Part shown: positions 1 to 64,000 of the stretch, in pieces
How the letters are laid out: each line of letters opens with the position of its first letter
Position numbering within the stretch: position 1 is the first letter of the stretch
NCBI RefSeq assembly: GCF_000143415.4
Contig: NW_003314296.1
Coordinates: forward strand, 725,645 to 789,644
Source: Selaginella moellendorffii
Lineage: Eukaryota > Plantae > Lycopodiophyta
Length of the DNA: 64,000 nucleotides
Direction of reading: 5' to 3'
The notes under the pieces: model-generated
The model's database searches: none
The model's input: the letters and a program-made list of their open reading frames with translations, nothing else
Told to the model about the DNA's origin: nothing
Made by a program: the position numbers and the translations under genes

Positions 1-350
1 GCAACCAGTGACATAATCCGCCTTGAACTGGCAGCCGTCATTGTAAGTCTTAATACCACACTTGGCGCAGTTGCGAGCACGGAGTTCGTCAAAGGCAGTG
101 ATCATCTCGGAGCCATTGAGGTCGCAGTTGGAGCCAGAGACAAAGAGGCCACAGTGGCCAGAGCAGACGCCGCTGGAGCCTTTGTTGCCGCCGGTGAAGT
201 AGCAGTTGCTAGGCTGAATCTGGTGGCGAGCAGCATCCAGTGTAGAGCCAGCGCACGAGTAGGAGTCCTGAGCATGAGAGCCCCGCAACAACATGATGAT
301 CATGAGATTCACAAGACATTGAGAGCTAGCGCCATGTTCATTGACTTCAT
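1..350 (-). CDS. KP4 killer-toxin-like small secreted Cys-rich protein; runs off the window edge, 5' end possibly frameshifted
   Basis: Hand translation of 303->1: MIIMLLRGSHAQDSYSCAGSTLDAARHQIQPSNCYFTGGNKGSSGVCSGHCGLFVSGSNCDLNGSEMITAFDELRARNCAKCGIKTYNDGCQFKADYVTGC. It has the N-terminal xCxGS, the CxxCG and the terminal (D/N)YVxxC pattern of KP4-family proteins. An upstream ATG at 350 (MKSMNMALAL) is one base out of frame with the hydrophobic CLVNLMIIMLL. Confidence 0.7.
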
Positions 351-383
351 GGTTACTAAGTTACTGATAGATCTCGAGCCCAT

Positions 384-391
384 TATTTATA
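384..391 (-). promoter_or_regulatory. TATA box candidate for the KP4-like gene
   Basis: TATAAATA on the minus strand, about 35 bp upstream of ATG 350. Confidence 0.45.
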
Positions 392-1014
392 AGGTGTGGG
401 CGGGCACAGAAGCGGGTCTAGCTTTGCTCTCCCAGCAAGACTTCCAAAACTTAGGCGGTCAAGGAGGGACTCAATTAAAATTGCATGGCCTGCCCAGAGA
501 AGCGTGTTTAACCTTGCTTTACAAGTCACAACTTGTTTAGACGGCGACTTGTTCACATAAATGAACACGATCCCGCGAGAAGGCTTCAGCTGTATTTTAT
601 TAAAAGTCCATTTTCTTTGTTAAAATTTGCTCTTTGGTAGCCGGCAATAGTGTTAATATATATCAGCTTGATCGACATGGCCCAATTGACCGAGTGTGAA
701 ACCTGAGCCATCGCGTCCATCAGGCCGATGGCCCAATCTTATTTTGATCATAAGATTTGGTGGTGCGGAGGTGGCATACGACAGGTTCGGCATGTTCTAG
801 CTGGCTGCCGAGCCCGATATCACTCAATGATTGTCATTCTTTTCTTTTCTCACACTTAATTTCAGCTTGGATTTGTGTCAGTCAATTTTACTTACATTTA
901 TGTAAAACTGTTTTGTTTAAGATGCTTCTAATATATTTTATCTCATGGTATATATATATTTCGATTAAATTTGTATTTTTGATTTGCTTAAGCAAACCTG
1001 TAAGAGTGGATATA

Positions 1015-1225
1015 TCTAGAATATTCTTGATATTCTAGGATATTCTACTATCCAATGGTTGTTATTTATTAGATTAATCTTGTATTTATAATTTATAAAT
1101 ATGTTTATAATATACAAACTTTCTTGAACACTTTCTAGTATATATTTTTTTTCTCTACCATCTAATGGTTGATATGCAATAAAATTAGTCTTGTATTTAT
1201 AAATTATAAACATGTTTATTATTCT
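1015..1225. repeat. AT-rich dispersed repeat (MITE-like)
   Basis: 1100-1215 resembles the reverse complement of 33130-33235; 1020-1050 resembles 33241-33270; 1058-1092 resembles 63818-63850. Confidence 0.5.
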
Positions 1226-1871
1226 AAATTTTAAATTTGATCAATTGGATTAATAAGTAGAAATAATACTACTATTAAGAAAACCAAACATTACTACATG
1301 CAACACGTAACAAATTATTGTACATAGTTGAAGGTTTTGCATTTGCACTTTTGATGTCTGGAATATGCTCATCACTAAGAGTAACAAGGAATTTAATTCT
1401 ACAAAGCCACTCTTTGCATGTGCAACATCATAATACTACTGGTTTGTTTCAATTAATAACACTGTTTATTTAACAATTGTCTATAAATTTCAGAAGGGTG
1501 GGGACACAGATTCCAGGGGACTGAGTGTGTAGAATGTGGAAGGTCCTAAACAACATGAAACAGTTTTCCGTGCATTTGTAAAGCAGATTCGTTTAGCATA
1601 GAAAAGGTGGTGGAACACAAGGTATCGTCTTTCTTTCGTCAAAGAAAACTCAATAAGCTGCAGATGCCCTGAGGCTATCATTGCTGGGGTTGTGCTTGCT
1701 CGCCTTTCCTCTGATGATCCTATAAGTGGGTGGGAGATGCGTTTTAAAAAACCACCATTCCACGACGACGACGTGGTTTGATTTAACACAAACTCTTATG
1801 ACCCGGACGCGTGGACAGGAAAGAAGAAATAGGGTCAGCTCTCTGTTCTCTCTCTCTCTCTCTCTCGATCG

Positions 1872-4800
1872 ATGGGAAGCTCTCCATCTCCAGATTGCTT
1901 GGAGCCGCCGCAAGGATCTCTCGTCTTCGCATTGAATGGAAATCGCGTGGAGCTCCACCATGTCGATCCCTCCATGACGCTGCTCGCGTTCCTCCGCAAC
2001 GAGGCGGCGCTCACGGGCACCAAGCTCGGCTGCGGCGAGGGTAAGAATCCATCGATTGATCGCTCTGAGCTCTGGAATCCCGATATTTCGAGCAGGAGGA
2101 TGTGGAGCATGCGTGGTTCTTGTGTCCAAGCACAACGCCTCCCGCGGCGAGAGCGAGGATTTCACCGTGAATTCGTGCCTGGCGCCTCTCTGCTCGCTCC
2201 ACGGCTGCGCCGTCACGACGATCGAAGGCCTGGGAAACTCCCGCGACGGGCTCCACTCGATCCAGAAGAGATTTGCGGGGTTCCATGGCTCGCAGTGTGG
2301 ATTTTGCACGCCGGGTATGTGCATGTCGCTCTACGGCGCGCTGCGATCGCAGTCCAGGCCTACGCAGACGGTGGATTTGGAGAAATCCATCGCTGCGAAT
2401 CTGTGCCGCTGCACGGGCTATAGGCCGATCTCCGATATTTGCAAGAGCTTCTCCAGCGATGTGGATCTTGAGGACCTCGGGATAAATTCCTACTGGAAGC
2501 TGGGAGATACGCCGGATAGAAATCTCCTGCCGGGCTACAATCCAGGACTGGAAGGTTCTCGGTTCCCCGACTTTCTGGATCGTCAGGATCACTCTCTCGT
2601 TGCTCTGGGTTCTACGAAGAAATGGATTCGACCGGGTGGTTTGGAGGAAGTTTTCACGATGCTCGAGAGGTATCAAGACACGGCCAGGCTCGTAGCTGGA
2701 AACACCAGCACAGGGATTTACAAGGACGATCTCCAGTCCAGTCCGGAAGTTTTCATAGAGATTGGTGCCGTTCCAGAGCTCCTGGAGGAGAAAGTTATCG
2801 AGGATGGGATTGAAGTCGGTGCTGCCGTGAAGATATCCAAGCTTATAGCTCTCCTCGAAGCTTCTGGCCGCAGTGATTCGAGCGGAGTTTATCTCAAGTT
2901 GGCCGAGCACATGAGAAAAGTGGCAACTTTGCACGTACGAAACGCCGGGAGCGTGGGTGGAAATCTGATCCTGGCACAGAAGCTCGGCTTCGACTCCGAC
3001 ATTGCGACTATACTGGTTGGAGCCGGCGCTTCGGTCAAGGTGGTGACGCAGAAGTTTGGAGAATCACGGCAGTCTGTGGAGGACTTTGTGGCAGCTACCT
3101 GGGACGGGAAAAGCATTCTAAAGTCGATCTGCATCCCATCCTACAGCAAGCAGGACAACGTCAGGTTTGACTCATACAGGGCATCACCTCGGCCTCTCGG
3201 AAACGCCGTGGCTTACGTGAATGCGGCGTTTCTCGTCAATCTCTCGGGTGACGGACGAGTTTGCGAGTCGAGGCTCGCGTTCGGTGCTTTTGGAGGAGAG
3301 CCTACTTGTCAGCGTGCTACTGAAGTTGAGAGGTTTCTCGAAGGGAAGGTGGTGGACGGTGGAGTTATGTTGGAGGCCATCCAGCTCGCGAAGGTTTGTA
3401 TAGTGCCGAAGAAGGGGACCTCGAAGGCCGACTACAGGTCTTCGCTTGTTGCGAGCTTCCTCTTCAAGTTCTTAAGCTCTCTAGCCGCTCCAAGCAGCAG
3501 CATTGTACCTGAGCTCCCGTATGTTACACAGGCCCAGAATGGAAGCACCCCGAGGTCGTCAAGAAAGATCATGTCTGGGAGACAGACATTGCAAGAACAT
3601 CTCCAGGGAGCTGTCGGACAGCCAATGTCCAAGGTTATGGGAGAGCTTCAAGCTTCAGGTAAGCTGTTCTGTTTTGGTTTTAGTTTTTGTTCTTAAAACT
3701 TCTCTTCAGGTGAAGCTATTTACGTGGATGATATTCCAGCTCCGAGGGACTGCGTGCACGCAGTCTATGTTTACAGTACGAAAGCATTGGCAAAGATAAA
3801 CGGAATCCGGCTGGAGAATGCACTGGCTTCGCCTGGCGCGCTGTCCTTCGTTGGAGTTGATGACATTCCTTCTGGCGGACAGAATATGGGCCTCGTCTCC
3901 GATCTCTCTCAAGAAAAGCTCTTCGCCGAGGATAAAGTCGAGTGCGTGGGCCATGCCGTCGGACTTATGGTAAGCTACGGACGAATCCATTGATTTTAAA
4001 CCTGTCCTCGTCCAGATTGCGGACACGCTGAGAAACGCCAAGGCCGCCGCCGGCAAAGTTGTGATTGATTACGACACGGAGTCTGTCGGCTCTCCCGTGC
4101 TAACCATGGAAGAAGCGGTTGCCAGAGGGGAACTCCACGAGACCCCACAGTTTTTCAAGGCTATGATGAAGGATAAACACGGTAATGTTGCCGAAGAGAT
4201 GGCCAAGGCCAGTCTTAAGATCGAAAACGCTGAGGTAAAACGGAGCAATTTTTATTTTGCAAGCACGTTTTGATCACGAGTGGAACTTCCAGGTGGGCAC
4301 AGGGTCGCAGTACTATTTCTACATGGAACCACAGACTGCGTTGGTCGTTCCGGACGAGGACAACTGTCTCGTCGTCTACAGTTCCTGCCAGAGCCCCGAC
4401 TTTGTGCAACACAGCGTGTCAGCCTGCCTCGGCTTGCCCATGCACAACGTGAGAGTCATCACCCGACGAGTTGGCGGAGGATTTGGAGGCAAAGGCACCA
4501 AAGCCTGCCTGGTAAGTAGTCTACAGTTTTGCATCTTCTTGCATCAAAACTATGGTTTTTGTTGCGAGCACTTCCTTTCTCTCATCTTCGTTTTCTCGCA
4601 TTCCCTTTTACACCCTTGCTTCTAAGCATGAATCGTGCAGGTTGCCTCTGCCTGTGCACTCGCCGCGTACAAACTCCGCCGCCCCGTCCGCCTCACTCTC
4701 GACCGCAACACAGACATGATCATGATGGGTGGAAGGCACCCAATGAAGGCCGTTTACGACGTAGGCTTCGAGCCCGACGGCAAGATCAACGCCCTCCACG

Positions 4801-6467
4801 CCAAGATCTTCATCCAAGGAGGCTGGTCGCCAGAATTCACCCCTGTCATGCCAATGGGGGTGCTCTCCGCCCTTAAGAAGCTCAACTGGGGAGCCTTCTC
4901 CTTCGAGTTCGTGCTGTGCCGGACCAACATCCCGAGCAGGACGGTCATGCGCGCCCCGGGCGACGTCCAAGGCTGCTTCTTCGCCGACGCAGTGGTCGAG
5001 CACGTCGCAGCTCTCACAAACTTGAGCTCGGAGCTCGTCATGGAGCGCAACCTCCACTCGGTCGAGAGCGCCGGGGCAGCCTACGGCGCGGCCGCGGTCG
5101 GGGGCGAGGAAGGATACACTCTCCCGGCGGTCTGGTCGCGGCTGAAAGATCGAGCAAAAGTTGACGAGCGGCTCCGTGGAGTGGAGAGATACAACGCAGC
5201 CAACGCTTGGAAGAAGCGCGGGGTGGCGGTGTCGCAGAGCACGTACACTGTGCAGCAGCGGTACCAGCCAGGGAGAGTGTCGATCATGGCGGATGGATCC
5301 GTGGTGGTGGAGACTGGCGGCGTGGAGATTGGACAGGGGCTGTGGACCAAAGTGAGGCAGGCGGCGGCGAGCGCGCTGGGTGAGGGGCTCGGCGGTGGAA
5401 TTTGCGTGGACGTCGGGAGAGTCCGGGTGGTCCAGGCGGATACCATTAGCATGCCGCACGGTGGATGGACTGGCGGTAGTACCACGTCCGAGGCGAGCTG
5501 CGAGGCCGTGCGGAAGGCTTGCCGGGTGCTCGTCGATCGCTTTAAGCCGATTCATGAGAAGAGAATGGCTGAGTGCCGGGATGGAGAGACGGTGTCGTCG
5601 TGGGAATCGCTCGTTCTTGCTGTAAGTTTGTGATTGTTTTGATTTTTGCTTTCGTTTCTATCCTTTAATGTTTTGCAGGCAAAGAATGCTCGGGTCGAGA
5701 TGGCCGCGCAAACTGCCTTCGTTTCGTCGCCTGAGGCCCTGACGTACATAAACTATGGTGCTGCTGCTAGTGAGGTAAGATCGTTTTATCCATCTCTTGT
5801 TCTTTCATTTTCTTATTTTTTGTTTTGTTTTGGTTTCATCCATGGCTTGGATTTTCTCTTGTCAAGGTTGAGATCGATGTTCTCACTGGCGAGTACGAAA
5901 TTCTCCAAACCGACATTGTCTACGACTGTGGGAAGAGCATAAATCCGGCCGTGGACATTGGACAGGTAACATATTTCCAGAAACTATTGCAAGCTCTTAG
6001 AGAGATTCTTCATTTCCAGATCGAGGGTGCGTTTGCTCAAGGCGTGGGATTCTTTACATCCGAGGAGCATCGCCACGACGAGCAAGGAAAGCTTATAAAC
6101 GATGGAACATGGACGTACAAGCCTCCAACGCTGGACAACTTACCTCGCCATCTCAATGTGGAGCTCCTCAACAGCAAAGTTCACGAGCACAGGATACTGT
6201 CATCCAAAGGCAAGCCTCCACTCCTTTCTTTCCTATGCTGTTCCTTAGAGATCGTCTTGATCGAGCTCCTTGAATTGTGTAGCTTCTGGAGAGCCACCTT
6301 TGCTCCTGGCATCGTCAGTGCACGGTGCTCTCAGGCACGCCATAGCTGCTGCTCGTAAGAACCTCCGCGATCCGGAGCCTTATTTCCAGCTAGACGCCCC
6401 AGCCACGATAGACAAGGTGCGAATGCTCTGCGGCGTCGAAAACATAGAGCTTTATCTCAAAGCTTAA
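1872..6467 (+). CDS. AAO: Aldehyde oxidase (molybdo-flavoenzyme, AAO/XDH family), multi-exon
   Basis: 2Fe-2S motifs GTKLGCGEGGCGAC (across intron 2041-2095), QCGFCTPG and NLCRCTGY. FAD domain LVAGNT..HVRNAGSVGGN. Moco motifs QYYFYMEPQ, RRVGGGFGGK, MRAPG, GGVEIGQGLWTK, GGSTTSE and catalytic SGEPP. GT-AG introns link the ORF pieces. Confidence 0.95.
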
Positions 6468-6502
6468 GAGGTATCGCAAGCTTTTCTCGAGCTGTAAACT
6501 AT

Positions 6503-8058
6503 CTATGGTATAAGGACAGTAGAGCCAGTTGTTCTTCGGTTCTCGATATCATCGTGAGCCTTTGCTGCGTCCGAGAGAGGGTAAGTCTGGTTTACGCGGA
6601 CTTTGAGAACTCCGGCCTCGACGTTGTGGAAGAGATCATTGGCAATCTCCAGTAGCTCGTCCCTGTTGGTGGTATACTGGATCAGCGATGGCCTGGTGAG
6701 GAAGAGCGACTTTGGAGCGAGTATGGACATTGTGAAAGGATCTGGAGCGCCGGAGGATTGTCCATAACTTATCATGTAACCGCGAGTAGCCAAGCAATCG
6801 AGAGATCCCTGGAAGAAAAGAGAAGAAAGTTTGAAAACTCTAACTAAAGAACTTGTGAAAGAACTTTGCGAAGAACTTTGCAAAGAACTTTGCGTGAACT
6901 TTGCAAAGAAAGAGGTACCTGGAACGTGTCCCTGCCAACCGAGTCGTAGACAACGTGAACGCCGCTATTGTTTGTGATGGCCATGACTCGCTTGCCAAAG
7001 TCTTCCTTGGAGTAAATGATTACGTGGTGGCATCCATCCTCAGTGGCCTGGCGAGCTTTTTCTTCGCTTGAGACGCAGCCAATGACTTGAGCACCCAGCG
7101 AACGAGCCCACTGGCAGAGCAGCGAGCCAACACCACCGGCAGCGGCGTGAACTAGAATCGTGTGCTTGGGTCCTACCTGAGAGAACAAAAAAACAGAAGA
7201 ACTAAGAAACTAGAACCGAAAAAATATAAGAAAACCTTGAAGGTTTTTCGAAGCAGCATTTGTGCGGTCATTCCTTTGAGCAGTATCGCTCCCGCTTTGA
7301 TGAAGTCCACACTTTCAGGAATGGGAACTAACGCACGCGCTGGAACAATCTGTTCTTCAGCGTAGGCACCGAAAGCTCCCATGCATCCAACTTTGTCTCC
7401 CACTTTGGCGTCTGTCACGCCTGGACCGATTGCAATGACCTCGCCAGCAGACTCGAAGCCTGTTGAAAAGAAGAACGAAACGAAGACGAAAAGAAGATCA
7501 ATATGAAAGCAAAGAAGAAAAGAATGAAAAAACGATGAGAGGAATTGATATACTCTGGCTGGGCTTACCAGGAACATATGGCATTTTGGCGCCGTAGACC
7601 CCCTTCCGAAAGTAAACATCGATGAAGTTGAGACCAACAGCTTTAATTCGGATCTTAACTTGGCCCTCGCCGGGCTCTCCCACGTCCAGTTCTTCATATT
7701 TTAGTACCTGTAAGATCACAGCATAGGGGAAAGAACAAGAGGACAAAAACAAAGAAAGGGTTCTTCTTCACGCAATATGCAAATAGAAGAATCACATAGA
7801 ACATGAACAAATCCTTCTCAAGCATCACAGTTTGCTCAATCAGGGCTTGGACCAAGCAAACACTGTCAACCAAGCAAGAAATTCCAGCCAAACACGAGAA
7901 ATCCGGACGAAAACCGAGAAATTACGCTAGAACAGCGCACGATCTCGCTGAATTTCGCAAGAAATTCGCGGTATCGCGAAACCCTAGCTGGAAGAAACGA
8001 TGGCGCTTGCTTTTACCTCTGGGCCGCCAGGCGTGTAAACCTTGAAGCCCTTCACCAT
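6503..8058 (-). CDS. Zeta-crystallin-type NADPH:quinone oxidoreductase (MDR family), multi-exon
   Basis: Exons MVKGFKVYTPGGPE / VLKYEELDVGEPGEGQVKIRIKAVGLNFIDVYFRKG / GFESAGEV / ILVHAAAGGVGSLLCQWA / VYDSVG / SYGQSSG..KSLFLTRPSL..RRTTGSTVLIP. Confidence 0.93.
6847..6908. repeat. Intronic 12-bp tandem repeat (AAGAACTTTGCR-like, ~5 units)
   Basis: aagaacttgtga aagaactttgcg aagaactttgca aagaactttgcg tgaactttgca. Confidence 0.7.
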
Positions 8059-8700
8059 TGTTTGCTTTACCTTTGTGTATAAAAACAAGATTATATCCGG
8101 CGTGTAAACGTAATACCCACGGGTTAAAGAAGAAGCTAACACAATGACATAAACGGGAATGCAGTTGATGAGAGAGCCCTTGATTTCTTTCTTCGTCGCC
8201 AGAACAGAGATAGATAGGGAGGCGCCAGGGCGCTGCGCGAGAATTTTCCAGCGCCAGGGAATTTTCCAGCGCCCCGGATAGAATGTCACTGGCGCCGTGA
8301 CGGCATGGAATCCTGGAAGAAGACGCAGCGGCGGTGGCAGCGGCAGCGGCATCGGCATCGGCAGCACGGGATCCAGCTCCTCGAGCTCGTCACGGCGAGC
8401 GGCAGCGCTTGTGAATCCGTGGCCGGGCGACAAAGATCGGGCATTTCTTGCTGCGTGGACGGATTTCTTCCCACCAGGTGCGTGAGAATGCTGGAAATGT
8501 GAGCCCCGGGGGCGCGGCCTGGGGATTTTCTCGAGCTCTGGCGCTGCGATCGGGGGGATTTTCTGGCATTTGAGCTGCGGGAAAATCGTTTCTAGGTTTT
8601 TTTCTAGGGCAGGAGGGTCGGGAGTTCTTGGTAGAACAGATGCATGGCGGTTCGAGGAAGGATTCTAGCACCGGGGAGTGAGTAGAGCAGTGCTTTCAAG

Positions 8701-11307
8701 ATGCCGCTACTGAGGCAGGAAGTTTTCTTGCTGGCTGAGACGCCAGAGGATTTGTCGCCCGACGAGATGGTGTTCCAGGTCCGGTTCACGAAGGAGATTT
8801 TTCGGGACTATGAGTATGTGCATTCTTTCTTTCATAGTTCTCGGTTTGAGCTCCTTGATGTTTTAATGCAGCGAGTATGTGAGACGCATGAATCTCTATC
8901 GGCAAAAGATATGGACGTGCAAAGCTACTCGTCGGGAAGGTCTCACTTACGAGAAGGCATTGGTTTCGGAGTGTCGAGCAGCTCAAAAGGCCGAGTTTCC
9001 GAAAGATTTCATGGGACCAGTTCTACACCTGGTCCAATTTAGTAAGTGATCGACTTGGAATTTTGTTCTGTAACATATTGTCCTATTTCTGCCAGGTGAG
9101 CTTGAGATCGATGAGCTCGTTGACCACGTTTTTACGACTCTCAGCGATAGATTTGTTCCTGGGGAGGAAATCCCAAGCATTGCCGACGATGCGAGACGGA
9201 AGTGCAGGATACTTGACGTCTCTGAACAAGATGGAGAGAATGGTACAAAGGCTTTAAAGTACGAAGTCGGCTGGCTCGATGGAGAAGGGCAGATTACCGA
9301 GAAGGCTGTGGAGGATCCTATCAACTTGATGAAGAGAAAGCTACCGTTTACAAAAGAAGCGTTGAAGAAGTTTATTCAGGAGTCAGCTTATGGAGAAGTA
9401 ACGCTGGACATGCCTTGGTTGGTGCGGGACAAGCTCGCTAGGAAGTTCAAAATACCTTTTGATCCACCGAAAGAGGAGAAGCAGTTGCACACTAGACTCG
9501 ATCCGACTCAAAGACAAGTCAACCAATCTTACTTTGTAAGTGCGTGATGTTTCTTTCTGTCTTCTTACTGCCTTTCCAGGACGAAAGTTTGCAAGATGCC
9601 GATGTTGAGTATACAGCTCGAAAGCGCAGCAAGAAATACAGGGATTGCGGATCGAGTGGTAGATCAAAGAAAAAGTACGATGGTAAGCCGTCATATCTCT
9701 AGAAATTGTATCAGTCTCTGAATGGATGGTTGTTTCTGGCCAGGCTATTCGTCACCCTCCGAAGATCTCATGGATGATAATCTCCTTGAGCCAAACCCGG
9801 ATGATCCTCCGTTACCGGAACGGCCTGTGCCTTCCACAGATTTTCCGCTCGAAGCTGAGTGTATCGGCGCTACATTGATGGTGTGGGACTTTTGCAACTC
9901 ATTTAGCACATTGTTACAGCTGTCGCAGTTTTCGTTGTACGATTTGGAGAAGGCACTACTTTATACGGATGGCGAATCCTCGCTCTTATCGGAGGCGTAT
10001 TTTGCCGTTTTTCGCGTTGTCCTTGGCGAGCAGGGGGTTAAGCAGCGACTTGCCCAACGTAGAAAACGGAAAGTAATAGTAAGTACCTTCTTTCATTCGT
10101 TGATCTTTCTTACTCGATGCCATGCAGCTTTCTATAGATACATGGAAGGATGATGTTTGCGACTATTTGGAGCTCGAAGGGCCTCAAAAGTTGAAACCTT
10201 ACCTGTCAACAATTCGGACAGACTGCTACTCTAGGCTACCTGTCTTGTCCAAACTGGAGATATTCGAGGAGCTAATTGAGAGAGCCATCAACACCACCGC
10301 GATTCGCAGTCACCTGGACGAGAACATTGAAGAGTTCGAGAGTCTTTCCGCTCAAAGACGTGGCGAAGGCCTCCCGATATCCATGAGAAAGGGCTCAAGG
10401 TTTACGGAGAAAGCTAAAGCAACCGAGAGTCTGGAAAATGGCTGCACTGAAGATGTTTCAGAGTGCAAGCCCAAAGAGTGCCTGCACGAAAATGGATGCT
10501 TAATCGGGTGGCTGAAAAAAGGAAAACGGAAACGGAATGGTAACGCTGATGCAAATGGCGTCAAGAGGTTGAACTTTTCCTTCTTTCTCTTTGTGTTTTA
10601 TTGACGGGGGTGTGTTGACAGGGAATACAGCGCACGTTGTTTGTTCTTCAATAGCTCGAGGCAGACGTTGTTTAGGTGTAACAGAGTCGAACTTCACGAT
10701 GAAAGGGAGCCACAAACGGAAAAAGAAAGGGCTGAGTCTGAGCTCCAGAAAAGACTGGTACGTGTGGTTTTTTATTTTGTTCGTTTATTATCTTGTCTAT
10801 CAAACTTCAGGAGCATCTCGATCGTGAACTCGAGAAATGCACCATTCGGATGAGCCCGCTAGGGAGGGACCGCAACTACAATAGATACTGGTTTTTTCAT
10901 AGGGAGGGACGCATTTTTGTCGAAAGTGAAGACGCAAACAGCTGGTCTTTCTACAGTTCAAAGAAGGAAGTAAGTGTTTGAGTCAAGCTTGGATTGTCAG
11001 TTCGCTGACCTGTGTGGGCAAAGCAGCTCGATGAATTGCAGGAATCTTTGAACCCGAAAGGAGCAAGGGAGAAAGCTTTGCGGGACCAAATAGAGAGCAC
11101 TTACACTAGAATCAGGTATATGGTTTGCTGTTTAGTTTTTTATGGCTAAGAGCTTTCCATTTCAGTACTTCGATGCAGAAACGGTCCAAGGATGTAGCTC
11201 AGAGAATAGCTCTAGAAGAAGCCAACATACGACGATCACTACGGGTGCAGTCAGCTCCCCGGCCCACGGGGTTCTTAGCATATGTGAATAAGAACAGGAC
11301 CGCTTGA
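8701..11307 (+). CDS. WAC + DDT + WHIM domain chromatin protein (ISWI-complex subunit, DDW1-like), multi-exon
   Basis: N-terminal WAC MPLLRQEVF..VFQVRFTKEIFRDYE..WTCK. DDT IGATLMVWDFCNSFSTLLQLSQFSL. WHIM1 YSRLPVLSKLEIFEELI. WHIM2/WSD IRMSPLGRDRNYNRYWFF..WSFYSSKKELDELQESLNPKGAREKAL. Confidence 0.9.
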
Positions 11308-11615
11308 GGCTTACTCCCTCGTATCGCAACTTTGGGTTTTTTTCGTCCAGGGTTAGGAGGAATTGCTACACTGTACCCGGCAGTTTGAGGAAGACAAACT
11401 AAGCGTGTCGTTTAGTGTCGTTCAGTGTCGTTCATTTAAAATGGACACATTTCTTTGATCAGGTATGTGTGTTTCTAATTCGTTTATTCTCCTTGCAGTT
11501 TGGAAGTGGAGATATCTTCAATACGGAAAGGCAAGGTATGTGCAACTGGTCGTTCTCCTTATTCCGATCTCCTGAAAGTGTTTTCGTTTTTTTTTTTTTT
11601 GTTTTTGTATTTGAT

Positions 11616-13220
11616 TCAGATGGAAAGGAGGATACTTACTTCATGGCTTTCTGCTTTTAGATTCTCGTGTTGTGCGACGTCGTCATTCTTGGCAAATCTT
11701 CCTCGTACTCGAGGCCGACTGTCTGCCAGCGTTTTCCGACATGCATACTAAATAGTACAAGCGTAAGTAAGTAGTGGTTCTTGTGGAGTTCGTTTGTACC
11801 TTAATTTTCTTTTGAAAATTTCGTTCTGACCGTTTCTGCCTGTATCGCTCTAATTTTGCTTTTCTTTCCTCAGGAGTATATTTGTTTGCTTTCTCTTGGG
11901 AAGCCTTCGATCCGCCACTGTTGCAAGGGCTGTTCGACGGGCTGTTATCAGTACTCTGCAACACGGAAAAGTAAGATCAGCTTATCATTCTCATGATTTA
12001 AACTTACATCATCAGTTGCTGCAGTAATTCCTGCCAAGTTTGGCAAAGAAGGTGTTCTTCCTAGCAAGGACGGTTTTCTCAACGTTGAGGAGTCAAGAGG
12101 GGCATTTTGTGTGCAAGGTACGCTATGCCCAATTCCTGAAAGGAGTTGTCCTAACGAGTTCAAGCTCGTACTTCTGTGGACCAGATGTAGAGGCAGAGAT
12201 TGTGAAACAGACTGCGCCCTCGAGAGGAGTAAAGAATCTAGATCCGACATCAAATCCACTTCGTCAGTGGTAGTGCTACTCATGCTGGATGCTGTGTCAA
12301 GAATCCAGGGCCTGTGATCGACTACCTCGTCCTTGGCAGCCTTGGAGGGGGAATGCTGGGCCTTTTCCTGAGAATTCAAGTGAGTGCTAGATTCTACCTT
12401 GGCTTTACTTTCTTCGTCGTTATGATTCAATGCAGGATCCATGCTCATATTTTCTGCTATGCTATCCATGTCGAGAAACATTCCTACTTCGGTGGCAGGC
12501 TCAGCCTTGTAGAAAGACAAGTGAGTATCCATTTTGCAATGTAAGAAACCTTTGCTTTCTCTTGCTGCCTCGATCTAAATTTTCCTCCTGTGGTCAGCTC
12601 AGCACCATTCGCTCCAAGCTAGCCTTCCTTTGATCAACACAAAAGCTGTAGCCTTGGGGCGATACTTTTTCGGAGAGAACAAGGAGACCTCATCGAGCAA
12701 GTTTTCTCGACGAAATCCCCGGCTGCTGGCCTGCAGTCTCGGAAAGGTTTGTAGCTGGCGACAGCCTCGGGCATCAAAGCCAGCGAAACTGGTAAGCAAG
12801 TAGATGCTGGTGATTGATGTCAAACAGTTCCAGCATTGCTAACATCAATGGCCGACCCACTCTCTCTCCCAGGCACTGTTCTTCAACACGGTCATCCGGG
12901 AGCTTGGAGGTCAAAACGAGCAAACACTGCGCACGGTGAAGCGCCATTTGTTCTCCATGTAAGGTACGTGTTTCATAGTTCCTTCGGAAATTCCATATTT
13001 GAGCTGGCAACCTTTTCGTAGGAGCTTTTGCGACAAGAAACTTAGCATGATCGAAGCCAGTAAGCTCGACTGCCATGACGAGGTGTGGGCGCGACTCCAA
13101 ATCCGGCATTTCGATCTGCAAGCAATTGAGGCAGCCGAAACTTTCGGCAAGTTTGAGAGGCGATCGTGTCGCTAAGAGGGACGATCGCGTGCTCGCGAGA
13201 GATGCTTTCTCGGCTTCCAT
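11616..13220 (-). CDS. CCT-motif family (CMF) protein; 5' exons and exact stop uncertain
   Basis: YTPEERKAKLERYRQKRSERNFQKKIK / YACRKTLADSRPRVRGRFAKN split by an intron (~11749-11800); upstream Ser/Asp-rich exon 11948-12532. Confidence 0.8.
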
Positions 13221-13384
13221 AAAAGGAGCGAGAATTCACATCGTGATTTTGATTCTGGTGGCATCGCTCGGAGTCGCTAACCTTAAAATTAATTAATCAT
13301 CGTTCAAATATCCCGCTTAACATCTTCACCGTTAAATTGGACTAATCTCGGCCGTCCACTTCCCAGGAATTAGGGCGTCCAGCT

Positions 13385-14854
13385 ATGGCGGAAGTGGCGA
13401 AGCTCCGGCGCACAGTGTTCCAGCGTTTTCGCTGCTTCCCGAGCTGGTTGCAAAGGATCATCGCCAGGACGCTGGGCTGCAAGGTCCGCTTCCAGAAAAT
13501 CCTCGGCTGTGGATCTTTCAACCTCGTGATCGAGGCACTGCTGGATCGTCAAGAGGATGAGCAGCCACGCCGCGTCGCCATTCGAATCGGGCTCCCAGGC
13601 GAGCTCCGGGTGCCACTGCCGCTCGCAATGTCGGGCTACGCCGCGACGCTCTTCCTCGCGAGGCTGGATCTTCCCGCCGTGATCGCAGGGCCTGTCTACG
13701 TGGCACGTCCACCTCTGCCCTACTTACCACGTGGCCGCTCCCACTTCGCTGTCATGGGCGTCGCCGAGGGCGTCCCCGCCAGCAATGTGTGGAGCAAAGA
13801 CGCGACGCTGGCGTGGAAGAAGGCCGTGCTGGCTGACCTCGCCATGGTCACGCTCCAGCTCTATCGCCACCCGTTGGATTCGCTGGGCAGTATGGAGGTC
13901 TCGTCATCCGACGGCTCTCCGTGCGTGGGGAGAATGCTGCAAGGTGCCGTGAGCTTGGCAATGGAGCGCGGCATCGAAGTTGGCGAGCTCAGCCCCGGGC
14001 CTTACTCGTCGTGGGCGGAATACGCAAGGAACCAGATCGAGGGCTTCGTGTTGCTCTACGGGGATGATCCCAAGCACGGCAAATCCATCAGAGCCAATGC
14101 CAAGCTCGTGCTGGATTGGCTCGTGAACAAGTTCCAAGATCCTGCGGAGAATGACAATAAGTTCCACAAGTTCCAAGCTCTTGGGAAGAATGACATCAAG
14201 TTCCAAGATCTTGGGGAGAATGACAACAAGTTCTACCTTGTTCATCCCGAGTTTGGGCTCCCGCAAGTTCTGCTCGATCCAGATTCTGGGCATGTCACCA
14301 GCATTCTGGACTGGGATGGTGCCAAGACTGCGACGATCCACAGCCTTGCCGCTGGTTTCTACATGCCGGACTACTATTGGTATGACGATCCCGATGAAGA
14401 TGAGATGTGTGAGTTTTTCAAGCAGCAGCTGATCCAGGGAGGAGCGCCGGAGCTGGCCGAGCACTTGACACAAGAATCTCCTCAGCTCATTTTTGAGCAG
14501 CAAAGGCTTGGTAACAACGTGGGTGGCGTGGATAAGGTGCAGGCTGCATTGCGGAGCTTTTGCACGAGGTTGCAGGGACTGGGGATGATAGATCCCCAAG
14601 AACAAGTCGTGTGTAGCATCATCCAGCCTTGGAGCAAATCGTCGCGCTCTTCGTCATCGGCTTCTTCTGCTGCTTCATCATCGGCTTCTTTTGCTGCTTC
14701 ATCAGGCTCTTCTTCGCCAAAGGAAGAAGTTAAAGCACAAGAAGAAGACTGTGGGTCTTCCACGGAATCAAGTGAAGATGCTTCTTCTTCGTCTGAAGGA
14801 GAGGAAGAAACAAGTTCTGAGGAAGAGAAGGAAGGTGGCGAGTGTGTAGCTTAA
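13385..14854 (+). CDS. Intronless aminoglycoside phosphotransferase (APH)/choline-kinase-like protein, possibly a pseudokinase
   Basis: 489-aa ORF. N-lobe GCGSFNLV..RVAIRI, GRMLQ..GPYSSWAEY, catalytic-loop region FYLVHPEFGLPQVLLDPDSGHVTSILDWDG, and a Ser/Glu-rich acidic tail. Confidence 0.75.
   Translation: MAEVAKLRRTVFQRFRCFPSWLQRIIARTLGCKVRFQKILGCGSFNLVIEALLDRQEDEQPRRVAIRIGLPGELRVPLPLAMSGYAATLFLARLDLPAVIAGPVYVARPPLPYLPRGRSHFAVMGVAEGVPASNVWSKDATLAWKKAVLADLAMVTLQLYRHPLDSLGSMEVSSSDGSPCVGRMLQGAVSLAMERGIEVGELSPGPYSSWAEYARNQIEGFVLLYGDDPKHGKSIRANAKLVLDWLVNKFQDPAENDNKFHKFQALGKNDIKFQDLGENDNKFYLVHPEFGLPQVLLDPDSGHVTSILDWDGAKTATIHSLAAGFYMPDYYWYDDPDEDEMCEFFKQQLIQGGAPELAEHLTQESPQLIFEQQRLGNNVGGVDKVQAALRSFCTRLQGLGMIDPQEQVVCSIIQPWSKSSRSSSSASSAASSSASFAASSGSSSPKEEVKAQEEDCGSSTESSEDASSSSEGEEETSSEEEKEGGECVA
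14124..14234 (+). repeat. Coding ~30-bp tandem repeat inside the APH-like gene
   Basis: aagttccaagatc(c/t)tg(c/g)ggagaatgacaa units, translating as NKFQDPAENDNKFHKFQALGKNDIKFQDLGENDNKF. Confidence 0.8.
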
Positions 14855-15166
14855 ATCTAAGCTGCTTATATATTCTAATAGTTTTGTAGCCATCACACTA
14901 AGGTTGGTATGTTTCTAGTTAGACAACTTGTCCAAATTAATATGGTTTTGTAGGGCAAAATAATACTTGTAATCCAAATATTAATGTGATTTTAAAGGCA
15001 AAATAATACTAAGCGACTTCACAAAATATTAATTGCAAATACAGTCTGTAAGTGCTCATGTTAAGAAAAACAAGGAACTGATAAAATAAAGCAACCAAAC
15101 TTTTGCAAACCTTACCAATAGAGACTCTTCTTCTCGATCTTTTCACAGCCATATCGATCTCACTGC

Positions 15167-17233
15167 TCACACCTTCCTGCCACCCCTCGGAGAAGACTGG
15201 CGCTTGTGAATCCCACGGTCCCGGACTTTCAAGTCGGCCTCCCACCTGGGACGAGAGTGAGGCCTCCGGCTATAGCGATCATCAAACTCCCTGTCCATTC
15301 TACTCTCCCCCGGAGAAGAAGGCCTTCGATCCCTGTGATGACCACCATGACCACCACCACCACCACCGTTCATATCGTGGATGCCAACGTCTCTCTCCCG
15401 GAATCCTCCCCTCTCCTGGGGATGCTGCTCCATGAACCTGGCGTCCATGGGTGGCATCCTGTCGTGAAATCCCCGCGGCATCATGCGGTCCCAGACCTGC
15501 GGAGGAGGTCCCAAGTCGATCATACCTCTGGACATGGGAGGCGGGCCGAGGACGCTGGGAGGCGGTAGAGCATCGTGAAATCCCCGCGGCGGAGGCGGCT
15601 CCATCGCAAAAGGGTGGCGAGGCCTCTGGCAGCTGTTACAGTTAGATCGACGAGCAAAGTTGAGATTCCCACACCTGGAAGAGAAAAAGAAAACAAAAAA
15701 CCACTGTGAGTCGAGGGAGCAAAAAGTAGAACACAAAGCTTTTGCTTACGTTGGCTCCGAGCAAATCCAGTCGCCCTCTCTTGGCACGATATTCGGATTG
15801 TTCCGAGGAGGCCCGTCGAATTCCCTCCTGTAAGGTGGCGAGCGATGGCCGCCGGGGCGATCAAACGGCGGAAGATCGACCGGACGACCTCGAGCTCTAC
15901 TGTCACGGTACCCCCGAGGACTTGTTCTTCCACCACCACCGCCGCCACCGCCGCCACCGCCACCGCCACCACCGCCGCCACCGCGGAAACCATCGTGCTC
16001 TACGTAGTGATCCGACCGCCTGTGACGAGAAACCGGGCTGGCCGCCTGGCCCCGGTGCAGACCAGCGGATACGTGAAGCTTCCGCCCTCTAAAGCTGTAG
16101 CCTGGCGAGCATGAGAAAAACGTTGGTTATCATCTAGCTAAACTTCCTTCCACACAAGAGCTTCGTGAGTATACCATGGAAGTGCTTAATCACTGCGTCC
16201 ACCGCATGCATATTCTCTACCACCACCTCTGCTTCCTTGGATCCTGTATCCTTGTTTTCATATATCTTGATCATGGGGAGCCTGGATCTGTGGTCGATCT
16301 GTGATAGCGAGATCATTCACCGGTGAGAGGAGGAATCTGAAACCATGAGCAGTACACCAAAACCACATTGACTAGTACCTTCACCCCAGCACCTTCTCCG
16401 AGTAACATTGCCACGGACCCCTCCCTGGCATCGTCTGGGAGATTGGAGATGTAAACCGCGTCACCGAATCCTGCAGTAGACATTGCTGAGCCCCGGACAC
16501 TGTTGTCAACCAAAAGATATGTGTGTTTATAGCACAGACACCACCACCACCACCACCACCACCACCACCACCACCACCACCATCACCACCACCACCCCAG
16601 GCAAGACGACCAACGAGAGAGACGACGCTTGGAACCTTGAGCCACCAGAGTTGTGCCGTGAAAACCCAATCTAGTTTCTCTTTTTCTCCAGATCTTCTCT
16701 CAGGCTATGCAAGCTCCAAGCCAAAGTGACCAGACTCGAGAGAAAAGAGTGGCGGCCAATGCAAAGGACTAGAGAAATCGAGACCACCTATATGCAAATT
16801 ACCAGGCATCCATTCGTCCTTCCAAGACTGCTATGCTTTCTTTCTTTCTTTCTTTTTTTCCTTTCCACCCATGAAGAAGAAGAAGATACCAGTGAAGAAG
16901 AAGAAGCAAACCTGAAGAACGGACTCTCTCCTCCCGCGGCTCATAGTGTGGCAAGCCATTCCGGGCGTGATGGTGAGGCATAGATCCCTGGAAACCATGG
17001 CCAATTTCTGCGGAGCTGGATCCGCCCTTGACGATGAGACTACTCAACCCTCGCCGCGGCTCCTTGTCTCTGTCCCCGCCGCCTCTCTCCAGATCCCTTT
17101 CCCTGCCGTTGCTCCTCTCTCCTCTATCCCACTCGCTGTGATTCCGGAAACCCCCGATCCGACCATCGCGCTTGTCCAGGCGCTCGTGTGGCGGCGCTCG
17201 CCTGAGATCGTAGCCGCCGTGGCGATCCCCCAT
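15167..17233 (-). CDS. TAF15B: FET-family RNA-binding protein (RRM + RanBP2 zinc finger, Gly-rich), TAF15b-like; multi-exon
   Basis: RRM pieces AVYISNLPDD..IKIYENKDTG..AVIKHFH/GYSFRG. ZnF PREGDWICSEP/CGNLNFARRSNCNSCQRPR. Gly tracts and an R/D-rich N-terminus. Confidence 0.72.
16540..16596. repeat. (CCA)n/(GGT)n trinucleotide repeat, probably coding poly-Gly
   Basis: About 18 CCA/CAC units with one interruption. Confidence 0.9.
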
Positions 17234-17489
17234 GGTAGTGGTAGCGAATCACAATGCCTGGGACAGAAATCCAGAGAAAGAGATCCACCAAGCCGGTACC
17301 CCGCGGCAAACCAGAGATTGACAACGCCTCCTAGTCGCAGCCGAGCTCCTAGCCGCGCGGTCGATCGATCTATCGCCTCCAAGCCCTAGCTAAGAACCTA
17401 CCAAGGAATCGAACCCTAGCTTTAGGGTTCGTCGTACCATTTTCGAATATGCCAAATTCAAAATTTAAAATAGTCTAGTTGGCAACTTC

Positions 17490-17790
17490 ATCATTCATCC
17501 ACTCGAGCTCTTGGTAGATCTTCTCGCTCGATTCGATCCATCTTCTCGAGCTCCTGGTGGATCCTCTCGCTCGATTCAAACTTGCCAGCTTCATCCCCCC
17601 ACCTCGATCCATCCTCTGGAGCTCCTGGTGGATCTCCCTTCATCCCCCGCCTCGATCCCTCTCACAGCTTCATCCCCCGCCTCGATCCATCCTCTGGAGC
17701 TCCTGGTGGATCTTCTCGCCCAATTCAAGCTCGCACACTTCATCCCCCACCTCTCTCCATCCTCTCGAGCTCCTGTCCCTGTTCCTCTTT
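17490..17790. repeat. Degenerate tandem duplications at the 3' end of the PPR gene
   Basis: Repeated units cttcatccccc(a/g)cctcgatcc and gagctcctggtggatct(t)ctcgc, 3-4 copies each. Confidence 0.8.
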
Positions 17791-20249
17791 CTCGAGCTCG
17801 CTGCGTCCTCAAATTCTCCACCCTCGGCGTAGATGCTCGACAGTGCTACGAAAGAGGAGGCAACGTAGGACGACGAGCTCGAGCCTGGATTTAAACCCAC
17901 CGCCTTCTCGACAACTCGTTTAGCTCGCGCGATATCTCCGTGCATTCGGCATGCCGCTAGGAACGTTGCCAGGATCACCGAGTTTGCTGGAACTGGCATC
18001 CCTGCTATGAACTTCTCCGCCTCCTCGAGCCAGCCGAGTCGTCCCAGAAGATCCACCATGCACCCGTAGTGTTCCACGCTCGGCTGGAGCTCGAAATCCA
18101 CCACGAGCGACGTGAAGTACTGCGCCGCTTCTTCGGTGAGGCCTCCGTGGCTGCATGCCGCGAGAGCGTTGACGAAAGTTACTTTGTCCACTGGGATGTC
18201 TTCCTGGAGCATCTCTCGGAAGAGCGTCACGGCCTCGATCGATCGCCCGTGCTGCGCGAACGCTGCCACCATGCTGTTCCAGGTGATGTTGTTTCGCAGC
18301 GGCAGCGACTCAAAGACGTCGAAAGCTTGCTGGAGAGTCCCACACTTTGCGTACATGTCGAGAAGAGCTGTTCCCACGAACACGTCTTTCTCGAGCCCGG
18401 CCTCGACTATTCGCTGGTGGACGGACTTCCCTTCTCGTAGCGATAAAAGCCCCGCACACGCGTTTAGCACTGTGATGTACGTGATCTTGTCCGGTTCCAT
18501 GTCCATCGTCTTGAAGAACTTCACGGCTTCCTCGTGTTGCTCATACTGGACGTAAGCCGAAAGCAAGCAGTTCCACAAGACCAGCCTCTTCTCTGGAATC
18601 CTGTCGAACAAGTCCCGAGCTTCTTCCAAGTATCCACACTTCCCGTACATGTTGACAAGTCCTGTGCCGAGTATTGGATCCAACTCGAGTCCCTGTTCCA
18701 CGATCCTCTCGTGAATTTTCTTCCCGGAGGTTATATCCTGTAAACTCGCGGCTGCGTTGGCGACCGTCATGAGAGTCACGTTGTCCGGTTTCACGTCTTT
18801 CATGAGGAAGAAGAGCTCCACCGACTGGCTCCAGAGACCCGAATGAGCGTAGCTGCCGATGATCGTGTTCCAGGATATCACGTCCCTGTGATCCATCTTG
18901 TCGAACACCTCCCGAGCATCTTGGAGGCTGCCGCATTTCCCATACATGTTGATCACCGCGTTCCTGACCATAAGAATGGAGTTTAGTCCGGATTCGCGAG
19001 CTCGATCATGGAAAACTTTACCGGTTTCTAGAGCTCCTTGGCTGCAGCAGGCCTCGAGCAGCGTTACAATGCTTACTCTGTCAGCTCGGACCCCTTCCAG
19101 ATCCATTCTCTTGAAAATTGCGTAAGCCTTCTCGTGCTGGCCTTGCAGAGAGTAAGCCGAGACGATGGTCGTCCAAGAAACGATATCTTTCTTCTCCAGC
19201 TCGTCGAAAACCTTCTGAGCTTCCGCAGGAGCTTCACACTTTGCGTACATGTTAAGGAGAGCGTTTGCCACGATGATCTCCTTCTCGAATCCACCTTGTT
19301 GACAGCAGAGATGAACGATCTTCCCATCTTCCAGAGCCGGCGAAGCGTTGCAGGCATGGAGCACCGTCACGCAGGTAACCTTCTCGGGCCTCACACCCTC
19401 GAGCTGCATGAGCCGAAAGATCATTCGAGCCTCTTGCATTTGCCCGAGCTCGCTATACGCACCAAGTATCGAGTTCCACGACACAACGTCGCGAGCTTTG
19501 ATCCCCTCGAAAGTCTCGCGAGCGTCTGGGATGCTGCGGCACCTGCCATACACACAGATTAGAGCATTGGTGAGAACCAGATCCAAAACGTTACCAGAGC
19601 TCGAGCAAAGATGGTGGAGAGCTCTTGCCTCGACGAGAAACTCCGGCCCCTGGAACGCGTTTAGGACCGTGAGGAGCGCAGCTCGATCAGGCCTGACGCC
19701 CTCTAGCTGCATTTGCCGGAAGAGCAGTAGAACCATTCGATCTTTCCCCCGGGACGAGTAGCTCGCCATCATCAAAGTCCACAGGACGACTCCGCGGTGA
19801 GCCAGGCGCTGGAAGACTCTCTCGGCCTCTGTCAAGCTCCCACACCGGAGATACATTTGGACGATGGGGCAGGCGAGAAGAGGATCCTGCTCCAGACCCT
19901 TGGAAACTATTTGCGCGTGGATTCGCTTCCCAGATTTCTCATCCGTGCACGATTGGAGAAGCCGGATCAAGGCGAAGCAATCGGTGGTGTCGAGGAGATC
20001 AAGCGCCTGGCTGTTTAGATCCGCGCCAGCGCCGGCGGCCCAGGAGGCGATCCCGCGGCCTCCTGGAGGGGCAAGAGCACTAAGAAAATATTCTTGTGGA
20101 TCGAAATGCTGCTCACCTCGCGGTTCCCAGCGATGAAATCTCCTGCTAGCGAGCACCTCCAGAAGATTTCTCGGGGAAATGTAGAGCACAGACGCGCCAA
20201 TATGCTTCCCGGGCCGCGAGAAGCGCCTCATTCCAGCGAGATCGCCCAC
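17670..20249 (-). CDS. PLS-class pentatricopeptide repeat protein (E/E+ type, no DYW), intronless
   Basis: 859-aa ORF of P-L-S triplets (ALLNMYAKC, DVVSWN, PDKITYITVLNAC), ALAACSHGGL..PSVEHYGCMVDLLGRLG, E-domain remnants. Confidence 0.93.
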   Translation of the reverse strand: MGDLAGMRRFSRPGKHIGASVLYISPRNLLEVLASRRFHRWEPRGEQHFDPQEYFLSALAPPGGRGIASWAAGAGADLNSQALDLLDTTDCFALIRLLQSCTDEKSGKRIHAQIVSKGLEQDPLLACPIVQMYLRCGSLTEAERVFQRLAHRGVVLWTLMMASYSSRGKDRMVLLLFRQMQLEGVRPDRAALLTVLNAFQGPEFLVEARALHHLCSSSGNVLDLVLTNALICVYGRCRSIPDARETFEGIKARDVVSWNSILGAYSELGQMQEARMIFRLMQLEGVRPEKVTCVTVLHACNASPALEDGKIVHLCCQQGGFEKEIIVANALLNMYAKCEAPAEAQKVFDELEKKDIVSWTTIVSAYSLQGQHEKAYAIFKRMDLEGVRADRVSIVTLLEACCSQGALETGKVFHDRARESGLNSILMVRNAVINMYGKCGSLQDAREVFDKMDHRDVISWNTIIGSYAHSGLWSQSVELFFLMKDVKPDNVTLMTVANAAASLQDITSGKKIHERIVEQGLELDPILGTGLVNMYGKCGYLEEARDLFDRIPEKRLVLWNCLLSAYVQYEQHEEAVKFFKTMDMEPDKITYITVLNACAGLLSLREGKSVHQRIVEAGLEKDVFVGTALLDMYAKCGTLQQAFDVFESLPLRNNITWNSMVAAFAQHGRSIEAVTLFREMLQEDIPVDKVTFVNALAACSHGGLTEEAAQYFTSLVVDFELQPSVEHYGCMVDLLGRLGWLEEAEKFIAGMPVPANSVILATFLAACRMHGDIARAKRVVEKAVGLNPGSSSSSYVASSFVALSSIYAEGGEFEDAASSRKRNRDRSSRGWREVGDEVCELELGEKIHQELQRMDRGGG

Positions 20250-20597
20250 ATTTCCTGGAGCGAAGAAAGAACCCTAGCTAAAACCCTCACGCAGAAAGCA
20301 TATTCGGTTTTTGAATAGTACCGCCAACGCCGTCAGTTTTTGTACGGATATTCCGTCAAGCTGGCGATGACATCCTAGTTCGCGTTGTCGGGGCTTTAGG
20401 GCTGGAGCACTCGCCCTGGCAATGGCGATCGCGGCGTTCTTGAGGTCTTGAGGTCAGTCGCAAGCTCTTACATTCTCGATTTCTGGCGCTCGCGGCTCCA
20501 AATTCCTCTTGGAAAGCTGCGGCATCGATCGATCCAAGATGCGGGAGCTTCCGATCCTGGCAGCTGCTGGAACAGGGGATTGCTGACATTCTTCCTT

Positions 20598-23500
20598 ATG
20601 GCCATCAGCGTCTATGAGAATCTCACAGTAATTTTTCTTCTATTCGTGCGCTTGACGCTCTGTGCTGCTAACTCGCAAGGAGGTACGCAAATTTGGTGGT
20701 ACTTTCTATGTCTTTGATTAATATCTCTTTACGCTCGTCTCTCACGCTTTTTTTTTTCCGCAGCTGTGAACGCGAGCTTTATCAGTCTTGCTTGCGGATG
20801 TGACAACGCTTTTTTGGATTCTCACAACCTCACCTGGATACCCGATGACGCTTACGCTGATGGATTTGGACGACCGGTTTTTGTTCCAGGAGGCAAGGAG
20901 AATTTAGGACCCACGAATGGCTTCGACCATAAGCTCTATGATCACCTCAGGTACTTTGACGATACTAAGAGCTGCTACAAGCTGCCAGTTACACCCGGAA
21001 CTATATACTTGATCCGAGGGACGTTCTTCTATGGAAACTATGACACGAAAGGCTCTCCGCCATCGTTTAGTATCTCCCTGGACGCGACTTTGATCCACAA
21101 AGTTACTTTCACGGATGATGTCAAGCATGCCGAGGCAATTTTTACAGCTGACGCTCAAGAAGTGAGCTACTGCCTTATTGCTCTCTCGGCAAGTATGAAA
21201 CCTGTGATATCATCATTGGAACTCCGGCCTTTGGTGAATTTCTTTCTTCCCGATGGCATCCTGGAGACAATCGCCCGTTTAGACGTTGCGAACTGGAACG
21301 GAAACATCAGGTAAACAGATCAAACTTTGATGTTAACTCTCGTTACTCAAGCAATATTTCAGGTACCCTGTCGATCCATCAGATTTGATATGGTATACAG
21401 ATATATCTCGATCGGATGGGTTCGTCAACGTAAACGCTGGCAGCGACTTTTATGATCACGTTCCAAAGGTCGTAATGGATACTGCAGCGACCTCGGATAA
21501 CTCTTTACAATATGTATTCGACGTCGAAAGCTCTGACCTTGACTTCTACGTTTGTCTGCACTTTTTGGAGCTGGAACCATTACTGAGGCCTGGTGATCGA
21601 ATTTTTGACGTGCTTGCAAACCATCAAATGATTCGCAGGAACTTAGATATTTTGGAAATATCTGGCTTGGCCAGAAGTATTGGATATAAGCTATGTTTCG
21701 AAGTGCTTGCGAGCCCGACACTGAATATCTCGCTTATCGCCAATGGTACAAGTCGAAAGGGTCCCATGTTGAATGCTCTTGAAGCGTATCATATTGTCAA
21801 AAAGGCAGCTGGAACCTTGAAACGCGATGGTAATGTTCTTTCTTCCCAGTGAGCATCGAAGGTGCTAACTTTGGTTCTTCCTTGTAGTTGATGCTTTGCT
21901 GCCTTTGAAGGAAATGTACCGATCTAAATTGCAGTGGTCGGGAGATCCGTGCCTTCCGTTGCAGACAAACTGGGATGGCATTAACTGCGACATGAGAAGC
22001 GGAGGGCCAGCTATAGTTGAACTGTGAGTACCCACCCATATTTTCAAGTATTAATCCTCTGAACAGAAATCTCGAAGGAAAAGGTCTAAATGGTTCTGTT
22101 CCAACCAGTTTAAGCAGATTGGAGGATCTAGAGATTCTGTAAGTTACGCATTTGTGTTTGCAACAATATGTGACTTGCGGTTGACAGGCAACTAGACGAA
22201 AACATGTTTATTGGAGAAATTCCCAACTTTTCCTCCCTTAAGAATTTGACAACACTGTGAGTTCGTTTCCCATTGATAAGCCACCTCAAGAGTTGATTTC
22301 TTGCACAGGGAACTTGAAAATAACAACCTAAACGGGACGATTCCTGAGTATTTGGGACATATGCCAAAGCTTGCGGTGCTGTAAGTATGACATGACGCTG
22401 TCGTTGTTGGCTGATCAATATATTTGTGGTAGGCACTTGGACAATAACAACTTGGGGGGATATATACCATCTGACCTTCGCAAAATGGTGAACTTTACGT
22501 AAGCATTGCGGAGGTTCCCCAGTTTTTCATTCTAACGATAGAATATTTCAGATTTTCTGGGAACCAGTTGCTACTAGGCTGGCGTGAGGATGCAAAGGAC
22601 CATAGTTTGACGAAGTTTTTCATTGCTGGATTTACTGGCGGCTTTGCAATCCTCTTGGTTGTCATGGCTGGGTGCTTATTTTTTGCTATTCGCAAGCGCA
22701 AAATGAAGTTGATAGATGTTGTGGCATTCAGTGCGAACAGCCAGTTGAAAGCAACGCCGCAATGTAAGAAAGGCTTGCTTTTTCTCTCTTTTATTGTTTT
22801 TGGAGCTGACATTAGACCTGCAGATGTGACGACAATTGCCAAAGATGCCAAAGACTCAAATCACATACGCCGACTTACTCTGAAAGAGGTAGTCAATGCG
22901 ACCAATTGTTACAAGACTATGATCGGTGAAGGGGGATTTGGCACTGTTTTCTACGGCACACTCTCTGGTCAAGCTGTAGCTGTGAAGGCTAGATCGTCAA
23001 GCTCAATACAAGGAACTCGTGAGTTCAACACAGAGGTACTACCAAGCTTGTTTTCATCGTTTCAGTTTCGAAGTGTGTCTATGTTATGTAGCTCAATCTT
23101 CTCTCTAGAATTCAGCACGAAAACCTCGTTCCACTGCTTGGTTTCTGTGCGGAAGATGAACAAGAGATTCTTATATATCCTTACATGCCAAATGGATCTC
23201 TACAGGATAGATTGTATGGTAAGTATGCAACATATGCATTTGCCTACTTGACACTTGCTAAACAGGCGAAGGTTTCAAGCGAAAGCCTCTCGACTGGCCA
23301 ACGAGATTGTCTATAGCTCTTGGTGCTGCCAAAGGTTAAAAACGCATTCTTTTCTTTCGAGGTTGTCACACATGTGTTTATAACAGGTCTCTCGTTCCTT
23401 CACGCTGGAGGGGACTTATCAATTATACACAGGGATATTAAGTCCAGTAACATTTTGTTAGATCAATCCATGACAGCAAAGGTTGCAGATTTTGGATTTT

Positions 23501-24129
23501 CAAAGTTTGCTCCTCAAGACGGCGATAGTGTTGTCTCTTTGGAAGTTCGTGGAACGGCTGGCTATTTAGACCCGGAGTAAGTCATAAACCTCTGCATTGC
23601 TGTGAAACAAACTTGCTCACTGTTTTTTCCAGATATTATTTGACACAAGAACTCACAGTTAAAAGTGATGTCTATAGCTTTGGAGTGGTCCTTTTAGAAG
23701 TCATATGTGGCCGTGAGCCACTGAGCATCGACCGTCCTCGATCGGAGTGGAGCTTGGTTGAATGGGTAGGATATTATATCCACCGCGTGAGTTTTAGACG
23801 GACTCTAAAGCTTTACTGAAATTTTGCAGGCAAGACCATACATCCAAGACACAAACATCGAAGCCATAGTCGACTCGAGCATCAGCTCCAGCTACAGTCC
23901 GGAGGCGATGTGGAGAGTGCTGGAAGTCGCGATGCTGAGTGTCCAACCTCATTCCAGCCGGAGGCCGTCCATGTCCGACATCGTCCGCGAGCTGGAAGAC
24001 GCTCTCATCATCGAGAACAACGCGTCGCAGTTCATGGCCTCCATCGACTCCAATCCCTCCGGCCTCTCTAAGCAGTTCGACATCTCCCCGGCATTCTCAG
24101 AGACGATGGGCTCTCCAGATCCGCGATGA
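20598..24129 (+). CDS. SYMRK: Symbiosis receptor-like kinase SYMRK/DMI2/NORK (malectin-like + GDPC + LRR + TM + kinase)
   Basis: Signal peptide; malectin-like [28 protein letters not shown]; WSGDPCLP; four phase-2 LRR exons; TM. Kinase carries SYMRK-typical text: [83 protein letters not shown]. Confidence 0.92.
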
Positions 24130-24947
24130 GCCTCTCCAGGTACTTTGATTCGTAGCGTCACTGCTCTCTTCTTTTCTAAATTCTTGTGAGGTGCAGAACA
24201 ATTTTGTTAGCTTGTCTTGAGTGTACAGCGCCATCTCAGGAAGCTCTTCCTGCTTTAAGAAGAACAGTGCAGACTACCGAAGAACTCCAAGGTACTCCTA
24301 ATCATTCCCTTGCTTGTCAATCCTAATTGCTTTTTCAAAAGGAACGATTCTAAAGCTGACTTACAAAGTGACTGATGCTCTCAGCTAAGCAAAAATTGCT
24401 TCTCTCCATAAGAAAAATGAAGATGAGCTCCAGTTATATCTCTTTGGCCATGGTTGCTGTGCCTTGCCACTTGGACACCAACAAGGTGATTATAAGACTA
24501 TAGTGGCAAATGTGTTGAAAAAACGACCAGCATTTGTCAATGAAAGCAATTTTTTCGCCTACTGTTAGGAAACCTTAAAACTCCATTTAATTTAAGAAAT
24601 ATAAATATAAATTTCATTATAAAGGTTATTTTATTATATTTTTCAGCTGGATTATAGCTCACAAACTACTAGCTGTATACATACTTTCTTGTATTATCAA
24701 TATACTAATAAAAAGAAAAATTATATTTATTATAAAGCTTGTTGTAAAAATAATAACTTTATTAAAACTCATTTTTAATATAATTAATTAATTAATATAT
24801 TAAACTTGCAAAAGATTATTTATTAATTTATTCATTGTTCACTCTAATAATTCATTGTGCTTTATACTTTGCTATAACATATTTTATTCTTAAAAGTAGC
24901 ATCGTATGTGTATATGTACATCCATATACATGCATATACATACATGT

Positions 24948-24949
24948 AC

Positions 24950-25029
<80 letters not shown>

Positions 25030-25049
25030 GTATATATGTATATATATAT
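24948..25049. repeat. Compound (TA)n(TG)n(TA)n microsatellite
   Basis: About 11 TA, about 22 TG, then TA runs. Confidence 0.97.
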
Positions 25050-28000
25050 TACGTAAAAATAATATTAACACTGAAACACCAACTTTTATCATTTATTCAC
25101 TTTAGCTTGTAAAAGAGGATAAAAAACTTTATTTATCAAGTCATTATAAAATTATTTCGCATTAAAATAATTGATGAAATCTTAGATATAAGATAATTGA
25201 ACAATTACAAACATAAAAAATAATTTTTTTAATATAAATATTAATTTAATATAATGGATGAAAAAAGTGGTGTTAAGTTTATCAACTATGCCTTGAAAGA
25301 ACAAATAAACATATTTTATATGGAATTAATAAATACAATACTATAGGGATATCTAAAAATGTGTTGAAAAGTGATAAAAAATTTAAAAGTATGGGATATT
25401 AAACTTTTATAGTTAACATGAGTGTAATTAAGTTCCAAGGTTACATTGATATAAAAAGGATGAAAAATAAATATTATAGAAGGTAAAAATGATAGTTTAA
25501 TAGTTCAAATTTGGTTCTTAAAAACTTTGGATACTAAGTAGTTATATCATGATTAAATCCCTAACCCTATAATTAATAATATGATCTAATAACTTAGTTA
25601 ATTAATTTTTAAATTTTATTTTTTTGTATAATTTTTAACCAAAAATAAAATATCTTTATAAAATTTTGAGCTGAAATTATATTATAAATACATTATATTT
25701 TTCATTGATAAAAATAATTTGTTACTATAAGATCTATTCAGAACATAACCATTAAGTTTTTTATAAAAACTTAGAGATATTTCACATTGATTTATAAATG
25801 AATTGATTAAAACATAGAGAGAAAGAGAGAAAAAGAGATATTTTTGAAACTAAAAGATTTTAAAGATCTTTTTGAAGTTTTTACTTCTGAAAAACTGAAG
25901 AACAAAATCCAAATGTTGAAATTGAAAATCAAATTAGTCATATACATTTACTTGCCATTAGTGTTTTGCAACAACATTGGCTAATGTAAAATAGATAAAA
26001 TTTGCCCAATCAAGCAAATTGCTAATTGAAATGGTCAATTACTATCTAATGCACATATATGTCCTTCTATAGAGTGCTAGATCTAGAGGTTGACACTGTG
26101 ATCTTTTGATCTTATGATGGATTTATCAAATGATTAAAGGGAGCACTAGATTCTAGCTTCTTCAAAAGAATAAGAGATGACTAGCATTAACCCTTTATTT
26201 CTCATGTGGTACTTCCTCTAATGGATGGATTGGAGGTTTACAACTAAGCAATTTTCTCTTTAATACAGCAAGTTAGGACCAAGTGAACAATTTTCTTATA
26301 TCCCCTTTGTCTTCTCTTTTAGTTTCTATATAAATCTAATATACATATGTAACCCAAAATCACAGTTACCCAGTGTTGAATTTTAGGTGCATAATCACAC
26401 ATATTTAGTCTTGCCACAAATGTGCCACATCACCAGTTAATTGCCATATGTTAACGGTCCAGATTTTTCAAATGCACCGGTCTAGATTGTACATACATTA
26501 TCCAATGGACGGCCCAGATTTCAATTATCACATTCTTGAGAAACAATCACCTGGAAGAAAAAATTGGAGAGGAAAATTTACCTTCAAGGCAGCGTTTCCC
26601 AAGCTTCCACCTTCAACATAACATCCACACTAAAGAACAAAGAGATCATTCTCCACACATGGGAAGAATCTCTTACCTGGAGCTTGTAGTGTGGGCATTT
26701 GCCTCGATTTCTCCACAGCGCCTCTCCCATTCCCATCAATCTTGCCGCTGTGCTGATAGAGGAAAGAAAGAAGAATCACTCAATTGTAGAAAGAGAAGGA
26801 AATATTGCCAGGATATCGGGAAAACAAGAGGATGAAGACGCAAACTGCGCCTCACTGCCGCTAAGAACCCTAGCTGCCCTATGGCGCCTCCATCTCCTGT
26901 GACTGAAGCTATGCGTGCGTGGCAAAATATGCCACATCATCCTTGAAAGTGTAAGCTTTCTCGGGTTTGGTAAGTAATATTAAACATAGAGAAAGTTTAA
27001 GAACAAATTTGAGTCTGTAGTTTAGATAAAAATATTCTAGGATTTCTTTGCGACTTGGTAAGTTTTCTTTTTTCTTGTAAACCATGAGGAGAAAACTGAT
27101 ATGTAGGATGCACTCACCTTTACCTCTAACGCCGATTTCGAGAGCAAATTCTCGGCTACTCCTGCCGAAATTCCAGTTCCCGCGCTTTACATGATCATTT
27201 GATTTCTTTTCTTTTACTGGCAAGCAAAATCCAGCGTGACGATTCCTTCAAAACAAAGTGAAACTCGTCAGCAGCTCGACTCTTTCACCTCACGAGCTTT
27301 TCAAGGACAATGAAAAGCAATTATAGCAACAAGATCAAGGCAAAGCTGTCATAACACTTTAATTCAAATCCCGAGCCATTGTTCTTTTATGACAAGGAGC
27401 AGCTGCCAAATCCCGAGCTTTTGTTCTTCTATGACAAGCGCAAGTAAAAAACAAAGCATAAAACGCAAGCTCTTCGAACACAGCTCTAATCGCCCAGCCA
27501 CGCCACGAATGCCTCCAGAGGGCACTTTACATTCTGTAGATAAGTATATATACGGTATTCAGTTAAAGTCTTTTTCAGGATTTGACGAAGCAAAAGGGTG
27601 GAGTTTCCCCAAGTTCTTCCCTGGAACGAAAATGTTTTACATGTCTTGTCAACCTCCACGGCCAGGACCAAAGCCAAGAGTAGACTCTGTCTCTCGAAGT
27701 TTTTTGCACTAGCAACTGCAAAAATTTCTACATCTAAAAGACTTCATGTGAGAGGGATTTTTCTATCCAAATCAAATAGAATATATCTGGCAAACCCACA
27801 GTAAATTCACAACGGGCTGGTGTTGATGTCTGGGATGTGTTGTCATCATTGGTGTCACTCAATGAGTATCTGGAATTATTTTGCTCCAGATCTTTGAGGC
27901 TATCAGGTACTTGGGCCTGATCCATCAAGTTAGGAGCTTTTCCTATGTGTTAACAACTTTGAATTTATTAGAACACTAAAAGTAAGAGCAAAAGATGGAA

Positions 28001-28805
28001 ATAACTTCATGAGCTCCTTTTCAATAAGAATGCTCTCAAGATCAGTAGCAAAGAATTAATAAATTAATAAATTAATAAGTGTGTATTGCCCTCCTTAAAT
28101 AAAAACAAAATAAGACTAGGATGCCATTAGTCTCGACACTTGGCCAAAACAACGTAAAATTGCATGCCACACAAATGTAGGTTCCCAAACTATTGCAACT
28201 CAGGTTTGCAAATGCTATTGCCAAAGTTGAGATGGTGAAGTTCCTGAGCAATCTTCAAAAAGATATAGAGATGCTTTATGAAAGTAATATCCAGTATATA
28301 TTAACTTATATTTAGTATTTTGTTCTAACATACCATAAATGAGGAATGAAACACATCATCACTTCACTGGGTGCCAAAGCCCATAGGTTATAATGCCAAC
28401 AGCTCAATTGACAATGAGATTAAGAAGTGGGTTGAGTAGGATATTTACAACAACCAGTGTCTAAAACTCCAGTGCCATATGGCAAATGATGAAAACCTTG
28501 AATGCATATGGATCTGGAGCATTCGATCTAGAGAGTTCAACATCATGTTTTAGGCCAAGAGGAAAATACTACCATTAGAAGGTATCATCTAAAACAAAAA
28601 TTTCTTTTGCAGCTGTAGATATCTTGTAAATATAAGTGTGTTGAACACATATATTCCAGTGTTTTAGCTTTCAATTGTTTTCTTCATCTCCGTGGGCTCA
28701 ATTTTAATCCTTCCAAAATATTTCTTTTCCTAGAATATATTAACATTTTCATTTGATAAATATAAAACAGAAATTTAAATTCATAAACCTTTATATGAAT
28801 GGAAC

Positions 28806-30809
28806 TTAATCACGCAAACTGGCTGCCAACAATGTCGTGCGTGCTACTTGATCGTGCTTGAAAGGCATGGCTCGCTCCACTGCTACCGCTTCCTCGAGAG
28901 AGCTCGCCCGACCAAACAAGTCCACCATGCTAGAGTAGTGGCGAAGGCCTGGAGCTACGCCATACCTCCACATCTCCTGGAAAAACTTCCGGCCCTGCTC
29001 GATCCATCCCGCGGCACTGCACGCTGCGATAACCGAGAGGAACGTAAATCCATCCGGCCTGACGCCCTCCTCTAGCACGTTACCAAAGATCTCCACCACT
29101 TTGGCTGCGTCGCCTTGGTGACTATAGCTTGCTATCAGTGTGTTCCACAAAACCACGTCTCTGGATATCACAGCAGAATCGAAGATGTGCTGAGCAACGG
29201 CTATACTTCCACACTTGCCGTAGAAATCGATGACACTGTTTGTGACGCTGCTGCTCTCCAGTCCCCTCTTGCAGATCCCGGCATGGATTTTCCTTCCGGT
29301 TTCCAGATCCACCAAAGTCCCGCAAGCCATCAGCACCGCTGCAAAGGTTGGCAGCGTTGCTTCCAGCCCTGTGCATTCAAAAGCTTTGAACAGCTCCAAA
29401 ACCATCTTGCTCTCCCCTGTCTCAGCGTATCCCAGTAGCAACGAGGTCCACGACACGACGTCGTGATGCTTCATCTGGTCGAACACCGCTCGAGCGTCCA
29501 GCATGCTCTTACACTTTGCGTAAGTGTCGACCAGGGCACTGGAGAGGAAGATATCATCGAGTCGGACGGCTTTCGCTGCTTGAGAGTGGATCCGGAGAGA
29601 CTTTTCCAGATTCTTGACCTTCCAATGGATGATCTCATCGCCCTCTTCCTGCGCGGCCAAACAAGCGCAAGCCATTAGTCCGGCTACAAAACTTCGAGAG
29701 TTTCTCGCACAACCTTGCGCTTCCATGCACTCGTAGAGCTCCAGAGCCACCGCGCTCTCGCCGTTTTGCACGCATCCAAGGATCAGACACGTCCACAGCA
29801 CAACGTCGTGCTCAGGCATCCTGTCAAAAACAGCTCGCGCGTCAAGCAAGCTTCCAGACTTGGCATACACATCGACCAAATTACTTGCCGCGAAGAAGTC
29901 CAAGCTTGCGTTGCAGCTCCCCTCCAAAGCTCGAGCGTGGATGGTGAAACATGTTTCCAAGCTCTTGAGCTTCACGGCCCTCCCGTTTAACTCCACGCCA
30001 GCTTCTTTCTCTGCCAAAGCACCACACGCCATGAGAACCGCAACAAACGTCCTCGCATTTGGCACACACCTTTCACCTTTCATGGATTCGTAGAGCTCCA
30101 TAGCCACTTCGCACTGGCCGTTCTCTACGTAACCGAAAATCAAAGCAGTCCACAACACCACATCACGCTGTGTAGCCTTCTCGAAAACTTCTCGCGCTTC
30201 CGCCATGCTCCCACACTTCGCGTACAAATCGACCAAACTGGCAACCACAAACTTATCCAAGTTACAACCTCTCTTGGCAGCCAAGGAATGAATCTCCATA
30301 CCTCTCTCCAAGCACCATCTCGCGCGATGATCAAGCTCCGCCAAGCCAGCGCAAGCCATCAGCGCGGACACAAAAGTTCTAGCATCCATGGCACAGCTTC
30401 CTTGCACGAGCCTCTGGAAGAACTCGAGCGCTAGCTCGTTCTCGCCATTTTCCACGAGCCCCAGCGAGAAAGCGTTCCAGGAAACCAAGGCGTGGCACGG
30501 CATTCTCTGGAACACCGCACAGGCGTCACCCAAGCTGTGGCATTTGGCGTACATATCAAACAGCGACGTGGAGATGTAAATGCTCGTACCTCGTCCCCGG
30601 AGATGATTCCAGTGGATCCTCTTGCCGCTCTCCAAGTCCTTCAATCTCCTACACGCCCTCAATGCGGCCAAGACGAGGGGATTGTCTTCCTGTTGCTCGC
30701 GATTTCGGCTCCACAGGAGGAATCTCGCTGACAGCTCGGGATCGAGGCAGGATCTCGATGCCGCGAAGAAAGTACTAACAGATTTCCTGGCGCCGCGACG
30801 ATCGATCAT
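28806..30809 (-). CDS. PLS-class PPR protein, intronless, ending early in the E domain
   Basis: 667-aa ORF. SLVDLYAKCGS, DVVLWTALI and PNARTFVAVLMAC repeats; ends HYSSMVDLFGRA..MPFKHDQVARTTLLAASLRD*. Confidence 0.9.
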   Translation of the reverse strand: MIDRRGARKSVSTFFAASRSCLDPELSARFLLWSRNREQQEDNPLVLAALRACRRLKDLESGKRIHWNHLRGRGTSIYISTSLFDMYAKCHSLGDACAVFQRMPCHALVSWNAFSLGLVENGENELALEFFQRLVQGSCAMDARTFVSALMACAGLAELDHRARWCLERGMEIHSLAAKRGCNLDKFVVASLVDLYAKCGSMAEAREVFEKATQRDVVLWTALIFGYVENGQCEVAMELYESMKGERCVPNARTFVAVLMACGALAEKEAGVELNGRAVKLKSLETCFTIHARALEGSCNASLDFFAASNLVDVYAKSGSLLDARAVFDRMPEHDVVLWTCLILGCVQNGESAVALELYECMEAQGCARNSRSFVAGLMACACLAAQEEGDEIIHWKVKNLEKSLRIHSQAAKAVRLDDIFLSSALVDTYAKCKSMLDARAVFDQMKHHDVVSWTSLLLGYAETGESKMVLELFKAFECTGLEATLPTFAAVLMACGTLVDLETGRKIHAGICKRGLESSSVTNSVIDFYGKCGSIAVAQHIFDSAVISRDVVLWNTLIASYSHQGDAAKVVEIFGNVLEEGVRPDGFTFLSVIAACSAAGWIEQGRKFFQEMWRYGVAPGLRHYSSMVDLFGRASSLEEAVAVERAMPFKHDQVARTTLLAASLRD

Positions 30810-30826
30810 TGCTCATGACGCCCCTG

Positions 30827-30835
30827 AAACCCTAA
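30827..30835. promoter_or_regulatory. Telo-box (AAACCCTAA) just upstream of the PPR gene
   Basis: Exact AAACCCTAA 18 bp before the ATG; similar AACCCTA motifs at ~17412 and ~20270 upstream of other genes. Confidence 0.45.
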
Positions 30836-31589
30836 ACTTCCTCTTATTGTTATGGTCATTTCCTCTAAAGAGATTTAATTCGCATAAGCTTATTTATCTT
30901 AGGTTTGTTTTGGTAACATAGAAGGGTAAGTGTGGCTTAACCACATCAACATGTGTACAGGTCTGTGGCGCATCTCAAGGCCAGCTCTTCTCCATTTGCA
31001 ACTGCGGTGTTTCGGTTATGGTGTCTGGAATCAAGGGTCTCTTTATGAATGAAAAAGTTCGAGTGCAAGGCTTCCCATCGACCATGCTCTCTGCTCGAGA
31101 CAGTTGCTGAGAAATTATCTTATGAGCCACATGACATGGTTAATATGAAATCAACGTGGCTCAACTGGAAGCTCTTACACGAGCGTAGGGTGTTTTGTGA
31201 CGCTTTTGAGTCAGGGCCAGAGCTAGTGATCTTGTCTCCAAAGTTGAATTGGACAGGAGATGATCAGCAAAGAGGCACTTTACAGTCTTATCAAGTATAA
31301 GTTTCTGCACAGGCGCGAGAAATAGGATGCCATTAGGTCATTCTTGCAAAAATATTTCTAGGGTTTATCTCCTAGTCTGGTAAGATGAGGTTTCCTTGTC
31401 AGCGCATGGCCTCTGGACAGCGCCACTCAGCACATCGCCCGCCCTAGCGCAACCGCTACACCATGGCCAAACGGAGAACGTTAAAAGAGCGGTTCGCCGA
31501 TGTGGATTCTCAAGTTTCTGGAGGAACCAGACACCGGGATTTTGATAAGACTATCAGCAGAAGTGCCACCTTAGACAAAACCGAATGTC

Positions 31590-31735
31590 ACATATTGCTT
31601 GCCATACACAGCACCACAGTTATTAGCCTTCTTGAAAGATCGTCGCTCCCAAACCTCATATAAAAATCAACCAGATTTATCCAAGTCACAGCCTCTCTTC
31701 GCAGCCAAGGAATGAGCGTTCCAGGAAACCAAGCT
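31590..31735 (-). pseudogene. Internally deleted remnant of a PPR paralog
   Basis: 31678-31715 matches 30253-30291 and is fused to a match of 30471-30489; the adjacent bases read LVDFYMRFGS (compare LVDLYAKCGS). Confidence 0.7.
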
Positions 31736-33278
31736 AACAAAAAAGGTTTCATTTGAAACTTCACTTTTATCTTTAACCAGGGTGAAAATTTTGGTAATTT
31801 CTACGTTTTGTAAGGGTAAACCCCATTTTTGCAGGGTAAAATTATGTGGCTTGCGGTCGGCGCATCCTGGTCAACAAATTCAGGTCCAGTCAACGAGGAA
31901 AGCTTTTTGCTTTACAAGCAAGCCATTCATTGTCGCACAGGTCTAAGCTTACAGCAGTGAGTGATTCCCATGCTTTTTCTTGAATCTCTTGTTCTTCCCA
32001 GAAGAAGAGGAAACCTTTTAATTATTTTGCCTCCAGCTTAAAATCTAAAAAATTAAAATAATTTAAGAATCTCTACCAAAAAATTAAAATCATAATAAAG
32101 TTCCCTGGTTTGCTTAATAGTAGTGATCAAATAAAGATTTATAATCTATAATAATAAAGAGGAGTTGTCAAACTTTCTGGCAGGTAACTATGAAAGTGTT
32201 GTTTTTGTAACCACCTCTTAGCAAACAATCATGTTTGCTCTCAACCAATGGGAGGTTGCTAATTGCCTAGTACGAGAGAAGAAAATGTTGAGATGCATGT
32301 CACATGCATGTGTTGACAAACTCCACTTGACACCAAGAAATCCTTCTTGCCTTGCTAGACATGGATAAGCTTTTTCATCAAGTTCTCAGCTTCAAAAGGG
32401 CTCTCCAGCTCAATTGGAAAATATGACACTCGAGTCCTAACACAATAATTCACCCAGTCCCTGCTGCAATGCTTCTTTTCTCTCTTGCAAAGAGGAAACT
32501 TTGTCAAAGATTTGATCCAAAAGGGGCATTGGATTCTCTAGTTTCTTCTTGAGCTGCTCAATTAGAGGAACACATATCAGCTGGGTTCAAGTTGAGGGTA
32601 CTGGATGTTAGAATGATTTTCTGTGTGAGCCACCAATAGATGAGCCAGGTTGCATAGTGCAAGACACTGATGAAGAGGCAGTCACCCAGTGGCTGCTTGT
32701 TAAACACCATTCTACCCTCATGCTCGGCCAGAAGTAGTTTACCACCGGAACAACTAGAGCCACTAAGTGAACAAGATCAAACCAGAGACAAACTTTTGTC
32801 TTCATAAAAGCAAGCAAAACAAGTTATTGATCAATGCAAAAAAAAGATTTTCAGTCAAGCACAAAAGGCATTATGATGAATGCATGTACTTGATGATGCA
32901 TTGTTAATTAGCATTAACACTTAACCTTTTGCAATAGAGACTTGCAGGATTTTATAAGTCTTTTTAAGGACTTTAATAGTTTCTTATGGGGAAACACATA
33001 TTACTTCCTCAATTCATCTTTCAAAGTGGAATATAATATTGATATTATTCTAATTTAATTTTCAATATAACAAAATTATAACAATCAAAACAGTATTTGC
33101 AAATTGGGCAGCATATAGCTAGTTATTAACATGTTTGTATTTTATAAACACAAGATTAATCTTAACCATTAAATGGTAGAATAAACTAGAATATACTAAA
33201 AAATGTTTAAGAAAGTTTATAAATTATAAACATGTAAAGTATTCTTGAATATTCTTGAATATTTTACCATTTAACATT

Positions 33279-36200
33279 GATATTAATTTGTTTCTTCTCA
33301 ACAACAATCTTTCTAGATGTGTCCAAAGTTCCAATCGAGAGGATTTCCTAATATTCTTAGTGTATTTTTTTGTATTAAAAGTCCAAGTAGAACTTCATAT
33401 TCACAAAATTCCAAAATTTCACAATTAACATAATTATGCCTAGTTAGCATCATCCTATCATGTACATTGGGGATATATTGTAAAATATCACAAATGTGGC
33501 TTTAGGTATTAAAAAATACTTGTTGACCAATACTTTTGGACATTCTCTCTTCTGCCATAAAGGTTGATACAGTTGGACCACTTTATTATTGGCCCCTCTT
33601 ATGTTAGTGGAGTTAATTGGACATCTTAAGTGTACTTAGACCAAACAAGCATAAGGATGTAATTTTTTTTATATATTATTAGCTAAATGTGTTATACGTT
33701 GCACTAGCTAATAACAAGAACCCTCATGTGTTGAGTCTAGTTCCTCAATAATGCTTTATGATAACTTATTGTGTCCACTAAACAGCCTCACTATTATACC
33801 TCATGTATTGGTTCCATTCAGTCTTTTGTGCTATTTATAGTAAGTGGTTAAATCTGTCTAAAAGGCATATCTATAGAGTGTCATGAATCCCATGGTGTTG
33901 TTCTTACATCCCAATTCACAATTTAGTTCTATTCCATATCTAGTAAATTTTCAAATTTTATAAACTAGTTCTTGAGATTGGGGTGAAAGCTTAAAAGCAT
34001 GCATTTTTCTAGGGTGAGGGATGAGGGGTTAAATGTATAGTAAGGATAGTATTTGGAAGCATTGTTGACCATTTAAGATATTAATTTGGCTCTTGCTAGG
34101 TTGTATTGCTCATGATTCTACGTCTAGCTTGGGAATAATCTCAAGTTCTATGTTGTTCTAGTCAGTGAGGTACCCATCTTTTTGTTACAAGCCACCAGTA
34201 TGCTGGAATTGGGTTAAACACCATTTGATACTATTTTACATACAAAAGTTGGATATGGGGAGTTAGTGTTGGTAGGAGATATTAAGTGTGTACCAAATCT
34301 TCATTTTGTTGCACAAAGGGTTTGGAGTTTAATATAAGCCATAAATATTTTTTTTCTAATTTGCCAACTTACTTTTTCTATTTGACCACATTTGCCTTGG
34401 TATTAGTTAAGTTCCCATACCAAAGTCCCCACTTATTATACCATCTCTTACTTGGTCCTACTTAGATTTAACTACTCACTACACAAGCAATGGACTGTTA
34501 GCCATCCATATACAGATTCTTAAATTTTCTCCTAATCCCCCTCCTCGAGTTAGATTGAACTTAAGGTTCAATTACACTCCCTATAGGCACAACTACCTAA
34601 ACACACCAAGCCTCTAGGTTTTTTACATGCCTAGGTACAACAAAACTTGATTACAAAACTTTCTAAATCCCAAGACTTGGGTGCATCTTTTGTTTCGAGT
34701 GTTGCAACACTAACTCATTATTACTCTATCTTTACGTCACATGTTATAACTAGAGAGACCACTCCTACTCCCACTTCTACCCCTACTCCTACTCTTACTT
34801 CCACTTTTACTCCTACTCCCGATTCTACTACTACTCCTACTCCCACTCTTACTCCCACTCCTACTCTCAAGCCATGAGCATTTTGAGAGATAGGGAGAGG
34901 AAATTTTGATTCTCAAAATATTCTAAATGGTAAAACCCCATGAAGGCTAAATATCAAAGGTCCTCCCTATTTCCTTTAGTAGTTAAGTTTGGAATTACAG
35001 CTTTGTGAGTTTGTATGTGAGAGATGGATCCATGGTTAGGGCTGAAAGATGACCCAACAATTAGTGAACTCAGCATGAATAAACTAATTTAATTTTCTTG
35101 AAAGAATGAAGAGTTTTTTTAGGAAATTGAGAGAAATCTTGAGTTCTAGGGGTTAGATTCATATCTTTAGAGACCCTAGGACTATTAGGGGTTTTGACTT
35201 CCATGAATCTAGAGTGTAAGTTTAAAATTTTTTCTCGTTCTTACATTAATTTTCTACATTACCTTTTTCCATTTGGTTTTCTAGTGATTTTTTGTGATTA
35301 GTGTATTGAGATTCAGTTGCTAATTTAATGAAATTTTGTATATCGTGCTCTTTTGTTTTCATGGCAAATTTCCAACACTCTAAGCTCATGATTTTGGGAT
35401 TGATTCAAAAATTTCTTTTTTTGGACATGTAGATCTAAAGACAAGCTTTTTAGAGAGTCCTTTCTTGGTAGCTAATTCGCTTTAAGCTATGACATGGAGC
35501 AAGTTTTCTCTCACGGCACTTCATAATTCAAATTTGCAAGTTTCTAGCTTAATCTTGGGGGAATTTGAGACACCATTCTCATGAAAATTATTATAGCCAT
35601 GTTATTACCTTCTACCAATGCCAAAAATGAATGTTTCTTGTACTAGGGAGGGCATTTTCTTTTGTTTTCCTTCTTTTTGTCTAGAATTTGAGTTTTTGGG
35701 CATTTTAACTCATGATTTTGATTTCATTCTCTTAGTTTGAGTATAAACTTTCAAATAAGTCCATCCACACCCATTTTTATGTGCAAAGTTGAGAGATTTC
35801 CATGCAAATGTTTTCCTCTTAGGCATTTTGAGTATTGGAGTTTAATTTTGGTGAGAAATTAGCATTTGCAGGAGTGACAGTGATTTTAGTTGGGAAAATC
35901 TACATGAGGATACTCTTTTATTTGGAGTTATCCCATTTAGATACTTTACTCTTACACAAGTCAGAATTCTTAGTGCATTGTATTTTTCATGACTTGGCAT
36001 CTGCTGCACAGTGGACACTTTATACTAGTTCGCACTCATCCCAGTTAGAGATGACAACCAGCAAACTTCTATACAGTGCCTAGGGTATGGGGACATTTTT
36101 CATGCCTTCTACAAGAGCTCGATTATCAAACTACTCTTTCTGACGAGGAGGATTTATCATTCATTACAGATATCAAGTTGGGGAGTCCACCACCCATGGC

Positions 36201-39134
36201 TCTTCCTGCATAAATCCACATTCTACAGCAAGGCACTGACTTGACATACTTATCTGGCAATGGTGACATCTTTGCCAAGACACACGTCACTCATTTCGAG
36301 CAATATTGTATGTCGAACGGTGTTATCAAGGATGATAACAAACTCTGCAACTTGCGATTGCTCATTGGCAAAGCAACAACATGGGTAGAGACACTCTTGG
36401 AGGTAGATATGGCTGACTACTCCACATTCAAAGCATCTTTCTAAGGTCACTTTGATTAGTAGTGATCAACAAATCGCTTACTCATGGATTTGTTCACTTT
36501 TTGGCAAGGAGCACATAAATCTGTGCCAAAATATGTGATGCGGTTCAGGTTTTACTAGAAGGAGTGTGTCCATTGCAAGGTCATCACAAATGAACCTCAT
36601 GGCATCACCACATTCATCTTTGGCCTCAAGGGAAATCTCAAGTACAAGATGCTCAAGCGAGAGTTTTGGATGTGTTATGAGGCATTTGCTGGTAGAGACT
36701 TTGGGGTGGGATCTTCTCCAAAATCTCAGGATTTCTAGGGTAGAGGAGGCTTTCCTTCCACCTTCAGATGAGAGCTCATGTGCTGCCATGATCCATTCTT
36801 TTCCAGCTTTGCATAGGTTCCTTTGATGATCGAGAAGGCATTGTCAGAGCTTGCAAGATACAAGGAGATCATCTAGCAACAGTGATAAATGCAAGAGAAG
36901 CTACTTGAGGAGCTTAAAGTATGCCGCTTACAGTAGGCAGAGAGACTGAGATTCCCTCCTTGTTCTTGGTACTTACTCACTTTGTGATGTTATGACGCAC
37001 AACATAGAGAGATGTTGGAAGCTTCACTTAGAACTTTGACCACCTTCTGTTCAGCATGTTCAACAGCAACTTCTACCAAACAACATATTTTTTCCATGGT
37101 TAGAGATAGATACTAGCAACAACTGGAGTAGAAAGCGATTGAAGACACCCCTTCGTTGAGCCGTGGAAAGACACTGATGCATGTCAACATAGTTTATGTT
37201 GCAGAGGATGGTTATAAAATGGCTGCTATGACTCAAAGGCATAAGAAGGTTTCTCCTCTAGCCCCAAATATTGATGGTAAGTAGGATCTAGCTCTAGTTT
37301 CCAAAACTTCCCCATCTCTCATGGCATGCAAGTTACCCCATGCTTCGGTATTTGCAGTGCCACCCACATCCTTGGCTACAACTTCAAATTAAACAATTGG
37401 ATATTCATCCAACTTTTAATGTGGGGTCTCCTAGCTGCCCTCCACTCTTTCTCAAGTCCCACAAGAGGTTCTTGCTTAGATTTGTGACACTTCAGTCTAG
37501 ATCATACTTGGTTAGCTTTTGCAATATGTACCTGGTTTTACTCCTTATCTAGAGGCTTTTGCCAAGTTCATAGGCATCCCCGTGGAACATCAGCATGACA
37601 TGCACATTATCAACACTCAGACCACTCATGATCCCGAAGCATTCTTTATGGAGGTCCACATCAACAATAAATCTTTGATAGCACAAGCATTACTTGATTC
37701 TAGATCCTAGAGCAACATCATCTCTCTCAACTTGGCATTTTCTAGTGGCTTGGAAGTGGTGAGAAACATAGCTGTCATCCTCAAAATGTTAGCCAATCAC
37801 TGAATCATCCCTATAGGCATTTGTTAAAATGTCAAGATCTTGGTGCAAGGAGTGGTTTCCATGCTATATTTCCTTGTTGTGAACTTCCAACAGCTAGGAT
37901 TTGGGAAGCTGAAGGACTCCATCATCTTAGGACGGACTTACATGACAACTTGGGCCAAAGGAAAATCAACAATTACTGATGGCATCTATGCAACAATTCT
38001 TCTCAATGCCCATGGTTATTCTCTACTTCTATCTAGCTTGTCTCAAGTGGATGCTTCTTCCATCATTGAAGTTGATTAGGCTCTCAAGGTTTTTTTCCTG
38101 AAACTTATCGAGGATGACACGCTGCTGGAGATCCAAGTTGTTGATTGCAATATGATTGACTTCTTCAACATGGACTGGATTACATCAACACTTGACTTCT
38201 TTGCCATCACTATACAAATCTAAAGATCCCTTGGCTTCAACAAATCTAGGGATTTCACATCAATTCCTTTGCTACAGCATAGTGGGGAATCTGTCCAAGT
38301 GGTGGATTCTCCAAGCACTTTTCCAACTCTAGCATTTATATAGTAGTTTTGGAGTTGTTAATGAAATAGGGTTATAAAGCATCAATAACACTTTGGAGAG
38401 CATCTCTTTGAGTATACTTTTGACTTTCCAGCTTAGTGACTACACTCTTGGTGGCACTTCTCACCCCAGACCTGCAGTCTAGCCTTGCTACTCACTTGGG
38501 ATACGACTATGATATAAAGGTGGCAGGCATTTTGCAGTAGCATCTCGACTTTTCCTTGGAGTTTCTCCCAACTTGGCACCTCATCTCAGCTCTTCCCAAA
38601 TTTAGGTTCATGGCTGGATCCCAACTTCATCCTGCTACAACACTCGAAGCATTCTCCAACACTATCGACACTTCATTAGCGACACATAATGACTTCCATA
38701 GGTCCTTGGGGACACTTTCTACCATCCTCAAAAGGCTCCTATCCTTCCAAGTAGTTCCAACATCCTAGATTCTCTTATAGTGACAATATTCACCACCTCA
38801 GGCATTTTCGATGCAATCTAGCACTTGAGGGTGACTAAGCTAGTTTCAGTGGCATTCTAGGCCTTCTATAGGATGCCTTGCATCCTCTTGGTGGTTCTAT
38901 CATCATCACCCATCACAAAAGCCACTTTCACTACTTACTCATTTTTTAAACTTTTTTTGCTTTTTTTAATTTTTCTTTCTACTCTCACTCTTTTTACATC
39001 TTTTTTCATGCCAAGGAATTATGTGGAGAAAGTCTCTTTTGATGAACACGTTCTAGCTGCATTATTGATTGTATGAAAAATTTTCGACTCTTGTTAATTT
39101 GTGCTTCATTTCTTTAGCTTCTTTCCTTACATCA
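33279..39134 (+). mobile_element. Long direct repeat copy A: decayed Ty3/gypsy-type segment (3' internal-PPT-LTR-PBS-gag-protease)
   Basis: Collinear with 57575-63817 (5 differences in a 60-bp spot check). Gag-like AKTHVTHFEQYCMSNG..KATTWVETL; protease-like EVHINNKS..ALLDS..IILGRTYM; many stops. Confidence 0.85.
34034..35059 (+). repeat. LTR (~1 kb) inside repeat copy A
   Basis: Starts TGTA after purine tract GGGTGAGGGATGAGGGG and ends AACA before the PBS-like TAGTGAACTCAGCATGAAT; contains a degenerate (CCTACT)n tract at 34758-34868. Confidence 0.65.
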
Positions 39135-39934
39135 GTTCCATCCTCACATTTTCATCACCATTCTATATCATTTATACTCTGGAATTCCTTACCACACACT
39201 ACACATACCTAATAATATCTTTCACATTTTCCACCATTCATCATCCATTTATACTAGATATTTGGGGAAAACACTTCATCATAAAGGTTCTTCCAGACAA
39301 GCAAAAACACAAATCAAGATATTTTCATGCACAACATGTGAGATATTCAATGGACTAATCACATATTACAACTTTCTTCTTCTAGTAAGAAAGCTTGATT
39401 GCAGAGGGCATCCAATTGCTTTCAAAGATGTGGCCAACAAAGCCAACACACTTTTCTTCCAGCTCAAATCACAGGTGAAGCAGTTTTATTTCAAAGTTAC
39501 CACCATTAAGCAATACAGTCCTTATGCTTTCTTCTTCATTTTCAGCCAAAGTTTTAAGCACAAACTATATGAGCTTGAGGTTGCATTTGCATATTTACTT
39601 TTTTTAGAGTGTGGGAGTCATGTTTGAGCTTCTTTCCATTTAGTTTTCTTGCTCTTTTCTCCTTATTTTTCCCTCTTTTCCTACTTTCTTGAGTATCTAG
39701 TTCAATTATATAGTTTCCCATTGGGTTTTCCCTATATCTTTGCATTTTAAACTCCTTTCCCATCTTCTACTTTCATCTTTATTTTATTTTTTATTTCCAT
39801 CTTTTTTTTTCTTTTCCATTTCTCTTTGTTTCAACAATTACCCACTCTAGACACTACATTCTAGCATATAGGAGCATCTTAGCCATGGGTTTTTACGCAC
39901 CAAAGTTTTGTGCACCCATCAATAGTTGCTTGTT

Positions 39935-40295
39935 GTGGCATTAGCTCATTGCTGCCTTCTCCTCGCATCACGTGTTGCAGCTAGAGAAACAACTTTTACT
40001 CCTGCTCCTAACCCTACTCTTGCCCCACTCCTACTCCTACTTCTACTCCTATTTCTATTCCTACTCCCACTACTACTCCTACTCCTACTCCCCGGTTATA
40101 GCTATGGGTGTCTTGAGAGAGAGGGAGAGGATATTTTGATTCTCAAAATATTCCAAATGATTGTATAAAAACCACGCGAGGGTGAAATATCAAGGGTCCT
40201 CCCCATTTTCTCTTGTAGTTGAGTTTGAAGCTGTGGCTTTGTGAGTTTATATGTGAGGGATGGATCCATAGTTGGGGCTAAAAGATGCCCTAATA
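39935..40295 (+). repeat. Diverged partial LTR related to 34710-35059
   Basis: Shares the (CCTACT)n tract, gagaggatattttgattctcaaaatattc, and ggatggatccat..aaagatg-ccc with the 3' part of the LTR. Confidence 0.7.
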
Positions 40296-40649
40296 GATAC
40301 TTTTTCCACCTTTTGCCTTTGGGTGCCCTAGCCATGTGGCTAGAGCAAGGTTTTGATGAGTCATGCCAAGTATCCAAGTAAGTAATGCCACCCACACTTA
40401 GATTGAGAGCATTGACTATTCGATCTCTCGGGGGAGTTAGAGTTGGCTGTTAAACACTTCACCAAGTTACCCCACTTCCATCCATATTCACTTTAGTCTT
40501 GAACTCCTCAATAGTTATATCATCACCCACCACGTGGATATAACCTTCCTTAGCCACACTAGCTTTACTAGCCAAATTAGTTCCACTGAAGTCCTCCCCC
40601 TACTATCCTTTTAAAGCTCACTTGGGAAATGATTACTTTGGGCTTTCAC

Positions 40650-40970
40650 CTTGAATTCAGACTCAAACTTGGACTAGGTCTTGGACTCAATCTTGCACTT
40701 AGTTTGGGTCTTGGCCTCTGTCTTGGTCTCAGTCCCGGTCCCTGTCTCGGGCTCCATCTTGGGCTCCATTTCGAACTCCTTTTTAGACTCCATCTCATAC
40801 TCCATCTTGGGTCCATCTCAAACTTTATCTTAGACCATATTGGATCCAGCTCAGGTTCATCTCGAACTTTTCCTCAGACTCCATCTTGCATCTATCTCAA
40901 ACTCTAATTCGGACTCTATTTTGGACTTCTTCTCAGACTCCATCTCGGGTCTATCTCGGACTCAATTCTG
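40650..40970. repeat. Degenerate tandem repeat (ctccatct(c/t)gg/ag-like units)
   Basis: Recurring gggctccatctt / agactccatctc units. Confidence 0.65.
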
Positions 40971-41074
40971 ACACTTCCACGTGTCATATGTTGATCCTCT
41001 TGTTTCCCTTTTCGAGAGGCTTACTTATTAATTGCTTTATGTTTATTCCTTGAGCATTTTAATGGGAGTTCCAC

Positions 41075-41291
41075 TGTTAGGATGTGAATCCAATCAAAAA
41101 GGATGTGATCCATTAATGAGTGATTCACATGAGAAACAAGAGAAGAGAAAAGGCTCAAAACCTGGAAGAAGAAGAAGAGAACAACAAAAACCTAGCCTCC
41201 CCCTTTATGCCAGTCGGACCATATATGTCTTGTACAGATCCCCCGTCGTCCCGCATCCGTACTAGTTATGAGCCAAGAATAGCTCATAACA
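41075..41291 (-). repeat. 3' LTR of the chromovirus
   Basis: 9 mismatches against 44846-45062 by manual count. Confidence 0.95.
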
Positions 41292-41420
41292 TTACCCCCC
41301 ACTTTGAAAAGCTTTGTCCTCAGAGCTGGCTGGTAACACAGGATCCCACTGAAACAGGTGCACCAGACAATCAAACTCCTGTTGAGAAAGCTAGGTATCT
41401 GCATCCCCCCTAGTGTTCAT

Positions 41421-43853
41421 CTAGCGAACCAGATAACGCTTAATCGTACGTTGACGCAGCTGACGAGTCTCCACATCGATCACCTTATCTGGCACAACCA
41501 GATGCTGGTCCCCCAACGATTGGACTGGAACTTCCACTGTCGGCATGGGAGTAGGACCGTAATGCAACTTGAGCTCGGAAACGTGGAACACATCATGGAG
41601 CTTGCACCCTTGAGGAAGAGCCAGCCGAAATGCCACCTCATTGATCCTTTCAATCACCTGAAAAGGACCGAAGTAGCGTTGAGTCAGCTTGGATCGAGAG
41701 CCCACTCGACGGCCTAGAGTGTGATGATGGGGGCGGAACTTGATGTACACCAGGTCGCCAATAGCGAATGTTTGAAAACTCCGATGCTTGTCAGCTTGAA
41801 GTTTCATGGTTGCACGAGCTGCCTCCAACCTGCTATGAACTTGTTGATGCAACTCCCGAATGGTCTCTAGATGTCCAGAAACTGTCACCTCTGGGACCGG
41901 AAGTGCAGGAGCTGGCCAACATAGGATTCGACGCCCATAGAGAATCTCCAAAGGAGCAAACCCTGTAGCAGAATGACAGGCTGAATTATATGCGAATTCA
42001 GTATACGTAAGCCAGTGCAGCCATGATGTAGGACGATCCAGTGTGTAACCCCTGAGAAATACCTCCATTGTCTGGTTGGTTCATTTTGTCTGCCCATTCG
42101 ATTGGGGATGATATGCTGAACTGAAGCTGAGCTTGGTCCCAAGAGCTGAAAAAAGGTGACGCCAGAATGAGCTGAGGAACTTCGGATCCCGGTCAGAAAC
42201 AATCTCCCGAGGCAGACCATGGAGGCAAATCACTTCTCGAGAAAACAACTTGGCTATCCCGGCTGCAGACACTGAACTTGTCGTAGGCAGAAACCGAGCT
42301 GTCTTGCTGAAACGGTCAACCACCACCATTATCATGTCTTTTCCTTGGCAACGAGGCAGACCCCCCACAAAGTCCATGAAAATGCTAGTAAAGGGACCAT
42401 CTGCAACTGGTAACGGCTGGAGAAGACCTGGAGAAGCCACTGTCTCTGTCTTTACCACCTGACATACCGGACATTCTTGAATCCACGCCTTCACTTCTCG
42501 CTGCATGCCTTTCCAAACAAAGTGAAGCTTGATGGCCGCCAATGTTGCTGCCACCCCGGGATGTCCAGCAAGAATTCCCTGATGACACTCATGGAAAATT
42601 TCTTGCCGCAATGGATGCTTGTTGTTGAGAAACACCCGTCCCTTTGACCAGAGAATGCCATCAATGAGGACCAGCTTGGGATGCTGCTCCCCATTCTGAA
42701 GCCGCTCTAGAATCTGTTGAAGGGCCACATCTTGTGCATACCTCTCCTGAATCCGCTCTACGTACTCCGGCTGCAGGTGAGAAATCCCATAGAGAGCTGA
42801 CTCCTCGGTGCGTGCAAACTTCCGTGAAAGAGCATCTGGAAGTACATTAGAAGCACCTGGTCGATACTCGATAGTGAAGTCAAAGGCTTGAAGTTCTTCC
42901 ACCCAACGCATCTGCTTCTTGTTGAGGTGGGGTTGAGTGAGCAAAAACCGAATGCTCACATGATCAGTGCGAAGCCGAAAATGACGAAAAGCCAAATAAT
43001 GCTTCCATCGATGAACAGCATGCATAACACCTGCCATTTCCTATTCGTATACTGGAGCTCTGGATTCAATCTCCGTAAACCGGCGGCTCTCAAAAGCAAC
43101 AATGCCATGCTGCTGGAGTAAAACTCCTCCCACTCCTTGGTCTGATGCATCAGTCTCTACTATGAATTCCTTTGAAAAATCTGGCAACACCAAAACCAGA
43201 GCCTCCACAATTCGTTGCTTGAGGTTCATGAACACCTGCTGGGCCCTAGCATCCCAACAGAATTGTGTCGACCTGAGGAGATCTGTGAGAGGAGTAGCTA
43301 TTGAAGCAAAATGCTTAACAAACTTCCGCAAATAGTTGGCAAATCTCAAGAAGGCCCGAAGCTGTTTCATGGTTTGTGGTATTGGCCAGTCAGCAACAGC
43401 CTCTAACTTGTTTGGATCCGCCATCACCTGTCCCTCAGCCACCTTAAATCCCAGGTAGTCCACTTCCACAACACCAAAAGAACACTTTGCGAGCTTGCAC
43501 ACCATTCCTGCTTCCTCCAACGCTTGCAGTACCTGTTCCACGTGATTGAGGTGCGGCTTCCAAGTTCGGCTGAAGATCAAGATGTCATCAAAGAACACCA
43601 CCACAAAGTTGAACAAGAACTGTCCCAACACCTTGTTCATGGCGGCTTGAAATGTGGCTGGTGCATTAGTGAGCCCAAAGGGCATCACCTTAAACTGGAA
43701 AAGACCCCTGTGTGTCCTGAATGCAGTTTTGTGACGATCACGTTCCACCACATTGATTTGATAATACCCCGATCTCAAATCCAGCTTTGTGAAGAAACAG
43801 GCTCCCCCAAGCTCATCCATCAATTCCTCCACCCTCGGAATAGGAAACCTGTC
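41421..43853 (-). pseudogene. pol: pol remnant (RT-RNaseH-integrase-chromodomain) with in-frame stops
   Basis: DRFPIPRVEELMDEL..TKLDLRSGYYQI..MPFGLTNAPATFQ..FFDDILI; ETDASDQGVGGVL; MDFVGGLP..VVVDRFSK..VSDRDPKF..AYHPQSNGQ; PDKVIDVETRQLRQRTIKRYLVR. Stops at ~43041, ~42081 and ~41421. Confidence 0.93.
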
Positions 43854-43854
43854 A

Positions 43855-44590
43855 GAATGAAAGTGTCTGTGATCAAGACTTTGAACTGTTCCCAGTCCGG
43901 GAATATGCGAGCTCGTTCCAAGTTATGAAACCACTCAGATGCTAGATCCTTCAAGAAGATTGATGCAAAGGGAACCTTATCCACTCCCTTGGTATCTTGC
44001 CACACAAAACACCGCTCCAGCTTGCGGAGCCAATCTTGAAGTCTTAGTCGATCATTTGAGCCATCGTACTCCGGTATATTGAGCTTCTCCTGATCCTGCC
44101 ACCGTGACCCCATCCTTGGACCCCTCCCGAGTATCCCCTTGGCCCCTCCTTCTAGAACTGGTGACTTCATCTTCTCCAGCAAGTCATCATACCAAGGTCG
44201 ATCACCTGTTGGGGGTAATTCAGGACTCGAATCTTGGAACCAATCTTCGTCAGAAAATCGGTGCACGATGTCTTTCAGATCAGGGTCTCCTCAATCCTTG
44301 ACCCTAGACCCCATCTGTTCTTGCTTCTCTATCAAAACCCGCTTCTGCTCCCCCAGCTCCTCTATCTTGCCACCCATAGTGGCCTGATTGTGCTCGATGA
44401 TGGCCAAGGTACACTGCAATTGTTGGAACCTCTCCAAGTCCTGCTGATGATTCGTCACATAGTGCTGCATGAAAGACTGCAACACCTCCCTCAACTCACC
44501 AACCGGCTCAGGCACTACCTGTGGAGAATTCACTGGATCGACCACCTCTACATTGCTGGATTCTCCATCGGCTGAAGGGGAAGATTTCAC
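43855..44590 (-). pseudogene. gag: Truncated gag of the chromovirus
   Basis: KLNIPEYDGSND..DWLRKLERCF..KVPFASIFLKDLASEWF..WEQFK; stop at ~44291. Confidence 0.8.
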
Positions 44591-44845
44591 CTATTTTTTT
44601 CCTTTGTTCCATGGTGGCATTGCTTCTTTCCGGTGCCTCGCTCTCGCCCAAGCCCAGATCGCCCACAGCAGCCTAGGGTAAATGATCGCCGCCACAAACA
44701 CCTCCTGTCGGATGCCCTGCTGAGACAACTGTACCCTAGATCGGGTGAATGCCATGGAGCTAAGGACGTGGACCAATCCTCTCTCCCACGATGCGATATC
44801 CCGAATGATCTTTGCCAAGGTCCTGATCAATGCTCCGATACCAAA

Positions 44846-45062
44846 TGTTAGGATGTGAATCCAATCAAAAAGGATGTGATCCATTAATGAGTGATTCACA
44901 TGAGAAACAAGAGAAGAGAAAAGGCTCAAAGCCTGGAAGAAGAAGAAGAGAACAAGAAAAACCTAGCCTCCCTCTTTGCGCCAGTCGGACCATATATGTC
45001 TCGTACGGATCCCTCGTCGTCCCGCATCCGTATTAGTTATGAGCCAAGAATAGCTCATAACA
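44846..45062 (-). repeat. 5' LTR of the chromovirus
   Basis: Followed on the minus strand by the iMet PBS. Confidence 0.95.
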
Positions 45063-45849
45063 TCCACTCTTACTCTTGCCTTTTTGAGTTAGAGCTTTTA
45101 GTCCAAATGTATTACACTTGTTTGGCTTCCACTTCAGCCACTACCACATGGTACCTTCTTGGCTCCACTCTAAATAGCTATTGTTTGAGGATGCAAGAAG
45201 AGCAAAGGTAGAAAGGTTTTAATTTCCCTTAAAATGCTTAAGTGGTCTAGAGTTTAAGGATTTGTGTTTTATACAAATATAGGTGTTACTACCTACTTGG
45301 ATATCTAGCATGGCTCATTAAAACTTTGCTCTAGCCACATAAATAGGGCACCTAGAGGCAAAAGGTGGGGAGAGTACCCACAAGGTTTGCATTGGGTTAT
45401 AGTGTTTCCCTAAAGTCTTAGACTGTGGAAAGGAAAAGGAGTAGTCCTTTTGTGTAGTGATTAAACATATAATCATGTGGCAAGGAAGTTTTAGAGGTGG
45501 ATAGGACTTAGTGGTCAGGCCTTCAGGCCTTTGGGCCTTAACCCAATGATAGTGTTTGCAAGCACAGTTATGGATGGAAAGAGATTAGGTTGGAACTGAA
45601 AAAGGGATATTAAGGAAAGGTGTTCTTTATGTCTCTGGGCATCATAAGGATGCTAAAATGTGGTCATAAAATGACCACTCATGGATAGATGGCTCAGTCT
45701 TTAGGGGACAATATTGTGGTATAGGTGGTTTTGGGGTACGAATTAGATAAAGGTGAATGGATATAACCTTAGTGTAATGGGATGATATGTTATTGGTATC
45801 TTTAGGTGTTTATCCTGGGATTGGACATGTGGAACATTTGAACCAAATG

Positions 45850-48500
45850 CAAAAGTTAAGTGGTATACAAGTCATTCATGAGGCTAGCAAGTCCTTAAGA
45901 TGGGAATAAAATTTATAAAGATGGTGAGTGAGACTCCTCTAAGTGGTCAAAGGTGTGGTTAAGTGATTTAGTTGCTTACATAAGAAGGATGTTCTAAATA
46001 TTACTTTTTATAACCCATTTAATTTATATGAATTTTTGGTGATGCCATTTAGATTGAATAATTCTTTGGAGACTTTTTGAATGATATTCTTTACAATATG
46101 TTAAAGGTGACTATTAATTTCATTGATAATGTCTTGATCCACTTTAAGGGGACATAAGAGGAACACACTTGTGATGTTTGTAAAATATTGGGATTAGCTA
46201 TAGGAAGTTAGTTTGACATTGATACAATCAAAATGCATATATCTTAAGTATTATATTTTTCATGAAGATTTATAATCTGATTTTGACAAACTTGTGGATA
46301 TTATGAAGTTCTATACTCCAAAGTGCGTGAACAATGTGCAACACTTTCTTGGCAAGGTACAATATATTTTTCATGTTATTATCTTTTTTATCATTGCAAG
46401 CATTAATGAAGTTGTTCATATTATTTTTCATCTAATTTGGGATTGTGAACAAGCATTTGCAAATCTCAAAGATGTGTTAACAACTTTTCTAGTTTTTGAG
46501 TATTTAGACTACACTCAACCTTTTGTAGATGTTTTTGATATTATCTCAAAGGTGTGTTGATGCAAGAGAGCATGATTGTGTTTGGTTAATATAATTCTAT
46601 TATATATATTAGCCATATGTTGCAACCAATGAAGGTGAATTACTCCATGATAACAAAAGTTTCAAAAAGATTTATATGTATTTGCATAGTTTTTATACAT
46701 TGTTAAAAGGTGATTATGTTGCAATCTTTTCATTATTAAAGTAGAAGAACTTTGCTAGTGTAGCGCATGTGATCATGGGATGAGATTTGAATATACTATT
46801 ACTGTGGATCCTTGGAACCTTCGGGGATAAATAGGGATAAAATAACTATTAAGGGCTCTCTCATCCTTTTTCAGTTAGTTTAAGGGGAGAAAAATAATCT
46901 GGTATCAGAGCAAATGGCATGGGTTCAAATCCTATTGATTAGTGGGCATCCATGCGTATGTCCTTCCAAAAGCTCTTTTATCAATTAATTGCCTCTTTTC
47001 CAGTTGGCTTAAGGGGAAAGAGATAAGGTGTGCTATAGTTAGTTTTACAATGTAGTGGGATCTAAAACTTCACCCATAATAACTCTTCTATTCAAGTTAA
47101 GCATACAAGATATTATCATATGACTGAAAAGTTATATAAATCTTTCTATTAGTCAAAGATATGATATGATATTATTTGGTATGTGCATAGTTGAGTTTGG
47201 TACTAAACTTATAATACTATCTTTATTGTTATAAGATAATTAGAGTTAATTGTAGTTTGATATTGAATTGGTGGCATTTTATTTGATGGGGCCTTTTTCA
47301 TAGTCAGAGTGTGTTATTATTGTTTTTTACTACTTTACTTGGTGGGTGGAAATTGGTGCTAATGCTAGTACATCTATGACTGGTATTAAATACTTTCTCC
47401 TTAATTGAGTGGTATTTCAGTATTCTCATCTAGAGCTGATTTTCTTAGACAATAGTTGTACATTTATAGATGAGGCATTTTATATTTTGACATCTTAACT
47501 AAGGATATATCACACTTTCACAAGTGTTTATCATCCACAAATGAATAATTTGGTGAAATAGCTCATTGGACCTTCAAAAGGATGATCACAATATATAAAA
47601 AAATTTAATATTGAGATTAAGATTGTTAATTTTCATGTCTTCAATATGTGTATATCATAGGGGTATATGGTGTTTTACCATATAAAGTATTATATATAGT
47701 CATGATCTAACATTGCCAATAAAGTTTAGTTTACTTTTACAATTGCTATAAGTTGATAATATTAGGACCTAGGATTAATATTTGATGACCATTCTTGCAC
47801 TACTTGGAGCGAAGTTTGTTAAACACTTCTGCCACATATAAATGGGACAATAGCAATGTTATGTGGAGTATAAAGTTGTCACAAATGTGATTTTAGGTAT
47901 CAAAAGTTACTTGTCGGCCAATCCTTACGGACACTCTTTTCTTACTGCCACAATGGCAGGAGGTTGGTATTACTGGACCCGTTATCAATTCTCACTTGGC
48001 CTAGTTGAGAGACTTCCCAATAACCATGTACTTAGATTGGATAAACATAAGGTATGAACCCCTATGTGTTTCTTGTTGAGTATACTCGGCCTAATTTGAG
48101 AAACTTGTGTCATTGGCTTGCACTTGCTAGTATCAAAAACCCCCATGATATTGAGCTCGGTGCCTCAATATCGCTAGATGATAGCTTATCGTGTTTATTA
48201 AACACCCTCACTATCATACCCTTTGTGTTAGTCTCATTTTAGTCCCAAATGCTATTTATAAAAAGTGTCTAGATTTGCTCATTTGGCATATCTACAGAAT
48301 GTAAAGATTCTCCTGAGCATAATGGTGTTCGTCCCATGTCCCAATTCGCAATCTAGGGATATTCCATATTTAGTAAATTTCAAGTTTATTCCAGAGACTA
48401 ACTTCTAGTACTAAGGGAGGCTTGGGGTGAAAGCCCAAATCATGTCTTCCTCAAAAAAGGGGGTGGGGGGGGGGAAAGGGTTATTGGGGGTTTTAAACAT
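45850..48500 (+). mobile_element. Highly decayed gypsy pol (RT, RNase H, integrase), 3' end and PPT
   Basis: TPFNLYEFLVMPFRLN (~46010), WDCEQAFANLKDVLTT..YLDYTQPF (46440-46530), YHPQMNNLVK (~47530). 48200-48440 resembles 33780-33995 and is followed by a G-rich PPT. Confidence 0.75.
46759..47037 (+). mobile_element. Miniature TRIM-like LTR element inserted in the decayed pol
   Basis: TGTAGCGCA..TGTGCTATA ends, internal PBS TGGTATCAGAGCA at 46900, near-TSD GCTAG/GTTAG; same family as 57773. Confidence 0.7.
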
Positions 48501-49551
48501 ATAGTACAGATAGTGGGTAGGTTAAGCATGGCTAACTAACTTGAAGCATAGTCTAGCTCCCGCTTATATGCCTATCTTTGTTTTGCATCTAACTTGGGTT
48601 TAAGCCCAAGTTCCACACTATGCTAGCTGGTGGAATACCCATGGCTTTGCGTTAGGCCACTAGTATACCGAAATAGCGCCAAACTCCATTTGGCTCCGTT
48701 TTGTATGTTGGTCCTAGCATTAGGATGCTGGTTGCTCTAGGACTGTTCCAAGTTGCTCTAGACTCTTGTTCCTTCATTCTTTGGGGTATATGCTCGGGAG
48801 TTGCTCCATGGTCCGGTTCCATCACTCGGCTCCATGCTTGGGAGTTTGGCATTGTTCCTTCGTTCAGTGGCCCAAGGCCTTGAACTTCAGATTCTACACC
48901 ACTGTCCTTTGGACACATGGCATATGACATGGAGGGTTTAGGTTCCGCTTCATAGTGTTATCCTATGGTAAATCACTATAGAATAAAGAGTAAAAACCAC
49001 ATGCACTACAAAAGTGGATGATTGGTATTTGTTTATTTTCCCAATTTTACAGTGTATAATTTACCTAAAGGGCTCTTTGCTTAGTAGAAAGGATTGTATT
49101 AAGTGTTGTGGCAAGTTAGATTCCAAATTTATGATCATCACCAATTTATGTCATCATTGTGATGAACTTGGATATTATAAAATTGATTATTCACAATTGA
49201 AGAATAAGTAATAAAGAAAAAAGAATAGTTAATCTTTTATTAGCAATAAGTTGAATATTAAAAAGTTGCAAAATTTGTAATGTGAAGATGACAAAAAAGA
49301 CTATTCTGATTAAAGGAAGAGACTTTTAATCACTATTTGATAACTCAACTATATGTAGAATAATTAAAGGAACCTCAAGAGAAGGCATAACATAGTTTAG
49401 GCAAGGTTAAACATCTTTGTCTTTGTTATTTAGTGCTGGGTCATAACAGTGTATTATTTGAAGTTGTTGAAGTTAGGAAGCTAGACAACTTGCATCCCTC
49501 ACAAAGCATTGTTTGTAATACATAGAAATACTGTTCTTCTTTATTCAAAAT

Positions 49552-49842
49552 TCAAGATTGTTTCTTTAGTGGGATATGGCTGAAATCAAATATCTCCTTG
49601 AGACTGAAAATAAGTTTCTGTGCATCTTGATCTCCATCTGATGACAATTCTTCCACCATATAAGCAACAACATCATCCCTAATATTGTCCTCGAACTCCA
49701 CATGCTCTCCATCACTAAAAACAGCTTCTCCTCCTTCCTCTGAACCACCTAAGCTTGACAATGAACTCAGAATGGACTCATAAGACATTGTATGTAAAAA
49801 AGAACAAATAAAAAGTTTTGTTTCTGCTAAATTCAATGTCAT
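49552..49842 (-). other. Acidic ORF/exon of unknown function, with minus-strand GTAAG donors upstream (~49990, ~50112)
   Basis: MSYESILSS..DDVVAYMVEELSSDGDQDAQKLIFSLKEIF. Confidence 0.3.
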
Positions 49843-50144
49843 ACAATAGTTTCAAAAAGCAAATTGGCGGCAGAAGTATGCGTGCTTGGTAACAAGACAC
49901 ATCTCAACAGCAAACATGAAAAAATTGACTTGGCATTTTCCTGCATGATGTAAAGCATAAGCTTTAAGGAGAATGATAGAGAGCACTTACCTTGTGAATT
50001 CAATGCTCTTGAAGTTTTGTCATGTCAGGAAGTTTGCATGTTAAGAATGGCACATCTAGGGTAAGCATCTAAACATTCACCAACAAAGAAAGCACATAAA
50101 GACTGTACTTACTATAGCTACCGTCTCGTTTCTTTGTTTTCTTC

Positions 50145-50350
50145 TGGAAAGTTTACTGAGGTCAGATGGTATCCGGTAGCTGGTTTGATCAGCACTCTCA
50201 AGCTGGAAGCATTAGAAACCAGCTCCAGGGACTCGTTCCAGACTCAAGTCTAGATATTGAGAGATGAGAGTGTGTAAACATCTTCTGGGATGCAGCCTGT
50301 GAGCTGGTTCCAGCGTGCCTGAGTTTCAAGAGCCAGGGCGCTGCCTAAGT
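50145..50350 (-). pseudogene. Degenerate plant extracellular LRR gene fragment
   Basis: Hand translation LGSALALETQARWNQLTGCIPEDVYTLSSL, then by frameshift QYLDLS, NASSLRVL and PSDLSKL. Confidence 0.6.
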
Positions 50351-50425
50351 CACTGCCGAGAAATGTAAAGTGAAATAGATTTAGTAAGGGTTAGGGCATT
50401 AAAGGCATTTTGCAAAGGGCAAGCT

Positions 50426-52120
50426 ATGGCGCGAACAGAGCAGGAGCGCAGTGGATGCGTCACAGGTTTGTGGTCTCTCTTTCGACCAAAAAAGGCGCAC
50501 AAGGGCGACAACAAGGTCCACCCGGAAGCCATGGACGCGGCGGCCTCGAAGCTGAAGGTCCAAGATCGTGTGTGTGAGGCCGTCTCGGGAGAAGCCATGG
50601 AAGCCGCCGCCTTGAAGTTGAAGGAACTCAGGCACGAGGTGAAAATCGTCTTAGAAGCGATACGGCAGGAGCGAGGGCACAAGGAACCGATCAAGCCGAT
50701 CAAGCCGGAACTAGAGAAGGAGGACGAAGAGGAGAATCAAGAGAAGAAAGCGGAGCAGCTGAAGGAAGAGAAGAAAGCCGAGCAGGTGAACGAGGAGGAG
50801 AAAGAAGCCGATCAGATGAAGCCGATGAAGCTGGAACAAAAGGAGGAAAACGAAGCCGAGAAGCAGCTGAAGGAGGAGGAGCAAGAGAAGAAAGCTGAGC
50901 AGCTGAGCAAGGAGGAGCAAGAGAAGCTGAACGAGGAGGAGAAAGAAGCCGATGAGACGAAGGAACTCAGGCGCGAGGTGAAACAGGAGCAGCTGGAACG
51001 AGAGGAGAAGAATCAGCCGAATCAGCCGATCAAGCCGATCAAGCCGATCAAGCAAGAGCAGGAACAGGAGGAGGAGCAGCGGATGAAGCCGATGAAGCAG
51101 CAGCTGGAACAAGAGGAGGAGCAGACGATCAAGCCGATCAAGCAGCCGCTGGAACGGGAAGACGATCAAGAGAAGATGAAGCAGCAGGAGAATGACAAGC
51201 CCAAGCAGGAGGAGCAGCGACCCAAGCCAATTCTACTGCCAGCCGGGGGTCGTCGTCCAGGTATGGTTCCTTTTGCTTCTCGCATTCTTCTTCTACTGTG
51301 ACTCACGATGGCCTTCTGGACTTGCAGGTTCCAGGCCGAAGATGGTTCGCTTCTCTTCCTCAGCGGAGGACATTCTTCCCGACGGCACCCGACGGTGGAG
51401 TGAAACCCATCTTAGCGATGGCCGAGGGGGCTATGTTGAGTTCGCGTATCTCGAAGCTTTCCACAAGGCAAACCGGTGGCTAAACCAGAGGGGAAAAACC
51501 GAGAAGAAGATCCGCAGCTTGGAAGAGGAAAAGCGCGAGGAAACAGAAGAGGAGAAGCACGAGGAAAAGTCTTGGAGTGTTAGCGCACTCCGGATTCTGA
51601 TCAGACTCACCGAGCAGCTTTACGAGGAGCTCAACGGCAAATCCAGCGACCGAGAGAGGATCAAGCGAGCACGGAAGATGATGAGGCTCCAGAAAATGCT
51701 GGATAGGATCCCGAGTGAGAGGAAACCGTGGAAGAAGCTTCAGTCCGGCGAGGTGGTCTTTGTGAAGGAGGCAAAAGAACTATATGATCGTGCAGGGAGA
51801 GATTTTGTTGCCGAATTCAAGAGGAGACAGGTAAGTTTGATATACCTTTCAGATTCCAGATGGCCGTTTGCTAACTTCCGTGTTTGTTGTAGAGAGCTGG
51901 AGTGAACAATGAGTGCTTGTTTTGTCGGAACCATGATAGCGAGAAGATGATCGGCCGGGCTGGAGCGAACTCTAAGACGACTAGACCCTGGGTTTACCTG
52001 AGAAGAGAACACGAGCAAACTGTTCTAAGCACGTTGAAGAAACGAGAAATGAAGTTGGCTCCGAGCTCGAGAAGTTGGCTGCAAGGATTGGTCAACTGGA
52101 GGCCAGTGCTCGGACTCTAG
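50426..52120 (+). CDS. Orphan Glu/Lys/Gln-rich coiled-coil protein with PIK/PMK repeats, 3 exons
   Basis: Exons 50426-51260, 51328-51830 and 51893-52120 join in frame through GT-AG introns. Confidence 0.6.
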
Positions 52121-52129
52121 CATCGGAGA

Positions 52130-54330
52130 AGCCAACTCTCAAGAGTCAAATCCAGAAGTTGGATCTCCAAGCAAGTTGAGCAGCACAGGAGGAGGCCACT
52201 AAAGCTATAGACCAGTTAAGTCGAGAGAAGATCGACCTTCTCGAGGACTCGACTCCAAAGATTTGCAACTGTCCAAGATGTGAAAGCAGTGCGTGACGAC
52301 CGTGTCTCGGGGCTCCAGGCGGAGAAGTCCATCACACTTCAGGCGTCTAAACAGGCCAGCGACCAGCCTCCACACTCTTCTAAGTCAAGAGAAGATCAAT
52401 GGATCAAGTTTGACTGCACTCTACAGTGTCTGGAGCAAGGAGGGATCTATCTTATCAGCTTTCCAGTCGACGGAGATGAGACAGGAGATACTGCTGCGGT
52501 ATAATGTTCACAGCTTGAAGGAATAGTAGCAAGGGAACGACTGCAACGAGATGGTGATGGCGAGAATATGATATAGCTGAAGCTGCTCGTGACAGTGGGG
52601 GTATTCGGATTCACAGAGAGGGCTGCAGAGACTATAAGACAGACTACGCTCGACTTTCTCTGTCATCTGGTAGAGCTCTCTAGTTGACGGAGACTTTGAA
52701 AACGGGTCAGGGCTGTCCAGGAATGCTCGTACAGCTGCTCGGATGAAAGTATCAGCAAAGAACTGAGTGTCAGATTGCTTCAAGGGAAATCGAATCCAAA
52801 AGTTGGAGCGGGAAAACTCGGAGCTGTGGCCAAATATCCAAGCAAGTCGAGCACCACAATAGCAGGTCACTAAAGCGTCAAGTAGACCAGTCTCCACACT
52901 CTAAGTCGAGGGAAGATCAACGACTGGAATTGAAAGTTTCGGAAGATGGTGGCCGAGATGGAGAGTCGAAAGCGGCGGTTGACGAGGCTCCAGGCGGAGC
53001 AGTTGGCTGGAAGTGCAGCAGAGTCCATCAAACTTCGGCATCTAAACAGGCTAGAGACCCGCCTCCACACTCTTCTAAGTCAATAGAAGATCAATGGATC
53101 AAGTTGGGCTACACTCTACAGTGTCTGGAGCAAGGAGGGATCTATCTTATCAGCTTTCCAGTGGATGGAGATGATTCAGGAGCGCCTGCTGCGGTAAGGC
53201 TGTCCATGATAGTAGTGAGGAACAACGTAAACCAGTGTCAGATGGCTGCAAGATGGCGAGAAGACGATATAACTGAAGCTGCTCGTGACTGGGGTTTCGG
53301 ATGGCTGTGGAGACTATAAGACAGACTATGCTAGACGTTCTCTGTCATCTGGTGGAATGAGGGAAGTGTTCGGACAGGAGTTCTTGAAGGAGAAGCCCCA
53401 GGGGATAATGGCTGACGGAGTTGAATCCGCTGCACGAGGTGGAGCTCTCGGCGAGGAGCACGTCGAGAAGAGGATGGCGGAGTTTGGAAGCGCAAAGGCG
53501 AGGCTGGAGAAGCAAGTAACTGGCGGCTGATGGAGAGGATCACGGGACTCGAGGCGCTGGAGGAGAGAGAGACGTGCCAGATGCAAAGCAAAGCTTTGGG
53601 CGACGAGCTCTGAAGGATGAAGAAGACAAGCGCAGAGGGTTGACGGATCAGATGGACGCTACATGCAACAAGAAGGAGCATCTGGCTTCGCAGGAAGCTG
53701 TGTTTTTGCATGCTTCCGCTCAAGCTTCTCAGCACGATCAAGGCCTGAAGTGGCGGAAGCATTCCCTAACTGTCAGAGGTTCTAAGCACGTCGAAGAAAC
53801 GAGAATGGAAGTTCAAGAAGTAACCAGCTCTCGAGAGTCAAATCCAGAACAGAGGTGCAAGCCAAGTACTGACAGCTCGAGCAGCACAGGGAAGCCTGCG
53901 CCAGAGACCAGTCTCCACACTTCTAAGTCAAGAGAATATCAACCTCGTCGAGGAGATATCCTCCCTCGACTCCAAAGTTTCGGAGATATCTTGATCGATC
54001 GGGAGATAGCAGATAATTTTGTCAAGATCTGGGCTTCTCAAGCGGAGGTCGCCGAGATGGTGGCCGAGATCGGAGCAGTCAGCCAGCCGAGTGGAGCAGA
54101 GTCCATCAAACGTCGGCGGGGGAACAGCGAGATGAAGGAGAAGATGAGATGCCAAGACGGATCAAGACAAAGCTCTCTAGTTGACGGAAACGGGACAAGA
54201 GCTTCAATGCTGTCCAGGATCGCTCTTACAGGTGCTTGGATGATAGAAGATGATGATGGCAAGATGATCTCGAACTCGAAGAAACTGCTTGTGACGGCGG
54301 AGCCAGAGGTTCGGCTTCACAAAGACTGAA
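52130..54330 (+). pseudogene. Scrambled, internally duplicated remnants resembling the plant BTB/POZ At3g50780/At1g63850-type family
   Basis: DILIDREIADNFVKIWASQAEV, RDWGFGWLWR and CLEQGGIYLISFP pieces; ~150-bp duplicate at 52340-52500 / 53035-53195 and other repeated blocks. Confidence 0.45.
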
Positions 54331-55347
54331 AAACGGCTGATGTTCGCCTCTGACATGTGGAGACTACAAGAGCTGGAGTGAACTCTAAGACGAAGCAACA
54401 GTCATAAAGACAGAAGATCAGACGAGTTTCATGGAACGTGGAAGCTGGTGCAAAGCGATTCAGAGGTTCAATGGCCACCTTTACAATCGAGAAATGTGGA
54501 CTGAGGGTACGTAGAGTCATTCTTTTTTTCCTCTTCCATTCATTTCATCCGACACACAAATTGTGATGGTAGCTCCTTTAGTATCAGCAACAAATCCTAT
54601 GGTATATTTTTTGTTTTTTAATTTTCTCCTCTGGTGGAATATCTTCTGAGCTCCAACTTGGTCCAGATCGTAGCAGGCCGTCTCTTCGAGACTAAATAAA
54701 TAAAACATCTCAAAGGAGCTGCTTATTCTGGCCAACTTGTGAGTAAATAACCTTGAGAGATTATGTTTCTTTTCTATTTGGAAAATAGTCTGACTGCCAA
54801 CTTGGTCCAGATCATAGGAGGTTGCCAGAAGAATATGTAAATGAGGGTGGAGCAGGACTTGAAGCAGCGAAAGATAAAACCAGCGTCAGAGATCATAAGA
54901 ATCGAGCAAGTGGGAATGGAAAACTGTAAGATGATTTTAAAACTTGGAGAGAAAGGGAGCAGGCTGAAACAGCTAAGATCGAGCAGCAAAGATTGAGCAG
55001 CTTAAAGACGAAAAATTTCTTAAACCAAGCAGGGGCAGCAGGTTGAAAAATCGAAGTTTTAAGTTCGCCCAGCAGAGCAGGGGCAGCAGCTTCAAAAAGA
55101 AAAGTGGAAGCAGCTAAAGAGCAGTGACAAGTTTGATCGAGCAGCAGAATAGTTCAGACTCGTGATAGTTTTTTTCATATCATTTTCTTTGATTTAGCTG
55201 TAAAAACGATGATTTAATGTTCAAATTTATAATGTTTGAAAGGTCCGAGATCCGACTTTGATCTTAGCAACAAGATGACACCTAGAGCACGCTAGGGCTT
55301 GGCGGCGCGGCCGCTTGGCAAGGCATCCCCTGAAAAACTCGTGAACT

Positions 55348-56200
55348 TTACCATGTAGGCCGAGTATTTGCAATCTGTAGACTTGTCTCTAACATCGTGG
55401 ATCTTCTTGTACGTTTGCAAGGATTCCTGATCAGTTTGTCCCGTAACTCGATTAGAAAATGGAAAAACAAATCCAGCTCAGGAAAATAAGATCTTACATA
55501 GTTTGCTCCAGAGGCATTACCATCACATAGCATGTAAATTTGAACCGACCCGACCATATTTGAACGATCTTCAATCCACTGGGAGTTTAGCAACTCCACC
55601 TGTGAAATAAAAAGAACGAAACAATTAAAAACAATGATGAGAGTCATACTATTAACAAGAACCTCCAGTGGTTCTGGGAAAAAGCAAAATCACATGAGAC
55701 TAGAAGAATTCCAAAGCCTTTGAAGACGTGCACGTTGATAAAGGACGCTTTGCCTTAAATCTCCTGCTGGACTGTGGGGTAACGATGTTGATAGCGAAGG
55801 TGTTCGACTTTCTAGGCATGACACCACGACACCACGTTAGAGCAAGAACTCAGGAGCTAATATGTACGCACCTCCAGTTGTTCCATATGGTATAAAGCCA
55901 TTTGACTTGGTCTAGAAGGTCATAAGCGGATGAAAAGGCTTGCCCACCTCCTTCCAGACAGTCAAAGTTGTTACCATTGTATGGGAAAAAAAACTAAATT
56001 TCTGCACGTCGCCACCAATCAAACTTGTAAGATTGCTGTACGTGAGCATCAAAGAAAGCTTCAAATCGTGAACGAGAGTCTAAAGGCCATCGCATTTGTA
56101 ACAATTGGCAAGAGACTTCCCTTCACCTCTGCAATTTCTTGCAGTTTGATAGATAGATCAGCATTGCAACATTTTACCAGCCTCCACACACAAGCACTCT
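55348..56200 (-). other. Possible spliced gene fragment of unknown function
   Basis: Last-exon-like ORF VELLNSQWIEDR..RPTW* after a TTTCACAG acceptor (~55601); family not recognised. Confidence 0.25.
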
Positions 56201-57574
56201 TTTAGATACTCTTGTATAGGAAATTGATAAGTAGAAACACTTGTCTTCGTTTGGTTATTATAAATAAAAGTTCCTACTAAATACTGTAATCCAAGTAGAA
56301 ATTTGATTATTAATTGATTCTTTTTACTCTTTACATTTGGGCTTTGACATTTTCCTTTATTTAGTTATTATGTTGCAAGTTTATATTTTTATGGGTTCTT
56401 AAAATCTATGAAATCAAATATTTAAAGAAAATTTTTATTGGTAATAAAGTTTTATTAGTTTCACTATTTTATGTTTTTTGAGAAAATATTATAAATTAAT
56501 CTGTATTTAGTTACACACACACACACACAATATGAAGGTATTCTTAAAGTATAACATCAGACTGGTATACAACTACTAAATTTTTTACAATTGCATTAGC
56601 TGATAATAATATATATTTTATCTAAAAAATATTAAAACAATGATATTTTAAAATTCTCAATATACCAATTAATTTTAAAAACTTTATAGTAATTGTTACA
56701 ATAAAATTAATAAAAAATTTATATTTTATATAAATAAAAATTGATTTAAAAGTAGATTAAAGATATAGTTTTTTAATTCTTTAATAAATCATGGTATTAA
56801 ATAGGATATTTATGTGAAGCAAAAACTCCAACAACACCAACATAAGTGAGTACAAAGAAGCACTGCTGCCTAAAGATTCAAACTTCCTTACTATGATGTT
56901 AATTATCATGGCTATGTAGAGGTTTGTCCTCCTTAACACCAACATCATTAGCAATGCCAATATTATTTTCCATCACAACACTCACTTACTCAATTATTCT
57001 TTACTTTTCCTAAGGCTTTTTTTTGTATTTTCTCTCCCTCTCCCATCAATATTACTATTGTCCTTTGATCCTTTATGGTGGAAAACTGCTCAAGGGATCA
57101 AAGAAAAGTTAGATTAATATTTCTGATTGAAATATTTGGGAAAGTAAGAAAATCAAAGCCTTTGTGTTTTTAATTGCTTCTTTGTTCTTCATATTTCAAC
57201 TATAGTTTTAAAGTTTTGCTTATAAACCTCAAAATTAGAAGAGATCTTGTAGATGGTATGTGTTCAATATTTTATTTATTGTGTAATCTTTGGTCCTAAC
57301 ACCTAGGTGAATTTAGTGAATTGGCTAGAAGAAAGTTATAGAGTTAAAAATCACATACTTCTATTATAGACTCTTGACAACCATGAGGAATCGAGTGCTC
57401 TTAGATTTTAGAAAAACCCCCTGAGGGACTAGTGAGTTCAACCAGCTTTATTATAAAGGCACTTCTAAATACCAATAGACTAGTGAGTCTGGCCAGCTTG
57501 ACTAGAAGAGCTTTACAAAGATGCTAGAATCTCTAGAACACTAGGTTACTTTGGCAATATAAAGTCCTTGCAAG

Positions 57575-60500
57575 GATATTAATTTGTTTCTTCTCAACAA
57601 CAATATTTCTAGATGTGTCCAAAGTTCCAATCAAGAGGATTTCCTAATATTATTAGTGTATTTTTTTATATTAAAAGTCCAATTAGAACTTCATATTCAC
57701 CAAATTCTAAAATTTCACAATTAGCATAATTATGCCTAGTTAGCATCATTCTATCATATACATTAGGCATATTGTAGCGCATGTGATCATGGGATGAGAT
57801 TTAGATATATTATCACCATGGATCCTTGAAACCTAGGGGATAAAATAGCCACTAAGGGCTTTCTCATCAAGCAAATGCCCCTTTTTCAGTTGGATTAAGG
57901 GGAGAGAGATAAAGTGTGCTACAGTTGGTATCGAAGCAAATGGCACGAGTTCGATTCTTATTAATTAGTGGCTACTTAAAAATATAATATACCCTTGAAC
58001 AAGATATATTCCTACCCCTAAATTTGAAATCTTATATATTGGACATCCATGCATACGTCCTTCCTGTTATGTGGAGTATCCACGAACGAAGGTATCCACC
58101 GTGGGATTGTGGTATAAGTGGATGACTAGATGGGATGAGATTTGAATATACCATGGATAAGCACACAAGCATAAGAATGGAATTTTTTTATATATTATTA
58201 GCTAAATGTGTTGTACGTTGCACTAGCTAATGACAAGAACCCTCATGTGTTGAGTCTAGTTCCTCAATAATGCTTTATGATAGCTTATTGTGTCCACCAA
58301 ACAACCTCACTATCATACTTCATGTATTGGTTCCATTCAATCTTTTGTGCTATTTATAGTAAGTGGTTAAATCTGTCTAAAAGGTGTATCTGTGGAATCT
58401 AGAGAGTGTCATGAACCCCATGGTGTTGTTCCTACATCCCAATTCACAATCTAGTTCTATTCTATATCTAGTAAATTTTCAAATCCTATAAACTAGTTCT
58501 TGAGATTGGGGTGAAAGCCTAAAAACATGCATTTTTCTAGGGTGAAGGATGAGGGGTTGTGAGGGGTTCTAAATGTATAGTAAGGATAGTATTTGGAAGC
58601 ATTGTTGACCATTTAAGATATTAATTTGGCTCTTGCTAAGTTGTATTGCTCATGATTCTGCGTCTAGCTTGGGAATAATCTCAAGTTCCATGTTGTTCTA
58701 CTCAGTGGGGTACCCACCTTTTTGTTACAAGCCACCAATATGCCGGAATTGGGCTAAACACCGTTTGATACTATTTTACATGCAAAAGTTGAATATAGGG
58801 AGTTAGTGTTGGTAGGAGATATTAAGTGTGTACCAAATTTTCATTTTGTTGCATAAAGGGTTTGGAGTTTGATATAAACCATAAATATATTTTTTAATTT
58901 GCCAACTTACTTTTTCTATTAGACCACCTTTGCCTTTGCATTACTTAAGTTCCTTTGCCAAAGTCCCCATTTATTATACCATCTCCTACTTGGTTCTACT
59001 TGGATTTAGCTACTCACTGCACGAATAATGGAGTGTTAGCCATCCATCTACAAATTCCTAAATTTTTTCTTAATCCCCCTCCTCGGGTTAGCTTAGACTT
59101 AAGGTTCAACTATACTCCTTATAAGCACAACCAGCTAAACACACCAAGCCTCTAGGTTTTTTACATGCCTAGGTACAACAAAACTTGATCACAAAACCTT
59201 CTAAATCCCAAGACTTGGATGCATCTTTTGTTTCGAGTGTTGCAACACTAACTCATTGTTACTTTATCTTTACGTCACATGTTATAGCCAAAGAGACCAC
59301 TCCTACTCTCACTTCTACCTCTGCTTCTACTCTTACTTCCGCTTTTACTCCTACTCCCCCCACTCTTACTCCTACTCCTACTCTTTGGTTGCAGCCATGG
59401 GCATTTTGAGAGATAAGGAGAGGAGATTTTGATTCTCGAAATATTTCAAATGGTAAAACTCCACGAAGGCTAAATATCAAAAGTCCTCCCTATTTCCTTT
59501 GGTAATTAAGTTTGGAATTACGGTTTTGTGAATTTATATGTGAGGGATGGATCCATGGTTAGGGCTGAAAGATGACCTAAAAATTGGTGAACTCAATATG
59601 AATAAGCTAGTTTAGTTTTCTTGAAAGAATGGAGAGTTTATTTTTAGGAAATTGAGGGAAATCTTGAGTTCTAGGGGTTAGATTCATATTTTTAGAGACC
59701 CTAGAACCATTAAGAGTTTCGACTTCCATGAATTTAAAGTGTAAGTTTAAAAAAATTTTCTCGTTCTTGCATTAATTTTCTACATTACCTCTTTCCACTT
59801 GGTTCTTTAGTGATTTCTCGTGATTAGTGTATTGATTTTGGTTTTTCTTTCTTTGGGTCGATGCGACTTGGCATCCTCTTTCCAACAAGCTAAAGAGCAC
59901 CTTGTTTTGTGGAGGATTCAATTGTTAATTTAATGAAATTTTGTCTATCACGCTCCTCTATTTTTCATGGCAAATTTTCAACACTCTAAGCTCGCAATTT
60001 TGGGATTAATTCAAGAATTTCTTTTTCTGGACATGTAGATCTAAAGACAAGCTTTTTGGAAAGTCCTTTCTTAGTAGCCAATTCGCTTTAAGCTATGACA
60101 TGAAGCAGTTTTTCTCTCACAGCACTTCATAGCTCAAATTTGCAAGTTTCTAGCTTAATCTTGGGGGGAATTTTTGAGGTGCCATTCTCATGAAAATTAT
60201 TATGGCCATGTTATTACTTTTTACCAATGCCAAAAATGAGTGTTTCTTGTACTAGGGAGTGCATTTCTTTTTGTTTTCTTTCTTTTTGTTTAGAATTTAA
60301 TGTTTGAGTCAATTTTTCTTGAGATTTTAGGCATTTTAACTCATGGTTTTGGGTTCATTCTTTTGGTTTAAGTATAAACTTTCAAACAAGTCCATCCACA
60401 CCTATTTTTGTGTGCAAAGTCAAGAGATTTCCATGCAAATGTTTTCCTTTTAGGCATTTTGAGTATTGGAGTTTAATTTTTCTTTTTTCCCCCTTTCCTT

Positions 60501-63500
60501 TGCAAGAATTTTTTTTTTTTTTTTGTTGTGAGAAATTGGCATTTGCAAGAGTGACAGTGATTTTAATTGAGAAAATCTATATGAGGATACTCTTTTATTT
60601 AGAGTTATCCCATTTAGATACTTTGCTCTCACACAAGTCAGAGTTCTTAATGCATTGTATTTTCCACAACCTAGCATCTGTTGCACAGTGGACACTTTAT
60701 GCTAGTTTGCACTCATTCCAATTAGAGATGGCAACCAGCAAACTTCCATACAGTGCCTAGGGTATGGGGACATTTTTCACACCTTTTACAAGAGCTCGAT
60801 TATCAAACTACTTTTTTTGACAAGGAGGATTCATTCATTACAGATATCAAGTCAGGGAGTCCACCATCCATGGCTCTTCTACAACAAGGCATTGACTTGA
60901 CATACTTATCTGGCAATGGCGACATCTTTGTCAAGACACATATCACTCATTTCAAGCAATATTGCATGTCGAATGGCATCATCGAGGATGATCACAAGCT
61001 CTACGACTTCTTGCAATCGTTCACTGGCCGAGCAACAACATGGGTAGAAACACTCTTGGAGGTAGATATGGTTGACTATTCCACATTCAAAGCATCTTTC
61101 TAAGGTCACTTTAATCAACAGTGACCAGCAAATCGCTTACTCATGGATTTGTTCGCTTTTTGGCAAGAAGCACGTGAATCTATGCTGGAATATGTATGTG
61201 GTTCAAGTTTTACTAGAAGGAGTGTGTCCAATGCAAGGTCATCACAAATGAACGTTATGGCATCACCACATTCATCTTTGGCCTCAAAGGAAATCTCAAA
61301 TACAAAATGCTCAAGTGAGAGTTTTGGATGTGTTATGAAGCATTTGCTGTAGTAGAGACTTTGGAGTGGGATCTTCTCCAAGATCTCAAGATTCCTAGGG
61401 TAGAGGAGGTTTTCCTCCCACCTTCAGATGAGAGCTTATGTGCTACCATGATTTATTCTTCTCCATCCCCACACAGTGGTGATAGAGTTCCCTCAATGAT
61501 CAAGAAATCATTGTTGAAGCATGCAAGATATAAGGAGATTATCTAGTAGCAGCAATAAATGCAAAAGAAGCTACTTGAGGAGCTTGGAGCATGCTGCTTA
61601 TAGTAGGCAGAGAGACTGAGATGCCCTCTTCGTTCTTAATGCTACTCGTATTGTGATGTTATGATATAGCATAGAGAGATGTTGGAAACTTCATTTAGAA
61701 CTTCGACCACCTTCTGTCCAGCATGTTCAATACCAAACAACATATTTCTTCCATGGCTAGAGATAGATACCAACAACAATTGGAGTAGAAAGTGATCAAA
61801 GATACCCCTTCGTCAAGCCATGGAAAGACATTAATGCATGTCAACATAGTTTATGTTGTAGAGGATGGTTATAGAATGGCTGCTATGACTCAAGGGTGCA
61901 AGGAAGTTTCTCCTTTAGCCCCAAATATTAATAGTGAGCAAGATCCAACTCTAGTTTCTAGAACTTTCCCATCTCTCATGGCATGCAAGTTACCCCATGC
62001 TTCGGTATTTGCAGCGCCACCCACATCCTTGGCCACAACTTCAAATCCAACAACTGGATATTCATTCAACTTTCAATGTGGGGTCTCCTAGCTGCCCTCC
62101 ACTCTTTCTCAAGTCCCACAAGAGGTTCTTGTTTAGATTGCTGACACTTCAATCTAAATCACACTTGGTGAGCTTTTGTGATATGTACTCAGTTTTACTC
62201 CTTAGCTAGAGGCTTTTGCCAAGTCCACAGGCATCCCCGTGGAACATCAACATGACATGCACATTATCAACACTCAGACCACTCATGATCCCGAAGCATT
62301 CTTTATGGAGGTCCACATCAACAATAAATCTTTGACAACACAAACATTACTTGATTCAGATCCTAGAGCAACATCATTTCCCTCAATTTGGCACTTTCTA
62401 ATGGCTTGGAAGTGGTGAGAAACACAACTATCATCCTCAAAATGTTTGCCAATCACTAAATCGTCTCTATAGGCATTTGTTGGAATGTCAAGATCTTGGT
62501 GCAAGGAGTGGGTTCCATACTAAATTTCCTTGTTATGGACTTCCAACAGCTAGGATTTGGGAAACTGAGGGACTCCATCATCTTAGGACGGACTTATATG
62601 ATAACTTAGGCCAAAGGAGAATCAACGATTACCAACAACATTTATGCAACAACTCTTCTCAATGCCTATGGTCATTCTCTACTTCCATCTAGCTTGTCTC
62701 AAGTGGATGCTTATTCCATCATTGAAGTTGACTAGGCTCTCAAGGTTTTTTTCTTGAAACTTATCAAGGATGACATACTACTAGAGATCCAAGTTGTTGA
62801 TTGCAATATGATTAACTTCTTCAACATGGACTGGACTACATCAACACTTGACTTCTTTGCCATCACTACACAAGTCTAAAGATCCCTTGGCTTCAACAAA
62901 TCTAGGGATTTCACATCAATTCCTTCGCTGCAGCATAGTGAGGAATCTGTCCAAGTGGTGGATTCTCCAAGCACTTTTCCAACTCTAGCATTTATATAGT
63001 AGTTTTGGAGCTGTTAATGAAATAGGGTCACAAGGCATCAACAACACTTTGGAGAGCATAATTTTTTCACTCTCTTTACACTTTTGACTTTCCAGCTTAG
63101 TGACTACACTCTTGGTGGCACTTTTCACCTTAGACCTGCAATCTAGCCTTGCTACTCACTTGGGATACAACCATGATATAAAGGTGGTAGGCATTTTCTA
63201 GCAGCATCTCGACTTTTCCTTGAAGTTTCTCTCAACTTGGCACCTCATCTCAGCTCTTCCCAAACTTAGGTTCATGGCTGGATCCCAACTTCATCCTGCT
63301 ACAACACTCAAAGCATTCTCCGACACTATTGACACTTCACCCAACCACCAAATCTTCATCAACAACACATGATGACTTCCATAGGTCCTTGGGAACACTT
63401 TTTACCATCCTCAAAAGGCTCCCATCCTTCCAAATAGTTCTAGCATCCTAGATTCTCTTACAGTGACATTATTCACCACTTTAAGCATTTTCGATGCAAT

Positions 63501-63817
63501 CTAGCACTTGAGGGTGATTAAGTTAGTTTCAGCGGCATTCTAGGCCTTCTATAGGATTATTTACATCCTTTTGATGCTTCCATCATCATCACCCATCATA
63601 GAAGCCATTTGCACTATTCACTCATTTTTTTACTTTTTTTGCTTCTTTTTGTTTTTCTTTCTGCTCTCACTCTTTTTACATTTTTTTTTCAGGCCAAGGA
63701 ATTATGTGGAAAAAGTCTCTTTTGATGAACACACTCTAGTTGCATTATTAATTATATAAAAAATTCTCGACTCTTGTTAATTTATGCCTCATTTCTTTAG
63801 CTTCTTTCTCTACATCA
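57575..63817 (+). mobile_element. Long direct repeat copy B (same decayed gypsy-type segment as 33279-39134)
   Basis: Collinear sequence; LTR ~58574-59582; PBS-like TGGTGAACTCAATATGAAT at 59585; gag-like VKTHITHFKQYCMSNG..FLQSFTGRATTWVETL. Confidence 0.85.
57773..58160 (+). mobile_element. TRIM-like element present in copy B only
   Basis: 151-bp LTR TGTAGCGCA..TGTGCTACA (57773-57923), PBS TGGTATCGAAGC, partial second LTR (tgggatgagatttgaatata) at ~58131. Confidence 0.7.
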
Positions 63818-64000
63818 TTGTTTATTTAGATTAATCATGTATTTATAATCCCCTTACAGGTTTGCTAAAGGAAACCAAAATTTTGATTTTGAATTAAGTT
63901 CACTTGAGTAATTAATTAGAACCTAATGCTATGCTCCTATAAATAAAGTTGTTCTCCATTTTCTGGGATGTTCTGACTTCACTTTGAGAGGTAAGCTTGT

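Follow-up and report, generated by a model that had tools for sequence, protein, structure and literature searches.

A probable young pseudogene of the MU117 (PF15474) family in Selaginella moellendorffii and its KP4-fold relatives across land plants

The left end of the window (the whole stretch of Selaginella moellendorffii DNA analysed here, 64,000 nucleotides of contig NW_003314296.1, positions 725,645 to 789,644) carries on the minus strand of its positions 1–350 what we take, at a probability of roughly four in five, to be a young pseudogene, or at least a null allele, of the S. moellendorffii MU117 (PF15474) family. The preliminary description of this DNA had proposed a working antifungal or developmental peptide; this is unlikely for the window copy because it is frameshifted and has lost conserved cysteines, and we infer that it no longer functions. 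Intact members of the family are predicted to have the fold of the Ustilago KP4 killer toxin, and those of plants form one group from liverworts to angiosperms. All positions below are those of the window.

The open frame, its family and its fold

Direct translation of window 303..1 (minus strand) gives a stop-free frame of 101 codons with 9 Cys, which opens MIIMLLRGSHAQDSYSCAGS, closes GCQFKADYVTGC and also holds SYSCAGS, GHCGLFVSG and NCAKCG; the frame, its cysteine count and every motif quoted for it earlier, GCQFKADYVTGC included, were found again when the sequence was re-read. It was also correct that the gene is unannotated, that it is intronless (the paralogous genes are likewise single-exon, 387 and 381 bp long), and that the frame is missing from the list of open reading frames, which is because it reaches the window edge. 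The features of this region that can be read directly or by comparison with homologues are as follows:

384..391, minus strand: putative TATA box TATAAATA, read directly; the family ATG follows about 35 bp downstream
309..350, minus strand: remnant of the original frame, with the ATG at 350..348, 13 codons MKSMNMALALNVL and a premature TGA at 311..309 (translation, alignment and tblastn)
1..303, minus strand: open frame that carries the remainder of the signal peptide followed by the MU117 / KP4-fold domain (translation, Pfam, alignment and models)

The last codon of the frame, TGC (3..1), is the family's final residue (..VTGC) in an alignment with 16 homologues, nearly all of which end in ..VTGC or a near variant (..VSGC, ..VNGC). 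Since the homologues end at the same place as the window, nothing but the stop codon falls outside it; the gene does run off the edge as had been stated, but loses almost nothing there. The “signal-peptide-like start” MIIMLL..AQ of the preliminary description is indeed the tail of a signal peptide, but the true family start is the ATG at 350..348, in another frame: the signal peptides of the paralogues begin MKS(T/M)NMALALNVL(V/L)VVNLMIIMLL. In a DNA alignment the upstream region is near-identical to those of three paralogous reference loci (L001, L005 and L006).

MU117 is the “meiotically up-regulated gene family”, named after S. pombe mug117, and is described as a fungal family, whereas the window copy lies in a lycophyte and has relatives across land plants. 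The window frame matches PF15474 at 44.4 bits (E 3.3e-11; curated gathering score 30.4 bits) over profile positions 16–105 of 105, and a protein search with it returned 26 proteins of 118–164 aa, all of them PF15474, with plant homologues down to E 1.5e-49; both values are far above chance. Intact plant members score 59–70 bits over profile positions 1–105, and all 42 of the plant and fungal relatives that were aligned match MU117. Plant and fungal relatives have in common a framework of 10 Cys and the motifs xCxGS, CxxCG and YVxxC; the window copy departs from this norm in that it lacks profile positions 1–15 and two of the Cys, and, judged from its sequence and the paralogue alignment, it appears to have no N-terminal signal peptide whose frame continues into the domain. 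The Pfam Kp4 model (PF09044, gathering score 27.8 bits), which had been expected to recognise this gene, does not match the window frame even at E ≤ 10, and the family to which it belongs is MU117 instead. Among 10 further relatives (nine plant proteins and P0026, discussed below) the Kp4 HMM matches only the Adiantum protein, at a sub-threshold 14.4 bits. It reaches E ≤ 1 in 20 of the 42 family members (best 2.2e-5), some fungal relatives matching weakly, and one Atlas cluster mixes PF15474 and PF09044 members.

The AlphaFold model of an intact paralogue, SELMODRAFT_431177 (P0001), was built on a 42-sequence alignment and has a mean pLDDT of 85.5 (models range from 82.7 to 85.5); values exceed 90 over the greater part of the mature domain. 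The model of the window frame reaches 75.5 (five models, 45.8–75.5) and has a shortened first helix, a comparison that is soft because the window-frame alignment was shallower. Foldseek places 1kpt_A, the Ustilago KP4 toxin, first for the P0001 model (E 7.8e-4), and VIA-align superimposes the two with Z 12.6 and rmsd 2.2 over 94 of 105 residues (model 31–128); the next matches are Zt-KP4 (8ACX, Z 10.1) and a fungal glycan-binding protein (5V6I, Z 6.9). The window-frame model likewise matches 1KPT best (Z 10.1, rmsd 2.5, 85 residues), followed by Zt-KP4 8ACX (Z 7.9). Because both models match the Ustilago toxin best, the KP4 fold call holds, so that of the KP4 identity first put forward for this gene the fold stands and the Pfam Kp4 family does not.

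UmV-KP4 (1KPT; PF09044) covers the whole mature domain as the best structural match, but is only ~20% identical to MU117-family proteins. When solved structures were searched by sequence, neither the frame by itself nor a 17-sequence profile found KP4, so the link is seen by fold search only. The toxin has five disulphides (PMC12382754), which fits the 10 Cys of the MU117 family. A structural survey places a fungal cluster with a PF15474 representative in KP4 structural group 3, and UmV-KP4, Fusarium KP4L and three Physcomitrium patens KP4 proteins, all PF09044, in group 1 (PMC12382754). Ginkbilobin-2 / DUF26 (PF01657), an antifungal domain listed as plant “KP4-like” (PMC12382754), has a distant fold likeness to the present family (Z about 5); it is a far weaker match than KP4, with no sequence relation and another Cys pattern.

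Lesions of the window copy

The window copy was aligned at the DNA level with five S. moellendorffii reference genes (those at L001, L005 and L006, and two at L002), and the following features emerged from this and related comparisons:

1..681, minus strand: duplicated segment in common with L001, comprising the gene and about 330 bp upstream (blastn)
314..315, minus strand: junction of a 7-bp deletion; L001, L005 and L006 read TTAGTTG or TTACTTG there
237..238, minus strand: junction of a 27-bp in-frame deletion that removes CRGLAQSDC with both its Cys (DNA alignment)
223..225, minus strand: copy-specific CGC>CAC (Arg>His) at a CpG (paralogue comparison)
202..204, minus strand: copy-specific CGC>TGC (Arg>Cys, in the N-R-Y motif) at a CpG, which makes a ninth, unpaired Cys

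Neither deletion is present in any of the five paralogous genes. The 7-bp deletion at 315/314 shifts the frame within the signal peptide, and because these 7 bp are missing, the TGA at 311..309 is met 13 codons past the ATG at 350; tblastn of P0001 against the window gives two matches, in different frames. The 27-bp segment is bordered in the paralogues at both ends by ACTGTG, a microhomology of the kind expected if slippage or microhomology deletion had removed it, and in the reads comparison paralogue-derived contigs stop exactly at 238. Of the two Cys lost with it, one is invariant and the other at least 90% conserved among the 42 plant and fungal members. There are four copy-specific point changes, all of them transitions and three of them at CpG; two are in the conserved Arg codons listed above, and the other two, at 342 and 52, are silent and have no effect. 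The earlier count of 9 Cys is right, but these are eight of the ten family Cys plus the new one made by CGC>TGC, and the 10-Cys MU117 framework is incomplete. Values of dN/dS between the copies rest on 3–12 changes per class and are uninformative because the substitutions are so few.

These differences suggest a history in which a ~0.7-kb segment with its promoter was duplicated to give the window copy, after which a 7-bp deletion would have caused translation from the normal ATG to stop after 13 codons, and a 27-bp microhomology deletion would have removed two conserved Cys; CpG transitions would account for the changes at two arginine codons. A product started at the internal ATG at 303 would have no usable signal peptide and an odd number of Cys, and for these reasons should be neither secreted nor correctly folded. 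The frame is nonetheless still open over 101 codons and its promoter region is intact, which implies that the decay is recent or that the locus might still be transcribed.

Contigs from three runs guessed to be RNA (X5, X11 and X12) were searched for transcripts of the window copy, and none was found; X5 and X12 carry the spliced transcript of a neighbouring aldehyde-oxidase gene, so RNA is present in both, and X11 gave no contig that mapped anywhere on the window. The sole contig that touches the window copy, from X12, matches window 238–293 and runs on both sides into sequence absent from the window: it has the 27-bp segment on one side and signal-peptide sequence of the P0002/P0190 type on the other, and therefore shows a transcribed paralogue and not the window copy. 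A disabling lesion and no sign of expression, by which a pseudogene is recognised, were thus both found, the second with the reservation that contigs cannot prove the absence of RNA and the silence of the locus is not proven by them.

The most serious competitor to the pseudogene reading is that the gene is intact in the plant, where it would encode a working MU117 paralogue, and that an error of assembly or consensus produced the 7-bp frameshift and perhaps the 27-bp gap as well. Both deletions are known from one assembly only: the DNA run covers positions 1–700 with no listed indels, with no contig seen to bridge 315/314 or 238/237. The remaining frame is moreover open, and the promoter is identical to those of working copies. 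On the other hand, a 7-bp loss outside a homopolymer and a 27-bp loss between ACTGTG repeats are atypical of polishing errors, two more copy-specific changes fall on conserved Arg codons, no protein from the locus is annotated on the collinear scaffold (below), and the search described above found no RNA contig of the copy; we consider such an error unlikely.

Less probable again, and by a clear step, is a leaderless 9-Cys product from the ATG at 303, without the first loop and the start of the helix, that has taken on a new intracellular role. Its 101 codons are open and its model is still KP4-like (Z 10.1), but the upstream ATG at 350 with its short open reading frame would come first, a fold rich in disulphides is not likely to form in the cytosol, the product has lost two conserved Cys and gained one that has no partner, and the five models disagree with one another; the lack of an RNA contig in the three runs counts against this product as well. 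A young pseudogene or null allele remains our preferred description of the window copy.

The locus and the other copies in Selaginella

Similarity to the paralogous loci is confined to window 1–681 (blastn), and because it spans only this interval the window copy is a separate locus that arose from a small segmental duplication carrying the promoter. Its nearest paralogue is SELMODRAFT_406182 (P0188, L005), with 96.2% DNA identity. This gene, SELMODRAFT_431177 (P0001) and SELMODRAFT_429946 (P0002) are 92–96% identical to the window copy in DNA, promoter included, and have a single exon as it does, but all three have a full signal peptide and all 10 Cys, where the window copy has two deletions and two Arg changes. 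A tandem array continuing to the left had been suggested; tblastn with P0001 gave no second MU117 copy within the 64-kb window, and such an array is not shown.

The window copy lies 1.5 kb from an aldehyde-oxidase/xanthine-dehydrogenase gene (window 1872 to ~6400, plus strand). RNA contigs of that gene from two runs begin at 1880 and have a 55-nt GT..AG intron (2040–2094) removed; its collinear reference model has 923 aa and no 2Fe-2S domains, and may be cut short at the N-terminus. Scaffold GL377606.1 of S. moellendorffii runs collinear with window 3201–24821, to the right of the window copy, at 96.6–97.8% identity; the window would accordingly represent a different haplotype or accession of that species, or else a very near relative of it. 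No MU117 protein is annotated on GL377606.1 among the members of two 90% clusters, which fits a copy that the annotators could not model.

Fungal contamination is excluded by the spliced, expressed plant neighbour and by this collinearity, so the placing of the gene in a vascular-plant (Selaginella) genome was sound. One might still think of contamination, or of a fungal gene that entered this plant alone and very recently, given that the family outside plants is fungal and the genes are intronless, but we give either next to no weight in view of the plant gene 1.5 kb away, the collinear scaffold, nearest relatives that are plant proteins (58–84% identical, against about 50% or less in named fungi) and a tree (below) in which plants form one group with the angiosperm and Selaginella branches together.

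Two other features of the window were recorded. An intronless 489-aa open reading frame at 13385–14854 (plus strand), described at first as APH-like, has as its only relatives found five S. moellendorffii proteins (SELMODRAFT_419177 at 93%, the others at 47–53%); some of these are named aminoglycoside phosphotransferase in UniRef, and none has a precomputed Pfam domain. A search of public assemblies for its exact product (13385–14851) gave no match, and the 93% relative pointed to the collinear scaffold. The AT-rich interval at about 1000–1300 is a high-copy repeat: summed contig depth in the DNA run rises there to ~12,000 from ~20–30 in the flanks, the interval shows several internal joints, and it is also matched by L002:10990–11312.

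Damage is seen in other copies as well. L006:10001–10714 (GL377583.1), the other-haplotype allele of SELMODRAFT_431177, has lost 1 bp within the TGCAGGGG codons. Its annotation, SELMODRAFT_412646, is a 104-aa spliced product whose N-terminus is unrelated, probably an artefact of the gene model in which an artificial intron was placed around the broken allele. L002 holds two MU117 genes in opposite orientation 5.4 kb apart (4258–4641, minus strand, and 10001–10381, plus strand), which flank an RPE65-type gene. In P0189, the protein of the first, Tyr replaces an invariant Cys and Ser an invariant Gly, and there are two additional Cys; because of these changes it too looks decayed, though annotated. 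With the window copy, the L006 allele and P0189, decay of copies is frequent in the Selaginella family. The window locus by itself adds little, being a further decaying member of a multigene family of small size; it illustrates how gene finders miss MU117 copies or mis-model them, as with the artificial intron in the allele with the 1-bp deletion.

Distribution, origin and possible role of the plant family

The family as a whole is small: of 1.84 billion representatives, those that belong to it fall into 128 clusters at 50% identity. Its plant members come from liverworts (Marchantia, Riccia), mosses (Ceratodon, Sphagnum), the lycophyte Selaginella, the fern Adiantum and angiosperms (Artemisia, Orobanche, Cuscuta, Apium, Ranunculus), many of them on chromosome-sized contigs, and its fungal members from Onygenales, Mycena, Auricularia, Neofusicoccum, Aspergillus and others. 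Plant relatives are 58–84% identical to the window frame, and named fungi about 30–52%. The angiosperm members (P0005, P0008, P0009, P0012–P0015 and P0027) are patchy in occurrence, which might reflect loss, sampling or transfer between plants; Orobanche and Cuscuta are parasitic, and in Apium a single chromosome carries two or more copies.

A maximum-likelihood tree unites all named plants and some further sequences in a single group (support 90/82) from which named fungi are absent; the angiosperm clade is well supported and adjoins Selaginella (87/81), and plant terminal branches are short in comparison with the fungal ones. The family is consequently not peculiar to Selaginella, and the phylogeny of fungal and plant members that was called for (here without P. 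patens sequences) places the plants as one group beside the fungi. Because the family is one group across land plants, any transfer from fungi would predate the split of bryophytes and vascular plants. The distribution fits, as far as sequences in an unrooted tree can indicate, a single ancient origin that preceded the radiation of land plants, with vertical descent and patchy loss thereafter. Basal to the plant group stand P0026 and P0030 (L003, from Logan run SRR23143851), which are 60–64% identical to plant proteins and have a long fungal-style pro-region with a ..NG.. motif, P0026 also having a KR site before the domain. The pro-region hints that the nearest outgroup is fungal, and these two proteins are candidates for the closest fungal lineage.

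KP4 genes of mosses have been described in P. patens (Yue et al. 2012, PMC3493653; Guan et al. 2023, Plant J 113:665, cited in PMC11228847 and PMC12382754), and are reported to affect protonemal development and Ca2+ gradients. Like the MU117 family, P. patens KP4 proteins are plant-encoded, secreted, of KP4 fold and apparently fungal in origin, but they are PF09044 proteins of group 1 reported for mosses only, whereas the MU117 family extends from liverworts to angiosperms. No P. patens protein is among the named matches to the window frame. The tie to the moss KP4 transfer that the preliminary description drew does not hold, since moss KP4 is PF09044 and group 1 and the present family is PF15474. 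Any fungal origin of the plant MU117 genes would, on the sequences compared here, be ancient and distinct from the moss KP4 case already described. The literature that we searched on MU117 and plant KP4 yielded no description of plant MU117 genes.

Intact S. moellendorffii members are ~125-aa precursors with a signal peptide followed by a ~98-aa 10-Cys KP4-fold domain. They are predicted to be secreted alpha/beta sandwich proteins with five disulphides, a number suggested by their 10 Cys and the five disulphides of UmV-KP4. UmV-KP4 and moss KP4 disturb Ca2+ uptake or gradients (PMC12382754), and by analogy the intact members may have a conserved extracellular target, perhaps Ca2+ channels or Ca2+ gradients. 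That they are so strongly conserved points to a fixed and possibly endogenous target, and away from an antifungal role in an arms race. We therefore put forward, tentatively and as somewhat less likely than its contrary, the broader proposal that KP4-fold MU117 proteins, 58–84% identical from liverworts to angiosperms, descend vertically from one ancient exchange with fungi apart from that of moss KP4, and that their conservation, unusual for a Cys-rich secreted protein, reflects a fixed endogenous target. If this is true, tip-growing or reproductive cells might carry that target, for example as a Ca2+ channel or a receptor.

Plant “KP4” has so far been a moss curiosity gained from ascomycetes. 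A second KP4-fold family, MU117, is present in each major land-plant lineage sampled, and Selaginella has copies of it that are intact and transcribed. This raises the question, which can be tested in Marchantia, of what role a secreted protein shaped like a killer toxin has inside plants.
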